Positions 1 to 64,000 of a stretch of 64,000 bases of DNA are shown here, one piece after another (positions within the stretch are counted from its first letter, which is position 1; the number at the start of each line of letters is the position of its first letter). The notes under the pieces are model-generated. The model ran no database searches and was not told where the DNA came from. It saw nothing but the letters and a program-made list of their open reading frames with translations. This stretch comes from Armatimonadota bacterium (GTDB taxonomy: Bacteria > Armatimonadota > SYMT01): positions 148,921-212,920 of the forward strand of contig JAWLHY010000013.1 of NCBI GenBank assembly GCA_041690135.1, written 5' to 3'. A program made the position numbers and the translations under genes.

Positions 1-1
1 G

Positions 2-2215
2 GTGAGGGAATCCGTCTTCTACCTGGCCAAAATGGATTGCCCGACCGAAGAACGGCTGGTGCGCGGCCGCCTGGAAGGGATGCCGGGAATCGAGCGCCTC
101 GACTTCAACCTGATGGAACGGGAGTTGGTCGTCTCCCACTTGCTGCCGGATGAGAAGCCGATCCTGGCAGCACTCAACTCCTTGGGAATGGAGCCCGCGC
201 TGCGTGACCCTGCCTCAGTTACGGACCGCGCGATGCGTTCGCGCGCCGCGACGGACGCGGCCGCGACGCACCCAACCTGGTTCCCTTTAGCGGTTTCCGG
301 GATCCTGGCGGCCATCGCGGAAGGCGTGGCATGGGTTACCGGAAACGAGGCCTCTCCCCCCGTTATCACGCTGTCCCTGCTGTCTATCGGAATCGGCGGG
401 CGCGACACGCTGCGCAAGGGCATCATTGCTGTCCGGAACCGGACGCTGAACATCAACTTCCTGATGACGCTGGCGGTGTTCGGCGCCGCGGTGATTGGAC
501 AATGGCCGGAAGCGGCGATGGTCCTGTTTTTGTTCAGCCTTGCGGAGATGATTGAGGGTTACTCGCTGGAACGGGCGCGGAATGCTGTCCGGGCGTTAAT
601 GGCGCTCACGCCGGAAACCGCCACCGTAAAATCCGAAGATGGCCAGTGGCGGGAAGTGGATGCTGCATCCGTTGCGGTCGGGCAGGTGGTGCGGGTGCGT
701 CCCGGTGAGCGGATTCCGCTCGACGGAACGGTTACATTGGGGCGTTCCACGGTCAACCAGGCGCCGATCACCGGCGAGAGTATGCCGGTAGAGAAGATCC
801 CTGGCGAGACCGTGTTCGCGGGGACCGTCAACGAGCGCGGTTCCTTTGAGTTCGAAGTGACGGCGAACCAGGGGGATACAACCCTGGCCCGCATCATCCG
901 CGCTATCCAGGAAGCCCAGGCCCAGCGCGCGCCCACGCAGCGGTTCATCGATCGCTTCGCCGCAGTCTATACGCCCGCCGTGGTCCTGCTGGCGCTGCTG
1001 GTCGCCGCGGTTCCGCCACTGTTGTTCGGACAGCCGGTATCCGAGTGGATCTACCGGTCCCTGGTCCTACTCGTAATTGCCTGCCCGTGCGCGCTGGTCA
1101 TCTCCACGCCGGTGACAGTGGTGAGCGGGCTGGCGGCCGCGGCACGGAACGGGATTCTGGTCAAGGGTGGGCTCTTCCTCGAAGAAGGGCGGCGCCTGCG
1201 GGTCATCGCGCTGGACAAAACGGGAACGCTCACGCATGGCCGCCCGGAACTAACGGACGTGGTGCCGCTCGATGATCGGGCGCCCGAAGAGCTCCTGCAT
1301 TGGGCGGCCAGCCTGAACTCACTATCGGAACATCCCGTCGCCTCGGCGATCGTGGCTCGCTGCGCCCTTGCCCACGGAGATAGTCCGTGCGTGCTCTTTC
1401 CCGTGACGGAGTTCGAAGCGATCGTGGGGCGCGGGGTCCGGGGCCGGATCAATGGACGGATGCACTACGTGGGCAACCACCGGCTGGTGGAGGAGAACCG
1501 AGTGTGCAGTGCTCGCGTGGAAGAGGCGCTGGACCGACTCGAAGAAGTGGGTAAGACGGCGGTGGTGCTGACTGATGAGGCAACGCCGCTGGCGGTCCTG
1601 GGGGTGGCCGACACCCTCCGTGCGACCAGCGTGGAGGCGGTCCGGGAATTGCAGGCCCTGGGTTTGCGCACTGTGATGCTGACGGGGGACAACCCGACTA
1701 CGGCGCGCGCCATTGCCGATCAGGCCGGAATCGACGATGCCCGAGGAAGCTTGCTCCCGGAGGACAAGCTGGCCGCTGTGGAAGAGTTGCGCAATCGCTA
1801 TGGGCATGTCGGTATGGTGGGAGACGGTATCAACGACGCCCCTGCCCTGGCGCGCGCCTCGGTCGGCTTTGCGATGGGCGCCGCGGGCACGGATACGGCC
1901 CTGGAGACGGCCGACGTGGCATTGATGGAGGACGACCTGCGGAAGCTCCCGGTCTTCATCCGGCTGAGCCGGGCCACCCACCGGGTACTGATGCAGAACA
2001 TCACGCTCGCCATCGGAATCAAAGTAGTCTTCTTTGCCCTCGCATTAGCAGGCCAGGCCACGCTCTGGATGGCGGTGTTCGCCGATATGGGGGCGAGCCT
2101 CCTGGTGGTGTTCAACGGTTTGCGGCTGCTCCGGTTCGGCGCGCGCCCAACGACCCCGGTACCGGCGTCGCTCGCTCCGGCCCCGACTTGCGGACACGGG
2201 TGTGCCCATGACTGA
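2..2215 (+). CDS. cadA: Zn/Cd/Pb-exporting P1B-2 ATPase (CadA/ZntA type); the true start may lie upstream of the window
   Basis: HMA domain MDCPTEE, TGES, TM CPC (IACPCALVIS), DKTGT, SEHP, GDGINDAP, LWMAVFADMG; C-terminal TCGHGCAHD tail. Confidence 0.93.
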   Translation: MRESVFYLAKMDCPTEERLVRGRLEGMPGIERLDFNLMERELVVSHLLPDEKPILAALNSLGMEPALRDPASVTDRAMRSRAATDAAATHPTWFPLAVSGILAAIAEGVAWVTGNEASPPVITLSLLSIGIGGRDTLRKGIIAVRNRTLNINFLMTLAVFGAAVIGQWPEAAMVLFLFSLAEMIEGYSLERARNAVRALMALTPETATVKSEDGQWREVDAASVAVGQVVRVRPGERIPLDGTVTLGRSTVNQAPITGESMPVEKIPGETVFAGTVNERGSFEFEVTANQGDTTLARIIRAIQEAQAQRAPTQRFIDRFAAVYTPAVVLLALLVAAVPPLLFGQPVSEWIYRSLVLLVIACPCALVISTPVTVVSGLAAAARNGILVKGGLFLEEGRRLRVIALDKTGTLTHGRPELTDVVPLDDRAPEELLHWAASLNSLSEHPVASAIVARCALAHGDSPCVLFPVTEFEAIVGRGVRGRINGRMHYVGNHRLVEENRVCSARVEEALDRLEEVGKTAVVLTDEATPLAVLGVADTLRATSVEAVRELQALGLRTVMLTGDNPTTARAIADQAGIDDARGSLLPEDKLAAVEELRNRYGHVGMVGDGINDAPALARASVGFAMGAAGTDTALETADVALMEDDLRKLPVFIRLSRATHRVLMQNITLAIGIKVVFFALALAGQATLWMAVFADMGASLLVVFNGLRLLRFGARPTTPVPASLAPAPTCGHGCAHD

Positions 2216-2954
2216 GTGGGGAGAGCTTTGGGCGTATCCGGCGCCGGCCGTAGTGGCCGGCATCGCCGGTGGAATCATTGGTGTTGCGGGAGCGCGGCGC
2301 AGTTCTACCACCACGGATGTGCTGGTTTACTTCGCGGCGGGCGCCTTTCTGGGTCTGGTCTTCCTCCACCTGCTGCCGGAGTCCGGAGAGCGGGCCGGAT
2401 GGGGGCCGGCGCTGGTCGCCTTCGTGCTGGGTTGGCTGGCGTGTTTGCTGATCACGCGCCGTTCGGGAGCCACATGCCCGGCCTGCGCCGGCGACCCGCC
2501 ACGCAGCCGGGCTCTCCCGGTGGGCGGGCTCCTCATCTTTACCGTGGCGCTGCACAGCGCCCTCGACGGCTTCGCCCTCAGTAGCGCCGGAAGAGATCCC
2601 CATGCCGCGGAGTTGGTCTCACTCGCGGTCCTGGTCCACAAGGTCCCCGAGGGCGTCGCGGTGGCGGCCTTGCTGCGCGGATCCGGCCGCAGCGTTCCGG
2701 CAGCGCTGCTGATCACCTCGCTGGTCGAGTGCATGACCTTCGGTGGGTTCGCGCTCGGCCTTCTCCTGGGTGAGCAGCAAGCACTCCTGCTGGGTCTCGG
2801 CCTGGGATTCGTGGCCGGAAGCTTCGTCTACTTCATCGCCATCACGCTGCGGCACCTGCGAGAAGCAGTGCATCCCCGCCTCAACGCTGCTTCGGCGGCA
2901 TTCGGTGTGCTGGTCGTCTTCCTGGCGCAACTCACCTCCAATCACCCCCACTGA
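2208..2954 (+). CDS. ZIP family divalent metal transporter
   Basis: Multiple TM helices; HLLPE, LHSALDG and LVHKVPEG ZIP motifs; ATG at 2208 overlaps the cadA stop (ATGACTGA); ORF track starts at 2202. Confidence 0.85.
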   Translation: MTEWGELWAYPAPAVVAGIAGGIIGVAGARRSSTTTDVLVYFAAGAFLGLVFLHLLPESGERAGWGPALVAFVLGWLACLLITRRSGATCPACAGDPPRSRALPVGGLLIFTVALHSALDGFALSSAGRDPHAAELVSLAVLVHKVPEGVAVAALLRGSGRSVPAALLITSLVECMTFGGFALGLLLGEQQALLLGLGLGFVAGSFVYFIAITLRHLREAVHPRLNAASAAFGVLVVFLAQLTSNHPH

Positions 2955-3028
2955 TAGTTCGTGCGATGAACTGAAATTCGATTTTGGGGAACCCGTAGTC
3001 AAACCCGGGGCGTAGCGACAATACTGGA

Positions 3029-3044
3029 TTAAACGTTCGTTTAA
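3029..3044. promoter_or_regulatory. Perfect inverted repeat TTAAACG-TT-CGTTTAA, candidate TetR operator of the RND operon
   Basis: AT-rich 7-2-7 palindrome 40 nt upstream of the adaptor start; the operon ends in a TetR gene. Confidence 0.6.
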
Positions 3045-3083
3045 CGCCTATCCCTCGCCTGCTTGTCGCGAGGAGCCCTGATT

Positions 3084-4916
3084 ATGTCTGCCCAGCCTCT
3101 CTCCCCAATGACCAAAGCCAAATTTCCTGTACGCCCCGTAGCCGTCGGTGCGCTGGTGGTGCTCTTCGGCGCCGGTGCATCCACCGTTCTCCGCGGGCAG
3201 AAGCCCGCCGCTCATGCGGAAACACCACCGCCCGCTTCGTCCGGCAAGGAAGCGGGCCATGGGGCCACAGCCGCTCAGCCGAGCGCTACGGAAGTGGGCG
3301 TGGAGGTGGTTTTGCCCCAGTCGCTGCGGGAGCCGATCCGGGTCACCGGCACGCTTCGTACGGACGAAATGGTGACGCTCTCCACCAAGGCCACGGGCCT
3401 GGTCGAGAAGGTCTTCGTTAAGGAAGGCGATCCCGTCCGCAAAGGGCAACTCCTGGTGCGGATCGACGACAGCGATCTCATCGCCCAGCGGGATCGGGCC
3501 CTGGCCACGATCCGGTCCACGGAAGCCCAGGTCGCGCAGGATGAAGCGGCAGTGGCCGTGGCGGAAGCGCGATTGAAACAGGCGGAAACTAACCGCGGCA
3601 TTAAGGATACGGGCGCACAGAGCGACTTCCGCCGCGCCGAGCAGGCCCTGGCGACGGCGAAGACACGCCTCGCCCAGGCAAAGTCTCTTTCGGGCATCGC
3701 GGCCACCGAATCGGACACGCGCGTCGCGTCCGCCAAAGCGGGGCTGCAGGCGGCCCGCGAGCGCCTGAAGGCGCTGGTGGAGGGTTCGCGGAAGCAGGAG
3801 AAGGCGTCGGCACAGGCCATGCTCGTTCGGGCTCAGTCGCAGGTGGCGCGCATGAAGTCGATGCTGGAGCGCCGCGAACAGCTCTATCGGGACAAGGCCA
3901 TCGCGGCGGAAGTAGTCGACAATGCCCGCCGCGACTACGAAGGCGCCCTCGCCGATCTCGACGCGGCCAAGCAGCAGCTCAGCCTGGTCCAGGAAGGGCC
4001 GCGGACGGAAGAGATCCGCGCGCAGGAAGAAGTGGTGCGCCAGGCGGAGGCGGCCGTTCGCGATGCCGAAGCCAACCGTGCCCGCCGGAGCATCAGCGAC
4101 CAGGATGTAGAAGCGGCGGAAGCACAGGTCCGCCAGGCCGAAGCCGCACTGGACGCCGCGCGCGCCAACCTGGCCCAGAGCCAGGTGAACGAGGACGAGA
4201 TCCGCAGCACCCGCGCGGCTGTGAACCAGGCCCGCGCCACGGTGCTGAAATCGCGCGCCGCCGGGCTGCAGGCGCAGGCGGACCTCCGCTTTCAGAACGA
4301 GCTGATCAAGCAGACCAAGATCTTCAGCCCGGTCAACGGGGTGGTGAGCTCCCGGAACGTGCAGGAAGGTGCGGCCGTGGTGCAGATGCGCAACGAGCTG
4401 ATGACGCTGGTCTCCTCCGACACGCTCTACTTCGAGGCGACCGCGCCGGAAACGTCGCTGCCGCAGCTTCGCCCTGGTCTTCCCGCCCGGGTGATCCTCG
4501 ACGCGGTGCCCGGCAAGATCTTCCCCGGACAGCTTCGCCAGATCATTCCGGTGGCCTCCGGCACCAACCGCTCGGTGCGCCTGCGCATCTCCTTCCCCCG
4601 GCCGCCGGCGGGGCAGACCGTGGTGGGCGGGTTTGCTCGGGCGGAGATCATGGGGCGCTCGCGCGGCGCGGCGGTTTCGGTGCCGCGCGCGGCTCTCGTT
4701 TCGAATGACGGACAACTGGGCGTCTTCCTGCTCCAGGACGGCAAGGCCGTGCGGAAGGAAGTGACGATCGGCGACCCGGGCGGCACCGGCGACCGCGTGC
4801 CCGTGATCGAAGGACTACGGGGTGGTGAGACCATCATCGTGGAAGGCGCTTCCAGCCTCACGGACGGGCAGAAGGTGACGCCCACAGAGACGGCGCCGCG
4901 CGCGGCCGCGAAATAA
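3084..4916 (+). CDS. RND efflux periplasmic adaptor (MFP) with a very long coiled-coil
   Basis: N-terminal TM; lipoyl-like VEKVFVKEGDPVRKGQLL and IFSPVNGVV halves separated by a long Ala/Gln/Glu helical region; VPRAAL...GLRGGE C-terminus; AGGAG at 3071 before ATG 3084. Confidence 0.88.
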   Translation: MSAQPLSPMTKAKFPVRPVAVGALVVLFGAGASTVLRGQKPAAHAETPPPASSGKEAGHGATAAQPSATEVGVEVVLPQSLREPIRVTGTLRTDEMVTLSTKATGLVEKVFVKEGDPVRKGQLLVRIDDSDLIAQRDRALATIRSTEAQVAQDEAAVAVAEARLKQAETNRGIKDTGAQSDFRRAEQALATAKTRLAQAKSLSGIAATESDTRVASAKAGLQAARERLKALVEGSRKQEKASAQAMLVRAQSQVARMKSMLERREQLYRDKAIAAEVVDNARRDYEGALADLDAAKQQLSLVQEGPRTEEIRAQEEVVRQAEAAVRDAEANRARRSISDQDVEAAEAQVRQAEAALDAARANLAQSQVNEDEIRSTRAAVNQARATVLKSRAAGLQAQADLRFQNELIKQTKIFSPVNGVVSSRNVQEGAAVVQMRNELMTLVSSDTLYFEATAPETSLPQLRPGLPARVILDAVPGKIFPGQLRQIIPVASGTNRSVRLRISFPRPPAGQTVVGGFARAEIMGRSRGAAVSVPRAALVSNDGQLGVFLLQDGKAVRKEVTIGDPGGTGDRVPVIEGLRGGETIIVEGASSLTDGQKVTPTETAPRAAAK

Positions 4917-4986
4917 GCTGGCCCCAGTCATTCTCCTTTCGTCCCGTGCGAGTTTTCTTTTTGTGCAGGCAAACCGGTAGCGTTCC

Positions 4987-7900
4987 ATGCAAAAGCTAGC
5001 CGAACTGTGTGTGCGGCGACCCGTCTTCGCCACCGTACTTACCCTGATGATGATCGTCATCGGGTGGGTTTCCTACTTCCGACTGGGCGTGGACCGCTTT
5101 CCCAAGGTCGACTTCCCCACCATCACCGTGACGACCCGTCTTCCGGGCGCCTCCCCCGAGGAACTGGAGACGGAAGTCACCGACAAGATCGAAGAGGCGG
5201 TCAACTCGATCAGCGGCATCGACGAACTGCGTTCCACCACTTCGGAGGGGATCTCACAGGTCTTCGTGACGTTCGTCCTCGACAAGGACGTGGACGTGGC
5301 CGCGCAGGAAGTGCGGGACAAGGTCAACCAGGTCATCCCCTTCCTGCCGGATAGCGTTGAGTTGCCGACGGTCGATAAGCTGGACCCGGACGCTTCTCCG
5401 GTTCTCAGCATCGCACTCACGGCCTCCAAGCCGATCCGCGACATCACCGAGTTCGCGGACAAGACCCTGAAGCGGCAGATCGAAACGGTCAGCGGCGTGG
5501 GGCAGATCATCATCCTCGGGGGCCGCGAGCGCCAGATCAACGTGTGGCTGGACCCGGAAAAGCTGCGCTCTTACGGGCTGACGGTGACGGACGCGGTCAA
5601 CGCCCTGCGCGCCGAGAACATCCAGGTGCCGGGCGGCTCCGTCGAGCAGGACACCCGGGACCTGACCCTTCGTACCAAGGGCCGCATCCGCACCGTCCGC
5701 GACTTCTACGACATCGTCATCGCCAATAAGGACGGCTATCCGATCAAGGTCAGCGATATTGGGTACGTCGAGGATGGCGCGGAGAAGGAAGAGACGGTCG
5801 CGAACGTCAACGGCCAGCCGGCCGTGGTGCTCAACGTCCGGAAGCAGAGCGGCACGAACACCGTGGCCGTGGTGGAAGGGGTCAAGGAGCGCCTCGAAGA
5901 GGTGGAGAAGCGTCTTCCCGCCGGTTACCACATGGAGATCGTGCGGGACCAGTCGACCTATATCGAGAACGCCACGCACGCCGTGCAGGAGCACCTGATC
6001 GTCGGCTCCATCCTGGCGGCGCTGGTGGTGCTCCTCTTCCTGGGCAACCTCCGCTCGACCCTGATCGCGGCCGTGGCAATCCCTACCTCCATCATTGCCA
6101 CCTTCGCGCTGATGAACCAACTCGGGTACACCCTTAACGTCATCACGCTGCTGGCGCTGACCCTGGCGGTGGGGATCGTGATCGACGACGCCATCGTGGT
6201 GTTGGAGAACGTCTACCGCTTCATTGTCGAGAAGCGGATGAGCCCGTTCGAGGCAGCCATCGAGGGCACCCGCGAGATCGGACTGGCGGTTCTGGCCACC
6301 ACCCTTTCCCTAGTGGCGGTCTTCATGCCGGTCGCCTTTATGGGCGGCATCGTGGGCCGCTTCATGAACAGCTTCGGCCTCACCATGGCCTTCGCAATCA
6401 TGGTTTCCCTGGTTGTAAGCTTTACCCTCACCCCCTCCCTCTGCGCGCGCTGGCTGCGGGCTGCGCAGGGGTCAGGGGCCAGGGATGAGGGGCCGGAAGC
6501 CGAAGCAGGCAGGGGTGCAGTGAGCGGGGAGCAGGGGGAAGGCGTTGGCGCACACGCGGCGGCGGCACACTCTCCCACAATGGGAGCGGAGGCGCATCAC
6601 GGCGCGTCGTGGGTGGACGGGTTCTACAAACCGATCGAGAAGTCGTATCTCTGGATGCTTCGGCATGCGATGCGGCGGCGGTGGGTAGTGGTGCTGGCCT
6701 GTTTCGTCGTGCTGTGGAGTACGGGGCCGATCTTCGGAGCGGTGCCGAAGAACTTCCTCCCGCTGGAAGACGAGTCCCAGTTCGAAGTGACCGTCCGCGC
6801 GCCGGAAGGCACCAGTCTCCGCTCGACCGAGGAGATCCTCAATACGGTCGCGGAGAAGATCCGCAAGATGCCCGAGGTCCGCTACACCCTGGTGACCGTA
6901 GCGGGCGACGAACAGCAGACCGACAACTCCGGGGCGGTGTACGTCAAGCTGAAGGAAGTCCAGGAGCGGAAGCTGGATCAGTACGCGCTGATGGGCGTGG
7001 TGCGCAAAGACGTGCTGTCCGAATTCCAGGGCCGCGGCCTGCGCCTGGCGGTCCAGCCCGTGGCGGCCTTCTCGGGCGGCGGCAGCAGCAACGCCAGCAT
7101 CGTCTTCTTCGTCGCGGGGCCCAAGCTGGATGAGCTCGAGGCTTACTCCACCCGGCTGCTGGATAAGATGAAGAGTATACCCGGCGTGGTCGACCCCAAC
7201 ACCAGCTACGTCACCGGGAAGCCGGAGCTTTCGGTCAACATCGACCGCGCGCGCGCGGCCTACCTGGGGGTTCGCATCCAGGACATCGGCTCGGCGCTGC
7301 GGTTCCTGGTGGGCGGCGAAGATATCTCCAACTACGAGGATGCCGGCCAGCAGTACGAAGTTCATGTCCGGGCGCTGAAGGCCTTCCGGACCGATCCGCA
7401 GGGCCTCAAGAACGTGACGGTGCCGAGTGCCCGCATGGGCGCGGTGCCGCTGGAAGAGTTGGTGACGTTCGACGAAGGCACCGGTCCCGCAGCGATCAAC
7501 CGCATGGGGCGCCAGCGCCAGGTAACGCTGACCGCGAACGCCGCGCCGGGTGCGTCCGAAGCGGCGATCATCGAAGCGCTGCAGGCGGAAGTCGGCGCGA
7601 TGAAGATGCCCCCCGGCTACTTCGCCGCTCCGGCCGGCCGCAGTAAGGAACTCGGGCGCGCCGCGCAGAACTTTATGATCGCGTTCCTGCTGGCGTTCGT
7701 GTTCATGTATCTGATCCTGGCGGCACAGTTCGAAAGCTGGGTCCACCCCATCACCATCCTGCTGGCGCTGCCGTTGACACTGCCGTTCGCCTCGCTGGCG
7801 CTCTTGATCACGGGACAGTCGCTGAACCTCTACAGCGCCCTGGGCTTCCTCGTGCTGTTCGGGATCGTGAAGAAGAACTCGATTCTCCAGATCGATCATA

Positions 7901-8235
7901 CCAACCAGCTCCGGGAGCACGGATTGCCACGCTACGAGGCGATCATGCAGGCGAACAAGGACCGGCTCCGGCCGATCCTGATGACGACCATCGCCTTTGT
8001 GGCCGGTATGATCCCGCTGGTCGTTTCCAATGGCGTGGGAGCCGCGACCAACAAGTGTATCGGCTGGGGCGTGATCGGCGGGCAAACCCTGTCCCTGCTG
8101 CTGACGCTCCTGGCGACGCCGGTTGCGTATTCCTTGTTTGACGACGTGGCTAACTTCCGGCTGATCGAGCGGATCCGCAATCGGTTCTTTCCGCCGCGCA
8201 TCAAGGAAGCCACGATGACCAGCGGTGCGGAGTAG
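4987..8235 (+). CDS. RND efflux permease, AcrB/AcrD/AcrF (HAE1/MdtBC-like)
   Basis: 1082 aa; RRPVFA start, [38 protein letters not shown]. Confidence 0.95.
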
Positions 8236-8256
8236 TACGAAGTAGTGAGGGAGTGA

Positions 8257-8850
8257 ATGACCAAACCGGCGGTGGTTCCTGAAGCCGAGGCGCGCGCGCG
8301 GATCCTGGGAGCCGCCGAACGCTTCTTCGCGGAGAAGGGTTACGCCGCGACCGCTGTCCACGAAATCACGGACGCCGCCGGAGTCAATCGCGCCCTCCTC
8401 TACTACTACTTCGAGGATAAGCACAGCCTCTACAAGGCGGTTCTGGAAGAGGGCACGGCCGAGTTCGACCGCATGCTCGACCGCGCCCTCTCCCACGACG
8501 GCTCCCACGCGGAGCGCCTCACCCGGGTGGTCCACGGCCACCTCGGCCTGATCTGGGACCGGCCCTACCTTGCGCGGTTGGTCCACCGCTGCCTGCTCGA
8601 CGGGCTCCAGAAGGAGTTCGGCCTGCTGGAGAAGTTCTCCAGCTGCGTCAATCGCATGGAGACCTTCTTCCGCGAGGGGATGGAGGCGGGTGCGTTCCGT
8701 CCGGTGGATCCCCAGATCATGGCGCGGACCTTCCTGGGTCCCACCTTCGTGGTCGCCCTGTGGCGCCTCTCCGAAGGCGAGATCTTCCCGCGCGAGCAGA
8801 TCGCCGACCAGATCGCGGTAATGCTGCTCCGGGGGATCGCGTCGGATTGA
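8257..8850 (+). CDS. TetR/AcrR family transcriptional regulator
   Basis: N-terminal HTH ILGAAERFFAEKGYAATAVHEITDAAGVNRALLYYYFEDK; follows the RND gene; GAGGGAG RBS. Confidence 0.93.
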   Translation: MTKPAVVPEAEARARILGAAERFFAEKGYAATAVHEITDAAGVNRALLYYYFEDKHSLYKAVLEEGTAEFDRMLDRALSHDGSHAERLTRVVHGHLGLIWDRPYLARLVHRCLLDGLQKEFGLLEKFSSCVNRMETFFREGMEAGAFRPVDPQIMARTFLGPTFVVALWRLSEGEIFPREQIADQIAVMLLRGIASD

Positions 8851-8915
8851 CGGTATGGCGTGGGTGGTAAAGAGCGGAGATCGAAATCCAACGCTCGCCC
8901 GCAGTGCTTCGTACC

Positions 8916-9078
8916 GTAGGGAATGTGACGCCGTTCCATTCCGCAGGCGGCAAAGCTGAAGCTGTTGCGCCAAACCGGACCGGAACCTGAGCCACTACGA
9001 GTTGGCAGAACAGACTCCGATTCAATCCCACGGAACGCTACGATACACCCGGCGAAGTTAGGGCGAGACGTTCCCTAC
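8916..9078. repeat. REP/BIME-like element GTAGGGAA...TTCCCTAC, copy 1
   Basis: 8916-8947 is the exact reverse complement of 45930-45961 (32 nt); 9062-9078 is the exact reverse complement of 45814-45830. Confidence 0.75.
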
Positions 9079-9179
9079 GAGTGCCGCATTCGAAATGCTT
9101 GCCGGGAGACCCGACCCGCGCCGCCGGACATGCCCTGCCGACGTGCGAATATGATTGCCACCCATCGGATGCATCACTC

Positions 9180-9217
9180 AAAAAAATGGCGGGCCGAGAA
9201 CGTATACTCGGCCCGCC
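9180..9217 (-). terminator. Rho-independent terminator of the Cys-rich gene
   Basis: Stem GGCGGGCCGAG/CTCGGCCCGCC (9188-9217) with an adjacent A7 (U-tract on the minus strand); a second perfect palindrome lies at 9230-9263. Confidence 0.7.
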
Positions 9218-9276
9218 GTCCTTCCAAGAGGTAGGGGAGGGAACTGCAGTTCCCTCCCCTACCCTAGCCGCTCTCG

Positions 9277-9831
9277 CTACTTGGCGCTCTTGGGGGCGCA
9301 GCAGCCGGCCTTTGCCGGGATGGCCGCGGCCTTCTTTGCCTTCAGGTCACAGCAGGCGGCGGCCGTCTTGCAGCATTCGGCGTTGCCGTTCCGGCAGCAG
9401 TCCGCAGCGGCCGCCACGCAGCATTCGGCGTTGCCGGTTTCGCAGCAGGCCAGGCTCGCCTTGCAGCAGTCCGCGTCATTTGCCACGGAAACTGGGGTTG
9501 CGGCCTTTGCCTTGCAGCACTCGGCTCCGGGCTTCTGGCAGCAGTCCTTCTTCTGGACACAGCAGTCCTTGGCCGCGGGCTTGCAGCACGGCTTGTTCTC
9601 GGCGCAGCAGGCGGCCTTCTTCACGCAGCACTGGGGTGCGGCGGCATGCTGGTGCTGCGCTTTGGCTGCGGCATGGTGCGCCGCATGACCCTGGGCACAG
9701 CAGGCCGGTTTAGCCGCGTTCCCCGTAGACTGCTTCGGTCCGGCCGCCACGAAGGCAGCGGGCATGGCAAGCAGGGCCAGGGCAATCCCGAATACGCGCG
9801 GCTGAAGGGCAACAGAATTCTTTCCAAACAT
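9277..9831 (-). CDS. Secreted Cys-Cys repeat protein (metallothionein-like, putative metal binder)
   Basis: AAAGGA RBS; signal-peptide-like N-terminus; 14 CC pairs and a His patch in 184 aa; followed by a terminator. Confidence 0.75.
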   Translation of the reverse strand: MFGKNSVALQPRVFGIALALLAMPAAFVAAGPKQSTGNAAKPACCAQGHAAHHAAAKAQHQHAAAPQCCVKKAACCAENKPCCKPAAKDCCVQKKDCCQKPGAECCKAKAATPVSVANDADCCKASLACCETGNAECCVAAAADCCRNGNAECCKTAAACCDLKAKKAAAIPAKAGCCAPKSAK

Positions 9832-9960
9832 CGTAGCAGATCCTTTCCGCCCCGTGGGCGGGTAACGAACTTGGCGAACAGACGACAGGGGTGCTGTGCG
9901 GAAACGGCAGGCGTTCCGCGAGGCCCGGTGGCGGCACGAGGCCGCGGTTGTGTCGGATCG

Positions 9961-10410
9961 CTACGAAGTGGGCGGGGCGCGCGAAGGGCGCTCCAGGGCT
10001 ACCGGCGGCGGTCGATGGTCGGTTTCTTCCGGCCAGCCCGCGAAGGTGAAGGCATCCAGGACCAACTCCGGCAGCGGCGCCGCCAGCGGCAGCGCGGCTA
10101 CGCAGAGATCCTCGATCAATGAGCCTGTTGGTACGAGAGCCGCGAGATCCGGCGCAGCGGAAACGGAATAGCGGCAGTGGCCCAGCATGGGGCTCGCCGC
10201 TTCCGCTACGGGAGCTTCCGCTCCGTGTCGGCACGCCTCCACCGCGACCCTCGCGCAGCAGGAAGCTTCGCTCTCCGGCCCCGCGGCCTTACTCCCAGGC
10301 GCCACGACGCAGGGAGTGCCGTCCTGGCAAACCCAGGCCGCACGCACCGGAGCGACCAGCGCGACAGTGAATGCCAGTATGAGGATGAAAGCGAGATACG
10401 GCCTGCGCAC
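9961..10410 (-). CDS. DUF2946/CruR-like leader protein ending in RAPP
   Basis: Probable GTG start at 10410 (ORF open to 10569); hydrophobic N-terminal segment, scattered Cys (WVCQDGTPC, SCC), C-terminus ERPSRAPPTS*; about 130 nt upstream of the Cys-rich gene. Confidence 0.7.
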   Translation of the reverse strand: MRRPYLAFILILAFTVALVAPVRAAWVCQDGTPCVVAPGSKAAGPESEASCCARVAVEACRHGAEAPVAEAASPMLGHCRYSVSAAPDLAALVPTGSLIEDLCVAALPLAAPLPELVLDAFTFAGWPEETDHRPPPVALERPSRAPPTS

Positions 10411-10519
10411 GGCTAAATGACCCCAACCGGATCGATCCGGTTCCCTCGATGTGCTCTCAGTATTCCCGGTTTTCCGATACCGAACTGAACTCCGAGAATT
10501 ATCGTCGTGCTGGCCGTAG

Positions 10520-10542
10520 ATTATCATGGAATTCATGAAAAT
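10520..10542. promoter_or_regulatory. AT-rich imperfect palindrome ATTATCATG-GAATT-CATGAAAAT, candidate metalloregulator operator/promoter
   Basis: 8/9 matching arms; contains TGATAAT on the minus strand; upstream of the RAPP leader. Confidence 0.4.
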
Positions 10543-10548
10543 GCACGC

Positions 10549-10577
10549 AAAGGACCCGGCGGTAATCACCGGGTCCT
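10549..10577 (-). terminator. Possible terminator after the His-rich gene
   Basis: Stem AGGACCCGG/CCGGGTCCT with only a short U run. Confidence 0.4.
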
Positions 10578-10607
10578 ACGCGTGCCGTTCCGTATTGTGA
10601 TGGATGC

Positions 10608-10958
10608 CTAGGCTGCGACTTCTACCTGGCCGTGGTCGTCGCAGTGGGTGCCGTGCGGGTGGTGCAGGTGCCCATCCACCAGGTAGTCCACGTGGTCGCC
10701 ATGGGGCACCGCTTCGTGGCCGCAGCCGGGTCCGTGCTGGTGGCCCGGATCGTGGGCGCCGCAGTTATGGTTGGGCGTGCAGTCCGCCGGGTTGGCCGCA
10801 CCCACGGCCAGGGCATGCTCGTCTACGTGGTCGCCATGCATGTGGTGGAGGTGTCCGTCGTGGAGGTAATCTGTGTGCCCCTCGTGTTTGATGGCCGTAT
10901 GACCGCAGCCCGCTCCGTGCTGATGAGTGTGGCCCGCATGTTCCTTACAGTCGCTCAT
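10608..10958 (-). CDS. His-rich tandem-repeat putative Zn-binding protein
   Basis: 27 His and 6 Cys in 116 aa; two copies of HQHGxGCGHxAxxHxxHxDYLxDGHLHHxHG; GGAGG RBS; directly downstream of the SmtB-type repressor. Confidence 0.85.
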   Translation of the reverse strand: MSDCKEHAGHTHQHGAGCGHTAIKHEGHTDYLHDGHLHHMHGDHVDEHALAVGAANPADCTPNHNCGAHDPGHQHGPGCGHEAVPHGDHVDYLVDGHLHHPHGTHCDDHGQVEVAA

Positions 10959-10979
10959 GAGTTGCTCCTCCGGCCGCCC

Positions 10980-11360
10980 CTAGCGGCAGTTTTCTTTGGC
11001 GTGCGCGATGACGTTGGTGATGACCTCCGCGACATGCCCGTCGGCCAGGAAGTAGTAGATATGCTTCCCTTCCCGGCGGGTAGCCACAAGGTTTTCGGCG
11101 CGCAGTACCCGCAGTTGCTGGGACACCGTCGAGAGCCCCACCCCCATGGCTTCCGCGAGGTCGGTGACGCACCGCTCCCCGTCGAGAAGTTGGTCCAGCA
11201 GCCTCAAGCGCGAGGCATCGCCCGCAGCCCGGAAAATCCTGGCTGCCCGTTCCAGTGCCGCGTCGCTGGCTTCGGCGCCCCGGGTCATTGCTCCCGCGTG
11301 CGCCTCCCCCCGGCAACCCGGCCCGCCTTCCAGGGTCTCTCGATCATCGCTTCCGTTCAT
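10980..11360 (-). CDS. ArsR/SmtB family metal-sensing repressor with an alpha5 site
   Basis: FRAAGDASRLRLL, ERCVTDLA, STVSQQLRVLR, RREGKHIYY; alpha5 ligand pattern DxH-x10-HxxE (DGHVAEVITNVIAHAKE); start placed at ATG 11360 after the promoter. Confidence 0.9.
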   Translation of the reverse strand: MNGSDDRETLEGGPGCRGEAHAGAMTRGAEASDAALERAARIFRAAGDASRLRLLDQLLDGERCVTDLAEAMGVGLSTVSQQLRVLRAENLVATRREGKHIYYFLADGHVAEVITNVIAHAKENCR

Positions 11361-11394
11361 CACTTCATTATATGTTGAAGTGATCGATTGTAAA
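11359..11394 (-). promoter_or_regulatory. Sigma70 promoter TTTACA-16-TATAAT overlapped by the 9-8-9 inverted repeat ATCACTTCA/TGAAGTGAT
   Basis: -35 at 11389-11394 and -10 at 11367-11372 on the minus strand; ATG 6 nt after the -10; IR at 11359-11384. Confidence 0.7.
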
Positions 11395-11489
11395 CCGCAG
11401 ATTTGCAATCGTTTCGCCGAGGACGGGAAGCGCCACGCAGTGGATCGCGCACAGGATCGCCATGAAGGAGCTGAGGCTCGATCCGCGCA

Positions 11490-13841
11490 TCAGTGGGCCT
11501 CTCCCGCCGCGTGACCCCCGCAGCACCCGTGAGCGTGATGCGAGTGGTGGTGCGCGGAACTACAGCAACCACCACTCGCTCCCGCGTGCGTGTGCGGGAC
11601 CGTCGGAGCGGCCACGGCCTGGAGCATGGGCAGTTCCAGCCCCCGCGGCGCGGCTACGGCGTGAATAGGGAGCGGGCTGCGTACCGGGTTCATGGTTTCG
11701 GTCCGGCTGGAAGGCATCCCGGTAGAACCGGCGAGGGATGTCTTCTCCCTCCGTCCCAGGAGGCGACTGGAATTGAGCATAATCAACAGGTCCGGCAGGT
11801 TGTGCGCGGCGGCGGCATACACGGGCGGCAGCAGGCCGACGGCGGCCAGTGGGAGCCCGCAGAGATTATAGAAGGCACTGAAGAACAGGTTCTGCCGGAT
11901 GGTGCGGACCGCCTTGCGGCCGATCCGGATCGCCTCCGGCACCAGGCGCCAATCGTCCCGGAGCAGGGTCAGGTCCGCCGCCTCCAGCGCCACGTCCACG
12001 CCTCGTAACCCCATCCCCACCCCCACGTGGGCCTGGGCCAGGGCGGGGGCGTCGTTGATTCCATCGCCCACCATCATCACCCGGCATCCGCTCGCCTGGA
12101 GCTCGCGGATAACCGCCGTTTTCCCCTCGGGCAACAGGCCCGCCCGGCATTCCACTCGCAGCGCGTCGGCCACGCGCCGCGCGGAAGCTGGGTGGTCGCC
12201 GGTGAGCATCAGGACGCGGCGGATACCCAGCGAGCGGAGCTCCTCCAGCGCCTCCCGCACTTCCGGACGCGGCGTATCGGAAAGCGCGATCCAACCGGCG
12301 AGCCTTCCCGCGCGCGCTACCAGCAGGACCGTTCTTCCCTCGTCCTGAAGCTGGCACACCCGCTGCTGGTTTCGCTGCTCGATCGAAATGCCCTGTTCTT
12401 CCAGCAGCCGGGTATTGCCCACCAGCCAGCGTTCACCCGCGATGCGCCCTTCGACGCCGCGCCCCGGGTGGGCCTGGAAGCTTTCGGCGTGGCCCAGGTG
12501 CAGGCCTTGGTGCCGGGCGTATCGCACCACCGCCTCCCCCACCGGGTGTTCGCTTTGCCGCTCGAGGCCGGCCACCGCCGCCAGCATCGCCGGAGCGGAG
12601 CCTCCATTGACGGTCTCCAGCGCGGCGACTTCCAGTTGTCCGGTCGTCACGGTACCTGTCTTGTCGAGCACCACGGTATCGACCGTTGCCAGTTGCTCCA
12701 GGGCGGCGCCTCCCTTGATGAGCAGGCCGCGCCGGGCCGCGCTGCCGACGCTGGCGATGACGACCACCGGGGTGGCCAGGGCGATGGAGCAGGCGCAGGC
12801 GGTCACCAGCACGGCAACCGCGTTCTCGATCCGGTGTGAGAGGAAGAAGGTAGCGGCCGCGAAGACCAGGATGCCGGGTAGGTACCAGGCGGTGAACCGG
12901 TCGGCAAACCGCTGGGTACCGGATTTGCGGGACTCCGCCTCTTCCACCAGGCGGATGATCCCGGCGAAAGTGGTATCCGCCCCCACCCGGGTCGCTTCGA
13001 TCTCCAGGCTGCCGGCCTGCACCAGCGTGGCCGCGAAGACGGGATCTCCCGGCTTCTTGTCGACGGGAAGAGACTCCCCGGTTACCGTGGACTCGTCGAC
13101 CGGCGCCAGCCCGCGGAGCACCGTGCCGTCCACGGGCACGCGCTCGCCGGGACGAACGAGGATGCGGTCGCCCACGGCCACTTCGGAAATGGGCAGTTGC
13201 CGCTCCGTAGCCCCTTCCAGCACGCGCGCGGTGGCGGGGCGCGAGGCGACCAGGCGCTGCAGGGCTTCCCGGCTACGGCCGGCGCACAGCGCTTCGAGCC
13301 GGTCCGCCACGTGCATGAAGAACAGCACGATCCCCGCCGTGACCCACTCCCCGGTGGCCGCGGCCGCCGCCATTCCGAGGACCAGCAGCGAGTGACTGGT
13401 GAGCCGTCCCCGCATCATCCCCCGGCCGACTGCCAGGAATTGCTTCCAGCCCGCCGCCAGCAGGGCCGCGGCTTTCACCGCCGCGGGCACGGGTGCAAGC
13501 AGGCGGTCGAACAGGCCCAGGTGCTCCCCCGTGGCCAGCAGGAGCACCGCGGCCGTTATCCCGGCCAGCATCTCCCAGCCGGGAAGCCGTTCGGTAGCCG
13601 GGGCGGAAGTTGTCACCACCTCTTCCGGCACCTGATAGCCCGCGCGGGTAATCGCCTCGGCCAGGTGGCGAACCTCTACCTGGTCGGGGGCAAACTCCAC
13701 GGTCGCCCGTGCGGCGGCGAGGAGTACGGATACCCGGAAGACGCCCGGAAGCCGGTTCAACAGCGCCTCCACCTCGGAGGCACAAGACGGACAGTCCATC
13801 CCCTGGATGGGCAGTTCCACGGTGGTAGTGGTAGCGGACAT
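11490..13841 (-). CDS. Heavy-metal P1B ATPase with a non-canonical CAC membrane motif and a His/Cys-rich tail
   Basis: HMA GMDCPSC, TGES, VTACACSIALATP, DKTGT, SEHP, GDGINDAP, YN in TM7; tail GCCSSAHHHSHHAHGCCGGH; GAGGG before ATG 13841 (ORF track to 13949). Confidence 0.92.
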   Translation of the reverse strand: MSATTTTVELPIQGMDCPSCASEVEALLNRLPGVFRVSVLLAAARATVEFAPDQVEVRHLAEAITRAGYQVPEEVVTTSAPATERLPGWEMLAGITAAVLLLATGEHLGLFDRLLAPVPAAVKAAALLAAGWKQFLAVGRGMMRGRLTSHSLLVLGMAAAAATGEWVTAGIVLFFMHVADRLEALCAGRSREALQRLVASRPATARVLEGATERQLPISEVAVGDRILVRPGERVPVDGTVLRGLAPVDESTVTGESLPVDKKPGDPVFAATLVQAGSLEIEATRVGADTTFAGIIRLVEEAESRKSGTQRFADRFTAWYLPGILVFAAATFFLSHRIENAVAVLVTACACSIALATPVVVIASVGSAARRGLLIKGGAALEQLATVDTVVLDKTGTVTTGQLEVAALETVNGGSAPAMLAAVAGLERQSEHPVGEAVVRYARHQGLHLGHAESFQAHPGRGVEGRIAGERWLVGNTRLLEEQGISIEQRNQQRVCQLQDEGRTVLLVARAGRLAGWIALSDTPRPEVREALEELRSLGIRRVLMLTGDHPASARRVADALRVECRAGLLPEGKTAVIRELQASGCRVMMVGDGINDAPALAQAHVGVGMGLRGVDVALEAADLTLLRDDWRLVPEAIRIGRKAVRTIRQNLFFSAFYNLCGLPLAAVGLLPPVYAAAAHNLPDLLIMLNSSRLLGRREKTSLAGSTGMPSSRTETMNPVRSPLPIHAVAAPRGLELPMLQAVAAPTVPHTHAGASGGCCSSAHHHSHHAHGCCGGHAAGEAH

Positions 13842-14053
13842 GGAAAAACACCCTCTTCTGCCGCGAGCAGCCATGCCGGAATGCTGATTGTGCGGGCCTG
13901 GCGGCGACCGGCCGCGGAGGCGCCGAATCCCCCACCATGGGCTTTCCATCCGGAAAGGGCCGCGAGTAGGGGCCGAAACCCGGACCCCGCTCCGAAACCG
14001 CTACTGGAGGCAGCCGAATCACGAGGGGCGCGGGACGGGGGATCGCTTGAGGA

Positions 14054-14392
14054 TCAGGCAGCAGGGGGGCCGCGGGAGGGGCGGAGGGGGTGGCAACCGG
14101 CCAGGGTCGCCTGGGGGGAGATCGGGGAAAGCTCGAGAGCGCTGGTGGCCGTGGAAGCGTGGAAGCCGAGTGTCTCTGGTTTCGGCCGCGCCTGGGCGAG
14201 CCACGCGCACGCGGGACAGGAATGATCCCCGAAAGGCGCGTCCGCCTCCGCGTGCACCGCCGTGAGGACCACTCCCGGTTCCCCGGCGTGCGCAGAGTCG
14301 CCCGCGCACCGGTGACCGAGAACCCCGCCCGTCCCCGCAAAGAGGAGACAGGCAGCCAGAAGCCAAGCCACGGCCCGGGAGCAAGACAGCAC
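14054..14392 (-). CDS. DUF2946/CruR-like leader protein (CPAC, C-terminal RGPP)
   Basis: Hydrophobic N-terminal segment, HSCPAC, ends RPSRGPPAA*; start uncertain (GTG 14392, ORF open to 14506); about 210 nt upstream of the P1B ATPase. Confidence 0.72.
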   Translation of the reverse strand: MLSCSRAVAWLLAACLLFAGTGGVLGHRCAGDSAHAGEPGVVLTAVHAEADAPFGDHSCPACAWLAQARPKPETLGFHASTATSALELSPISPQATLAGCHPLRPSRGPPAA

Positions 14393-14515
14393 AAAACCGA
14401 ACCCTGCCACAGGGTTCAGGTAAGGTGTCCGGGGCCGGTCTATCGCTCTCCTGGTACCACTCATTGCCGAGAACGACCTATCCAACGTCGCAGCAGGCTT
14501 AACCACCCAACGAAT

Positions 14516-15481
14516 TCATCGGATGCCGTCCCGCTTCTCTGTAGGGATACTACGCGCTCTCCAGGGGACACTCCTCCCAAGTCCCGCGCGGTTGAGCACC
14601 TTTTCCAGAACCACGTCCGGACCGACCACTGCCAGCCCGGTTTTTGCCACCTGCACGGCTCGTTCCGACTTTCCGGAGCTGACGTAGCAGAGAGCGAGCC
14701 AGCGGAAGGCGTCGGTGACGGCGCCGAACTCCTCCTCGGACAGCGCGCGGTCGCGCTGGGCGAGGGCCAGGGCCTGGTTCAGGTGTCGTTCCGCGGCGAC
14801 GAAATCCCGGAAATAGACGAGATGGAACCGCCCGACCTCGGTGTGGATCTCGAAGGATTCGGGGTTATGCCGGAGCCCTTCCTGCAGGAAGCGCAGCCCG
14901 GCTTCCGCGTGCTTTCCCGATTCGCAGAGGATGGCGCCGCCCGTGGTGTAGCCGCGGATGAAGTGGGGGTCCAGCCGCGTCATCAAGCGGAAGAACGGCA
15001 GGGTCTGTGCCTGGTCCCGGTGGATCTCCATCCCCTGCTCATCCGAGTAAGGCTTCACGGCGCGCTCCAGATCCCCCAGGACGCCCCGGAAGTCTTCTTC
15101 CTTGCTGGGGATCGCGAGGACGTGCCCGTGATTTCCGTTCTCCTCCTCGTGATGCTCGTCGTGATGGCCGTCGTGCGCGTGTTCGGCCTCGCCGGCGGCC
15201 TCATCGTGCTCGACCCCGCCGTGGAGCACCTGTTCGCTCTTCACCCACATCATTCGCGCGAGGAGACGGCGCCCCTCCCACGTGGCCCCGGAAAGGGACG
15301 CTTCTTCCGAAGCCGTGGTCAACGGGCCGGAACGCAGGAAACCGCTTCCCGCCCCCAGCCCGATCAGCAGCGCGACCAGCGCCGTGCCGCGAATCAGGTC
15401 CGCCGCAGCCTGGCGTTTCCGCGCGGAAGCGTGGGAGCGGCCCGGTAGGAGAGACTCCGCCATCCGATCAGCGCTGGACAT
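14516..15481 (-). CDS. Membrane-anchored TPR-like protein with a His/Glu-rich segment
   Basis: N-terminal TM; HGGVEHDE...HAHDGHHDEHHEEE; TPR-like helices (FLQEGLRHNPESFEIHTEVG); start overlaps the upstream stop. Confidence 0.7.
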   Translation of the reverse strand: MSSADRMAESLLPGRSHASARKRQAAADLIRGTALVALLIGLGAGSGFLRSGPLTTASEEASLSGATWEGRRLLARMMWVKSEQVLHGGVEHDEAAGEAEHAHDGHHDEHHEEENGNHGHVLAIPSKEEDFRGVLGDLERAVKPYSDEQGMEIHRDQAQTLPFFRLMTRLDPHFIRGYTTGGAILCESGKHAEAGLRFLQEGLRHNPESFEIHTEVGRFHLVYFRDFVAAERHLNQALALAQRDRALSEEEFGAVTDAFRWLALCYVSSGKSERAVQVAKTGLAVVGPDVVLEKVLNRAGLGRSVPWRARSIPTEKRDGIR

Positions 15482-16304
15482 AGCTCTCCGGCTCCTGGAT
15501 CGATTCCGGCTGCTTCTTGGCGCGCTGGACGAACTCGTCGATGCAGGGCGGACAGCAGAAGCGGTATTCCTTGCCGCCGATGGTCCACACGAACCGGGGG
15601 TTTGCCTTGGTGGAGGTGATGGGGCAGATCCGGTCGCCCGGGCGCGGGTTCATGTCGTGGCTCGACTGGATGCCCCGGTACTTCGCGGCGGCAGACTGGG
15701 TGCCGTTGGCGCGGATGTCCGCCTCCGTGTACCGGCCTCCCGGCGTGGCGTACAGTGCGGACACCTCGTCCGCTCCCGCCCCGCCCGGCATGGAGAGCAT
15801 TTCCAGCATCTCGGGGTGGACTTCGTCGGCCCGGTGCGGCTTCAGCTCGAAACGCGCGCGGTAGCCCTTTCCCTCCAGGGGGAGCGTCATCGCCACGGTT
15901 ACGGGTGCGCCCACCAGGCTTTCCGGCAGCTGACCCAGGAACGAGGAGGACTGGCCGTTCGGGTCGCCGGGCTGGGGGTCGGCGCTCAGCGTGACGGGCG
16001 CGGATTCCACCTCGTCGTCGCCCTGCACCTGGGCCACTACTTCGGGGAGCGGGGCCGGCGTCAGCTGCGCTTCATCCTTCCCCAGGAGATACACCCGCAG
16101 TCTTCCGCCCTTCTCCAGCACGGCCTCTACGTGGTGGTTGCCGATCGCCTGGATCGCGCCGCCGTGGCGGCTGGAGTGGGCGTGCTCCTTCGCGTCGTGA
16201 GCCCTGGCACCCGTGCGGGATGCGGACAGCATGAGGACCGAACCGGCGGTCACCGCACCCACCAGTCCGAGGAGAGCAACTCTGGAATTCGGCTTGAACG
16301 GCAT
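15468..16304 (-). CDS. Exported metal-binding protein with a C-terminal YHS/TRASH-like domain
   Basis: Signal peptide; HxHxxxHGG..HHVE N-domain; CPIT...YRFCCPPCIDEF; GGAG RBS. Confidence 0.75.
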   Translation of the reverse strand: MPFKPNSRVALLGLVGAVTAGSVLMLSASRTGARAHDAKEHAHSSRHGGAIQAIGNHHVEAVLEKGGRLRVYLLGKDEAQLTPAPLPEVVAQVQGDDEVESAPVTLSADPQPGDPNGQSSSFLGQLPESLVGAPVTVAMTLPLEGKGYRARFELKPHRADEVHPEMLEMLSMPGGAGADEVSALYATPGGRYTEADIRANGTQSAAAKYRGIQSSHDMNPRPGDRICPITSTKANPRFVWTIGGKEYRFCCPPCIDEFVQRAKKQPESIQEPESYVQR

Positions 16305-16391
16305 CTTCTTCTCCGATGCAACAGTCTGTGCCCGGCACCTCTACGGATGGGGTGGGTGCCGTCAGCCCACGTCACCCTATGGTGGCATCTT

Positions 16392-16457
16392 ACCTTAGAT
16401 TATTGAGGTAGTGTTTCATTAGATTCTTGAGGTTGTACTTCATTAAATCCTCGGCCT
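16392..16457. repeat. Three degenerate 24-bp-period direct repeats in the divergent promoter region
   Basis: TTAGATTATTGAGGT (16395), TTAGATTCTTGAGGT (16419), TTAAATCCTCGG (16443). Confidence 0.6.
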
Positions 16458-16462
16458 TGAGT

Positions 16463-16491
16463 TTGACGCTGGTTCTGGCATATGCTACAGT
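16463..16491 (+). promoter_or_regulatory. Sigma70-like promoter TTGACG-17-TACAGT with an extended -10 TG
   Basis: -35 at 16463-16468, TG at 16483-16484, -10 at 16486-16491; 45 nt upstream of the leader ORF. Confidence 0.55.
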
Positions 16492-16535
16492 ACTGCACTA
16501 CCCGCACGGGTCGTGCGAATGGAGTATAGCCTGCC

Positions 16536-16901
16536 GTGCCCGGCCTCTTTCGACAGTTCAAAAAGAGCCAGCGAAGCCTATCCGCCGTTCTGATCCTGGT
16601 CTACGTGCTCGCCCTGGGTCTCCTCACCGGAGGTCACCAGTGCCTCGCGGGGCCGGCAGCGGATGGGCGGCACGTGCACGTGGGTGCGGAGCAGGTACTC
16701 GCGTCTCTCGCGGACGACAGCCCGACGCATCATGCCTGTCCGGCGTGCACACTCCGGGCAGGCGCCGAGGCCCAACTCCAGATGGCCCCGGCGTTCCCAA
16801 ATCCCGCGGCGGACTACCGGCAAGTCCTGCCCCTTTCCGTCCCCGACTTCCTTACCCTCTCCTCGGTCCCCTACTCCCTCCGTGGACCTCCCGTTTCCTG
16901 A
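16536..16901 (+). CDS. DUF2946/CruR-like leader protein (HACPAC, C-terminal RGPP)
   Basis: GGAG RBS with GTG start; TM/signal segment, GGHQC, HVH, HHACPAC; ends YSLRGPPVS*; first gene of the porin-ZnuABC unit. Confidence 0.78.
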   Translation: MPGLFRQFKKSQRSLSAVLILVYVLALGLLTGGHQCLAGPAADGRHVHVGAEQVLASLADDSPTHHACPACTLRAGAEAQLQMAPAFPNPAADYRQVLPLSVPDFLTLSSVPYSLRGPPVS

Positions 16902-17115
16902 TGGGTTTCCTTACCGGGATCGACGCCTGAGCGTCGTCTCCCACCCCACCGCCTCAAGCCTTTACCGGATGCTGTTCCGCTAGTACGGATCTCCGGTAAT
17001 GTGATTGCAGCCAAGTAACCAGGCTGTCGGCTCCCGGCAATGCGTCCAACCTCGCTGACGCGGCCACTCCGGACGGAGCTACGACAGCCCATGAAAAACC
17101 CTGAATCAGGAACAC

Positions 17116-18566
17116 ATGATGGAGAAATCAATCAAGGTCGCCCTGCTGGCGGCCGGAGTCCTGGCCGCCGTGCCCTGCATGGTCGCTGCCGAAGAAGGAA
17201 AAGAGTCCGCTGCCCCGAACAACTCCGCCGCCTCGGAGAGTGGCAATGCGCAGTCCGGCACCCCGGCCGCCCCGTCGTCGCGGGAAGCGGAGATCGAGAG
17301 CCTCAAGAAGGCGATCGAAGAGTTGCAGAAGCGCGTGATGGACCTGGAGAAAGAAAAGAAGGCGGAAAGCGACAAGCCCGTCGAGCCGGTCCCCGCCGTG
17401 CCCGAACCGACCCCCACCCCCCCCCCCCCCCCCCCCCCCCGCGGGCCCCCCGGGGCCCGGGCGGGGCCGGCGCTACCTTTTTGCCGAACATCAGTGTCGT
17501 GGGGAATATTATCGGCCGCGCTGGAGACACGAGAGCGTTTCCGGGCCGCGGGCGCACGCACCTGGAGGAACTGGAAGTCGCGTTCCAGGATGCCGTAACT
17601 CCGAAACTCCGCTACGATGTCTTCCTTTCCGCAGAGAAGGAAGAGAGCTGGTCGGTGGGCCTGGAAGAAGGTTTCCTTACAGCTACCGGTCCGCTTAAGA
17701 ACCTGAACATCATCGCCGGCCGGAAGCGCACCCCCATCGGACGGTTCAACCCCCTCCACCCGCACCAGTGGCTCTTCATCACCCAGCCTACCTCGCACGC
17801 GTCGTTGCTGGGGGACCACGGGCTCATCGCGGATGGCGCCCTTGCTCATTACATTCTCCCAACCAAGGGGTTCTATGCCGCCCTGGAGTTCGGCGCGTGG
17901 CAGACGGCGAGCCATCACGCTCATGAAGAGGAAGAGCATGAAGATGAGCACGAGGAAGAACACGAAAAGGACCACAAGAAGGGCAAGAAGGTGCTCCGCC
18001 GGCCAGGAATTGCGCAAGCGGAGCACGACCACGGCGGCGAGTTAGGCTTCCAGGGGGGCGAAAACGGCGCCTACCATACCCGGTTTCACCTGGCCAAGGC
18101 GTTAGATCGCAACACGGAGATCGAATTCGGTGCCACACGCTACTGGGGACGTGGTCCCAGTCCGCACCTGACCGGACGGCGAATGCTGGCCGTGAACGGA
18201 CTCGACTTCAGTTATCGCAGCTATCCGGGCGCCTACAAGCGCCTGTGGTTCCTGGCGGAGTTGCTGGCGCACGAGACGAGCGATATCAACGGAAGCACCA
18301 AGCTGCGGCCCGGCGGCTTTGCGATGCTGGCGTACCGGTGGAACCGCTATTGGGAAGCGGGCATTCGTGGCGACTACACGAAGTTCCCCTACCCCATCGA
18401 AGGCAAGGAATATGGCGGTAGCCTGTTCCTCACGAAGTATCTTACGGAACAGACTTCGCTGCGACTGGAGTATCGACATGAGCGCGATCCCCAGTACGGA
18501 GCGTCCAATGGAGTTTTCTTCCAGCTCCTGTTCGGCTCCGGGCCGCACACGCATGAGATCCAGTAG
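17116..18566 (+). pseudogene. Outer-membrane beta-barrel/porin-like protein of metal-ABC operons, frameshifted at or near a C24 tract (real or sequencing error)
   Basis: Signal peptide and coiled-coil in ORF 17116..17598; beta-rich body (LPNISVVGN, LEEGF, FNPLHPH, SLRLEY, FQLLFGSGPHTH) in the other frame (ORF 17040..18566); C homopolymer at 17417-17440. Confidence 0.7.
17417..17440 (+). repeat. C24 homopolymer
   Basis: 24 consecutive C in a Pro-rich linker. Confidence 0.9.
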
Positions 18567-18603
18567 GCCCAACCACCTTCCCATCCAGATAGGAGAATGG
18601 CTG

Positions 18604-19512
18604 ATGAAGTTTTTTCAGTTTGCAGTTGCCGGCCTTTGCTTGATGCTCATTTCCGCGGCGCGGCCCGCCGAAGCGAAGGTCGATGTGATGGCAGCCAACC
18701 AGGACCTCGCCTGGGTGGCAAAAACCATAGGCGGCAAGAACGTGAGCGTGGATTACCTGGCCAGCAGCAAACAGGACCCCCACCTCATCGATCCCCGGCC
18801 GAGTCAGGTAGTTCGCCTGTCCCGCACCGACCTAGTCGTCCGGATCGGCCTGGATCTCGATCTGTGGCTCGATTCGTTGATCCGCGCCGCCGGCAACTCC
18901 AAGATCGTCCAGGGAGCGCCGGGATATGTTGACTGCTCTCGGGGAGTGCGGTTGCTCCAGATTCCGCAGGGCAAGCTGGACCCGTCTCGCGGGGATCTGC
19001 ACATCTACGGAAACCCGCATTATTTCTTCGGCCCGTCCAACCTGTCCATCGTCGCCCGTAATGTCATGGACGGACTAAAACGGGTGGACGGCAAGAACGC
19101 GGCCGAATACGAAGCGAACTATAACGCCCTGGCGGCCCGTCTGAAGGAGGCACATGCGAAGTGGAAGGCCCGCCTGGCCGGCGAGAAAGGTAAGGCGGTG
19201 GTGGCCTATCACCAGTCGCTCATCTACTTCCTGACGGACTTCGGCATCCGGGAGTACGCCCAGGTGGAGCCGCGGCCGGGCCTGGAGCCGACTCCCGGCC
19301 ACATCTCCAGCGTGGCCAAGGCGATGAAGGCGGACGGCGTGAAGGTGATCCTTACGGAGAATTTCCGGCCGCGACGGTTTGCGGATCTCCTTTCCCGGCA
19401 GTCGGGAGCCAAAGTAGTGGTGGTGCCGGGCGGCATCGGCGCCGAAAAGGGTCTGGACGACTACTTCACCTTCATGGATGCCATGGTGGAGCGAGTGGCC
19501 GGCGCCCTGTAA
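18604..19512 (+). CDS. znuA: Zn/Mn ABC transporter substrate-binding protein (ZnuA/TroA-like)
   Basis: AGGAG RBS with ATG 18604; signal peptide; QDPH, GNPHY and YH ligand motifs; EPRPGLEPT. Confidence 0.88.
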   Translation: MKFFQFAVAGLCLMLISAARPAEAKVDVMAANQDLAWVAKTIGGKNVSVDYLASSKQDPHLIDPRPSQVVRLSRTDLVVRIGLDLDLWLDSLIRAAGNSKIVQGAPGYVDCSRGVRLLQIPQGKLDPSRGDLHIYGNPHYFFGPSNLSIVARNVMDGLKRVDGKNAAEYEANYNALAARLKEAHAKWKARLAGEKGKAVVAYHQSLIYFLTDFGIREYAQVEPRPGLEPTPGHISSVAKAMKADGVKVILTENFRPRRFADLLSRQSGAKVVVVPGGIGAEKGLDDYFTFMDAMVERVAGAL

Positions 19513-19648
19513 CCCGGAACCCATTCTCCCTTTCCAGAGTAGTGACCGATGTTGCTGCCGCCGGACCCCAGGGAGGTCTGGCGGTGGTCGGCATGGAAGA
19601 AGGGCTTCGGCCCTTCTTTCGGGCTTTCTGAACGAACATGGTTTGGTG

Positions 19649-20413
19649 ATGACGGCACTGGTGGAATTCCGCGACGCGCAGCTCGGTTACGGCCGTCGTG
19701 ATATCGTCCTGCGGGACATTAATCTGCGTATCCACTCCGGCGAATACTGGGGGATCGTGGGCCCGAACGGCTCGGGAAAAACCACACTGCTCCGGACGCT
19801 ACTTGGCCTGCTGCGGCCGGTCGCGGGGGAGGTGGTGGCGCAGCGAGAGGGCGCGCCGCTGCGGTTCGGCTACGTCCCGCAGCGCGAAACGGTGGATGCC
19901 CTCTTCCCCATCCCGGTGCTCGATATCGTCGTCATGGGCCGCTACGGGCGCATCGGCGTGGCGAAACGGCCGGGCAAGCGGGATCGGGAGATTGCCCGTG
20001 AATGTCTGGATCACGTGGGCATCGGTAATCTCGCGCACCGCAATTACCCGGAGCTTTCCGGCGGGCAGCGCCAGCGGGTACTGATCGCGCGAGCCCTGGC
20101 CACGGAGCCGGATCTCCTCGTTCTGGATGAGCCGACCCATGGGATGGATATGCCCAGCGAGCACGGCCTGCTGGAACTGGTCCGCTCGCTCCACACGCAG
20201 CGCGGCCTCACGGTGGTGCTGGTATCGCACCTGCTCGGCAGCGTCGCCGACAGCACCGACCGGATCGCCATCATCGCCCACGGCTCCCTGGAAGCGGGCA
20301 CCCGCGAGGAGATGCTCACCGCCCAGCGGCTCTCCCGGCTCTATGACATGGAAGTGAAGGTTCACCAGATCGACGGCCGATTCGCGGTGATGCCGGGGAA
20401 CGGCGCGCCATGA
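19649..20413 (+). CDS. znuC: Metal ABC transporter ATP-binding protein
   Basis: GPNGSGKT, GYVPQ, LSGGQRQR, LVLDEPT, VSH. Confidence 0.9.
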   Translation: MTALVEFRDAQLGYGRRDIVLRDINLRIHSGEYWGIVGPNGSGKTTLLRTLLGLLRPVAGEVVAQREGAPLRFGYVPQRETVDALFPIPVLDIVVMGRYGRIGVAKRPGKRDREIARECLDHVGIGNLAHRNYPELSGGQRQRVLIARALATEPDLLVLDEPTHGMDMPSEHGLLELVRSLHTQRGLTVVLVSHLLGSVADSTDRIAIIAHGSLEAGTREEMLTAQRLSRLYDMEVKVHQIDGRFAVMPGNGAP

Positions 20414-21300
20414 GTACCGTTCTCGAAATGCTGCAAGAGGGGTTCGTCCAGGACGCGCTCAAGGCGGCGCTCATGGTCGCCCTGATCTGCTCGTACCTCG
20501 GCGTGTTCGTGGTCCTCAAGCGCATCGTCTTTGTGGGTGCGGCCCTCTCGGAGACGGCCTCCCTGGGGGCCGCGCTGGCCTTCTTCCCCCCGATCGTCAC
20601 GGTTTTCGACCAGGTGGTGGAAGCGGCGCCGGCTTTCGAGCCGCTGCGGCACTACAAGCCGCTGGTTTTCGCCCTGACGCTGATGCTCCTCTCCGTGGCC
20701 TTCTTCTCGCAGCAGCGACTGGGCCGGAGGCTGCCGCGGGAGGCGATCATCGGGGTGGTCTTCGCCGGGGCGATCGGGCTCACCCTCCTGGCCCGGAGCC
20801 AGGTGCCCGCCCACGCCGAGCACGAAATGGACGCGCTCATCGGCAACATCCTGGGCGTGGAACCGCTGGAGTTGACGGAGCTGGCTGTCGCCTCCGTGGT
20901 GATCGGCTTACTGCAGATCATTTTCTATAAGGAGTTCGTGCTCGTCTCGTTCGACCCCGAGGTAGCGCGCACTCTCGGCTACCGCGCCCACCGGTGGGAA
21001 CTCCTCTGGTACCTCAGCCTGGGGGTGATGATCGCTGTATCCATTCACGTGGCCGGCACGATCCTGGTGTTCGCCTACCTGGTGATGCCCGCGACGGCGG
21101 CACTGATGCTCTCCCGCCGGATGGGCGTGGTGCTGCTGCTCGCGGTGCTGGTCGGCGTCGCCTCGACCCTGGCGGGGGTGCTGCTCTCCATCTCCCCCGC
21201 CGACCTCCCCACCAGCCCCGCCATCGTAGGCTGTATGGTCCTCCACGTGGCTGCCGCGTGGCTGCTGCGGGGGGTTATCGGGAGGAAGAAGGCTGACTGA
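20410..21300 (+). CDS. znuB: Metal ABC transporter permease (ABC-3 family)
   Basis: LGVFVVLKRIVF.GAALSE, YKEFVLVSFDPEVA, multiple TM helices; ATGA overlap with the upstream gene. Confidence 0.9.
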   Translation: MSTVLEMLQEGFVQDALKAALMVALICSYLGVFVVLKRIVFVGAALSETASLGAALAFFPPIVTVFDQVVEAAPAFEPLRHYKPLVFALTLMLLSVAFFSQQRLGRRLPREAIIGVVFAGAIGLTLLARSQVPAHAEHEMDALIGNILGVEPLELTELAVASVVIGLLQIIFYKEFVLVSFDPEVARTLGYRAHRWELLWYLSLGVMIAVSIHVAGTILVFAYLVMPATAALMLSRRMGVVLLLAVLVGVASTLAGVLLSISPADLPTSPAIVGCMVLHVAAAWLLRGVIGRKKAD

Positions 21301-21568
21301 GCTCCAGTCAAGTAGCTGGCGACTCAAGTCGCCAGTTGAAACTGCGCAAAGTCGGCACCCCCTCGGGGCGTAAACCTTCGCCGACTCCCCCACTTTCATA
21401 ACGGTTGGGCTGATTCGGCCAGAGCATCAGGCAGGAGCGTTCCGTTGGCGCGGACTTGATCGGGTGTTGTCAGCAACTGTAAATCGCATTGGCTGTGAGA
21501 CCAAAACTTTCTCCTCCGGCATCCGTTTAGATAAGCGGTCTATCGTCGCCCGGACAGGAGGAAGCTTG

Positions 21569-24100
21569 ATGTTCAATCGCTCGGCTTTCGAAAACTCCCG
21601 CCCCGCCGGGATCCCTACGCTCGAGATCACCACTACGGGACCGTTTCCCGAGGCGGGAGTTCGCCGGTTCATCCCGCTTCAGAAGACGGTTCTCGAGGGA
21701 GAAATCGCGGGACCGCTGGCCTCCCTCACGCTGACGCAGGTCTTCGCGTTTACGAAGGAAGACCTGCCCCGCCCCGTTGAGGCCGTCTATCGGTTTCCGC
21801 TGCCCGGCGATGCCGCCGTGATCCAGGTCTGCGTGACGTTCGGTGAGGTGCGCATCGAGGCCGCGCTGCGGGAGCGCCCCGAGGCGGAAGCGGAATACGA
21901 TCGCGCTCGTGGCGAAGGGCGGCAGGCTGCCCTCGCCACCCGGGAGTCGCCGGATGTCTTCACTCTGCAGGTAGCCGGTATCGCACCGGGACAGGAAGTC
22001 CGGGTCGAGACGCGCTTCGTGCTCCTGGCCCATCCGGAGGGTGACGGATGGTCGCTGCGGGTTCCGCTGACGGCGGCCCCGCGCTACGTCCGCGCGGACG
22101 AACTCGGCTCCCGGCACGCGGAGGGCCAGCCCCTGGCCCTCCTCCGGGACCCCGGGCACCGGTTCGGCCTCAACCTATCCCTGCGCCACACCGAGGGCAT
22201 CGCTTCCCGGACACACCGTCTCACCTTTACTCCGGACGAAGATGCGACCCGCGTGGCATTAGCCGATGGTGAAGTGATCCCGGACCGGGACTTCGTGCTG
22301 ACCTGGACCGGCACGCGGGAGGAAACGCGCCCTACTCTGCGCGTAGAACTCCATCCCGATCCGGCGGAGGACCGGCTCTATTTCATGGGCCTGGTCACGC
22401 CACCCCGCCGGGCCGACCAGGTCACGCCCGATCCGCGAGAAATCCTCATCCTGGTGGACCACTCCGGGTCGATGAGTGGAGCCAAGTGGGAAGCGGCCGA
22501 TTGGGCCGTCAAGTCGTTCCTTTCCACCCTGACGGAGCGTGACCGCTTCAACCTGGGCCTCTTTCACGACAAGACGCGGTGGTACTCTCGGTCTCCCGTT
22601 CCGGCCACGCCTCAGCAGGTGGAGGCAGCCGTCGAGTTCCTGATGAAGCACCGGGACTCCGGAGGCACGGAACTGGGGGTTGCCCTGGAACAGTCGCTCA
22701 AACAGTCCAGGTCCGAGGACCCGGCGGCCCGGCACGTCCTGATCGTAACCGATGCCCAGGTGTCGGACAGCGCCCGCCTGCTCCGGCTCGTCTCCGCGGA
22801 GGCCAACCGGCCCGACCGCCGGCGGGTGAGCGTGATCTGCATCGATGCCTCTCCCAACTCATTATTGGTGCGAGAGCTTGCCGCGCGCGGTGGCGGTCAG
22901 ACCCACTTCCTCACCAGCTCTGCGGAAGAAGGCGACATCACCACCGCTCTCGATGAGTTGCTCATCAGTTGGTCCGCCCCGATCTTCACCGGCTTGCGGC
23001 TGGAAGTCGATGCGACCGCGGTAGAGACTCCTGAGGGTCCGGGGCACGAAACCGGAAACGGGTCCACCTGCATCGACCTGGGTGAGCTCCCGGCGGAGCG
23101 CCCTGTGTGGGTTGCCGGCAGGGCGCCTGCTTCCCGCCTGGACCAGCTCCGGCTCCGGTTGAGCGCAGATGGCCAGCCGGTGGCGACATGCCGGATGCCG
23201 ATCGGCTCGCGCTCGCTCCCGGCGGTAAAGACTCTGTTCGGCGCTCGCCGGGTGCTTGCCCTGGAATACCTGGCGGAAGCGCGCTATTCCGCGCCGGAGC
23301 TGGCGGCGGAGCTCCGCCGGCTCGGCTATTCTGAAGCCGAGATCGGTGGGGAGTCGGATGCGGGTTCCCTGTATTCGGAGAACCGCGGCGCTGCGGGGCG
23401 CGATGCCCTGCGTCCCCTGCTCGTGCGAGAAGCGCTTGCGTGCGGTATCGCTTCCGCGGAGACAGCGTTCGTTGCGACCCGCGCCGAAGCCGGAGAACCG
23501 ATCTCTGGGACGGTTTACGTAGCCAACGCCCTGCCGGAGGGCTGGTCCGACGACTTCGTGGGAGGAGCGATGTACGGCGCGGCTTTCGCGGCGGCGCCGC
23601 CATCTGCCCTGGCGGGTCCCCCGCTTGCCAGCAGCAGCCGCAGCATCGATGCCATGAGCGGTGCGTTTGATCTCGGCGGTTCCGGTGTCTTCGAACGCGT
23701 CGGGCGGATCAAGTATAAGAAGGTCGCCGAGCCACAGTCGGAAGAGGAGCCCCTTCTCTTGTTCGCGGGCTGCCCACACTTCCAGGCTGGAGAAGCGGTG
23801 CTCTACGATTCCGAGGCTGAGAACAGTCCCCGGATTGGCTCGCGACTACAGCGCCTCTGGCTCCGGCTCCTGACGGCGCCAGCAGAACCACAGCAGGTTC
23901 CGCGCGACCTGATGCTCCTGGTGTATGTCGGCGACCATTCGGTCCCTCGGGCGAAGGTCGCGGTCCGCGCGTTGCTGTCGCAAGGGGCGAGGCCGCTGAA
24001 CCTCACGGTTCGTCCCGGAGAGCAAGTGCGCCTGGTGTTGGTCGACCCCTCCGCGGCCTGGGGTGGTTGCCCTCCGAAGATCGAGGTGCGCATCCAGTAA
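21569..24100 (+). CDS. VIT and vWA domain-containing protein
   Basis: EAVYRFPLPGDAAV (VIT); MIDAS DHSGSM, GGTEL, VTDAQV; AGGAGG RBS. Confidence 0.88.
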   Translation: MFNRSAFENSRPAGIPTLEITTTGPFPEAGVRRFIPLQKTVLEGEIAGPLASLTLTQVFAFTKEDLPRPVEAVYRFPLPGDAAVIQVCVTFGEVRIEAALRERPEAEAEYDRARGEGRQAALATRESPDVFTLQVAGIAPGQEVRVETRFVLLAHPEGDGWSLRVPLTAAPRYVRADELGSRHAEGQPLALLRDPGHRFGLNLSLRHTEGIASRTHRLTFTPDEDATRVALADGEVIPDRDFVLTWTGTREETRPTLRVELHPDPAEDRLYFMGLVTPPRRADQVTPDPREILILVDHSGSMSGAKWEAADWAVKSFLSTLTERDRFNLGLFHDKTRWYSRSPVPATPQQVEAAVEFLMKHRDSGGTELGVALEQSLKQSRSEDPAARHVLIVTDAQVSDSARLLRLVSAEANRPDRRRVSVICIDASPNSLLVRELAARGGGQTHFLTSSAEEGDITTALDELLISWSAPIFTGLRLEVDATAVETPEGPGHETGNGSTCIDLGELPAERPVWVAGRAPASRLDQLRLRLSADGQPVATCRMPIGSRSLPAVKTLFGARRVLALEYLAEARYSAPELAAELRRLGYSEAEIGGESDAGSLYSENRGAAGRDALRPLLVREALACGIASAETAFVATRAEAGEPISGTVYVANALPEGWSDDFVGGAMYGAAFAAAPPSALAGPPLASSSRSIDAMSGAFDLGGSGVFERVGRIKYKKVAEPQSEEEPLLLFAGCPHFQAGEAVLYDSEAENSPRIGSRLQRLWLRLLTAPAEPQQVPRDLMLLVYVGDHSVPRAKVAVRALLSQGARPLNLTVRPGEQVRLVLVDPSAAWGGCPPKIEVRIQ

Positions 24101-24474
24101 GCCGGGTACCTTTTGAACTCGTCCAGACCTGCTCGCGGCCCGCGTCCCGGCAATATGCCGGTACGTGGGCCGCCGCTGTTTGCTTTCCACTGCAACCGGA
24201 TGGGCGCTCATCATTCTAGCCGTTCGGCTGCCGGACCCCATATCGTCAACTTAGTAAGAACGATTGAGATAATCCGTTTCACCCTGGCCTATCTGTGGCA
24301 TGGGGAGGGCGGAGGCGGTAAAGGGCCGATTAACATCCCCATACCACCGCTCCTTCCAAACACTCCCCCGGTTCGGCCCGACGAACCTGCCATGCACTTG
24401 TGGTGGGACTGGCGGCAAGCTCTAAGTAAGAGCACGGAAATGGGGAAGTGTCGCGACCTACGGCAGGAAGAAGT

Positions 24475-24708
24475 ATGACGGATCAAGTTCAACAGGTTTT
24501 CGCGTCCGTTCTGAAGGTGGAGCCCGCTTCGCTTACGGACCACAGCACGCCGGAAAACACCCCCAACTGGGACAGTCTCAACGCGATGCGATTGGTGTCG
24601 GCCATCGAGGAGACATTCAAAGTCGAGTTGACGACCCGCGAAATCGTAAAGATGCGCAGTCTGGCGATTGTGCGCGAAGTCCTACGGAAGAAGGGTGTCC
24701 ATGTCTGA
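24475..24708 (+). CDS. Acyl carrier protein
   Basis: 77 aa; WDSL phosphopantetheine motif; stop overlaps the FkbH start. Confidence 0.88.
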   Translation: MTDQVQQVFASVLKVEPASLTDHSTPENTPNWDSLNAMRLVSAIEETFKVELTTREIVKMRSLAIVREVLRKKGVHV

Positions 24709-26569
24709 GCGGTTCGCGAGTCTGGTCGAGGCGGCTCGGTCTGCCACGACCCCTTTGGAAAGCCGCACCTGCTGGCAGGAGTGCAGTCTCCTATTCGAGT
24801 CGACCGCACCGCGGATGATGCGGGTGGCGCTCTGCGGCACGTTCACCACCGAGCAATTGGAGCCCTACGTGGGACTGGCGCTGCTCAAGCACCGGATCGC
24901 GGCGCAGATTCAGCACTCGCCGTTCAACCAGGTGTACCAGGAGTTGTTGTCCCCTGGTTCGACGCTCCGTCGCTCGCCGGCGCCGGATGTGGTGGTGCTG
25001 CTGTGGCGCATGGAAGAACTGCTGGCGGAAGCGCTGCAGGTTCTCTCCCAGGACCCGGTGGCGGCTCGCGAGACGGCCGAACGGGAGTTGACGCAGTTCA
25101 TGCAATGCCTGCGCGTGTTTCTGGACCAATCCTCGGCCAGCGTGATCGTTTCGAACCCGCCGCGTCCATCAGTGCGGCCCCTCGGATTGATCGATGCCCG
25201 GCTGGACGAAGGAGTCGCGGCCCTTCATGCCGAGGTGCTGTCGATGTGGCGCCGCCTGGTCAACGCGGAGCCGCGTCTCCACATGCTCGACCTGGACGGC
25301 GCGCAGCGGGACTTTGGGGCCAGGGCCGCCGCCAATCCCAAGATGTGGCTGCTGGCCCGCATGCCGTGGTCGGAGCCGTTCTGTCTGGAAGTGGCCGCCC
25401 AGGCCGCTCGCGTCGTGAGGGCGCTGGTCACGCCGCCCCGCAAGGTCCTGGTAATGGACTGCGACAATACCCTCTGGGGTGGTGTGGTCGGCGAAGACGG
25501 GCCACTGGGCGTGGACGTGGGTGAAGACGCACCCGGCAATGCCCATGCCGAACTGCAGCGGTATGCGCTGGCCCTCCGGCAACAAGGGATTCTGCTGGCC
25601 ATCGTCAGCAAGAACAATGAGATGGATGCCTGGGAAGTCTTCGACCGTCACCCGGGGATGGTGTTGAAGCGGGAACACCTTGCCTCCTGGCGGATCAACT
25701 GGCTGCCGAAGGCGCAAAACCTGCGCTCGATCGCCGAGGAGCTCAAGCTCGGCTCGGACAGCCTGGTGTTCATCGACGACAGCCCGGCGGAGTGCGCCGA
25801 GGTGCGGGCGAACGCCCCGGAGGTGTTGACGATCCATCTCGACTGCGATCCCTCCCGGTTCGTCGAGCGCCTGGAAGAGGCGTGCGCATTCGACCGACTC
25901 AGCCTGACGAGGGAGGACGTCAAGCGCGCCGAGATGTACTCGCAGGAGCGCCAGCGGGAAACGCTCCGCGCGAGCGCGACCTCGATGGAGGACTACCTCG
26001 CAGGGCTCGATCTCACGGTGCGGATCGAACGGGTGGGCGAAGAGCACCTGCAACGGGTTACCCAACTCGTCAACAAGACCAACCAGTTCAACATGACGAC
26101 CATCCGCCGGACGGAGGCGGAAATCCGCGCCCTCTGGCAGGACCCGAGCTGGCATCTCTTCGCGGTGTGGGTGAGCGACCGGTTCGGCGATTATGGCCTC
26201 ACCGCCGTTTCCATCTGCCAGTCCCGAGGGCCGGAGTGGTTCCTCGATACCTTCCTGATGAGCTGTCGCGTGCTGGCCCGCGGGGTGGAAACGAGCCACC
26301 TGGCCTGCCTGGTGGCCGCCGCAGGAGCGGATGGTAAGGGGAAACTGCGCGGCCAGTACCTTCCCAGCGCGAAGAATGCGATGGCCGCGGATGTCTACCG
26401 GAACCACGGCTTCGAGGACCTGGGGGATGGTTGGTTCGCGCGCTCGACGGATGCGCCGATCCTGGTTCCGTCTCACCTCCGGTTGGAGGGCTCCGCGGTG
26501 GTGGGTCTCGACCTCCGTCGTGCTCCGGCCCGTGTGCCGGAAGCCCAAGCCCTACGCCCAGCAGCCTGA
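24701..26569 (+). CDS. FkbH-like HAD-IIIC phosphatase/glyceryl transferase
   Basis: DCDNTLWGG, SKN, INWLPK, FIDDSPAEC, KTNQFN, DRFGDYG, MSCRVL.RGVE. Confidence 0.93.
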   Translation: MSERFASLVEAARSATTPLESRTCWQECSLLFESTAPRMMRVALCGTFTTEQLEPYVGLALLKHRIAAQIQHSPFNQVYQELLSPGSTLRRSPAPDVVVLLWRMEELLAEALQVLSQDPVAARETAERELTQFMQCLRVFLDQSSASVIVSNPPRPSVRPLGLIDARLDEGVAALHAEVLSMWRRLVNAEPRLHMLDLDGAQRDFGARAAANPKMWLLARMPWSEPFCLEVAAQAARVVRALVTPPRKVLVMDCDNTLWGGVVGEDGPLGVDVGEDAPGNAHAELQRYALALRQQGILLAIVSKNNEMDAWEVFDRHPGMVLKREHLASWRINWLPKAQNLRSIAEELKLGSDSLVFIDDSPAECAEVRANAPEVLTIHLDCDPSRFVERLEEACAFDRLSLTREDVKRAEMYSQERQRETLRASATSMEDYLAGLDLTVRIERVGEEHLQRVTQLVNKTNQFNMTTIRRTEAEIRALWQDPSWHLFAVWVSDRFGDYGLTAVSICQSRGPEWFLDTFLMSCRVLARGVETSHLACLVAAAGADGKGKLRGQYLPSAKNAMAADVYRNHGFEDLGDGWFARSTDAPILVPSHLRLEGSAVVGLDLRRAPARVPEAQALRPAA

Positions 26570-26585
26570 ATTAGGGGGTATCCAT

Positions 26586-27947
26586 ATGACCATGCTGCGT
26601 GAACTCGCGGAGTGGTTTGGGTCGCACAACCCGTTGCTGCAGGCGCTGGCCTTACTGCCGCTGATGTTGTGCTACTGGGGAGCCGCAGCGGCGGTAGCGG
26701 CGCTTCCCGGCGCGAAAGCCGGCGTCCCCAACGCCACCGTCAAAGCGCCCCCGCCGGTCCGGTTTCTGCGACGCTGGCTGCTGCCCCCCTATGGGGCGGC
26801 CGCGGCGCGACAGTTCGTGATGCTGTCGACATCGCTGCTGTTTCTCTTCTACATGACCCGGAGCCCCGCCCAGATAGCCGGTCTCCTGGCGATTGGCACC
26901 TTCTCCTTCGGAGTCGCCTGCCTCATCGACCGGACGAAAGGGCCGGGAAAACGGGGCTGGCTGCTGGTGGGCCTGGCGATCACTCTCGGGTGGCTGATCG
27001 GGTTCAAGTACCTGGAGTTGATCTCGCAGGGCCTCAATGCGGCCCTGGCTGGCATGGGACGCGGGGAGATCAGCCTTCCCAAGCTCTTCGTGCCGTTGGG
27101 CATCTCCTATTACGTGTTCCGGATGATCTCTTACCAGGTGGAGGTGTACTGGGAAGAAGCTCCACGGGTTAGCCTGCTGGAGTACCTCCATTACCTGGCG
27201 TTCTTCCCCACCCTGGTAGCGGGACCGATCGAGCGGATCGGCCCGTTCCACGAACAGGACCAGAAGGCGAAGTTCTCGGCGGAGGATACGGAGGCCGGGC
27301 TCCGGCGGATGGTCCTGGGGATCGGCAAGAAGGTGCTGCTGGCCGATCTGGTGGGCGGTCTCGTGCTGGGCTGGCCCATTGGACATCCGGACACTCCCAT
27401 ATGGATGGGACCCGTGGTGTTCTACATGTTCTGGTGGCGGCTCTACTGGGACTTCTCGGGCTATTCCGATATCGCGATCGGCGCGGCCCGGCTGTTCGGC
27501 TACCGGATCGTGGAGAACTTCGACCGGCCGTTCCTCGCCGTGAACATCCAGGACTTCTGGCAGCGGTGGCACATCTCACTCTCGTTCTGGATCCGGGACT
27601 ACCTGTATTACCCGCTCGTGACGATGCGGCAGGGACGGAAGTGGGGCGCGAACTGGACCTACCTCGCCTTGGTGGTGAGCATGGGGCTCTGCGGCCTCTG
27701 GCACGGAGCGAGCGTGCAGTTCCTCTATTGGGGCCTGTATCACGGGCTGGGCCTGGCCGGGCTTGCCGCCTACCAGGAGTTCAAACGCCGACGCCTGGCG
27801 AGCTGGACCTGGCTGGAAGCCCCCGCCGTCCGCTGGTTGAATGTGTTTCTCACCTTCAACTTTGTCACGGTCGGTCACTGGCTCTTCCTGCAAACAGGAT
27901 GGCTGGTTCCCCATGCGTGGATGAGGGGCCTGTTGGGCTGGGGCTAG
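26586..27947 (+). CDS. MBOAT family O-acyltransferase (DltB/AlgI-like)
   Basis: PLGISYYVF, FFPTLVAGPI, DFSGYSDIAIG, ENFDRP, FWQRWHISLSFW, GLWHG. Confidence 0.93.
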   Translation: MTMLRELAEWFGSHNPLLQALALLPLMLCYWGAAAAVAALPGAKAGVPNATVKAPPPVRFLRRWLLPPYGAAAARQFVMLSTSLLFLFYMTRSPAQIAGLLAIGTFSFGVACLIDRTKGPGKRGWLLVGLAITLGWLIGFKYLELISQGLNAALAGMGRGEISLPKLFVPLGISYYVFRMISYQVEVYWEEAPRVSLLEYLHYLAFFPTLVAGPIERIGPFHEQDQKAKFSAEDTEAGLRRMVLGIGKKVLLADLVGGLVLGWPIGHPDTPIWMGPVVFYMFWWRLYWDFSGYSDIAIGAARLFGYRIVENFDRPFLAVNIQDFWQRWHISLSFWIRDYLYYPLVTMRQGRKWGANWTYLALVVSMGLCGLWHGASVQFLYWGLYHGLGLAGLAAYQEFKRRRLASWTWLEAPAVRWLNVFLTFNFVTVGHWLFLQTGWLVPHAWMRGLLGWG

Positions 27948-27959
27948 GCAGAGGAGTGG

Positions 27960-28937
27960 ATGTGGATGAATGAGGGTCAACTTCAACGGACCAGAAATAC
28001 TGCGTCCGGTCTCATCACGCTGGTGCTGGCGGCGCTTCTCGCTGTGCCGTTGACCCGTGGCGTGCTCGGTTCGGATGCGGTCCGGTCCTCTCTTGGGGTG
28101 GAAGTCCTCCGGCACGCGCGCCCGGGTGGGGACCGCAGCTATGACCACATGTTGCACAAGACGGTGGAACTGGAGCGGAAGCCCCCAGCCGCAGGGGAAC
28201 GCTTTATCTGCCTGACCGGCAGCTCGGTGATCATGCTGAACGTCGGCCTCCCCCAGATGCGGGAGGCGCTGGCGCACCACCTGCCGGGGCAGCCGGTCCG
28301 TCTGGAGAAGCTCACGGGTGGCCATGCCACCGTGCGCGACATCCGCCGGTGGCTGGAGCACCTGCCAGGCCGCAAGCCGGAGATGCTGGTGTTCGGCGTG
28401 TACTACAACACGCTGCAACCCTCGCACCGTCGTCCGGACATGCGCCTCTGGTTTCCGCCGGACAACGCCACCTATCTCCGCGCGATCTACGTCTCCGCAA
28501 CGGTGAACGTCCACACCGAATGGGACCCCGACGGCCCCGAGCCCCGTTTCACAGATGAGTGGTCGCCCAAACGCTGGCCCGCCGACTCGGACCGGCTCCT
28601 GCGTCCGTACGACCCATTTCCGAACGCGGAGACGGAAGCCCTCGCCGACTTTGCGCGCTACTGCCGGGAGGAGGGGGTCCGGTTGGTGCTGGTCCGCACG
28701 CCCATCAACCCGGCGTTCTACCCCGTCTACCGGAAGGCACGCCACTACGAAGCGTACGGCGAGGCCCTGGAAGCCACCCGCGAACACGGCGCTGAAGTCT
28801 GGAACCTGGAAACAGCCCTGGGTGAAGACCCGAAGCAGTTCCACGACCTGGTCCACGTGAACGCCACGGGTCACGAGCGGTTCAGCGCGTTACTGGCGGA
28901 GCGAATTGCGCAATACCTGCAGGGGCTGAAAAACTGA
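27960..28937 (+). CDS. SGNH-like/DltD-like membrane-anchored acyl transfer protein
   Basis: N-terminal TM; TGSS putative nucleophile motif; C-terminal DLVHVNATG (DxxH); follows the MBOAT gene. Confidence 0.7.
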   Translation: MWMNEGQLQRTRNTASGLITLVLAALLAVPLTRGVLGSDAVRSSLGVEVLRHARPGGDRSYDHMLHKTVELERKPPAAGERFICLTGSSVIMLNVGLPQMREALAHHLPGQPVRLEKLTGGHATVRDIRRWLEHLPGRKPEMLVFGVYYNTLQPSHRRPDMRLWFPPDNATYLRAIYVSATVNVHTEWDPDGPEPRFTDEWSPKRWPADSDRLLRPYDPFPNAETEALADFARYCREEGVRLVLVRTPINPAFYPVYRKARHYEAYGEALEATREHGAEVWNLETALGEDPKQFHDLVHVNATGHERFSALLAERIAQYLQGLKN

Positions 28938-28974
28938 TGGCGCCGGTTCGGTCGTCTTCTGGAAATGACCGTCC

Positions 28975-29600
28975 CGGCTTGTAGTAGCATGGCTTTAGCC
29001 CGCGTCCTCTCGCGAGCCGGGAACCGAGCCCCGCCCCGGATTCCGAACTCGCCTGCCGGTACAAGAAGGCAGTCCAACTCGTAGTAGCATGGCTTTAGCC
29101 CGCGTCCACTTGGGAGCTGGGTCCCAGAATCCCGTCCCGCATCCCGAACCCATCGGGGGCTTTGGAGGGAGTCCGGACGCCAGTTCGGGGTTCGGATTCG
29201 GTAATCGCAAAGGGTGCCGGACTACGTCCGGACTCCCACCCCGCGCTGGGAGTGGGGCTTGTTCTCTACTACTCGGCTACGAACGAGCGCCTACCACCGG
29301 ACTTCGAAGTTGGCGGCGTGCGAGAAGGCAGTCCGGACGCTACTCTGGGGTTCGGGCACGGCGGTGGCAAGTGGAACCGGGCAACGTGTTGGGGGAAGTA
29401 TCCGAACAGTTCTTGACCGCTTGGCCCGAGCCTGTTTCTCCACTCAGGTCGGCGAGCCTTGCCGGAGTGACGGCGCTTGCGCGGCCCTCATGTGGTGTAC
29501 CGTATCTGCTCCGTTACTTCCACACCCCCCTTAACGTCCAGACTCCCACCAATGCTGGGAGTGAGGTTCGTTCCCTGCTATTCCGCTACGAACGAGCCCC
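28975..29600. repeat. Cluster of REP-like repeats (left of the TPR gene)
   Basis: 27-nt GTAGTAGCATGGCTTTAGCCCGCGTCC at 28981 and 29081; multiple GGAGTCCGGAC/GTCCGGACTCCC units; duplicated GCTACGAACGAGC. Confidence 0.75.
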
Positions 29601-29642
29601 ATCCGTTACCGGGCGTGCCAGGCCCATCCGTGGAACAGAACG

Positions 29643-30761
29643 CTATCTGGCACGACGCCGGGCCTCTTCCCCATCGCATTCCACGGCATGGGATCGGGCT
29701 GCATCCGCCCCCTCCGAGTCCCCGAGCGCCTGCCGGATTTCCGCCATCTCTCGCCATCCTTCGGCTTCCGGGTGACCCGATGTACAGCCCGGTCGCAAAG
29801 GATTGTTCAGCCACCCATCGAGGAACTCATGCGCCTCGTCTACCCGATTTGTCTTCCGGAGAGCGCGGGCAAGTTCGGGCGCCACGCACCAAATTTCCCT
29901 CTGACCTAATTGCTCGTCGTAGAAGGCGAAGGCATCATCCACTCGCCCTAACCCCAGCAACGCTTCGAGCTTAAGCGCGAGAAAGTCCCCTCCGAATCGC
30001 TCCGGTAGCTTGAGCGCCGTCTCTGCGTAATGCAGCGTCTCCGTATGGAAACCGTTGTCCATCAGAATCCGGATCATTTGGGCCTCGCGGTTGCCCGGTC
30101 CCCATCCAAACCTCACCCAGAGCTTGAGCGCCTGCTTGCATTGGGAAGCGGCATCCTCGTTCGCACCCAATTCGGCCATCCAGTGGGCCAGGGTCCAGCG
30201 CTTCCAGAAGGACTCGGGTCCGATACGAAATGCTTCCACATCCATGTCGAAAAGGAGGTCGTCGGCTTCAGGAAGCCGGTGCGATGCCTCTCGGTATGCG
30301 GTGATTGCTTCTTCGTTTCGGCCACACTCTCGCAGGCAGTTACCCAGTTCCATCCAGGTATCAGGAGTTGAGGGATCAAGGAGTACCCTTCGCCGCATTA
30401 GGATGAGCAACTCTTCGGATGACTCAATCGCCTGCAGCGTTCGAGCGGGTAAAGTCTTGGTGAGGTGGGTGTATAGCTCTGGGACCTGTGGTAAACGCAG
30501 GAGAATCTCTCGCAAAGCAGCTCGGTCTGCTGTTCTGCAAGCCAGTTTCCAACGCCACCCGATTTCTCCCGGATTCAATTCCACTGCTCGTTTCCATGCC
30601 TCACATGCATCCGCCGGATTTCTGTAATGAGCGGCGATAACCGCGTGTCCCAGCGAGGAGTCAGGATGGTCGGAAAGATACCGCTCGAGCGCAGCAGCCC
30701 GCGCTTCGTACTCGTACCTGCCAAGCGGAATTGTTTGGAAGAGCACTTCCTCTTCGGTCAT
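29643..30761 (-). CDS. Tetratricopeptide repeat protein
   Basis: TPR-like units (AWKRAVELNP, TWMELGNCLRECGRNEEAITAYREA); GGAG before the ATG; visibly less GC-rich. Confidence 0.75.
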   Translation of the reverse strand: MTEEEVLFQTIPLGRYEYEARAAALERYLSDHPDSSLGHAVIAAHYRNPADACEAWKRAVELNPGEIGWRWKLACRTADRAALREILLRLPQVPELYTHLTKTLPARTLQAIESSEELLILMRRRVLLDPSTPDTWMELGNCLRECGRNEEAITAYREASHRLPEADDLLFDMDVEAFRIGPESFWKRWTLAHWMAELGANEDAASQCKQALKLWVRFGWGPGNREAQMIRILMDNGFHTETLHYAETALKLPERFGGDFLALKLEALLGLGRVDDAFAFYDEQLGQREIWCVAPELARALRKTNRVDEAHEFLDGWLNNPLRPGCTSGHPEAEGWREMAEIRQALGDSEGADAARSHAVECDGEEARRRAR

Positions 30762-30844
30762 CTCGCGTCTCCACCGGGGTGCGCTCGCAGTGCGCCCTTC
30801 CGAGGACGTGTGTACGGAAACTCTCGAGTTCCGCCAAGTTCCGT

Positions 30845-31200
30845 GGACGCCAGTCCGGCTGGTAGTAGTGCGGCTTTAGCCCGCGTCTTCTCGCGAACCA
30901 GGCGCCAAAATCCCGTCCCGGGTTCCGAACCCAACTCGGGAAGAAGTGGGAGTCCGAACGCCAGTCCGGGGTTCGAGTACGGCGGTCGCAAGGGGAACCC
31001 GACTAGCGTCGGAACTCCCATCCCGCATTGGTATCGACTGCCAACTCTGAGGTATCCACCACGCAACGTGGTGTTTGCCTGTAGTTCCAAACCCGTCTGA
31101 GCGCGAGTTGGGAGTCCGGACGATAGTCCGGGGTTCGAAGATCGGTGGTCGCGAGAGTACCGGGCTGGCACTCGGATTCCCACCTCGCGCTGAAGGTTGG
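30845..31200. repeat. Cluster of REP-like repeats (right of the TPR gene), homologous to 28975-29260
   Basis: GTAGTAGTGCGGCTTTAGCCCGCGTC at 30862; GGGAGTCCG(A/G)ACG..AGTCCGGGGTTCG near 30948 and 31110. Confidence 0.72.
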
Positions 31201-31472
31201 CGGTGAGTTCCCGGCCTAGGAACACGTGCCGGGATTGAGGCGTGACGGCTCCCATTTTGCGGCAACGTGAGCGGACCGCTGCATCGCGAAGGCCAGCCTT
31301 GCGGCGTGGACTCCGTCATGGGTCAGGATTCTACCCCGCTGACCCATGACCTGTTCAAATCCCTGGTGCCAGCCAACCACACTCCCCCACATCCTCATCA
31401 TCCCATCCGGTCCTGATCCTCCCGTCCCTTCCTTATCGTTATCTTTATCCCTATCGATGCGGTCCTTATCCA

Positions 31473-34343
31473 TCACCCGGTGCTCTGCATGGCGGCGGCG
31501 ATGCCGATGATGCTGAGGAGCAGGGCATCCCGCCAGGGGTCTTCGCGGCCAACGTCGGGGCCGCCCTCGGGGTAGAGGCGATCCCAGGTGTCGAGGAGGT
31601 AGACCTGGAGCTTGTTGAGCGGCAGGGTGGCGGGGTTACGCAGGGCGATGGTCCGCTTGACGACGCTGGTGGGCCCCAGAAGGTCCGCTTCGCCCGTGAG
31701 CCGGAGGATCCAGGAGCGAGTCAACTCCAGTTCCGCGCAGATGATGTCGTGGATCCGTTGACCGTCCGCGCCTTGCGTGGCGGCGCGGGCGGCGTACCAG
31801 GCGGTAGTCGGAACATCGGCGCGGGCGAGTTCCAGGGCGGCGTTGCGAATCACGGTGCGGAAGAACCGCCAGCGCTGGTACATCTCCCGGAGAAGCTTCT
31901 CCCCCTCCGGGTCGGCGCCGAACCGGTCCAGGGCCGTCCCCAGTCCATACCAGCCGGGGAGCATGTAGCGGGACTGCACCCAGGCGAACACCCACGGAAT
32001 GGCGCGGAGGTTGGAGACTCCCGAGATCTTCTTTCCCGGGCGGAAGACGGGGCGCGAGGCGATCGGCAGACGGCTGATATGCGCGATGGGGGTGGCGTGG
32101 GTGTAGAACTCCCAGAAGCCGGAATCGTCATACACGAGCGAGCGGTACGCCTGGCGGGATACGCCGGCCATCGTCACCATGGCTTCACGCCAGCGCTTGA
32201 GGTCGGGACGCGGGCGCGAGGGCTCTCCCGCTGCGATCAGCACTGCATTGGCGATCTGCTCCAGGTGGCGATGGGCGATCGGCTTGAGGCCGTACCGGAA
32301 CGAGATCACCTCCCCTTGCTCCGTGAAGCGGATCTGTCCGCTGAAGCTGCCGGGTGGTTGGGAAAGGATGGCCTGGTTAGCGCGGCCGCCGCCGCGGCCG
32401 ACCGTTCCGCCGCGACCGTGGAACAGGCGCAGAGTTACTCCGGCAGTGCGGCACGCCGCGGCAAGGCGGGCCTGGGCATCCTGAAGGGCCCAGTTGGCCG
32501 CCAGGTAGCCGCCATCCTTGCTGCTGTCCGAATAGCCCAGCATGATCTCCTGGAACTGGTCGCGCGCGGCCAATTGCTGGCGGTAGACCCGGTTCGTGAA
32601 GAGTTGCCGCATCAGGCCCTCGCACCGGTGGAGGTCGTCCACGGTCTCGAACAGCGGCACCACGTCCAGGTCACTCTCCATCACCGGTCCGTCGTCGGTC
32701 ATCCGCCAGCGGACCAATCCCTCCTCCTTGGCCAGCAGGAGGACTTCCAGCACGTCGCTGACCCCATGCGTCATGCTGATGATGTAGGTGGTGACGGAGT
32801 GCGGCGAGATGTAGTGCTGGGCGTGCCGGATCACCTCGAACACCTGGAACACGGCCTGAGCCTCCGGGCTGCCGACCCAGTTCCGCGGGAGAAGCGCGCG
32901 CGGGTTGGCGATCTCCCGGGTGAGGACGCGGACCTTCTCTTCCTCGGAAAGCTCACTGTAGCGCTGCCCCGTCGGCAGGATCCGGGAGGTGGCCATCATC
33001 TCGTCCAGCACCGGTGCATGCTCGTCGCTGTGCTGGCGCACGTCGAGCGCGGCGAGGCGGAAGCCGAAGGTCCACACCTGCACGGCCAGGTGCGCCAGGG
33101 GGCCTTCGTCGGCCAGGGCGGCAGCGTGACCGGCACGCAGGCTCCGTTGAATCACGTGCAGGTCTTCCAGCAGTTCGCCGGAGAGCGTGTAGGCGGGCAA
33201 CTGGGCGGCAAAGGAGGGGCCTTCCGCTCGGAAGTCCGAGAGGCCCTGGAGATGGTCCAGGGTCGCCTGCAAGCGCGCTTCAATGAACAGGAGCTTGAGT
33301 GAATACGGCTCCGATTGGAACCGGGGCCGGGGTGCTATCGCCAGGGGGACGGTCTCGCGGTCCTTTTCCAGCGACTGGAGCAGCTCCTCGCTGGGCGGCA
33401 CGAGGCGGCAGCTCTGGGTGAGCAGCCGCTGAAGGGCCTGCACCCGCTCCAGGTAGTAGCGCAGGACCAGCTCCTTGTGGGTCAGCAGGGTGCGCCAGGT
33501 AACATCGGGGGTCACGTTCGGGTTGCCGTCCCGATCGCCGCCGACCCAGGAGCGGTACTGGATGAACGGCGGAATCCGGAAGCTATGCTCCGGATACGCG
33601 GTGGCCAATGCCTCGCGCAGGTCATCGTGCAGCCACGGGACCACGTCCAAAATTGTCTGCTCGAAAAAGTAGAGGGCATTGCGGACTTCGTCCTCGACGG
33701 TGATCCGTGAGGCACGCAGCTCGTCCGTCTGCCACAACGCCGTCAGGGTTCCCCGCAGGCCTCGCTCCACGGCGCCGCCCGGGTTCAGCGGACGGTCGAG
33801 GCGGGGCAATTCGGAGGGGATGGAGCGCTCCATCAGCCAGCCCGCGATGGAATACAGCTTGTTCAACACGGCTCGTCGGCGGGCTTCCGTGGGATGCGCG
33901 GTGAGCGTGGGACAGATCTTGATCTGCTCCAGCAACTCCTGCACCCGCTCGGCCCCTACCCCGGCATCCCGCAGGCGGCACACGGCCTCGGCGATCGAGT
34001 CCGGCCGTCGTCCCGCGGAGTCCTGGGCCGCCCGGCAGCGGTTGACCCGGATGATCTCCTTCTGCTCGGCGGTATTGAGGAGCTGGAACAGGACCGTGTA
34101 GGCCCGCAGCAGTCGCTGGACACGCACCGGGTCGGTGAGCTCGGGGATGCGCTCCGCCAGCGAGCGCGGATCTCCTTCGTCCTGATAGATCCGGCGTGCC
34201 ACGGCCAGGAGTTCGGGATCGCCCTGCTCGGCCAGAACCTCTCCCATCATCCGGTCGAGCAGGCGGATGTCCTCCGAAAGGGGTTCGGACAGCCCCTGCG
34301 GATCGAGGCCGAGTAGCGAAGTTTCCATTGCGCGTTCTGTCAT
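31473..34343 (-). CDS. ppc: Phosphoenolpyruvate carboxylase
   Basis: LTAHPTEA, SWVGGDRDGNP, QEIMLGYSDSSKDGG, FHGRGGTVGRGG, LRAIPWVF, C-terminal IAAAMQSTG. Confidence 0.97.
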   Translation of the reverse strand: MTERAMETSLLGLDPQGLSEPLSEDIRLLDRMMGEVLAEQGDPELLAVARRIYQDEGDPRSLAERIPELTDPVRVQRLLRAYTVLFQLLNTAEQKEIIRVNRCRAAQDSAGRRPDSIAEAVCRLRDAGVGAERVQELLEQIKICPTLTAHPTEARRRAVLNKLYSIAGWLMERSIPSELPRLDRPLNPGGAVERGLRGTLTALWQTDELRASRITVEDEVRNALYFFEQTILDVVPWLHDDLREALATAYPEHSFRIPPFIQYRSWVGGDRDGNPNVTPDVTWRTLLTHKELVLRYYLERVQALQRLLTQSCRLVPPSEELLQSLEKDRETVPLAIAPRPRFQSEPYSLKLLFIEARLQATLDHLQGLSDFRAEGPSFAAQLPAYTLSGELLEDLHVIQRSLRAGHAAALADEGPLAHLAVQVWTFGFRLAALDVRQHSDEHAPVLDEMMATSRILPTGQRYSELSEEEKVRVLTREIANPRALLPRNWVGSPEAQAVFQVFEVIRHAQHYISPHSVTTYIISMTHGVSDVLEVLLLAKEEGLVRWRMTDDGPVMESDLDVVPLFETVDDLHRCEGLMRQLFTNRVYRQQLAARDQFQEIMLGYSDSSKDGGYLAANWALQDAQARLAAACRTAGVTLRLFHGRGGTVGRGGGRANQAILSQPPGSFSGQIRFTEQGEVISFRYGLKPIAHRHLEQIANAVLIAAGEPSRPRPDLKRWREAMVTMAGVSRQAYRSLVYDDSGFWEFYTHATPIAHISRLPIASRPVFRPGKKISGVSNLRAIPWVFAWVQSRYMLPGWYGLGTALDRFGADPEGEKLLREMYQRWRFFRTVIRNAALELARADVPTTAWYAARAATQGADGQRIHDIICAELELTRSWILRLTGEADLLGPTSVVKRTIALRNPATLPLNKLQVYLLDTWDRLYPEGGPDVGREDPWRDALLLSIIGIAAAMQSTG

Positions 34344-34538
34344 CACCGTGCGTTCTCCCGACCGGCATGGCGTCCGGTCCATGAAAGGATAGCCGCTCTC
34401 CCACCGTTGGAGTAGTGCCGCCTTTACGGGTTCGCCACACGAACGATCGGCCCAACCGTAAGCAGTCGAGTTTGGCTCTCACCTGCCTGGGTAGATAGCC
34501 TCCGTCAGGGTAAATCAATAACCCTCGGAGGAAGGACC

Positions 34539-35291
34539 GTGGAGAAAACATACAACAGCAACCCGGGCGACCTGTCCGGAAGCACGGGCACGACCGCCGG
34601 CTACGGGTCGGTCGGGCCAGGGGGAATGTCCCAGACCGGTTCGACGGTGGATCAGGCCAAAGATAAAGCGCACGAAGCAGCTGAGCAGGGCCGCCGCAAG
34701 GCGAGCGAAATGATGGGCCAGGCCCGGCAGCAGATCAAGAGCACGGCCGACAGCCAGATCGATCGCGCCGCGGAGACGCTGGGCAGCACGGCGGAAGCCC
34801 TGCGCCAGGCCAGCGACCAGATGCGCCAGCAGGAGCATGACCGCATCGCGAAGTTCGCGGATGGCGCCGCCGGGCTGGTGGACGACGTTACCACCTACCT
34901 GCGGGACCACGATATCGACCAGATTATGGGCGACGTGGAAAACGCGGCGCGCCGCAACCCGGCAGCGTTCCTGGGTACGGCCTTTGCCCTCGGCTTCATG
35001 GCGACTCGCTTCTTGAAAGCCAGTGGAACTTCCGGCTACTCCGGCGGCCAGGGCGGCTACCAGGGTGGTTATCAGGGCAGTGGCAGCTACGGCTACGGCG
35101 GCTACGGTTACGGCAGCATGGCGGGGCGTGCGGACGCGGTGCCGTCCGAGTATGGTTCCGGTTATGCCGCCGTAGGAACAGCGAGTGGCGCGGTGACCGC
35201 CTACCCTCCCACCGTCGATGCCACGAACACTACTGGCGAGACGCTGGAGATGGATGAGACCGAGGAAGTGACCGGTACCTACCGGAGATGA
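34539..35291 (+). CDS. Stress/LEA-like membrane-anchored protein (ElaB/YqjD-like helix plus Gly/Tyr-rich tail)
   Basis: Ala/Gln/Asp helical repeats, ARRNPAAFLGTAFALGF, GYQGG repeats; GGAGG RBS. Confidence 0.7.
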   Translation: MEKTYNSNPGDLSGSTGTTAGYGSVGPGGMSQTGSTVDQAKDKAHEAAEQGRRKASEMMGQARQQIKSTADSQIDRAAETLGSTAEALRQASDQMRQQEHDRIAKFADGAAGLVDDVTTYLRDHDIDQIMGDVENAARRNPAAFLGTAFALGFMATRFLKASGTSGYSGGQGGYQGGYQGSGSYGYGGYGYGSMAGRADAVPSEYGSGYAAVGTASGAVTAYPPTVDATNTTGETLEMDETEEVTGTYRR

Positions 35292-35301
35292 GGGCCGAGC
35301 T

Positions 35302-35712
35302 ATGGACTACGTAGATCAGCCGCCCAGGAACGAACGATCCCTGGGTGAGTTGTTCCGGGAACTGGGCCAGGAGTTGGCTGACCTGGTGCGGAAGGAAGCG
35401 GCCCTGGCCAAAGCCGAGATGAGCCAGAAGCTATCGCACGTCCTCAAAGACGTCGCCATGATCGCGGCGGGCGGGGCGATAGCGTATGCGGGCTTCCTGG
35501 TGCTGTGCGGCGCGGTGGTGGTGCTGCTGGTGGAGGGAGGCCTCGCCCTGTGGGCATCGGCGCTGCTCGTGGCGGTTGCCGTGGGGCTTGGTGGCGGACT
35601 GCTCATCTGGAAAGGCCTCGATTCGCTGAAGCATGAGGACATGGTCCCACGACAGACATTGGAAACTTTGAAGGAGGAAAGAAATGAGCCCAGGATACGG
35701 CGGGCGGCGTGA
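35302..35712 (+). CDS. Holin-like small membrane protein (DUF1469/Holin-X type), not prophage-associated
   Basis: ERSLGELF...LVRKEAALAKAEM, two TM helices, VPRQTLETLKE. Confidence 0.82.
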   Translation: MDYVDQPPRNERSLGELFRELGQELADLVRKEAALAKAEMSQKLSHVLKDVAMIAAGGAIAYAGFLVLCGAVVVLLVEGGLALWASALLVAVAVGLGGGLLIWKGLDSLKHEDMVPRQTLETLKEERNEPRIRRAA

Positions 35713-36859
35713 TCCCGTGGAAGATCGGGATGTGGAAATGGATTACGAAGAGGAGATCGTAGCGGTGGACGCGGCGGGAGACCCCATCCAAATCGTGGCT
35801 CGCGATCAGAGCCCGGATGCCGAGATCGCGCGGCGTCGCGCCGAGGTCGAGGAGACCCGGTGCAGTGTCACCAATACGCTGGATGAGATCAAGGACCGGC
35901 TGGACCCGCACGTGATCGCCGACCAGGCCAAGAGCGCGGCTTCCGATATCGCCGACAAAGCGAAGAGCACCGCGTCCGAGATCGCGGACAAGGCGAAGCA
36001 GACCGCGCACGATGTCACCGAGAACGCGGTTCATCGCGTGCAGGACGCCACCATCGGGCGGGCGCAGGAAGCGATGAGCGGGGCGGCTTCGACCGTTCGC
36101 CACGCGGGCAGCAGTGCGGGACACTTCATCCAGGACAATGCGATTCCGTTGGCTCTCATTGGCATCGGCCTGGGTTGGCTTTGGCAAAGCCAGCGTCGGT
36201 CGGAACACGACTACGGGCGTTATGAGGGTCGGGAATACTACGGTGGGCACACGGGTTCCTACCGCGGCGGCTCCTACGAGGGCCAGACCACCGGCCATTA
36301 CATCGGCTACCAGGGCGGGTCCGACATCCAGGGTAACTCCGGACATTGGGGCAGCACCGGCACCGCCACCGGCTATCCGGGCGGAACCGCTCAGTATGGC
36401 GGCATGCAGGGGCATACCGGTGGAATGACGGGACGCGCCCAGGAAGCTGCGGACCAGATGAAAGGCCAGGTCCAGGAGAAAGCCGGGCAGATCAAGGGCC
36501 AGGTCCAGGAGAAAGCCGGACAGGTCAAGGATCAGGTCCAGCAGAAGGCAAGCGAGGTGACTCACAGGGCTCGCGAGCAGAAGGAGCGTGCCAAGGACAC
36601 ATTCCAGCGGACCCTGCACGAGAACCCGATGGCGCTCGGTATCGGCGCGCTGGCGCTGGGGGCCGTGGTCGGCCTCCTCATTCCGGAAACCCGGAGAGAG
36701 CGGGAGATGATGGGCGAGGCGCGGGACAAGATGGTGGACAAGGTCCAGCAGAAGGCCCAGGACCTGGGCCACAAGGTCCAGTCGGTAGCCACCGAGGCGG
36801 TCCAGAGCGCCAAGGAAAGCGCTAAGGAGGAAGCCAAGAACCAGGGCCTGGCAGCCTGA
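35684..36859 (+). CDS. DUF3618-domain, LEA-like repeat protein
   Basis: EVEETR.SVTNTLDEIKDRLDP; 11-aa repeats (KGQVQEKAGQ); ENPMALG...GLLIPETRRE. Confidence 0.8.
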   Translation: MSPGYGGRRDPVEDRDVEMDYEEEIVAVDAAGDPIQIVARDQSPDAEIARRRAEVEETRCSVTNTLDEIKDRLDPHVIADQAKSAASDIADKAKSTASEIADKAKQTAHDVTENAVHRVQDATIGRAQEAMSGAASTVRHAGSSAGHFIQDNAIPLALIGIGLGWLWQSQRRSEHDYGRYEGREYYGGHTGSYRGGSYEGQTTGHYIGYQGGSDIQGNSGHWGSTGTATGYPGGTAQYGGMQGHTGGMTGRAQEAADQMKGQVQEKAGQIKGQVQEKAGQVKDQVQQKASEVTHRAREQKERAKDTFQRTLHENPMALGIGALALGAVVGLLIPETRREREMMGEARDKMVDKVQQKAQDLGHKVQSVATEAVQSAKESAKEEAKNQGLAA

Positions 36860-36976
36860 TCCGGAGGTCCATCCGGGTGTACGGTTCGGCAGGCGCTGGG
36901 TGCGGTATTGGAAGGTTGGAAGGTTGAAGGTTGAAGCCCCCACGGAGGCTAGGGGTTGAAGGTTGGATCAGGATGG

Positions 36977-37080
36977 CTGAACGCCTGAACGCCTGAACGC
37001 CTGAACGCCTGAACGCCTGAACGCCTGAACGCCTGAACGCCTGAACGCCTGAACGCCTGAACGCCTGAACACCTGAACAC
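36977..37080. repeat. 8-bp tandem repeat (CTGAACGC)x11 plus (CTGAACAC)x2
   Basis: Directly visible intergenic VNTR. Confidence 0.95.
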
Positions 37081-37093
37081 CCAACGCCCGAAC

Positions 37094-37129
37094 ACCCGCC
37101 GGGGAGAGTTATCTCCCCGGCGGGTTTTT
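37094..37129 (+). terminator. Rho-independent terminator
   Basis: 14-bp stem ACCCGCCGGGGAGA/TCTCCCCGGCGGGT, GTTA loop, T run. Confidence 0.85.
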
Positions 37130-37681
37130 GGGTCCCTGGCCCGCAAACAATCGTTTTCTTCGTGGGACGGCATTCCTGAGTGCATGTCGGTAGAATGAGA
37201 TCTGAGGGGGCCCGTTCCCCTCTCTGCCCGCGGCTAGATTCCCCGCGGGTGGACCGGAAGCCGGACGGATGATCGCTCCTCTCGTGGGCGGCGCAAGTCT
37301 ATCTTCTCCCTGGTCTTTGAGCGTGGAACGGCTCACCCGCATAACGGTGTACAGGAGCAGACGCCTTGCTGGAGTGGCTCCGAGCGGGCTTGTGTGCCGA
37401 GAGAATAGCTGGTTGCAGGCGTAAGCGCCTGCTCTACGGGGTAATACCAGCTAGAGCCCACGCCGCACAGCCCCACTAGGTCCGCGGCGTGGCATCGTGG
37501 GCGCCAGAATTGAGGACACAAGGCAGCAGGCCGGCACGCGGTTGCCGGCCGGCGGCGGCAAGTCCCTGGCAGAACGCGTGACGGCCCGCAGCAGTCCTAT
37601 GGATCCACGCGACGCAGCCAGGGGTCTGGTCCTCAACCGAATGGCCATTGGCCATTCCTGACCAGGAAAGGGGATAGTGCC

Positions 37682-39622
37682 GTGGACTTGATGGAGCGGC
37701 TTGCACAATACCGTTCGGAGGAAGCGAAGGTCCAATGGGAAGGCAACTTTGCCGAGTATTTCGATCTCGTCAAGGCCAACCCCCGGATCGCTCGGCTCTC
37801 CCACGGCCGGGTATTCGATATGATCATGGCCGCCGGGGTCGAGCGCCGCGGCGAGCAGGAGTTCCCGCACTACGAGTTCTTCGCCGACGAGCTGTTCGGG
37901 CTGGAAAAGCCTTTGCAGCAGATTGTCGAGTACTTCAATAGCGCGGCCCAGCGTCTCGAAGTCCGCAAGCGCATCCTCCTGTTGATGGGACCGGTGGGCG
38001 GCGGCAAATCGACCATCGTCAGCCTTCTCAAGCGGGGCCTGGAAGCCTACTCCCGCTCCGACAATGGGGCGGTGTATTCCATCCGGGGCTGCCCCATGCA
38101 CGAGGAGCCGCTCCACCTGGTGCCGGAAGTGATGCGACCGGACATGGAGAAGGAGTACGGGGTCTATATTGAAGGCGACCTCTGCCCGCACTGCCGTTTC
38201 TACCTGGAACGGGATGGGTCGGAAGTCAACAACCATCCGTTCGGACCGAACTTCCGACGGCTGCATTTCGAAGAAGTGCCGGTGAACCGGATCGTTCTCA
38301 GCGAGAAGCACCGGGTCGGAATCGGCACCTTCACCCCCAGCGATCCGAAGAGTCAGGACATCTCCGAACTGGTGGGCGGCATCGACCTCTCGACCATCGG
38401 TGAAGTCGGGGTGGAGTCCGATCCTCGCGCCTACCGCTTCGACGGGGAGTTGAACATCGCCAACCGCGGCTTGATGGAATTCATCGAAATGCTCAAGTGC
38501 GATGAGAAGTTCCTCTATGTGCTTCTCACCCTGTCGCAGGAGCAGAACATCAAAACCGGCCGGTTCTCGATGATCTACGCCGATGAGGTGGTCGTCTCGC
38601 ACACCAACGAGAACGAGTACACCAGCTTCGTTGGTAACCGGAAGAGCGAAGCCCTCCAGGACCGCATCATCCTGGTGAAGGTGCCCTACAACCTGCGGGT
38701 GAGTGAAGAAGTGCGGATCTACGAGAAGCTGCTCAGCCAGAGCAGCATTCTGCAGAACGTCCACATCGCGCCGCACACCCTGCGCGTAGCCAGCACGTTC
38801 GCCATCCTCACCCGGCTCGAGCCGCCCAAGAAGGCGGGAATGAGCCTGATGAAGAAGCTGCGTCTCTACGACGGCCAGGACGTGGAAGGGTTCACCACCA
38901 AGGACGTTCGCGAGTTGCAGGAGGAGACGGTCCGCGAGGGCATGGACGGCATCAGCCCGCGGTACGTCATCAACCAGCTCTCTCGCGCCCTGATCCAGGA
39001 AGGGGTGACCTATATCAGCCCGATCTCGGCCCTGCGGGCGCTGCGGGATGGTCTCGACCAGCACACCAGCATCACCAAGGCCGACCGGGAGCGTTACCTT
39101 AACCTGATCGACGAGACCCGCCGGGAGTACGACGACCTGGCGAAGCTGGAAGTCCAGCGGGCCTTCGTTTACAGCTTCGAAGAGAACGCGCGGACGCTGT
39201 TGAACAACTACCTCGACAACGTGGAAGCGTTCTGCAACCGGCAGAAGGTGCGCGATCCGATCACGGATGATGAGGTCGATCCGGATGAGAAGCTGATGCG
39301 TTCGATCGAAGAGCAGATCGGCATCACCGAGAATGCAAAGAAGACCTTCCGCGAAGAGATCCTGATCCGGATGGCCGCGATGGCTCGCAAAGGTCAGAAG
39401 TTCGAGTACCACAGCCACGACCGGCTGCGGGAGGCGATCGAGAAGAAGCTGTTTGCGGACCTGAAAGACGTGGTGAAGATCACGACTTCCACCAAGACGC
39501 CGGACGCCGAGCAGCTCCGAAAGATCAACGAGGTCGTCGATCGGTTGTGCAAGGAGCACGGGTACATCCCGGCCAGCGCCAACGAGTTGCTGCGCTACGT
39601 AGGCACGCTGCTCAACCGGTAG
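37682..39622 (+). CDS. prkA: PrkA/YeaG family serine kinase/AAA ATPase
   Basis: LMGPVGGGKS, CPMHEEPLHL, SQDISELVG, ANRGLMEFIEMLKC, EALQDR. Confidence 0.95.
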   Translation: MDLMERLAQYRSEEAKVQWEGNFAEYFDLVKANPRIARLSHGRVFDMIMAAGVERRGEQEFPHYEFFADELFGLEKPLQQIVEYFNSAAQRLEVRKRILLLMGPVGGGKSTIVSLLKRGLEAYSRSDNGAVYSIRGCPMHEEPLHLVPEVMRPDMEKEYGVYIEGDLCPHCRFYLERDGSEVNNHPFGPNFRRLHFEEVPVNRIVLSEKHRVGIGTFTPSDPKSQDISELVGGIDLSTIGEVGVESDPRAYRFDGELNIANRGLMEFIEMLKCDEKFLYVLLTLSQEQNIKTGRFSMIYADEVVVSHTNENEYTSFVGNRKSEALQDRIILVKVPYNLRVSEEVRIYEKLLSQSSILQNVHIAPHTLRVASTFAILTRLEPPKKAGMSLMKKLRLYDGQDVEGFTTKDVRELQEETVREGMDGISPRYVINQLSRALIQEGVTYISPISALRALRDGLDQHTSITKADRERYLNLIDETRREYDDLAKLEVQRAFVYSFEENARTLLNNYLDNVEAFCNRQKVRDPITDDEVDPDEKLMRSIEEQIGITENAKKTFREEILIRMAAMARKGQKFEYHSHDRLREAIEKKLFADLKDVVKITTSTKTPDAEQLRKINEVVDRLCKEHGYIPASANELLRYVGTLLNR

Positions 39623-39884
39623 ACGGTGGAAAGGAAGAACGGCGCGAGGGGGAAGAACGCCGCCCCTCGCGCCCTATAAAGACTTCCGTACAGACGCATG
39701 AAGTGCGTCTTAGAGCGCTGGTCTGGGTAACGGGGATTGGTGTTGCGCGAGTTCCCAGGCCGAGGTAGGCATCACGGATCCCGTATAACGCATTTCGCAT
39801 CACGAAGCAGTCACTACGCGTATCAAGCACCCGCCTGACAAAACCGGGTTCCAGATTACGCAATACGCAATACGCAAATCTCTT

Positions 39885-41042
39885 ATGGCAGTTGCATCGA
39901 TCTCACAGGCAGACTGGTCTCTCCATCGGAAGGGACACATCGACCAGAAGCGGCACCAGGAGAAGATCAAGGAGGCAATTAAGGAGAACCTCCATGAGAT
40001 CGTCAGCCGCGAGGACATCATCCTGTCCGACGGGAAGAAGGTGGTAAAAGTCCCCATCCGGTCGCTGGAGCAATACAAGTTCCGCTTCGACCAGAACAAG
40101 GGCGAAGGCGTAGGGCAAGGCCAGGGCGGCACTAAAGTCGGCGACGTCATCGGTCGAGCCCCTTCCGAAGGGCAGGGCCAGGGTCAGGGTCAGGGTCAGG
40201 CCGGTGATCAGCCCGGTGGCGACTACTACGAAGCCGAGGTCAACATCGAGGAACTGGCTGCTCTGATCTTCGAGGACCTGGGCCTGCCGAACCTGGAAGA
40301 GAAGCGCAACCAGCAACTCGAGGCCGAGAGCGTTACGTTCAAGGACATCCGCCGGACCGGAATCATGTCCAACCTGGACAAGCGGCGGACCATCAAGGAG
40401 AACATCAAGCGGAACGCCAAGCTTGGCGCTGCGAGATTTCAGAACGTGCGGAACGAAGACCTGCGCTTCAAGACCTGGGACCCCGAGATCCGGCACGAGT
40501 CGAACGCCGTCGTCATTGCGATGATGGACGTTTCCGGGTCCATGGGTGAGTTCGAGAAGTATATCGCCCGCAGCTTCTACTTCTGGATGGTCCGCTTCCT
40601 GCGCACGAAATACAACAACGTCGAGATCGTCTTCATCTCGCACCACACGGAAGCGAAGATCGTCTCCGAAGAGGAGTTCTTCACCAAGGGTGAAAGCGGC
40701 GGCACCCGGGTGTCGAGCGCCTACCAGCTGGCTTACGAGGTGATCCAGCAGAAGTACGCTCCATCGGACTGGAATATCTATCCGTTCCACTTCTCCGATG
40801 GCGACAACATGTTCAGCGACAACCGTCTCTGTGTGGAGCTGGTGAAGCAACTCCTGGAAGTCTGCAACCTTTTCGGCTATGGGCAGATCAAGCAGGGCTG
40901 GTATCCGGCGGGCACCCTGATGAGCGTCTACAGCCAGGAGATCGATCACGATAAGTTCGTGGCCGTTACCATTGAGGACAAAGAGGACGTTTATCCGGCA
41001 CTCCGAAAGTTCTTCGCCATCCGCCAGCCGGTAGAGGCCTGA
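39885..41042 (+). CDS. yeaH: YeaH/YhbH (DUF444) vWA-like protein
   Basis: DWSLHRKG..DQ.RHQEK, GQGQG linker, MMDVSGSM, GESGGT, FHFSDGDN. Confidence 0.93.
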   Translation: MAVASISQADWSLHRKGHIDQKRHQEKIKEAIKENLHEIVSREDIILSDGKKVVKVPIRSLEQYKFRFDQNKGEGVGQGQGGTKVGDVIGRAPSEGQGQGQGQGQAGDQPGGDYYEAEVNIEELAALIFEDLGLPNLEEKRNQQLEAESVTFKDIRRTGIMSNLDKRRTIKENIKRNAKLGAARFQNVRNEDLRFKTWDPEIRHESNAVVIAMMDVSGSMGEFEKYIARSFYFWMVRFLRTKYNNVEIVFISHHTEAKIVSEEEFFTKGESGGTRVSSAYQLAYEVIQQKYAPSDWNIYPFHFSDGDNMFSDNRLCVELVKQLLEVCNLFGYGQIKQGWYPAGTLMSVYSQEIDHDKFVAVTIEDKEDVYPALRKFFAIRQPVEA

Positions 41043-41046
41043 CCTT

Positions 41047-42498
<1,452 letters not shown>

Positions 42499-42527
42499 TC
42501 CGACCGCCCACCAGGGGATCGAGTGAA

Positions 42528-42572
42528 GGGAAAGGAGGGTGGATGTCGAACGGACATCCACCCTCCTTTCCC
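42528..42572. other. Perfect 20-bp stem-loop
   Basis: GGGAAAGGAGGGTGGATGTC-GAACG-GACATCCACCCTCCTTTCCC. Confidence 0.8.
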
Positions 42573-42584
42573 AATACAAACCCG

Positions 42585-44297
42585 ATGGCCTTCTTCGTTC
42601 AACTACGGGCGTTCCTGCTCTCTAGAGATGGGCAGGGATACCCTGCTTATAAGCGCCTCGACCGGCGATACCAGTTTGATCGATTTGAGCTATTCATCGA
42701 TCACGTCCAGGGTGACCCGTTCGCCGAGCCGAGCCGGCTTCGAGTGAGCCTCTCCTCATCCGCCGCGGGCCTGCCGCCGGAGTACCTCGTCTCGGAGGCG
42801 CGGCGCAGGGCCGTGGCCGATTTCCTCAACCGGGCCTTTCTCGCGGCTTTGGAATCCCGGGAACGGGTTCGCGGTAGCGGGAAGAGCGGTGAGCTACGGG
42901 TCCTACGCCCGGGACAGGAGGTGTTGGCGAGAACCTCTGTCCTGGTCTTTCCGGACGGTGCGGTGGAAGCACGGTTCCGCGCCGGACTACCGGCCCGAGG
43001 ACGCACGATTCTGGGCCAAGAAGCAGCGCGCTTGCTCTGCGAGGACATTCCCGCGGCGGTCGATGCGGCGCTTTTGTACTCCAGCCTCGATCCCGCCGCG
43101 CTGCGGATCCACTTGGAGACCGTGGAGGACGCCCGCGCGCTCCGGGATCAACTGGCGGAGCGCGGCCTGGTGGCGTTCGTCGCGGACGGCGCCAACCTGC
43201 CGCGGCGGTCGGGCGTCGATGACCGCCCGCTGGCGGCGGACCGGTCCGTAACCTTCAGATCGCCGAAGAGTCTCCGGGTAACGCTGCGGGTACCCAACGC
43301 GGGCGATGTGACCGGTATGGGGATCCCGGCCGGCGTCACGCTGCTGGTCGGCGGCGGCTTTCATGGCAAGTCGACCCTCCTCCGGGCCATCGAGCGAGGA
43401 GTTTACGACCACGTTCCGGGAGACGGGCGGGAGAAGGTGGTGACGATCCCGTCCGCGGTCAAGGTCCGCGCCGAGGACGGGCGACGCGTAGCGGGGACCG
43501 ACATCTCCAATTTCATCAACCACCTGCCCGGCAATGAGGATACCCGGCACTTCTACACGGAGAACGCCTCCGGCTCCACTTCACAGGCGGCTTCCATCGC
43601 CGAGGCGCTGGAGCTCGGTACGGGCTGCCTGCTGCTGGACGAGGATACCAGCGCGACGAACCTGCTGATCCGGGACGCCCGGGTCCAGGCCCTGGTGGCG
43701 CGCGAGCACGAACCGATAACGCCCTTTATCGACCGCGTCCGCCAACTCCACCAACTCCACGGAGTTTCCACCATTATGGTGGTGGGTGGCGCGGGCGACT
43801 ACTTCGACGTGGCCGACACGGTGATTGCCATGCGGGAGTATTATCCCTACGAGGTGACGGCGGAAGCCCGCGAGGTCGCGCGCCGGTTCCCCACCCAGCG
43901 CCGCAGCGAGGCGGACCCGTGGCGACCGCTTGCCGAGCGGATCCCGCAGCCCGAGTCAATCGACCCGAGCCGGGGCCGACACGACGTGAAGGTCCAGGCC
44001 CGCGGAACCGAGCGCGTGCGGTTCGGCGAAGAAGACATCGATCTCTCGGCGGTGGAGCAGTTGGTGGAGACGGCACAGGCGCGGGCCATTGCGCACGCCC
44101 TCGCCTGGGGACGCGGCCGCTTCCTGGACGGCCATCGTCCTCTGCGGGACGCGCTGGAAGCCATGATGGAAGTCATCGAGGAGCAGGGTCTCGACGCCAT
44201 CGACGACCGCCGGATGGGCGAGTACGCCGCATTCCGCCTTTACGAGTTGGGGGCAGCCCTCAACCGCCTGAGGTCGCTGCGGGTGGGTCGCGCCTGA
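42585..44297 (+). CDS. Predicted ATPase of the ABC class (ABC_ATPase family); alternative start at 42543
   Basis: DHVQGDPFA.PS, LPARGR, LPRRSG, GGGFHGKST, VRAEDGR, NASGSTSQAA, LLLDEDTSATN. Confidence 0.88.
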   Translation: MAFFVQLRAFLLSRDGQGYPAYKRLDRRYQFDRFELFIDHVQGDPFAEPSRLRVSLSSSAAGLPPEYLVSEARRRAVADFLNRAFLAALESRERVRGSGKSGELRVLRPGQEVLARTSVLVFPDGAVEARFRAGLPARGRTILGQEAARLLCEDIPAAVDAALLYSSLDPAALRIHLETVEDARALRDQLAERGLVAFVADGANLPRRSGVDDRPLAADRSVTFRSPKSLRVTLRVPNAGDVTGMGIPAGVTLLVGGGFHGKSTLLRAIERGVYDHVPGDGREKVVTIPSAVKVRAEDGRRVAGTDISNFINHLPGNEDTRHFYTENASGSTSQAASIAEALELGTGCLLLDEDTSATNLLIRDARVQALVAREHEPITPFIDRVRQLHQLHGVSTIMVVGGAGDYFDVADTVIAMREYYPYEVTAEAREVARRFPTQRRSEADPWRPLAERIPQPESIDPSRGRHDVKVQARGTERVRFGEEDIDLSAVEQLVETAQARAIAHALAWGRGRFLDGHRPLRDALEAMMEVIEEQGLDAIDDRRMGEYAAFRLYELGAALNRLRSLRVGRA

Positions 44298-44388
44298 AGG
44301 GGTGGCGGCAGGTCAAGGAAGGTCGAGGGCGGAAGGCGAACTGTGCGGGGGCGTGACCGGTGGTCCGCCCGAGGAGAATTCAGCACAG

Positions 44389-45711
44389 ATGTCCGATCCG
44401 ATCCTTCAACCGCAAGAGATCGAGGCCGCCGTGAACGCGGCGCTCCGCGAGCAGCCGATCATCGATCTCCACACGCATACTTATCCCCCCTCGTTCGGTA
44501 CGCCGGTGGCGAATGCGACCGGCCAGGTTGATCCCCGCGGGCTGATGCTCTGGGGCGTGGACGAGCTCCTGACCTACCACTACCTCGTGGCCGAGGTCTA
44601 CCGCGTCGTGCCGCCGAGCCGCCTCCCCTACGAGCAGTTCTGGCAGATGTCCCGCCGTGAGCAGGCGGACCACATCTGGAAGAACCTCTTCCTGGAGCGC
44701 ACTCCGGTCTCCGAAGCGTGCCGGGGCGTGGTGACCTGCCTCAACCGGCTGGGCTTCGATCCTTCCACCGACAGCCTGGACCAGATTCGCCGCGCCCAGG
44801 CGGAGCAGGACCCGAGCCAGTTCGTCGACCGCCTGATGGAGCTATCCGGCGTCGAAAAGATCACGATGACCAATGAGGTCTTCGATGACAACGAGCGCAA
44901 CCGGTGGCTGTCAGACCCGAACGTGGGTTCCGATCCGCGGTTCAGCGCGGTGCTTCGCATCGATGCCATGTTGCTCGACTGGGCCAACACCGCCGGCAAG
45001 CTCCACGGGTGGGGGTATGACGTCTCGGGCGACCTCACGGACCGGACGGTGGAAGAAGGACAGCGCTTCCTGCGGGAATGGCTGGACCGGATGAAGGCGA
45101 TCTACATCGCGGTAAGCCTTCCCCCGGAGTTCGCCTACCCGGCGGTCGGGGACGATGCCGGAAGCTGCGCGGGCCAGGCAGTGTTGGAGCGCATCGTCCT
45201 CCCCGTGTGCGCGGAGCGAGGCATTCCGTTTGCGATGATGATCGGCGCGCGCCGCGCGGTGAACCCTGCCTTGAAGGGCGCGGGCGACATGGGCGGCATG
45301 GCGGACGTGCAGTCGGTGGCCCGGCTCTGCAACGCTTTCCCGGACAATAAGTTCATGGTGACCATGCTCGCGCGGGAGAACCAGCACGAGCTAGTGGTGA
45401 CCGCGCGGAAGTTCGGCAACCTGATGGTGTTCGGCTGCTGGTGGTTCATGAACAACCCGTCAATCATCGAGGAGATCACCCGGATGCGCATGGAGATGCT
45501 GGGGACGAGCTTCATCCCGCAGCACTCCGACGCACGCATTCTGGATCAGCTCCTGTACAAGTGGGACCACAGCCGCATGGTGATCGGCAAGGTGCTCACG
45601 GACAAGTACCAGGATCTCGTGACCGCGGGCTGGAAGCTCAAGCAGTCCGAAGTGCGCCGCGACGTGCGCCTCCTGGTGCGCGACAACTTCCTGGACTTTC
45701 TTGCCCGTTAG
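44389..45711 (+). CDS. uxaC: Uronate (glucuronate) isomerase, amidohydrolase fold, BH0493-like
   Basis: IDLHTH, LLTYHYL, PVSEACRG, GCWWF, PQHSDAR; GAGGAG RBS. Confidence 0.85.
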   Translation: MSDPILQPQEIEAAVNAALREQPIIDLHTHTYPPSFGTPVANATGQVDPRGLMLWGVDELLTYHYLVAEVYRVVPPSRLPYEQFWQMSRREQADHIWKNLFLERTPVSEACRGVVTCLNRLGFDPSTDSLDQIRRAQAEQDPSQFVDRLMELSGVEKITMTNEVFDDNERNRWLSDPNVGSDPRFSAVLRIDAMLLDWANTAGKLHGWGYDVSGDLTDRTVEEGQRFLREWLDRMKAIYIAVSLPPEFAYPAVGDDAGSCAGQAVLERIVLPVCAERGIPFAMMIGARRAVNPALKGAGDMGGMADVQSVARLCNAFPDNKFMVTMLARENQHELVVTARKFGNLMVFGCWWFMNNPSIIEEITRMRMEMLGTSFIPQHSDARILDQLLYKWDHSRMVIGKVLTDKYQDLVTAGWKLKQSEVRRDVRLLVRDNFLDFLAR

Positions 45712-45813
45712 GGGACTGGGGGGAAGTATCTGAACAGGATCAGATTCGCCTGCCCTCGGAACACGTCCGGCGTGGGTCAGGTCCCGACCGGCGAGCCTGC
45801 GAAAGTGGAACAT

Positions 45814-45961
45814 GTAGGGAACGTCTCGCCGCAGCGTTCCGCCGTCCTTGGGCTGATCCTGTCCTGACTACTCGTAACCGTCCCGTGACAGGAAGGGTCC
45901 GGTTTGGCCCAACGGGATCAACAAAAGTACCTGCGGAATGGAACGGCGTCACATTCCCTAC
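45814..45961. repeat. REP/BIME-like element, copy 2 (inverted relative to 8916-9078)
   Basis: GTAGGGAACGTCTCGCC ... CCTGCGGAATGGAACGGCGTCACATTCCCTAC. Confidence 0.75.
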
Positions 45962-46375
45962 AGACGCCGCCTCTCACGGCCGGCGTTGGCTCGATGACCC
46001 TTCTTGGTGGTTGCGATACCGCACTCGGAAAACTGCTTCGATTTGCCGGACGCACCCCTCAACGTTCGATAGCGCGCAGCAGGGAGTGCAGTGTGGCCTG
46101 GCTGCGGTCAGGCGGCGCGGATGCCTTCCCACAGCTCGGCGGGGACGAACTGCGAAAGGTGACCCACGTTGGTGGTAGCCACGACCAGTTCCCCCGCCGG
46201 GATCTCCAAAGGACTCTAAGGCTTGCGAACTCACTGACGACGCCTACTCTGCGCAGTGCCCCTCTCAGTGTTTGCGGTTCGTCAGGGCACGGGTGCCAGG
46301 TCCCTCGTCGCGAATGCGGACAGCGCTAAAGCGCTTGACTACAAGCCAGGGGTTCCCGTTCACCGTAGGCGGATT

Positions 46376-48136
46376 CTACTCTTTGGCTACTAGTTTGCTC
46401 GGTTTCCAACCGAGCCGGATTGCCTGTGCCTCGATACGGGTGCCGGCCTGAACCGGAAATGGCTCCGTGTAAAGCTGCCACGGGCCTGTGCCGTCGAGCC
46501 GGAAGGCGAGGGAGGCCCCCTCGGTCGGACAGGTGATCGTCGCTTTTCCCTCGGAAACACGGACCACCGGATCGGCGGTGGTGGGCTGGCGACCGTCCGG
46601 CGGCCAGAGCTTCTTGATCAGCTCCGTCTCGGGGATCCGACCCAGGTCGCCGTATTTCGCGGTCCAAGCTTCGTGGGCGCTCCGCAGCTCCGCGAGCTTT
46701 TCTCGATGTTTCGGGTCGGCGGCCAGGTTCCGGATTTCGTAGGGATCCGCTTCGGTGTCATAGAGCTCTTCCTGCGGCTTTCGCTGCGCGGAGAACTGCC
46801 ATTGGTCCGGTCCCAGCTTCCCCTCGCGGGCGAGCTGCTTGATTTCGCGCTGGATCTCCTGCTGGTCTTCGTAGGGGATGAAGCCGATGTAGGGCAACTC
46901 CGGGCGGTAGTTGCGGACGTACTTGAACCGCCGGTCCCGCACGGCGCGGATCGTCTCGGGAGCGGGGTCCATCCGGTCCCGGCAGGCGTAGACGTACTTC
47001 CGGGGCGCGGCCTTGCGCGGGCCCAGGAATGGCTGTCCCTGCAGGTGCGCGGGGACCGGCAGCCCGGCCAGGGACAACATCGAGGGGGCGAAATCGACGA
47101 AACTGACCAGGTCCCCGTTGGTCGTGCCCGCCTCGGCCGGCTTTTGCGCGCCGGGCCAGCGGACGATCAGCGGGACCCGGGTCCCCGAGTCAAGCACCCA
47201 GCGCTTGTGCCGGGGAAGCCCATCGCCATGGTCGCTGAAGAAGAACACGACCGTCTTCTCCAGAAGCCGGTCCTCTTCGAGTTGCTTGAGGATCTCCCCC
47301 ACCCAACGATCCATCGCGGCGATGTTGTCGTAGTGGCGGGCCAGGTCGCGGCGGACGGTGGGGGTGTCCGGATAGTAGGGCGGCAGCTTCAAGCCGGCGG
47401 GGTCCGTCACCTGGGGCGACGTTTGCTTGAAGATCTGGCTCTCGTGAGTCTTGTTGCTGTTGAAGACGGCGAAGAACGGCTTGTCCGGCTGGGGCCGGTT
47501 GCGCCAGTGCGCCTTGCCGCTGTTATCGTCCCAGGCGGTGATCGGGGGCTTGAACTGGTAGTCCGTCTTCGAGTTGTTGGTGCAGTAGTAGCCGGCGGCG
47601 CGGAAATACTCCGTGAAGCACTTCACCTGGGGCGGCGGGGTCGCCTCGTACGTCGGGATTTTGAGGAGCTCCGGGTCCTTGATCATGGAGAGCGCCGACG
47701 TGCGGGACATCGTCCGCATGTGCATCGCTCCCGTGCTGGTGGGATACATCCCGGTAATCAGCGTGTGGCGGCTTGGCGCGCACACGCCGTAGGTGGAGAA
47801 GGCGCGGGTGAACCGGACCCCTTCTCGCGCGAGGCGGTCGATGTTGGGAGTGGGGACCGTCCGATCACCGTAGCAGCCGAGCCGGGGACTCATGTCCTCC
47901 ACGGTGATCCAGACGATGTTGGGACGGTCCGGCGGCGCCGATTGCGCCGATCCGCCTCCCGCGCACGCGGCAATGGCCAGCGCCGCGCCTAAACAGAACC
48001 GCGGAATTGAGGAACCATTTTTGCCCGCGGAACACACGGAATTGCGCGGAAGGAAACGGAAGAAGGAAGGTCGCGAATAACCCAGAAGGGCCGAGTCTTC
48101 TGGGGTGCTGTTTAGAAGGTCAACTACTCTCATCAT
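46376..48136 (-). CDS. Cys-type (formylglycine) sulfatase; start uncertain
   Basis: [38 protein letters not shown]. Confidence 0.92.
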
Positions 48137-49731
48137 GGCTTGCGATCGAGGGGTTCTTTCTCGAAGTCCGTCTCCTCGACCCAGCCGGCTCGCAGCTTCT
48201 CACCCCGCATGTACCGCTCGTAGAAGCCCTTGCCGCTGGCATCCGCGTAGGGGTACTGGTCGAAGATCGAGCCCTGTCCCAGCATCCGGGGATCTCCCTG
48301 CGCCTTCAACTCGCGGAAGAGCTGCTCCTTCAGGGCGGTCTTCCGCTTTCCATGGTCACCGGACGCGGCCAGGTTGCGGACGCAGTCCGGATCGCTGGCG
48401 ATGTCGTACAGCTCTTCCTGGGGTCGCTTGCCGAAGCAGAGATCCCAGTGCGCGTCCTTCCCCTTCTCGCGGCGGGCGTTCAGGATGAAGGTCTTGGTTG
48501 CCCCACCGTCGCAGTTCAGGTAGCCCGTTTCGGGGTTGCCCGCCGGCCAGCGGGAAGTCTCGAAGTTGTGGACGTAGAGTGATCCGTTCTTCACGATGCC
48601 GCGGATCGGGTAGCCCCAGTCCTGTGGACGGCCGATGTCGTGCCGCTCCTTGCCGATGAGCACGCGATCTCGCTTGCGCTCGACCCGGCCCTGCTTCTCC
48701 GTACGGAACAGAGAGGTGAGGCTCACACCCGGCGAAGGATCCATGCCGGTCTGGTCCCACTTCAGGCCGGCCGATTGCACCAGCGTTGGCGCCAGGTCGA
48801 CGAAGCTGATGTAGTCCTCGATGATGCGTCCGGGGTTCTTGACCTGCTTCCCCCACATCACCGCCAGGGGAATGTGGTTGGAGTGCTCGTAAGCCTGCCC
48901 CTTCACCCGCGGGAACGGCATCCCATGATCCGCCGTGACGATGACAATCGTGTTGTCCAGCTCGCCGCGCTTCTCCACCTGCTCCAGCATCCGGCCCAGG
49001 TGGCGGTCGAAGTGCTCCACCTCGTAGGCGTAGTCGAGCATGTCGTTCCGGACCACCTCGTTATCCGGCCAGTACGCCGGCACCCGGTCCACGTCTGTCA
49101 CCTTCTTGCCGCCCTTGGCCACGCCGCTGCCGTACTCGTAGCCGCGATGAGGCTCGAGGGAGCCGTACCAGAAGCACCAGGGACGACCCTTCGGGCTTTC
49201 CGCGAGGAAGTCCTCGAAGTTGCCCGCATAGTCGTTGTTGCTGATCCCCTTCGCGGGAGAGGGAGCGGTCCGCTTTCCGAACGGCTTCCCGGCCAACTGC
49301 CGGGGGCGGCCGTCCGCATCCCGAGCCACGCCGGGGCCCCAGCCCTTCCCCGTCACCCCCACGAAGTAGCCGCTCTCCCCCAGGGCCTCCGGGTAGGTCT
49401 TGAACTCCTGCGGGAAGTAGCACCAGTGGTTGGCGGCTTCCTTAAGCTGCCAGGAATTCCGGCCCGTAAGGATGGCGGCGCGGGAAGGCGCGCACTTCGC
49501 GTTGGGGGTGTAGGCGCGTGTGAAGAGGATCCCGTTCTTCGCCACCCGATCGAAAGCGGGCGTCTTCACCCACTTGCAGCCGTACGCCCCGGCGTGCCCG
49601 AACGACCAGTCGTCGGCAATGGCGTAAAGGATGTTGGGGCGCTCGGTAGCGCCGATGGCGGCCGGCGCCGTGGTAGAGGCCACGACTCCGAGAGACAGAA
49701 GGACGGTCAGGGTAGAGAGAGTTCGTCTCAT
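48133..49731 (-). CDS. Cys-type sulfatase (sulfamidase-like)
   Basis: Signal peptide, [32 protein letters not shown]. Confidence 0.93.
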
Positions 49732-49741
49732 CAGAGCTCGC

Positions 49742-50443
49742 TTAGAGGTGTTCCAGCACGATGTTGCGGTACCAGAGCTCCGCGCCTTCGGACTGCAGGT
49801 TGATCTTGCCCTTCGTGAGGCTGGCATTCTTGCCCTTCATGTTGAGCTTGCCGTTGACCCAATGCTCGATCTCCGGGCCGCGCGCCACCACCACCGTGGT
49901 GTTCCACTCCCCATGGGGCTTCTCGTGGTCGGAGAACTTCACCACGCGCCCGCCCGTGTAGCTTTTGCCGTTGACTTCCAGGCTGGGCTTTACGCCGCCC
50001 ACCCCGGGGACCAGCCACATGTCGCCCGTGTCTCCTTCCTGGATCTGCAGCTCCAGCGAGTGGTTCCACACCTTATCGGGCCCCTGGCAGTAGTAGAGGA
50101 TGCCGGCATCACGCTTGGCGTTCTCTCGCGGCGGCCACTTCTTCGTGCCCCACTTGAACTCCACGGTCAGCCGGAAGTTCTCGTACTCCTTCTCCGTGCT
50201 CAGGAACCCGAACTTCTCGCCGCTGACGTGGATGGTGCCATCCTCCACCTTGAAGATGCCCAGGGTGTCGTTGTTCTTGCCGAGGTCCCGGATGTAGGTG
50301 TACCAGCCGTCGAAGTTCTTGCCGTTGAACAGCACCTCCTTCTTACCGCTCTGGGCGGCCGATGGGCAGCTCGGTCCCCCGATCAGAAGGGCGGCCGCGG
50401 CAACCGTGAGGAGGCCGGCGCCTATGCGGATACAGGTCTTCAT
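49742..50443 (-). CDS. DUF1080 (3-keto-disaccharide hydrolase-like) protein
   Basis: [38 protein letters not shown]. Confidence 0.9.
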
Positions 50444-50477
50444 CGAACCTTCATCCTTTCCGTTTCAGGGGGAGGGA

Positions 50478-54011
<3,534 letters not shown>

Positions 54012-54066
54012 CCTTCGCCTCTTCCAATTCCCAGATTAAAATCCGCGACTGCCTGACCGATCTTTT

Positions 54067-54116
54067 CCCCGGATTGAAATCCGGGGCTGGCTGACCGAAG
54101 TCCGCCGTCGCGGACT
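54067..54116. repeat. REP-like double hairpin; a related inverted copy lies inside the CDS at 53232-53300
   Basis: CCCCGGATTGAAATCCGGGG plus AGTCCGCCGTCGCGGACT. Confidence 0.7.
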
Positions 54117-54185
54117 GTTTGATCGACGTCCATCCACCTTTCCGGAGCCTCGCCATTCCTGCAGCCAGCGGCAAACCACTGTCCA

Positions 54186-55640
54186 CTAGGGGCGGCTGCG
54201 GCCTTCTCGCCGGTACTTTTCAAGCAAGGCGCTGAGCCGCTGGACGACCTCCGGGTGGGTAGCGTAGAGGTTCGTCTGCTCCGCGGGGTCCTTGTCCAGG
54301 TCGTAGAGCTGGCCCGCGGGTTCGCCGGCCTTCGCGCGGACGACCGCCGGTTGGGTGAATCCGCCGCTGCCGAGGCCGGGGATCAGCTTCCATTGCCCCT
54401 GGCGGATGGCCAACACGCCGCGGGAGGACTGGTGGACCGTCGCCTCGCGGAGGGGGCGGTTCAGCTTGCGGCCCTCGAGCACCGGCAGAATGCTGTGGCT
54501 GTCCTCGCCTGCGTTCTCCGGCAGCGGTTTGCCCGTGAGGTCGGCGAAGGTCGCCAGCATGTCGGTGAAGCAGATCGTGTCGCTCGAAGTCGAACCGGCC
54601 CTCACCTTACCGGGCCACCGGGCGATGAACGGCATCCGGTGGCCGCCTTCCCAGGCATCCCCCTTCATCCCGCGATAAACGTGGCTCGATGCATGGCCGT
54701 ACTTCCGGACATCGTCCGCGTACCACACGGGGCCGTTATCGCTGGTGAAGATCACCAGGGTGTTCTTCGCCAGGCCGGACTGGTCGAGTGCCTTAAGTAC
54801 CTGACCGACCGCGGCGTCTACGTGAGCCACGAAGTCGCCGTACTCCCCCGCCTGGCTCTTGCCCCGAAATGCCGGCGCCGGCAACCAGGGGGTGTGCGGA
54901 GCCGCCAGGGCGAGGTAGAGGAAGAAGGGAGATCCGCTCCGCTGCTTCCCGCGCTCTTCCACATACTCCACCGCCTTGCGGCTGAAATCATCCAGCACTT
55001 CCTCGTGGCGGAAGCCCGGCGCGATCTTCCCCTCCCTCCAGAAGGCGCCCTGGATCGGGCTCACACCCGGGCTGCTGCTGGCGGGAACCGTCTCCGAGGC
55101 CGACGCGACGGCCCGGTCGTTCCGGATGAAGAAGTACGGCGGGATGTCCAGGGAGGCGTGCATCCCATAGAAGTTCTGGAACCCGTGGGAGAAGGGACCG
55201 CCGGCCAAGGGCTTGCCGTAGTCGAAGTCCACTCCCCCCTCGAAGCCGAGGTGCCACTTCCCCACCATCGCCGTGGCATAGCCGCGGTCCCGGAGCAGCG
55301 AGGCGAGGGTCACCCGTCCCGGCTCGATGAGGGCCTCCTTCTGGATGTTGGCGCGGTTCCGGAAGGGATAGCGGCCGGTGAGGAGCCCGTAGCGCGAGGG
55401 GATGCAGACGGACCCCGGAGCGTGGGCATCGGTGAAGCGCATCCCCTGCGCGGCCAGGCGGTCGAGGTTAGGCGTGGGCGCCTTGGACTGCGGGTTGAAG
55501 CACCGCACGTCGCCATAGCCCATGTCGTCCGCCATGATGAAGACGATGTTGGGCTTCGGGGCCGGGGCGGCTTCGGCGGCACCCAGGCGCGTCGGGGCGC
55601 AGGCGGTTGCGAACAGGATGAAGAGGGAGGTCCATTTCAT
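54186..55640 (-). CDS. Arylsulfatase A-like Cys-type sulfatase
   Basis: Signal peptide from MKWTSLF, KPNIVFIMADDMGYGD, CIPSRYGLLTG, GKWHLG, TSDNG, WEGGHRMP. Confidence 0.93.
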   Translation of the reverse strand: MKWTSLFILFATACAPTRLGAAEAAPAPKPNIVFIMADDMGYGDVRCFNPQSKAPTPNLDRLAAQGMRFTDAHAPGSVCIPSRYGLLTGRYPFRNRANIQKEALIEPGRVTLASLLRDRGYATAMVGKWHLGFEGGVDFDYGKPLAGGPFSHGFQNFYGMHASLDIPPYFFIRNDRAVASASETVPASSSPGVSPIQGAFWREGKIAPGFRHEEVLDDFSRKAVEYVEERGKQRSGSPFFLYLALAAPHTPWLPAPAFRGKSQAGEYGDFVAHVDAAVGQVLKALDQSGLAKNTLVIFTSDNGPVWYADDVRKYGHASSHVYRGMKGDAWEGGHRMPFIARWPGKVRAGSTSSDTICFTDMLATFADLTGKPLPENAGEDSHSILPVLEGRKLNRPLREATVHQSSRGVLAIRQGQWKLIPGLGSGGFTQPAVVRAKAGEPAGQLYDLDKDPAEQTNLYATHPEVVQRLSALLEKYRREGRSRP

Positions 55641-55769
55641 ACCAGGGAGAGATTCCGTCTGCGCGAGAGGTGTTCCTTCCCATGGAGAGGCCGCCGAACG
55701 GGAACCGTTTTTGCCCGCGGAAAGGTGCGGAAGGAGAGAGAAGGACGGAAGAACGAAGCGGGCCAAGCA

Positions 55770-56310
55770 TCAACCTGGGAAGCGCGCGCTCTGGAGGCCC
55801 CGGAGGCGACGCTGACCGCCACCCCCACCGACCGGTTGTACCTGTCCATGGACGGAACGATGTGCCCCTTGCGGGACCCGTGGAAACGCGACGGTTCGGC
55901 GGGAAAGCTCCAGTGCCGCTAGGGGGATGCCAAGCTGGGAGTGGTCCTCCAGACGCGGCGGAAGAGCGGCCTCGATACGGAAGTGGTGCGCCGGGGATGT
56001 GTCCGCACGCTGGGGAACCTGGGTGTGTTTCTGCCGCTTTTGTTGGCGTTAGCACGGCAATGGCGATTGGGCACGCTCCGCGAGTTGATCGTACTGGGCG
56101 ACGGTGCGGACTGGATTTGGAAGCTGGTCGCGACGTACTTTCCGCACGTTGTCCCATTCCTGAACTTCCGACATATGACCGGGCATCTGTGGAACGTGGC
56201 GCACGCGATGCATGGGCCCGGAAGCGGCGCGAGTCAGGCCTGGGTCCAGCAGGCGCAATGGGACCTGAAACACGACTTGGTGCAGAGCTTCCTGTTGGTG
56301 GCTCAGCCGG
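55770..56310 (+). pseudogene. Decayed ISKra4/ISLre2-like (UPF0236) DDE transposase fragment
   Basis: LYLSMDGTM...KLGVV...LGDGADWIW...FPH...LNFRH..HLW in one frame, interrupted by TAG at 55920-55922; truncated at both ends. Confidence 0.7.
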
Positions 56311-56407
56311 GAACCTACCGATTTCTTTCCTTAATTGTCGCGTGCATTGGATGCAGTCAACGTTAACCAGACACTGTCCGTCGCGTAGCCCTGGTTTCGG
56401 GGACGGC

Positions 56408-57643
56408 TCAGGGTCGGTGATCCCGAATGGCGATCACCGCCGTCAATATCCCCTTGACTTCCGCCCACGAGAGGGCCGTTAGCTCCCGGTAATGGCGGTA
56501 CGGCTTGCGTTGGAACACCTTGATATCCCGGTTGTGGCTCGGCTGCCAGAACTCGGGAAAGGGATCGAGGACCAGCACTTTTCCAGTCTTGCGATCTATA
56601 CTCCAAACCGTCGCCTGGTGAGTCCGGTCCCCGGATCGCACGATGATCTCATCGCCGGGCAGTACGCAGTCCGCCAGGCGTGTCCGGCTTCCGAGAGCCA
56701 CCACTTCCGGACCGTCCGACTCGCGCTTTTTTTCGGCCAGCAGGAAAACGGAGGCAAAGGCATTCCGCGGGAAGGCCTGGCGGTAGTTGGAGAACGCCTG
56801 GCGCACGGTTACTCTCGTCTGCCGGGTCGGATCGAAAAACGCACGCCATACGAACCCCAGGCGCACCCGCATCAGACCATCCACGAAGGCGGCAGTGAGA
56901 TCGGAGCGGCCCGGGAGCTCGCGGGAGACACGCGGCGCGCTCCCTCCGGCCACCGAGAGCTTCTTCACCACCGAGGCGAGGAAGGCCCGATCGGCGGAGG
57001 TGTATTGTTGTTCGTAGAACTTCTTGAACTGCTGCATCCTTTCCAGCGGCTCGCTCATCCTCTGGAGCAGGAACCAGTAGTTCATTTCCTCCTTCTTTCC
57101 CTGCGACTTATAGATGCCCTGTAAAACCTCCATACACCGGGGGTCGCCCAGTTCGGCGCCCATCTGCAAATACTTGAAGGCTCTCGCCTTGAGGTTTGCG
57201 GCCGCGGGGTTTTCCTGCCTTGCCTGGATCAAGAGGTGAGCGCCGGCCAGATAAGGGGCGTCCGGCTGCCCCAGGTCGCTCGCGCGCGCGTAATCTTCCG
57301 TGGCGGCCTCCGGAGCTCCGTCCTGCTCGTTGATCTGGCCGCGCAAGTAGTAGGCATTCGCCCGCACGAATTGCCGGAGGCGCGCCCCAGAGGAGGAAGC
57401 CAGCGGTTTGGGTTTGGCTATCAGGGCATCCGCCAGCCGACGCGCTTCCGGCAAGCGTTTCGCCCGGATAGCAGTTACAATCCGCTGCAACTCCGGTTGC
57501 GTGACAAAGCCATCGTCGTCCTTCGTGACTGACGCGGCCGCTGGCGATGGAGACGGAGATTGCACAAGGCCGAACGCTGGAGACAGGCAAATCCCAGCTA
57601 GAAAGGTGGCAGTTGACCAGGAGTGCAGGTTTCGTTTGAGCAT
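56408..57643 (-). CDS. Exported hypothetical protein with TPR/Sel1-like repeats and a possible papain/C39-like C-terminal domain
   Basis: Signal peptide; AYYLRG, YARASDLG, AFKYLQMGAELG; HQATVWSID...VLDP; AGAAGG RBS. Confidence 0.65.
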   Translation of the reverse strand: MLKRNLHSWSTATFLAGICLSPAFGLVQSPSPSPAAASVTKDDDGFVTQPELQRIVTAIRAKRLPEARRLADALIAKPKPLASSSGARLRQFVRANAYYLRGQINEQDGAPEAATEDYARASDLGQPDAPYLAGAHLLIQARQENPAAANLKARAFKYLQMGAELGDPRCMEVLQGIYKSQGKKEEMNYWFLLQRMSEPLERMQQFKKFYEQQYTSADRAFLASVVKKLSVAGGSAPRVSRELPGRSDLTAAFVDGLMRVRLGFVWRAFFDPTRQTRVTVRQAFSNYRQAFPRNAFASVFLLAEKKRESDGPEVVALGSRTRLADCVLPGDEIIVRSGDRTHQATVWSIDRKTGKVLVLDPFPEFWQPSHNRDIKVFQRKPYRHYRELTALSWAEVKGILTAVIAIRDHRP

Positions 57644-57693
57644 GAATACCTTCTTTTAACACGTGGCAATGTTTCGATTCGCAATAACCCGCG

Positions 57694-58398
57694 TTACTCC
57701 CGGAACTTCCGATAAAGGTAAGTCCAGCTTGTGTGGGTGCTGTGCTGTTCTTTGCTTATCTGGTAGGTGACCCTGAACCGCGCGCGATAGAGGCCGGGAC
57801 TCTTTGCCTCCAGCACTACGCTCATCGGATGATGCGCATCCGGTAACTCAGGGGCAAGCGTGACCCCCTGGCTTCCTTCCACGGTGCGCAAGAGGTTCCG
57901 CGGCTCTACCGCCACGACGTCTCCCTCGGTCCGGCTGCGGACGTAACTGCCGCTCACCTCACCGGAGTGGAGAACGAACCGGTATTCGTGCACCTTAACG
58001 ATCCCGTGTGGGGTGGACTCCAGCTCATCGATCTCGTACGCCAATTGCTTCGCGGCGGAGGGTGTCAATGGGACGGGTTCTGTTTCCAATTCGAGCTCTC
58101 TCACGAGAATTGGCTTCTTCCCGTCCTGGTTGTGCGCGAGGGTCAACTCGAGCCGTACCACTTCACAACCCACGAAAGCGTTGTACCAGGTGGGATTCTT
58201 CCCCAACAGCGGCACTGCCTGGATGGGCTCATCCAGAGTTAGACCCAGGTTGGTTCGGTCGGACTCCAGGTCCCGGTTGACCAGGAACCCCGCTCCGTTG
58301 AGAACGGCTCCAAGAAGTACCGTGACCACTCCGACGAACAGCGCTCCATTTAGGAACGTCCACTTACCGCCTGACTGGGGGTTCTGATGGCTATCCAT
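57694..58398 (-). CDS. Hypothetical single-pass membrane protein
   Basis: 234 aa; N-terminal TM then a beta-rich domain; GAGGG RBS; co-oriented with the downstream gene. Confidence 0.6.
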   Translation of the reverse strand: MDSHQNPQSGGKWTFLNGALFVGVVTVLLGAVLNGAGFLVNRDLESDRTNLGLTLDEPIQAVPLLGKNPTWYNAFVGCEVVRLELTLAHNQDGKKPILVRELELETEPVPLTPSAAKQLAYEIDELESTPHGIVKVHEYRFVLHSGEVSGSYVRSRTEGDVVAVEPRNLLRTVEGSQGVTLAPELPDAHHPMSVVLEAKSPGLYRARFRVTYQISKEQHSTHTSWTYLYRKFRE

Positions 58399-59177
58399 AA
58401 GCCCTCACGATCGCGTGAAGAACAGTGTCTGGAACAGAGCGGTACTGAAGTTGCACATGTGACATGATACAGCCATCCTCCGCAGTGTGCTGGTGCTGGC
58501 GATGGATGGAAATGTCTTCCGTGTGGGCAGGAAATTTAACTGGATGATGCGCTAGTTGGTAAGATACGAAGCTATGAAACGATATCCTCATTGATTACAC
58601 CGCGGCAGGCGAATCCCTTGTCGCGGTGTGATAAGAACGGATCGCAACCCGGAGTGCGGTCGAGTTCCAGAGCGGATTGCCACCACCCGCGAGAGATTCA
58701 AATACCCTTGTCAAAGAACTGATCGCGATCTCGGGCGGGTGCGGTTCGACCCGGACGAATCGGAGATCGACGCGCCACAGTCGCAGGTGCCGGTGGCGCC
58801 GGAGTGGATCCCGCAATGGCCGGGGGATCGGAGTCCCTGCGGGGGGCTAAATGTTCGGGAGTTGCTTTACCGGCCATGGTGTTCGCCCCAAGGGACGATC
58901 CGGATTCGGGACCAGTATTCGCAAGGGGACCGGACTTTGTCCGGACTCCCACCGCGCGCTGTAGGGTGGTAGCGAGTTGGGAGCGTGGTGTACGGAACGT
59001 CCGCTCCTCGCAGGATCCCCGTGGTACACCCGGCAACTGGGTTAACCTTGGCGCGAGGGCCAGGTGCAGGAGAGAGAGCAGCCGTGGCCGGCGGGTGTGC
59101 GGTTTGTCGATTGTGCGTACTGTGACGGACGGTGGCAAGCCCCTGTGCTACCTTTCGAACCCGAGGCGACTGCCGCC

Positions 59178-60611
59178 TCAGGCCTTCTGGAGAAGCTCGC
59201 GGATCGGTTTGCCATGGCCGTCGCGGGTGACGTAGAAGGGTCGCTTCTCGATCTCGTAGGCCAGCTTGGGGGAAATGCCGAGCGTGTGGTACATCGTGGC
59301 GTGAAGGTCCTCGATGATCACCGGCTTCTCGATCGTTTTGCAGGGGCGCTCGTCCGCCGTGACACCGTGGAGGTGGCCCTTCTTCACGCCGCCGCCGAAC
59401 ATCAGCACGCAGCCCGCGTCGGTGAAGTGGCGGTGCATGCCGTAGTGCTTGCGCTCGGTAATCACGTCGGGGACCTCGACCTGGTTCTTGATCAGCTTGT
59501 CCGGCTTGCCTTCCATCATCATGTCGCGGCTGAACTCGCTGGCGAGCACGATCAGAGTGCGGTCGAGGAGGCCGCGCTCTTCCAGGTCGCGGACGAGCTG
59601 GGCGATGGGCGCATCGATCAGGCGCTTCATCTCCACCAGGCGGTCGTGGCCGTTGTCGTGGGTGTCCCAGCCGAAGAACGGCACGTATTCAGTGGTCACT
59701 TCGATGTAGCGGGCGCCGGCTTCCGTTAGGCGGCGGGCGAGCAGACAGCCGAGGCCGAACCGGCCGGTGTTATAGATGTCGTAGGACTGCCGAGGCTCCA
59801 GCGCCAGGTCGAACGCCTTAGCGGCGGGAGAGCTGAGGAGCCGGTAGGCGTTGTCCAGGGAGCGCAGCAGCGACTCTTTCTGGTAGTCGCTGCCGTACTT
59901 ATTGATCGGGCTGTTCTTTACCAGGCTCTTGTAGAACTTTTGCCGGCTCTCGAAGCGGGACGGGCTCATGCCGCGGGGTGGGCGGACCGCCTCCACGGCC
60001 TGTTCCGGGTAGGGCACGTTGAACGGGCCATACTCGCTGCCCAGGAACCCCGCCGTTGTGAAGGCCTTGAGCTCCTCCCCCTCCCCCACGTCGAACCGCT
60101 GGCCGATGTTGATGAAGGCGGGCACGGCCGGGTTCTTGGGTCCGAGCGTCCGCGCGATCACCGCCCCGATGTGGGGACAGGCGACCGTCTGCGGCGGCGC
60201 GTAGCCGGTGTGCCAGTAGAACTGGTGCCGCGAGTGGAGGATGAAGCCGAGGTCCGGGCCGGTGTACGTGCGGATCAGGGTGCCGCGATCCATCACGGCG
60301 GCGGTCTTCTCCAGGCCCTCGGAGAACCGGATCCCGTCCACGGCCGTGGGGATGGAGGGGAAGGTGCTGAGGACCTTCTCGGAAGGGGTGCCCGGCGCGA
60401 ACGGTGTGTAGCGCTTGGGGTCGAAGGTCTCCGTGTGCGCCATGCCGCCCCCCATCCAGAGGACGATCACGGTGTCGGCGGTGGCGGGGGATGGGCGCTG
60501 GGCTTCAGGCTTTGGGCTTTGGGCCGCGTGGATCGCCTGGGGATAGCCGGCGGCGAGGGCGGAGAGGGTCGCGGCGCTCGCGCTTTTCAGGAAGTCTCTT
60601 CGATCGTTCAT
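59178..60611 (-). CDS. DUF1501 domain protein, Tat-exported
   Basis: NDRRDFLK twin-Arg signal; LWMGGGMAHTETFDPK, GCLLARRL, GWDTH, ASEFSR. Confidence 0.92.
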   Translation of the reverse strand: MNDRRDFLKSASAATLSALAAGYPQAIHAAQSPKPEAQRPSPATADTVIVLWMGGGMAHTETFDPKRYTPFAPGTPSEKVLSTFPSIPTAVDGIRFSEGLEKTAAVMDRGTLIRTYTGPDLGFILHSRHQFYWHTGYAPPQTVACPHIGAVIARTLGPKNPAVPAFINIGQRFDVGEGEELKAFTTAGFLGSEYGPFNVPYPEQAVEAVRPPRGMSPSRFESRQKFYKSLVKNSPINKYGSDYQKESLLRSLDNAYRLLSSPAAKAFDLALEPRQSYDIYNTGRFGLGCLLARRLTEAGARYIEVTTEYVPFFGWDTHDNGHDRLVEMKRLIDAPIAQLVRDLEERGLLDRTLIVLASEFSRDMMMEGKPDKLIKNQVEVPDVITERKHYGMHRHFTDAGCVLMFGGGVKKGHLHGVTADERPCKTIEKPVIIEDLHATMYHTLGISPKLAYEIEKRPFYVTRDGHGKPIRELLQKA

Positions 60612-60622
60612 ATCCGAATCCT

Positions 60623-63106
60623 TCAGTAGATCAACTGGAACTCGGGCAGCATCACCAGCGCCCAGAACAGGTCTTCCACACCTTCGCGGGTGGGCGGCGT
60701 GCCCAGGATCTCCTGCGCGGCACTCCGTTCCGCGGCAGAGGGCCGGCGTCCCAGGGCGCGCTCGTAGAGGGCCTCCGCCAGCGGGGCCTGCTTCTCGCTA
60801 CCCGGCACCCGGCCGCTCACCCAGTCCTCCGCGCCCTGGGCCAGCATCGACGCGAGCACCTGGCCGTTGGTCAGCTCCAGGGCCTGCAGCGTGGTGGCGA
60901 CTGGCGAGCGCCAGGTGACGATCTGTTCCCGGTTCGGCCGCCCCAGCGCGCGGGTCAGCGGGTCGGCCGTCGCCAGGGCGGCGCGGGCCTCGAGGAGCGG
61001 GCGGTCCGAGGTGACCACCAGCAACTGGAGGGAAGTCTGCGCCCCCGGCGTCTCGTGGGCGCCCGTGTCCGGACCGGCGGTCGCGCGGAAGCGGGTGGTC
61101 CCCGGCGGGAGCACGTAGGTGATGAAGGAATTGGCGTGGGTGCCGATCCCCGTCTTGAAGGTTCGGGTCCCCAGCCGCAGCGGCTTGTTGACCACGCTCC
61201 GGTTCAGGCGCACCTGGCCGTAGCCCGTGGTGGCCGACTGCCACTTGAGGGCCGTGAGGGAGGTCTCGCCTTTGGCGCCGACGAGGACCGGCTCCACCCA
61301 GTTGGCCCAGTCCGAGTTGCCGCCGTTGCCCCCGTCCAGGGTGATGAGCGTGAGAACCCGTGCCCCGGTGACGTCCACGTCCACTTCGACGGAGCCGCCC
61401 TTCAGCACCTCGCTCCGGAATTTCACCGCAGCCCGCCCCTCCGCCGCCAGGGCATCCAGGTCCGGCAGCTTCACCGGCGCGCCCGGCGCGGGAACGGACC
61501 ACACCCCGGTGAGGGAGGAGATCGCGTCCACGAACTGTTCCGCGGACATCCGCTTGACGGTGGGCCCGCGGAATACAAAGGCGGCGGCATCTTCCGAGGC
61601 CAGCATCATCGGCGGAAGCTGGTAGGCGCGCGAGGTGACGATCCGTTCCAGGGTCTTCTTCAAATCGTAGCCGTTCTGCACCAGGTCGGCGGCCAGCCAG
61701 TCCAGCAACTCCGGCGACCAGGGCCGGTGGTCCATCTCGTCGACCGGCTCGACCAGGCCCCGCCCCATCAACCGCTGCCAGAGGCGGTTCACGAGGGTCC
61801 GGGGCAGGCGACCGTTATTGCGGGAAAGCAGGATGGAAGCAAGCTGCTCCGCTCGCTTTTCCCGTGGAGCGGCGGGGTCGATGGCGCCCAGTTCCGGATA
61901 GAGGAACTTGACCGGCGCTACCTGGCCCGTCGGCTTGTCGCAGCGGACCATCTCCAGCGGCTTATCCGCGTAGATCCCCGCCATCCCATAGGCATCGGCC
62001 AGCTTCCAGGTGTTGATGAAGCTGTCGTGGCAGGAAGCGCACTTGAGGTTGATCCCCATGAAGATCTGCGAGATGCTCTGCGCCGCCTGCATCTGGGGGG
62101 TCTGGCTGGCATTCACCACGCCGCGCCAGACGATGCCCTTCACGAACCCCGCCGAGGCGGGCGTCGGGTTCACCAGCTCCGACACAAACCGGTCGTAAGG
62201 CTTGTTGGTCAGCAGCGCGTCGTAGAGCCAGCCGGTGATGGAGGCGCGGCCGCCGTCGATGTAGCCCGTCCCGATGTAGTCGTTGCGCAGGAGGTCGTTC
62301 CAGTACGAAAGCCAGTGCTCGGCGTAGCGGCGGTCGTCGGCCAGCAGCTTCCGGGCCAGGCGGGCGTGTTTGTCCGGTCCGCGGTCCGCTTCGAACTCCC
62401 GCAGTTCTGCCGGCGTGGGCAGGAGACCGATCAGGTCCAGGTAGACCCGCCGGGCGTAGGTCCGGTCGTCCACCACTTGCTGCGGCTGCACCTTGTGCGT
62501 GCGGAAATAGGAGGTCAGCAGCAGGTCGATCGGGTTCGAGAGCCCGGACCCGGGCGGGGCGGAGGGCACCCGCGGTGCGCCCAGCGCCAGCTTCGGCTTC
62601 CAGGTGTCCGCCGCCTTCGCGTTCCCGAAGCTGAGGCCCTGGTCGATCCAGGCGCGGAGCACCGCCACCTCGCGCGGCGCCAGGCGGGCTCCCTTGGGCG
62701 GCATGATCTTGCCCGGTACCTGGCCGGAAACGAGGCGGACCAGGTAACTCTGGGCGCCCTTGCCGGGCTGCACCACGGGGTGGGTGCTCTCGCTGCCGGT
62801 GAGGATCCCCTCCCGGCTGTCCACCTGGAAGCCGCCCAGACGCGTTCCGTTCCCGTGGCAGGCGTAGCACCGCGCCACCAGGATCGGCTTCACGTCCTTC
62901 TCATACGAGATGGGCGCCGGAGCGGTTTTCGCAGTCGGCCTGGGGGTTGTCTTTGGAGCGGCTTTGGCCGCCGCGGCGGGCTTCGCGGGAGCGGCCTTCC
63001 CCGCGCTAGACTTCACGGGCGCCGCCAGGGCGACCAGGGAAAGCGAGGAGAGCAGACCCAGCCCGGCCAGGCCCTGGAGGAGACGGTTGGAGGAGCGTAT
63101 GCGCAT
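60623..63106 (-). CDS. Planctomycete cytochrome c + DUF1549 + DUF1553 protein with an NPCBM/NEW2-like insert
   Basis: CYACHG, RRVYLDLIGLLPT, CASCHD, PELLDWLA, DWANW, GIGTHANS, TTLQAL. Confidence 0.9.
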   Translation of the reverse strand: MRIRSSNRLLQGLAGLGLLSSLSLVALAAPVKSSAGKAAPAKPAAAAKAAPKTTPRPTAKTAPAPISYEKDVKPILVARCYACHGNGTRLGGFQVDSREGILTGSESTHPVVQPGKGAQSYLVRLVSGQVPGKIMPPKGARLAPREVAVLRAWIDQGLSFGNAKAADTWKPKLALGAPRVPSAPPGSGLSNPIDLLLTSYFRTHKVQPQQVVDDRTYARRVYLDLIGLLPTPAELREFEADRGPDKHARLARKLLADDRRYAEHWLSYWNDLLRNDYIGTGYIDGGRASITGWLYDALLTNKPYDRFVSELVNPTPASAGFVKGIVWRGVVNASQTPQMQAAQSISQIFMGINLKCASCHDSFINTWKLADAYGMAGIYADKPLEMVRCDKPTGQVAPVKFLYPELGAIDPAAPREKRAEQLASILLSRNNGRLPRTLVNRLWQRLMGRGLVEPVDEMDHRPWSPELLDWLAADLVQNGYDLKKTLERIVTSRAYQLPPMMLASEDAAAFVFRGPTVKRMSAEQFVDAISSLTGVWSVPAPGAPVKLPDLDALAAEGRAAVKFRSEVLKGGSVEVDVDVTGARVLTLITLDGGNGGNSDWANWVEPVLVGAKGETSLTALKWQSATTGYGQVRLNRSVVNKPLRLGTRTFKTGIGTHANSFITYVLPPGTTRFRATAGPDTGAHETPGAQTSLQLLVVTSDRPLLEARAALATADPLTRALGRPNREQIVTWRSPVATTLQALELTNGQVLASMLAQGAEDWVSGRVPGSEKQAPLAEALYERALGRRPSAAERSAAQEILGTPPTREGVEDLFWALVMLPEFQLIY

Positions 63107-63263
63107 CTGGAAGAGGAAGGATCACGACAGGAGTGGGCCACGACGCCCCGCCCTACCCTATTGTGACACGAACTACGGGACGAAGGTTGTGACCAAATGG
63201 GAGCTGGGAGGGGTTCGTGTTTGAGGATGATGGACGGGAACTGGGGTGCCCCGTGCAGGGTAG

Positions 63264-63305
63264 GCGTGATGCGTAAGGAGTGATGCGTAAGGAGTGATGC
63301 GTGAG
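63264..63305. repeat. Heptamer tandem repeat (GCGTGAT/GCGTAAG/GAGTGAT)
   Basis: Six 7-nt units; related arrays at 39856-39877 and 51289-51316. Confidence 0.7.
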
Positions 63306-63695
63306 GTCTGGGGCAGAGGTTGTGCCGTTCGAGAGTGATGCGCTGCGCGGCTAACGCGCCCAGACGGGCGTCCGTATGGACGAAATCGCGAAAGCCCCTT
63401 CGGGCCCGTAGGGGGGCGGAAGACGCGAAAATCCGAACCCCAATAGACGGATAGATAAGGCTTCTGGCGGGAGATTAACTGCTTGCGGCCTCGCGACCAT
63501 CGAGCCAGCACTTGGGTGGGGCTGGTGATATTCGATTGTGATCGGCGGTCCCGTCGCCCAAGCATTTGGATACGGGACCGCCGCACTGCGCCATGGTGCT
63601 GGCACCCTCGCTGTTGGGAGAGATGTGTTCGACCTCCCCCCCTCTTCGCGCCCTCTGCGTCCTTTGCGCTCTTTGCGTTAGGAACGGGCCAGGCG

Positions 63696-64000
63696 CTATT
63701 TGACGGTGTGGTATTCCTTGTTCTTGAGTCCCTCGTGGGTGTGCTTCACATCGAGGTCCACATCGGGCTCCTTCTTCAGCTTTGGCGGGACCAGGTCGCC
63801 GACGGGGCCTTTCCCGATGGTGATGCCGCCGTCCACCGTCCAGAGGGCGCCGGTCACGTAGCTCGCTTCATCGGAAGCCAGGAAGGCATAGACGTTGGCG
63901 ATCTCTTCCACGGTGGCGCGCCGGCCGAGGGGGGTGGCCTGGAGCGTCATCGTTTCGGTCTGGGCATCCATCGGCCCCTGCTCTTTGTGGGTCCAGGCGG
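63696..64000 (-). CDS. SDR family oxidoreductase, C-terminal part only
   Basis: [37 protein letters not shown]; runs off the window end. Confidence 0.88.

Follow-up and report, generated by a model that had tools for sequence, protein, structure and literature searches.

The three small open reading frames considered here (ORF1 to ORF3; Table 1) lie within 7 kb of one another in the window, by which we mean the whole 64-kb stretch of DNA analysed, and come from the MAG of an uncultured, soil-type Armatimonadota bacterium whose genome holds at least eight candidate leaders. A sequence-only reading of this DNA had pointed to the ORFs, their motifs and their C-terminal tails, and a recheck of the sequence bears out all of these, positions included. 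All three ORFs have exactly two codons between the R-x-P-P motif and the stop, and the N-terminal hydrophobic stretch that had been noticed is also there, with 12-14 of 15 residues drawn from AVLIFMW. ORF1, whose GTG at 10410 sits within a longer open frame extending to 10569, carries W-x-C-x-DG-x-x-C, CC, HCRY and RPPP before its tail (...ERPSRAPPTS), and its AlphaFold2 model (pLDDT 65) consists of an N-terminal helix plus coil, and is mostly coil. ORF2 contains DHSCPACAW and ends ...PSRGPPAA, with other possible starts at 14455 and 14506, and ORF3 contains HHACPACTL and ends ...LRGPPVS; in both, CPAC is followed by exactly 44 residues, then RGPP and two more residues.

Table 1. Features of the locus, in window positions; the promoter and hairpin matches derive from low-specificity scans.
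Feature	Positions	Strand	Remarks
Terminator-like hairpin, strong	9188..9217	-	11 pairs then T run; 3' of CC gene
Secreted CC-repeat protein, 184 aa	9277..9831	-	next gene after ORF1
C>G bubble 1	9843..10054	-	ORF1 3' end and intergenic gap; peak skew 0.23
ORF1, type B leader, 149 aa	9961..10410	-	signal-like N-terminus; ends SRAPPTS-stop
RAPP codons of ORF1	9970..9981	-	then 2 codons and stop
His-rich small protein	10608-10958	-	upstream of ORF1, same strand
ArsR-family regulator	10980-11408	-	upstream of ORF1, same strand
P1B-type heavy-metal ATPase	11490..13841	-	E1-E2_ATPase 6e-51, HMA 2e-13, TIGR01525 599.7 bits
C>G bubble 2	13987..14228	-	peak skew 0.40
ORF2, type A (DUF2946-like) leader	14054..14392	-	TM segment, GHRC, CPAC, 44 residues, RGPPAA-stop
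RGPP codons of ORF2	14063..14074	-	
CPAC codons of ORF2	14207..14218	-	
Hairpin then T run	14397..14419	-	just 5' of ORF2 GTG
Sigma-70-like promoter match	16463..16491	+	TTGACG, 17 nt, TACAGT, with TG; 5' of ORF3
ORF3, type A (DUF2946-like) leader	16536..16901	+	TM segment, GHQC, CPAC, 44 residues, RGPPVS-stop
CPAC codons of ORF3	16737..16748	+	
C>G bubble 3	16744..17021	+	peak skew 0.38
RGPP codons of ORF3	16881..16892	+	
Porin-like outer-membrane protein	17116..18566	+	coiled-coil N-terminus, His/Glu-rich loop
ZnuA, ZnuC, ZnuB-type metal ABC importer genes	18319..21300	+	ZnuA 5e-51, ABC_tran 3e-29, ABC-3 2e-42

The gaps between leader and metal gene, put at about 130-215 nt in the earlier reading, come to 129 nt for ORF1, 212 nt for ORF2 and 214 nt for ORF3. 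ORF1 precedes the gene for the CC-repeat protein, which matched no known family in family-profile searches. The gap after ORF2 is counted to the ATPase ATG at 13841, preceded by an AGAGGG Shine-Dalgarno and placed just 5' of the HMA domain; the open frame extends to 13949, and measured to the first in-frame ATG there the gap is 104 nt. This ATPase has CAC in place of CPC in TM6 and a His/Cys-rich C-terminus. Downstream of ORF3, a 24-nt poly-C run (17417-17440) divides the porin-like gene into two reading frames. ORF1 and ORF2 do not evidently open their transcription units, as each has same-strand genes before it, and the hairpin just 5' of ORF2 may separate it from the upstream TPR gene; a promoter-like site near the ArsR-family gene (11394-11367) matches at 11/12 positions in the same kind of low-specificity scan.

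Judged by their sequences, the leaders form two families that are unrelated to each other. ORF2 and ORF3 belong to the first, type A, and we take them to be divergent DUF2946/CruR-like leaders. In an alignment of 24 type A sequences from the host genome, other genera of the phylum and metagenomes, H34, both cysteines of the CxxC and the R, P and P of the tail are invariant, and the intervening sequence has about 21% identity per column; the CxxC-to-R spacing is 44 in 12 sequences, 43 in 10 and 46 in 2, and exactly two residues follow the motif in 15 of the 24. DUF2946 is the only Pfam family matched by more than one type A member (9/23, best E 5.2e-6), and the window's own ORFs score below the level that Pfam requires: PF11162 matches ORF3 at E 0.0031, with 18.7 bits against a cut-off of 23.7, and gives no match to ORF2, which an A2 profile finds at E 3.1e-23. 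The likeness to DUF2946 and CruR that had been seen in all three ORFs holds for ORF2 and ORF3, which carry all the sequence hallmarks that Roy 2022 (PMC9426467) gives for DUF2946/CruR (CxxC, RAPP-like tail close to the end, constant spacing, export signal, long gap and C>G bubble), but fails for ORF1, a member of a separate family.

This second family, type B, is small and Cys-rich, with four or more conserved Cys positions and 72 representatives among 1.84 billion proteins in a profile search, and the RAPP tail is all that it has in common with type A. Among its 66 members of 100-260 aa, 61 have R[AGS]PP no more than five residues from the end, with exactly two residues trailing in 43 of those 61, and homologues of ORF1 are present in 4/6 genomes of the same family (E 1e-16 to 2e-5). 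Within the phylum both families are patchy, type A occurring in 25 and type B in 18 of the 301 genomes searched, and the tails of both are kept in diverged homologues from other genera. We did consider ORF1 as DUF2946-like and rejected it: it is without a CxxC at the fixed distance, none of eight family members matches Pfam, and in a profile comparison the alignment was limited to the tail. No Pfam or NCBIfam model matches the type B sensor part (W-x-C-x-DG-x-x-C, CC, HCR[FY], RPPP), and in their sources the members are named only 'hypothetical protein'.

All three ORFs are conserved genes placed upstream of metal-related genes, and two of the three leader-target pairs named in the earlier reading recur in other genera, while that of ORF2 with the ATPase does not recur in the relatives examined. 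For example, the order leader, porin, ZnuA, ZnuC, ZnuB is found in G005 and G023, and leader then porin in G036; a porin homologue is the next gene in 10/18 type A loci, and TonB-dependent receptor, ExbB and OEP genes follow at others. Likewise, a type B leader precedes a gene for a homologous CC-rich protein in G006 (L032) and G003 (L041). The ORF2/ATPase pair was seen in the host locus only, an ATPase being absent from the 18 genes that were examined after type A leaders in relatives. Upstream of the nearest CAC-type ATPase (L042, 51% identity) stands another small ORF, with CSCPFC and without the RAPP tail.

RAPP and RGPP are strongly avoided elsewhere in the proteome, so that their retention in the leaders must serve a purpose. 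In 3148 long ORFs of the host genome we count 9 RAPP against 53.8 expected and 5 RGPP against 43.3, a 6-8 fold depletion, with ratios of 0.99 for the reversed motif PPAR and 1.26 for AAPP; the same avoidance is described across bacteria (Fujiwara 2025, PMC12992588). In addition, the C-rich stretch that had been remarked on corresponds to C>G bubbles, scored in 78-nt windows, that cover the arrest sites of all three ORFs; across the 64 kb, 0.18% of such windows reach a skew of 0.35 and 2.6% reach 0.20. Averaged over 22 type A loci, the skew is +0.22 for the final 80 nt of the ORF (positive in 22/22) and +0.11 over the 80 nt beyond it (18/22), with a background of -0.03 +/- 0.12, and the in-ORF part may merely reflect Pro/Ala/Ser-rich coding. 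The genome also encodes rho (633.9 bits). What the analysis shows is the anatomy of the leaders and how it is conserved, that the proteome avoids the motif, that C>G bubbles are present and that the genome has rho.

ORF1 to ORF3 are real and conserved genes whose products are small exported peptides, and on these grounds we think it reasonably probable that each acts as the cis-regulatory leader of the next metal gene in an arrest-based, CruR-type manner; their function would most likely be cis-acting nascent-peptide metal sensing, and the route is probably Rho attenuation of the CruR type. The ribosome would arrest mid-translation when R-[A/G]-P occupies the P site and the final Pro codon has entered the A site, and since this is two codons before the stop, its front edge would stand at about the stop codon. 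By then the N-terminal part of the nascent chain would be outside the ribosome or in the translocon, exposing Cys/His ligands, which in ORF2 and ORF3 include the CPAC at its fixed distance of 44 residues and in ORF1 another set of cysteines, and metal bound there would alter how long the arrest lasts. The arrested ribosome would cover the C-rich, G-poor tract formed by the end of the ORF and the start of the gap, so that a parked ribosome would block Rho loading and let transcription continue into the downstream genes, and release of the arrest would allow Rho termination in the gap, as in the CruR model. That the ribosome stalls, that a metal is sensed and which one it is, that Rho takes part and which way each response runs are all things that we infer. 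Were ORF2 (export) and ORF3 (import) to respond to the same metal in the same way by the same route, they would switch in the same direction, an outcome without physiological logic; the two must therefore diverge in at least one step.

CruR (Bp2923 of Bordetella pertussis; DUF2946/PF11162), as described in PMC9426467, resembles ORF2 and ORF3 in its N-terminal export signal, in its spacer from CxxC to the RAPP-type motif (45 residues, against 44 here) and in the closeness of that motif to the end (three residues trail, against two). Its peptide is poorly structured, as is the ORF1 model, its gap of 162 nt is long like the 129-214 nt here, and it too has a C>G bubble running from the 3' part of the ORF into the gap; furthermore, ORF3, like cruR, heads an uptake operon, both preceding an outer-membrane uptake gene. 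ORF2 and ORF3 differ from it in their RGPP rather than RAPP tail, in scoring below the Pfam cut-off, in their phylum, Armatimonadota, in their targets (a porin-like gene plus ZnuABC-type importer for ORF3 and a P1B ATPase for ORF2, in place of a TonB-dependent transporter), and in being two type A copies back to back in one locus.

There are also likenesses to CutF (Rhodobacter capsulatus) and CopL (Xanthomonas/Stenotrophomonas), which are small Sec-exported leaders with Cys ligands and a C-terminal proline motif (Ozturk 2021, 2023). By these accounts and a preprint (10.1101/2025.02.05.636593), CutF and CopL must sit directly upstream of a metal-detoxifying gene, which metal turns on, a response that one would also expect of the ATPase and the CC protein here. 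It is conceivable, though in our view unlikely, that the leaders act just as CutF does, with translation rather than transcription being controlled and metal-stabilised stalling melting a stem-loop that hides the next gene's ribosome-binding site, so that metal turns the downstream gene on. Such control is documented (Ozturk 2023, PMC9973294, and the same preprint), it would resolve the problem of import and export direction, a GC hairpin (CCGCCC-ACG-GGGCGG) stands immediately 5' of the AAAGGA ribosome site of the CC gene, and stable hairpins lie 15-50 nt past the stop in many loci. However, no hairpin position common to homologous loci was found, and CutF has CxxxC, PPPRL and a short gap in which a stem-loop covers the ribosome site, whereas ORF1 to ORF3 have CxxC or another Cys set, R[AG]PP plus two residues and gaps of 129-214 nt; the melting of a stem-loop by a stalled ribosome is restricted to short gaps in the account of Ozturk 2023 (PMC9973294), and the CxxC with R[AG]PP is the pattern of CruR. 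Moreover, CutF depends on EF-P, and RAPP/RGPP arrest is described as refractory to it (Fujiwara 2025, PMC12992588). A mixed arrangement may apply, CutF-like for ORF2/ATPase and ORF1/CC protein and CruR-like for ORF3.

Less likely still is that these are ordinary exported metal-binding proteins, chaperones or buffers working in trans, whose tail plays no part in regulating the gene that follows. Metal loci do commonly hold Cys/His-rich exported proteins, ORF1 and ORF2 lie within same-strand gene runs, and type B has its conserved cysteines, but conservation peaks in the last six residues and their distance to the stop and the CxxC rather than in a folded domain, the ORF1 model is mostly coil, the motif is avoided elsewhere in the proteome, and the homologous CruR is described as working in cis only and as undetected as a protein (Roy 2022, PMC9426467).

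An R[AG]PP tail is by itself not rare in a 65% G+C genome, 118 of the 85,955 stop-to-stop ORFs with 60 aa or more ending R[AG]PP.{0,4}, among them an antisense ORF that overlaps ORF2. That the three frames are open by mere chance in G+C-rich DNA, with tails that are compositional accidents, is nevertheless highly improbable and already contradicted by the keeping of frame, motifs and tail in homologues of other genera and families, by GC3 of 0.75-0.78, above GC2, in the proposed frames, and by the same downstream genes being syntenic in relatives. A strong hydrophobic segment is present in only 9 of the 118, three of which lie within the 7-kb stretch of ORF1 to ORF3.

The three leaders also resemble the wider RAPP/RGPP arrest class, in which ApdA, ApdP and seven Streptomyces lividans peptides are described (PMC7897499, PMC10951233, PMC12992588) as small secretory or membrane proteins with the motif near the C-terminus, upstream of varied genes that include metal genes, several to a genome, in proteomes that avoid the motif; the ORF1 family fits this class without being DUF2946. 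A non-copper parallel is Caulobacter CC2720 (DUF2946), at the head of the czrCBA-zntA Zn/Cd efflux cluster with its P-type ATPase (Mazzon 2014, PMC4176598), although an RND component gene comes directly after it and the ATPase is six genes away, whereas ORF2 directly precedes its ATPase; arrest and regulation lay outside that study. The suggestion that characterised cases are single copper loci in Proteobacteria is weaker than stated, given that a few DUF2946 proteins outside Proteobacteria were already listed by Roy 2022 (PMC9426467), that Ozturk 2023 (PMC9973294) lists 5,334 CutF-like proteins, not all copper-specific, and that Fujiwara 2025 (PMC12992588) describes small secreted RAPP/RGPP proteins upstream of metal genes across phyla, seven arrest peptides in one Streptomyces, and arrest of CruR (Bp2923) demonstrated in vitro. 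Since the surveys of 2022-2025 already cover the class across phyla, ORF1 to ORF3 extend it rather than found it.

The three leader ORFs with RAPP or RGPP tails lie where the sequence-only reading had placed them, with the motifs and tails it described, ORF1 ahead of a CC-repeat protein gene, ORF2 ahead of a P1B ATPase gene and ORF3 ahead of a porin-ZnuABC group, and in all of them R-x-P-P is followed by two codons and then the stop. Each product opens with a basic stretch and then a hydrophobic segment (in ORF2 and ORF3 this scores 12/15 by residue count, placed after the basic residues), and GC3 in the proposed frames is 0.75-0.78, above GC2. A metal gene had been noted some 130-215 nt downstream of every leader, and the measured gaps agree, at 129 nt from ORF1 to the CC-repeat protein, 212 nt from ORF2 to the ATPase ATG at 13841 (104 nt if counted to an upstream in-frame ATG) and 214 nt from ORF3 to the porin-like gene. 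Among the neighbours, Pfam identifies the P1B ATPase with its HMA domain, ZnuA, ABC_tran, ABC-3, an ArsR regulator and a YHS/TRASH-like protein. In low-specificity scans ORF3 sits, with its gap, in a divergent promoter region that holds a promoter-like site, and ORF2 has same-strand genes upstream from which a hairpin and T run alone set it apart. All three ORFs show the features by which Fujiwara 2025 delimits its class, namely a small protein (<300 aa) of secretory or membrane type that carries RAPP or RGPP close to its C-terminus and is encoded ahead of a co-directional gene. Judged by their sequences, we consider them genuine, conserved leaders of a known class, and a regulatory role for them is likely.

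Features at the locus and related features elsewhere; promoter and terminator entries are output of low-specificity scans. Unprefixed positions are those of the window, C numbers are contigs of the same genome and L numbers are extracted loci; the five further candidate leaders are entered twice, once by contig and once by locus coordinates.
Feature	Position	Strand	Remark
Strong terminator	9217-9188	-	downstream of CC gene
CC-repeat protein	9277-9831	-	secreted
ORF1	9961-10410	-	C-terminus ERPSRAPPTS-stop
Weak promoter-like site	10527-10498	-	upstream of ORF1
His-rich protein	10608-10958	-	116 aa; HxH and HGxH repeats
ArsR protein	10980-11408
Near-consensus promoter-like site	11394-11367	-	upstream of arsR
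P1B ATPase	11490-13841	-	ACACSIALATP in TM6
ORF2	14054-14392	-	DHSCPACAW inside; C-terminus PSRGPPAA-stop
Hairpin and T run	14419-14397	-	directly upstream of ORF2 GTG
TPR protein	14516-15481	-	His/Glu-rich insert
Secreted protein	15468-16304	-	C-terminal YHS/TRASH-like Cys motif
Tandem 24-nt copies	16390-16437	+	A+T-rich divergent region
Promoter-like site	16463-16491	+	upstream of ORF3
ORF3	16536-16901	+	HHACPACTL inside; C-terminus LRGPPVS-stop
Small hairpin	16890-16905		over ORF3 stop
Porin-like gene	17116-18566	+	two frames
Porin-like, first frame	17116-17598	+	signal peptide and coiled coil
Porin-like, second frame	17040-18566	+	barrel
Poly-C of 24	17417-17440	+	poly-proline
Candidate leader	C3:598190-598711	-	R[AG]PP tail, hydrophobic segment
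Candidate leader	C3:594104-595258	+	R[AG]PP tail, hydrophobic segment
Candidate leader	C3:625844-626455	-	R[AG]PP tail, hydrophobic segment
Candidate leader	C17:156717-157184	-	R[AG]PP tail, hydrophobic segment
Candidate leader	C23:17758-18237	-	R[AG]PP tail, hydrophobic segment
Candidate leader	L005 10191-10679	-	locus coordinates
Candidate leader	L005 6825-7259	+	locus coordinates
Candidate leader	L006 6845-7303	-	locus coordinates
Candidate leader	L007 6718-7104	-	locus coordinates
Candidate leader	L008 6759-7142	-	locus coordinates
CC protein homologue	L032 540-929	-
Membrane ORF, 72 aa	L042 2678-2896	+	CSCPFC; overlaps start of CAC-type ATPase

The tail on its own is not rare in a genome of 65% G+C: these 9.1 Mb hold 85,955 stop-to-stop ORFs that are 60 aa or longer, and 118 of them end in R[AG]PP plus 0-4 residues, one running antisense to ORF2. 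A strong hydrophobic segment as well is found in nine of the 118, ORF1, ORF2 and ORF3 included, and five of the nine resemble further leaders elsewhere in the genome. These five finish with R[AG]PP and 2-3 more residues; two are type B paralogues (type B being the Cys-rich family of ORF1), one carries CCC motifs and lies upstream of a MerB-like/YHS/cupredoxin gene cluster, one, rich in His and Glu, stands before genes for a beta-carbonic anhydrase and a SulP transporter, and one comes after an ECF sigma factor and the gene for a 959-aa protein. The organism's long ORFs strongly avoid both motifs, for across 3148 of them RAPP occurs 9 times against 53.8 expected (ratio 0.17) and RGPP 5 times against 43.3 (0.12), with the control motifs at 0.99 (reversed PPAR) and 1.26 (AAPP). 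Such avoidance is described for bacteria generally and is read as a sign of impeded translation (Fujiwara 2025, PMC12992588).

ORF2 and ORF3 fall into one CruR-like family, type A, which a five-sequence profile detects in 25 of the 301 genomes searched in this phylum, the window's own among them. A CxxC, 43-46 residues and then R[AG]PP are present at 16 of 23 further loci, with the locus of G036 (G numbers denote genomes of relatives) as a 17th; at the other six the script-chosen frame has no such tail, through a wrong frame, a contig end or an absent leader, all of which are possible. The distance from CxxC to tail among 24 relatives is 44 residues in 12, 43 in 10 and 46 in two, and of the 24 type A tails 16 are RGPP and eight RAPP, 15 of the 24 having exactly two residues after the motif. 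Mean column identity over these 24 is only 21%, and the invariant positions are a His after the membrane segment, two Cys, and the R, P and P of the tail, the Cys pair of the CxxC being invariant across 23 aligned relatives. ORF2 and ORF3 each have CPAC placed 44 residues from RGPP, which lies within the rule for DUF2946, a family defined by CxxC and RAPP with a conserved spacing that departs from 45 by no more than 1-2 residues (Roy et al. 2022, PMC9426467).

A search with the DUF2946 model had been suggested, and with it Pfam PF11162 matches ORF3 weakly (E 0.0031, 18.7 bits, below the gathering score of 23.7) and finds nothing in ORF2 or the ORF1 family. PF11162 also matches nine of 23 type A clade members at E <= 1 (best E 5.2e-6), and is the sole Pfam family matched by more than one of the 23; a genome-wide scan with it gave four weak matches, none above cut-off and none inside the window. 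We read type A as a distant branch of DUF2946 and not as a clean member by curated score, and the curated model is of little use here because it lies too far from the clade. A word-indexed search with ORF3 alone scored none of 36 candidates, a narrower alignment located four loci, a five-sequence profile recovered only six proteins, none with a Pfam domain, and a search of the PDB with the type A profile yielded nothing but CopC, at a meaningless E of 0.54. ORF3 is missing from the large protein collection's results even as the window's own protein, so such ORFs may go uncalled and operon predictions near them may be wrong.

ORF1 had likewise been taken for a DUF2946-type leader, and this we reject, since it has no CxxC, none of eight members of its family examined matches any Pfam family, and in a comparison of the type B and type A profiles the 14 tail columns alone align, at 23% probability. 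It is instead a member of a small sequence family defined here, which is named by no model library. Homologues are found in four of six genomes of its own family (E 1e-16 to 2e-5, 38-44% identity), with two paralogues on contig C3 of the same genome, and across the phylum type B is present in 18 of 301 genomes; common motifs are W-x-C-x-[DN]-G-x-x-C, CC, HCR[FY], RPPP and SRAPP plus two residues. Against 1.84 billion representatives the type B profile retrieves only 72 proteins at E <= 0.001, and of the 66 sized 100-260 aa, 61 have R[AGS]PP no more than five residues from the end, 43 of these with exactly two trailing residues; RAPP is the variant in 53 type B proteins. 'Hypothetical protein' is the only source name in the ten clusters checked, and NCBIfam has no match among the leaders, nor for the CC, His-rich or porin proteins. 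An AlphaFold2 model of ORF1, of low confidence (pLDDT 65, pTM 0.36), shows a helix at the N-terminus, a pair of short strands, and coil.

As for the suggestion that leaders and targets would be kept together in relatives, the ORF3/porin-ZnuABC and ORF1/CC protein pairs do recur in other genera, but ORF2/ATPase does not. In G005 a leader ending SRGPPHS-stop lies 142 nt ahead of a homologue of the porin-like protein (60% identity), behind which come ZnuA, ZnuC and ZnuB; the same order, leader included, is found in G023, from another family, and in G036 a porin lies downstream of a type A leader. The next gene after type A leaders encodes a porin homologue in 10 of 18 cases, a DUF1559/prepilin-like protein in three, a TonB-dependent receptor-like protein in two, and ExbB, an outer-membrane efflux protein (OEP) and a product with no assignment in one each; in none of the 18 is it an ATPase. 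The DUF1559/prepilin-type (N_methyl) targets, at loci L128, L130 and L134 of other Armatimonadota genomes, were not found named in the accessible portions of the literature on DUF2946 or RAPP leaders. On the type B side, G006 has a leader, 65 nt and then a secreted CC-rich protein resembling the window's own, as does one locus of G003, and other type B leaders head a small protein and an outer-membrane protein with HEPLWGETP, an arrangement seen at the C3 locus of the window's genome, in G003 and in G005.

With the ORF2 protein as query, 41 genomes gave no second ORF2-ATPase pair; most matches were weak, only the one in G036 was a leader, and ORF2 ahead of an ATPase is so far unique to the window. 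The ATPase itself has CAC in TM6, where the P1B family normally has CPC or similar, as well as a His/Cys-rich C-terminal tail, and NCBIfam scores it alike as Cd and Cu subfamilies. Its closest relative, in a Fimbriimonadaceae MAG (51% identity, locus L042), has CAC too; upstream of it there is no such leader, and the 72-aa CSCPFC membrane ORF found there, without a RAPP tail, may be another kind of small partner or leader for the CAC subtype.

A C-rich stretch after each stop had also been remarked upon, and it is confirmed as rut-like bubbles of C over G that extend across the leader 3' end and the gap, with peaks of 0.23 (ORF1), 0.40 (ORF2) and 0.38 (ORF3); among all windows of the 64 kb just 0.18% reach 0.35, the ORF2 and ORF3 bubbles included. 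Over 22 type A loci the mean C>G skew is +0.22 across the final 80 nt of the ORF (22/22 positive) and +0.11 over the 80 nt that follow (18/22 positive), and the genome-wide background after stop codons is -0.03 +/- 0.12. At RAPP or RGPP the ribosome stops when the third codon of the motif occupies the P site and the fourth the A site, according to the CruR toeprint (Fujiwara 2025, PMC12992588), and in the Bordetella pertussis leader CruR the arrest, which copper releases, is reported to hold Rho off a C>G-rich site spanning the 3' part of the ORF into the gap (Roy 2022, PMC9426467). The bubbles here lie at just the CruR position, and two codons after the motif would bring the front edge of an arrested ribosome to about the stop codon, as we infer from the usual footprint. 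Because of this position, the skew common to type A loci and the presence of a rho gene in the genome, we favour attenuation of the CruR type, in which the arrested ribosome would keep Rho off the C>G tract and downstream transcription would continue.

For the ATPase and the CC gene the chief alternative is a read-out like that of CutF, the Rhodobacter capsulatus leader, in which metal-stabilised arrest would unmask a ribosome site. Against it, no hairpin is kept across the loci: 14 were folded for a shared RNA structure after the stops, and the hairpins present have no common position or T run. The CutF type is marked by CxxxC, a PPP repeat at the C-terminus, and a stem-loop that covers the ribosome site of the following gene within a short gap. 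Membership of it is rejected for these leaders, whose cysteines form CxxC or some other set, whose tail is R[AG]PP, and which have gaps of 129-214 nt and no conserved hairpin. The small hairpin over the ORF3 stop is given no weight, since the scan that returned it yields 12 sites against 5.0 +/- 2.2 in shuffles. An importer and an exporter cannot sensibly answer one metal in one direction, so that ORF2 and ORF3 would have to differ in ligand, compartment or read-out.

There is also a wider reading which, taken as a whole, we think possible but would sooner bet against. R[A/G]PP plus two codons might be a portable arrest module that unrelated sensor domains have independently recruited, here the CxxC domain of type A and the W-C-DG-C/CC/HCR domain of type B; near-identical CPAC-44-RGPP builds in a single divergent region might drive opposite physiological outputs, shutting off import and turning on export, with direction set by whether the gap contains a Rho site or a masked ribosome site, or by the compartment that the ligands face, and not by the peptide. 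If all of this were true, type B would be a new sensor family, possibly for another metal or for thiol/redox state, in control of secreted CC-repeat proteins that form a new class of metal buffer.

To our knowledge, CruR and CutF are the only characterised metal-sensing arrest leaders, both from proteobacterial copper systems and with opposite metal responses. The kind of leader is already known. More than 2000 DUF2946 proteins are listed, a few of them outside Proteobacteria (Roy 2022, PMC9426467), as are 5,334 CutF-like proteins, not all copper-specific (Ozturk 2023, PMC9973294); small secretory RAPP/RGPP proteins are placed before metal genes across phyla, with seven arrest peptides validated in one Streptomyces (Fujiwara 2025, PMC12992588), and a Caulobacter Zn/Cd efflux cluster is headed by a DUF2946 gene (PMC4176598). 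What appears to be new is the phylum, the ATPase and porin-ZnuABC targets, the type B family, and the gathering within 7 kb of three leaders that face import, export and a putative buffer. In full-text searches no paper links Armatimonadota in any meaningful way with DUF2946, CruR, CutF or arrest peptides, or RGPP with ZnuA, though cases may stand in supplementary lists; a P1B ATPase and a porin with a ZnuABC-type importer are likewise not named as targets in the accessible parts of the 2022-2025 surveys, though their supplementary lists may differ. The closest named relatives of the genome's Rho protein, at 91-65% identity, nearly all carry the label of Armatimonadota MAGs, and we take the organism to be an uncultured bacterium of this phylum. 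The leader class is extended to Armatimonadota and to these two targets, and the leaders are practical annotation markers. The main value of the locus is as a test bed for how the direction of a metal response is set, a natural side-by-side comparison of two leaders built alike, one ahead of an importer and one ahead of an exporter, with a third that shares their tail, comes from an unrelated family and stands before a putative metal buffer.

Several neighbouring features are of interest in their own right. The CC-repeat protein, with about 17 CC pairs in 184 aa and no family match, is conserved behind type B leaders of two further genera and is a candidate periplasmic metal buffer; the ESM Atlas offers only unnamed clusters for it, with scores of 0.85-0.86 that are below the reliable range. 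The porin-like gene is broken into two frames by its poly-C tract, which may be an assembly length error at a homopolymer or a slippage-prone on/off tract, and the G005 homologue is a single unbroken frame. The genes for the 116-aa His-rich protein, the TPR protein and the secreted YHS/TRASH-like protein are further metal-type genes without assignment in the minus-strand run. Finally, between the minus-strand metal genes and ORF3 stand two tandem 24-nt copies, 79% identical (TTACCTTAGATTATTGAGGTAGTG), that may be an operator, for example for the ArsR protein, in which case transcriptional control would be layered over the leaders.

Follow-up and report, generated by a model that had tools for sequence, protein, structure and literature searches.

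The question raised by this locus is how an acyl group loaded onto a carrier protein in the cytoplasm could be delivered to a polymer outside the membrane when the gene for the usual adenylating ligase is replaced by a gene of another family. Four genes bear on this question in the analysed stretch of 64,000 nucleotides from an Armatimonadota bacterium, hereafter called the window:

24475-24708, + strand: carrier protein (ACP), 77 aa
24701-26569, + strand: FkbH, 622 aa
26586-27947, + strand: MBOAT, DltB-like, 453 aa
27960-28937, + strand: SGNH/DltD-like protein, membrane-anchored, 325 aa

We consider that this operon encodes a Dlt-like trans-membrane O-acylation system in which FkbH replaces DltA and glycerate esters are formed on an extracytoplasmic glycan, and we assign this reading a probability of about 0.6.

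The four ORFs are co-directional and closely packed (24475-28937, +). The ACP gene, which provides a discrete cognate carrier protein, overlaps the start of the FkbH gene by 8 nt (ATGTCTGA), and the FkbH-MBOAT and MBOAT-SGNH spacings are 16 nt and 12 nt, respectively, so that the coordinates bear out the tight linkage described in the first-pass annotation. Shine-Dalgarno-like purine-rich runs (AGGAAGAAG, AGGGGG and GAGGAG) were found upstream of the starts at 24475, 26586 and 27960. A promoter-like site for the operon was not found, and the single terminator-like hairpin within it (at 26817) is weak, with more such hairpins appearing in shuffled sequences. Ketosynthase, condensation and AMP-binding domains were absent from the 41 of 46 predicted window ORFs that were scanned, which agrees with the earlier statement that no PKS, NRPS or adenylation enzyme lies nearby; with no AMP-binding domain, none of these 41 ORFs qualifies as a DltA-type adenylating carrier-protein ligase. 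The whole genome contains one FkbH match and one MBOAT match. The operon is flanked by genes for a VIT-VWA protein, ZnuABC, a TPR protein and PEP carboxylase, and no glycan-synthesis genes are present in these flanks. The ORFs at 24113-24478 and 29089-29772 were not counted as members of the system because neither belongs to a Pfam family, and the latter also has a non-coding GC pattern. PADLOC returned no defence-system match for any of the four operon proteins.

The carrier protein was identified by its PP-binding domain (PF00550, E 2.6e-8), its NCBIfam ACP matches being weak. Residues W32, D33 and S34 are invariant across 10 carrier proteins of FkbH loci (alignment A4), and Ser34 in this W-D-S motif is the predicted phosphopantetheine site. 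The FkbH protein matches TIGR01686 at residues 247-573 (E 1.1e-98, 330.3 bits against a cut-off of 146.65), the HAD-IIIC profile TIGR01681 (E 5e-19) and BF1531 of known structure (PDB 3slr, E 2.4e-37). An N-terminal FkbH_N-like domain (sub-threshold in Pfam) is followed by the HAD-IIIC phosphatase domain and then by a C-terminal domain in which S-C-R is invariant. Both HAD motifs, D-x-D-x-T (D253-C-D255-N-T257) and D-D (D359-D360), are present; D255, N305, D359, D360, S521, C522 and R523 are invariant in all 87 homologues, and D253 and T257 are kept in 86 of them. C522 within S-C-R is the candidate active-site cysteine, its equivalence to the characterised FkbH cysteine being assumed. For OzmB, the available part of one report describes transfer of the glyceryl group from 1,3-BPG to give glyceryl-S-OzmB and then glyceryl-ACP (PMC9057759). 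The invariance of the FkbH residues and a TIGR01686 score more than twice the cut-off fit this known 1,3-bisphosphoglycerate chemistry, and the FkbH protein is predicted to transfer glyceryl from 1,3-bisphosphoglycerate to the carrier protein. That the acyl group is glycerate we infer solely from membership of the FkbH family.

The third protein matches the MBOAT family (PF03062, E 7.6e-20) and the DltB profile TIGR04091 (E 3.2e-62), yet its 210.9 bits fall below the cut-off of 375 for the latter, and by these profile scores it is DltB-like and not a DltB equivalog. Only DltB structures were returned by its sequence search of the PDB (6bug, E 2.6e-37; 8jem, E 4.3e-37). The 16 FkbH-linked MBOATs of alignment A3 all have H329 and W372-H373, and the His motifs W-H-x-S-L-S and W-H-G are retained. 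Its C-terminus was examined for a fused Y-x-x-F shuttle, and no tyrosine motif was found there. The carrier protein would presumably feed the MBOAT. Complex predictions for the MBOAT (A3) with the carrier protein (A4), run without controls, gave 0.28, 0.32 and 0.30 against a mark of 0.32, scores that speak neither for nor against binding.

The fourth protein consists of one N-terminal helix followed by a catalytic domain in which block I is G87-x-S89 and block V is D296-x-x-H299. Its Pfam GDSL match is sub-threshold (E 7.8e-4, 20.4 bits against a cut-off of 32.9), and the DltD family PF04914 does not match it but matches its 87% homologue at E 0.005. An AF2 model (pLDDT 84.3, pTM 0.79) was informative as regards the fold, for which a structural check had been proposed earlier. 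Foldseek placed SGNH esterases at the top (5jd3, E 1.5e-6) and DltD 6pfx_B seventh. With VIA-align, the plain SGNH esterase 3hp4 gave Z 14.5 over 169 aligned residues and DltD 7dxm_A gave Z 14.3 (rmsd 4.0, 246 aligned), a tie with the SGNH esterases, followed by 3bma (Z 13.9, 245 aligned) and 6o93 (Z 13.3, 246 aligned); the longest structural alignments are those with DltD. As modelled, the fourth protein has an SGNH fold. Across 31 homologues (alignment A1), G87, S89 and H299 do not vary, and conservation of D296 reaches 90% or more. Relatives of this protein are few: an exhaustive HMMER search found only 38 at E<=1e-3 among 1.84 billion representatives, and a simpler homologue search returned only the protein itself and one 87% relative.

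The neighbourhood survey suggested in the first-pass annotation recovered FkbH, ACP, MBOAT and SGNH genes together. A total of 19 loci from at least 7 phyla (the window and 18 others) were found in which FkbH adjoins an MBOAT and an SGNH partner. In Planctomycetota, FkbH was above the cut-off in 33 of 401 genomes, 5 of which have an MBOAT within about 6 kb on the same contig; G126 represents a sixth case, with the FkbH and MBOAT genes on separate short contigs. A wider survey of 185,579 species genomes was followed up for its 80 best FkbH loci: a carrier-protein match was present in 72 of these 80 loci and an MBOAT in the flanks of 12, the phyla represented being Hydrogenedentes, Bdellovibrionota, Myxococcota, Acidobacteriota, Pseudomonadota, Campylobacterota and Planctomycetota. 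All 17 MBOAT-linked loci tested have an adjacent partner of 325-447 aa, and among 18 partner proteins, that of the window included, 13 match the SGNH profile at E<1e-9, 4 match more weakly and 1 is of the AlgX type. On a FastTree phylogeny of 87 FkbH proteins, which carries SH-like supports only and includes related genomes as non-independent samples, the MBOAT label requires 7 changes against a shuffled mean of 15.8, and none of 500 shuffles was as low. The FkbH-MBOAT-SGNH linkage is not a matter of chance. The window protein groups on this tree with those of L025 and L029, which have the same gene order. The best orthologous locus is the collinear metagenome locus L107 (identity: ACP 55%, FkbH 52%, MBOAT 41%, SGNH 34%), which is surrounded by GT2, GT4, flippase and AT3 genes.

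In the Dlt route, as given in the available part of a 2025 paper, the acyl group passes from DltC through DltB to the tyrosine of DltX, then to the serine of DltD and to the polymer (PMC12148441). The first-pass comparison with Dlt named the ligase, carrier, MBOAT and SGNH parts but missed a fifth component, a DltX-like acyl shuttle with a tail ending in Y-x-x-F, which 17 of the 19 loci possess. In 15 loci the shuttle is a separate microprotein of 34-51 aa encoded next to the MBOAT or SGNH gene; in the other two (L085 and L087) it forms part of the MBOAT itself. The window locus is the only complete one of the 19 without a shuttle in cis: no Y-x-x-F-ended membrane microprotein was found among the small ORFs of positions 23500-30000 or, subsequently, in the whole window. 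Throughout the genome, only 2 of 188,185 stop-to-stop segments end in Y-x-x-F after a membrane-like stretch. One of the two is a candidate shuttle ORF, unlinked to the operon, at C2:265652-265834 of the window's genome (G000); it encodes 61 aa, ends in F-L-Y-E-G-F and shares 40% identity (16/40) with the L107 shuttle. Its GC content by codon position (0.59/0.44/0.79) is coding-like, its best Pfam match is DltX, though weak (E 0.11, 12.5 bits against a threshold of 25), and its neighbours are genes without a Pfam family. Among 31 genomes searched it was seen in one, the window's own. A motif-ended DUF5989 microprotein on contig C9 was rejected as a partner because it lies in a carbamoyltransferase-SxtJ cluster.

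The system resembles Dlt in its discrete carrier protein, its DltB-like MBOAT with a conserved His, its separate one-helix Y-x-x-F microprotein (found in 15 related loci, with an unlinked candidate in this genome) and its membrane-anchored DltD-like SGNH protein with a Ser-Asp-His triad. It differs from Dlt in that the loader is an FkbH/HAD-IIIC enzyme and not a DltA-type adenylating ligase, the predicted acyl group is a hydroxy acid instead of D-alanine, and none of the MBOAT, the SGNH protein and the microprotein reaches its Dlt family cut-off. The hosts of the cassette belong to diderm phyla, in which we know of no teichoic acids. An MBOAT with an extracytoplasmic SGNH partner and an acyl-tyrosine shuttle motif are shared with PatA/PatB (peptidoglycan) and AlgI/AlgJ/AlgX (alginate), and L085 and L087 are PatA-like in that the shuttle motif is fused to the MBOAT, the L085 partner being that of the AlgX type. 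In PatA/PatB and the Alg systems, as far as the available text of the 2025 paper goes, the carrier protein is absent and the motif sits on two additional C-terminal MBOAT helices (PMC12148441), whereas in the window the MBOAT has no such motif and its gene lies beside those of a carrier protein and a loader.

The FkbH half of the operon is comparable to FkbH/OzmB of polyketide pathways (methoxymalonyl-ACP, tetronate) in having the FkbH domain, the HAD aspartates, an invariant cysteine and an adjacent carrier protein. Unlike those systems, it has no downstream dehydrogenases, O-methyltransferase, FabH-like enzyme or PKS, its FkbH is extended at the N-terminus by a further domain of about 240 aa, as in BF1531, and its product is predicted to reach a membrane acyltransferase and not a synthase. 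Another point of comparison is the flagellin glycosylation locus of C. jejuni, in which a carrier protein is presumably encoded as well. This locus includes the fkbH-domain gene cj1302 and its glycan bears dimethylglyceric acid, and the role attributed to the gene in the available parts of the sources is correlative (PMC7099621, PMC3068675). According to the same excerpts, this locus shares with ours an FkbH-domain protein, a glycan-modification setting and a glycerate-derived acyl group. It differs in that the acyl group forms an amide on a cytoplasm-made nucleotide sugar (pseudaminic acid), and no MBOAT/SGNH pair is described for it.

These comparisons bear on whether the operon is one pathway. 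MBOAT is absent from 68 of the best 80 FkbH loci, and most FkbH-ACP pairs, those without an MBOAT, are found beside hexapeptide or GNAT acyltransferases; moreover, the characterised MBOAT/SGNH pathways except Dlt all use acyl-CoA, in the available part of PMC12148441. The window might on these grounds hold two independent neighbouring modules, an MBOAT-SGNH pair that O-acetylates a polymer from acetyl-CoA, like PatA/PatB or AlgI/AlgJ, and an FkbH-ACP pair that serves a cytoplasmic acyltransferase encoded elsewhere, for example in amino-sugar N-acylation. L019, L029 and L083 would suit such an arrangement, as a hexapeptide transferase is also adjacent in these MBOAT-linked loci and the carrier protein could supply it instead; in the window, L107, L012, L018 and L104, however, no further acyltransferase accompanies the four genes. 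We regard this arrangement as unlikely, given that the window genes overlap or are 12-16 nt apart, that 19 loci of at least 7 phyla show the linkage, which is not scattered but clustered over the FkbH tree, and that a DltB architecture with a separate shuttle is found in 15 of the 17 shuttle-bearing loci, a separate-shuttle architecture that, in the accessible part of the literature, is so far known solely from a carrier-protein-dependent pathway.

An equally improbable variant keeps the pathway and changes its cargo, with this FkbH clade, whose substrate is assumed from family membership only, loading a different acid, or with enzymes encoded elsewhere converting glycerate to a lactyl, pyruvyl or O-methylglyceroyl group. 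Many sister loci do carry acyl-modifying genes: MaoC dehydratase and SDR genes in L080, L082, L083 and L101 (fused in L053, and MaoC alone in L097), methyltransferases in L025, L029, L082 and L097, and Glyoxalase_4 in L029, L085 and L087. The C. jejuni precedent, as described in the available source text, is likewise a di-O-methylated glyceroyl group. Such genes are absent next to the cassette in both the window and L107, and the HAD and S-C-R residues unchanged in 87 of 87 homologues, together with the TIGR01686 score, are in keeping with glycerate. That the cassette is incomplete or idle here, a decaying acquisition whose MBOAT cannot pass the acyl group to the SGNH protein for want of a linked shuttle, is very improbable, since its lone status among complete loci, its isolation from glycan genes and the failure of the window query to find FkbH in 5 of 6 same-family genomes are set against four intact frames with conserved catalytic residues and coding-like GC3 (0.73-0.85), the Shine-Dalgarno-like sites and the homologous shuttle ORF on contig C2.

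The preferred reading, a single Dlt-like pathway for glycerate, had been put forward in the first-pass annotation with FkbH in the place of DltA, and it gains support from the agreement of the SGNH fold, the DltB-only PDB matches and the 19-locus survey. Gene order, domains, conserved catalytic residues, the modelled fold and the recurrence of the cassette with a shuttle were shown by the analysis, and the following route is proposed. In the cytoplasm, FkbH would take 1,3-bisphosphoglycerate, its HAD domain would remove the phosphate, and a glyceryl thioester would form on Cys522. The glyceryl group would then be passed to the phosphopantetheine that Ser34 bears in the neighbouring carrier protein, which would dock at the cytoplasmic face of the DltB-like MBOAT. 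His373 of the MBOAT, with His329, may move the acyl group through the membrane to the tyrosine of a one-helix Y-x-x-F shuttle protein, for which the unlinked ORF on contig C2 is the only candidate in this genome. The membrane-anchored SGNH protein would accept the acyl group on Ser89, with Asp296 and His299, and esterify a hydroxyl of an extracytoplasmic polymer, which we infer to be most likely a surface polysaccharide or exopolysaccharide.

The polymers acylated by MBOAT-SGNH pairs include peptidoglycan, alginate, cellulose and teichoic acids, and in this way the pairs affect host-defence resistance and biofilm properties. Glycerate esters occur on gellan gum, and to our knowledge the gene for them has not been established. 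If the proposed route is true, it would offer a gene basis for hydroxy-acid esters on polysaccharides. In the available part of the 2025 paper, MBOAT/SGNH pathways besides Dlt work without a carrier protein, Dlt being the only known user of a carrier-protein donor among them (PMC12148441). The operon probably adds to Dlt another MBOAT-SGNH pathway that depends on a carrier protein, and one whose loading enzyme is new; its architecture is undescribed in the literature searched, as the first-pass annotation had supposed. A second such system with another loader would make the Dlt logic (cytoplasmic thioester, MBOAT, shuttle tyrosine, SGNH serine, polymer) general, beyond amino acids and Gram-positives. 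More tentatively, at somewhat less than even odds, FkbH and its carrier protein form a donor module that is widespread and portable and serves to acylate prokaryotic surface glycans with hydroxy acids, feeding hexapeptide, GNAT or MBOAT-shuttle-SGNH acyltransferases, with the shuttle supplied here in trans from an unlinked gene. Were this so, the MBOAT version would be the first trans-membrane acylation pathway besides Dlt to draw on a carrier protein, its products would be O-glyceroyl esters or, at loci that also have a MaoC dehydratase and an SDR reductase, O-lactyl esters formed via a putative lactyl-ACP, and it would act on polysaccharides of diderm bacteria from at least 7 phyla. Among the carriers of the cassette is Bradyrhizobium sp. 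ORS 111 (L087), a cultured strain whose genome is complete.

The window carries a four-gene operon, for which the following features were recorded.

24475-24708, + strand: carrier protein (ACP), 77 aa; PP-binding match, E 2.6e-8
24701-26569, + strand: FkbH protein, 622 aa; TIGR01686, 330 bits
26586-27947, + strand: MBOAT, 453 aa; DltB-like by sequence
27960-28937, + strand: fourth protein, SGNH, 325 aa; fold from AlphaFold model

The tight linkage of these genes that was claimed in the first-pass annotation is present: ACP and FkbH overlap by 8 nt, and the gaps before the MBOAT (16 nt) and fourth (12 nt) genes each contain a purine-rich ribosome-binding-like run. No promoter-like site was found, and a single weak terminator-like hairpin was detected inside the operon, fewer than shuffled sequence gives. 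ZnuABC and a VIT-VWA protein are encoded upstream, and a TPR protein and PEP carboxylase downstream; as had also been claimed of PKS, NRPS and adenylation enzymes, none of these was found in the flanks, nor any glycosyltransferase, among the 41 of 46 predicted window ORFs scanned. The best reading of the operon, to which we give a probability of about 0.6, is a relay like that of the D-alanylation (Dlt) pathway, in which FkbH would take the place of the ligase DltA.

Ser34 of the carrier protein lies within a W-D-S motif that is invariant in the carrier-protein alignment (A4). The TIGR01686 score of the FkbH protein exceeds the cut-off of 146.65 bits, and over the first two thirds of the protein, from the N-terminus, there is a match (E 2.4e-37) to 3slr, the structure of the uncharacterised BF1531. 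Seven residues (D255, N305, D359, D360, S521, C522 and R523) are invariant in the 87 FkbH homologues aligned, and D253 and T257 are conserved in 86 of them. This conservation and the profile score would fit the route described for OzmB, which runs from 1,3-bisphosphoglycerate through phosphoglyceryl-S-enzyme and glyceryl-S-enzyme to glyceryl-ACP (PMC9057759; PMC7489565).

The sole solved sequence relatives of the MBOAT are DltB structures (6bug, E 2.6e-37; 8jem, E 4.3e-37); both of its histidine motifs are conserved, and the DltB equivalog model, whose cut-off is 375 bits, gives it 210.9. The sequence of the fourth protein diverges strongly: among 1.84 billion representatives, 38 relatives reach E<=1e-3 and no more than 3 reach E<=1e-30, and weak DltD, DUF1574, GDSL and AlgX matches occur among these relatives. 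G87, S89 and H299 are invariant, and D296 nearly so, in an alignment of 31 sequences. The SGNH fold proposed earlier for this protein was recovered in its AlphaFold model (pLDDT 84.3), in which one N-terminal helix precedes an SGNH domain, and Foldseek placed SGNH esterases on top, with DltD (6pfx_B) at rank 7. VIA-align gave Z 14.5 over 169 residues against the esterase 3hp4, and Z 14.3, 13.9 and 13.3 over 245-246 residues each against three DltD structures; the esterase and DltD values tie, and much more of the predicted model is covered by DltD.

A neighbourhood survey, as had been suggested, showed that the cassette recurs. FkbH was found above the cut-off in 33 of 401 Planctomycetota genomes, five of which carry an MBOAT within about 6 kb on the same contig; in a sixth (G126) the same genes are split over two short contigs. 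A species-level scan (one genome per species) returned at least 597 FkbH relatives, and among the best 80, whose flanks were viewed, 72 have a carrier-protein match and 12 an MBOAT in the flanks.

MBOAT-linked FkbH loci among the best 80
Hydrogenedentes: L025
Micavibrio: L029
Myxococcaceae: L053
Pyrinomonadaceae: L080
Mesoterricola: L083
Rhodospirillales: L082, L085
Bradyrhizobium sp. ORS 111: L087
Aliarcobacter: L097
Three planctomycetes: L093, L101, L104

When metagenomes were scanned with the fourth protein as query, a single locus was returned, L107, which is collinear with the window (identity: ACP 55%, FkbH 52%, MBOAT 41%, SGNH 34%) and is surrounded by GT2, GT4, flippase, epimerase and AT3 genes. 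All MBOAT-linked loci tested have an adjacent partner of 325-447 aa; of 18 partners, 13 match the SGNH profile built here at E<1e-9 and four match it with weaker scores, and Pfam places the remaining one with AlgX. When the MBOAT label is mapped on a FastTree phylogeny of 87 FkbH proteins, it requires 7 changes, as compared with a shuffled mean of 15.8, and 0 of 500 shuffles were as low; this is read as a sign of clustering, not as a probability, since relatives are not independent samples. The window protein groups with L025 and L029 (SH-like support 93), and all three share the ACP-FkbH-MBOAT order. That the FkbH-ACP and MBOAT-SGNH pairs are independent neighbours is, beside this recurrence, an unlikely explanation.

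The placement of the cassette within Wzx/Wzy-type or glycosyltransferase clusters at eight other loci (L018, L019, L083, L087, L097, L101, L104 and L107) points to a surface polysaccharide as the probable target of the proposed Dlt-like relay. According to the 2025 PatA/PatB paper, no MBOAT/SGNH pathway besides Dlt has a carrier protein (PMC12148441). To judge from its genes, the window system is outside both Dlt proper, because DltA is missing and three of the components score under their family cut-offs, and the PatA/PatB type, because a carrier protein is present and no motif is fused to the MBOAT, yet it would work like Dlt. Literature searches for FkbH with MBOAT gave only cyanobacterial-peptide matches, those for FkbH with DltB gave nothing, and those for FkbH with polysaccharide and acyl carrier protein gave unrelated literature only; for IIIC with MBOAT nothing relevant was found among the matches listed, paper supplements, where a pertinent survey may exist, being outside the scope.

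The FkbH-ACP donor module looks portable, and in glycan clusters it adjoins hexapeptide acyltransferases (L011, L014, L019, L021, L023, L029 and L083) or GNATs (L026, L027 and L072). The C. jejuni flagellin glycosylation locus is described as holding an fkbH-domain gene, cj1302, and its glycan as bearing dimethylglyceric acid (PMC7099621, PMC3068675). Many MBOAT-linked loci also encode a MaoC dehydratase with a short-chain reductase (SDR), a methyltransferase or a glyoxalase-fold protein.

MaoC-like genes beside FkbH
With short-chain reductase, separate or fused: L017:5200-6549, L053:12464-14053, L080:12413-13565, L082:6773-7794, L083:12355-13462, L101:6630-7788
MaoC only, no reductase: L097:12371-12811

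FkbH loading modules exist in polyketide synthases, and with this in mind we infer that MaoC and SDR may dehydrate and reduce glyceryl-ACP to lactyl-ACP. Transfer of a group other than glycerate in the window is unlikely; the window and L107 have none of these acyl-modifying extras, and plain glycerate is therefore the simplest prediction here.

FkbH homologues were also observed in archaeal MAGs (L032, L036, L041, L062, L076, L086, L090 and L092) of Promethearchaeota, Thorarchaeota, Nitrososphaerota, Methanospirillaceae and Nanoarchaeota, with an adjacent carrier-protein match in all except L062, whose contig stops at the FkbH gene. These matches are of note because archaea, to our knowledge, generally lack acyl carrier proteins. 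At L016:5908-9986, in another genome (G045), one 938-aa ORF begins with an aminoglycoside 3-N-acetyltransferase-like domain fused to a downstream FkbH domain, and a DUF4910/M28 aminopeptidase-like protein is encoded beside it; C. jejuni Cj1295 is likewise called aminopeptidase-like (PMC3068675).

Dlt is described as needing a membrane microprotein, DltX, whose C-terminal F-x-Y-x-x-F tyrosine accepts the acyl group at DltB and passes it to DltD, while acyl-CoA-dependent MBOATs bear the shuttle motif on their own C-terminus (PMC12148441). At 15 loci, the MBOAT or SGNH gene is next to a one-helix ORF of 34-51 aa with a Y-x-x-F ending (L012, L018, L019, L024, L025, L029, L053, L080, L082, L083, L093, L097, L101, L104 and L107); the tails of L018 and L097 start with alanine and were picked up by a looser tail pattern. 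In L085 and L087 the MBOAT itself carries the motif as a fusion, and no shuttle was found in L020, a contig fragment of only 2.7 kb.

The tail-pattern scan found no such microprotein in the window, and in the whole genome 2 of 188,185 stop-to-stop segments end in Y-x-x-F after a membrane-like stretch. One is a 61-aa ORF on another contig (C2:265652-265834), with 40% identity (16/40) to the L107 shuttle, coding-like GC by codon position (0.59/0.44/0.79) and DltX as its top, non-significant Pfam match (E 0.11); its neighbours match no Pfam family. It was found in 1 of 31 related genomes searched, the window's own, a count that says little because a 61-aa query is weak. This ORF is taken as the likely shuttle, which would act in trans; it is here that the model is weakest. 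The genome has one FkbH and one MBOAT match. The four operon genes show coding-like GC by codon position (GC3 0.73-0.85); that the cassette lies idle there is very improbable.

The second segment is a DUF5989 protein (PF19451, E 2.7e-19) that ends in F-x-Y-x-x-F like the Dlt shuttle. It was rejected as a candidate because its gene lies directly 3' of carbamoyltransferase and SxtJ-like membrane protein genes (C9:236188-238731, equal to L106:4189-6732), within a GT4/epimerase cluster, an arrangement that hints at a possible tyrosine shuttle for carbamoyl groups.

The 9.1-Mb genome also encodes PSCyt1/PSCyt2/PSD1 and DUF1501 proteins and numerous sulfatases, a content taken as evidence of a planctomycete. 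In the window, a 228-aa ORF without a family match at 29089-29772 is probably not coding because its codon-position GC (0.64/0.67/0.61) is unlike that of real genes here. A metal-homeostasis block (1-21300) comprises two heavy-metal P-type ATPases, a ZIP transporter, ZnuABC and an HlyD/AcrB-type efflux pair with a TetR regulator. A holin-X-like protein is encoded at 35302-35709, and a PrkA AAA kinase gene is followed by a DUF444 gene at 37682-41039, a conserved stress-linked pair.
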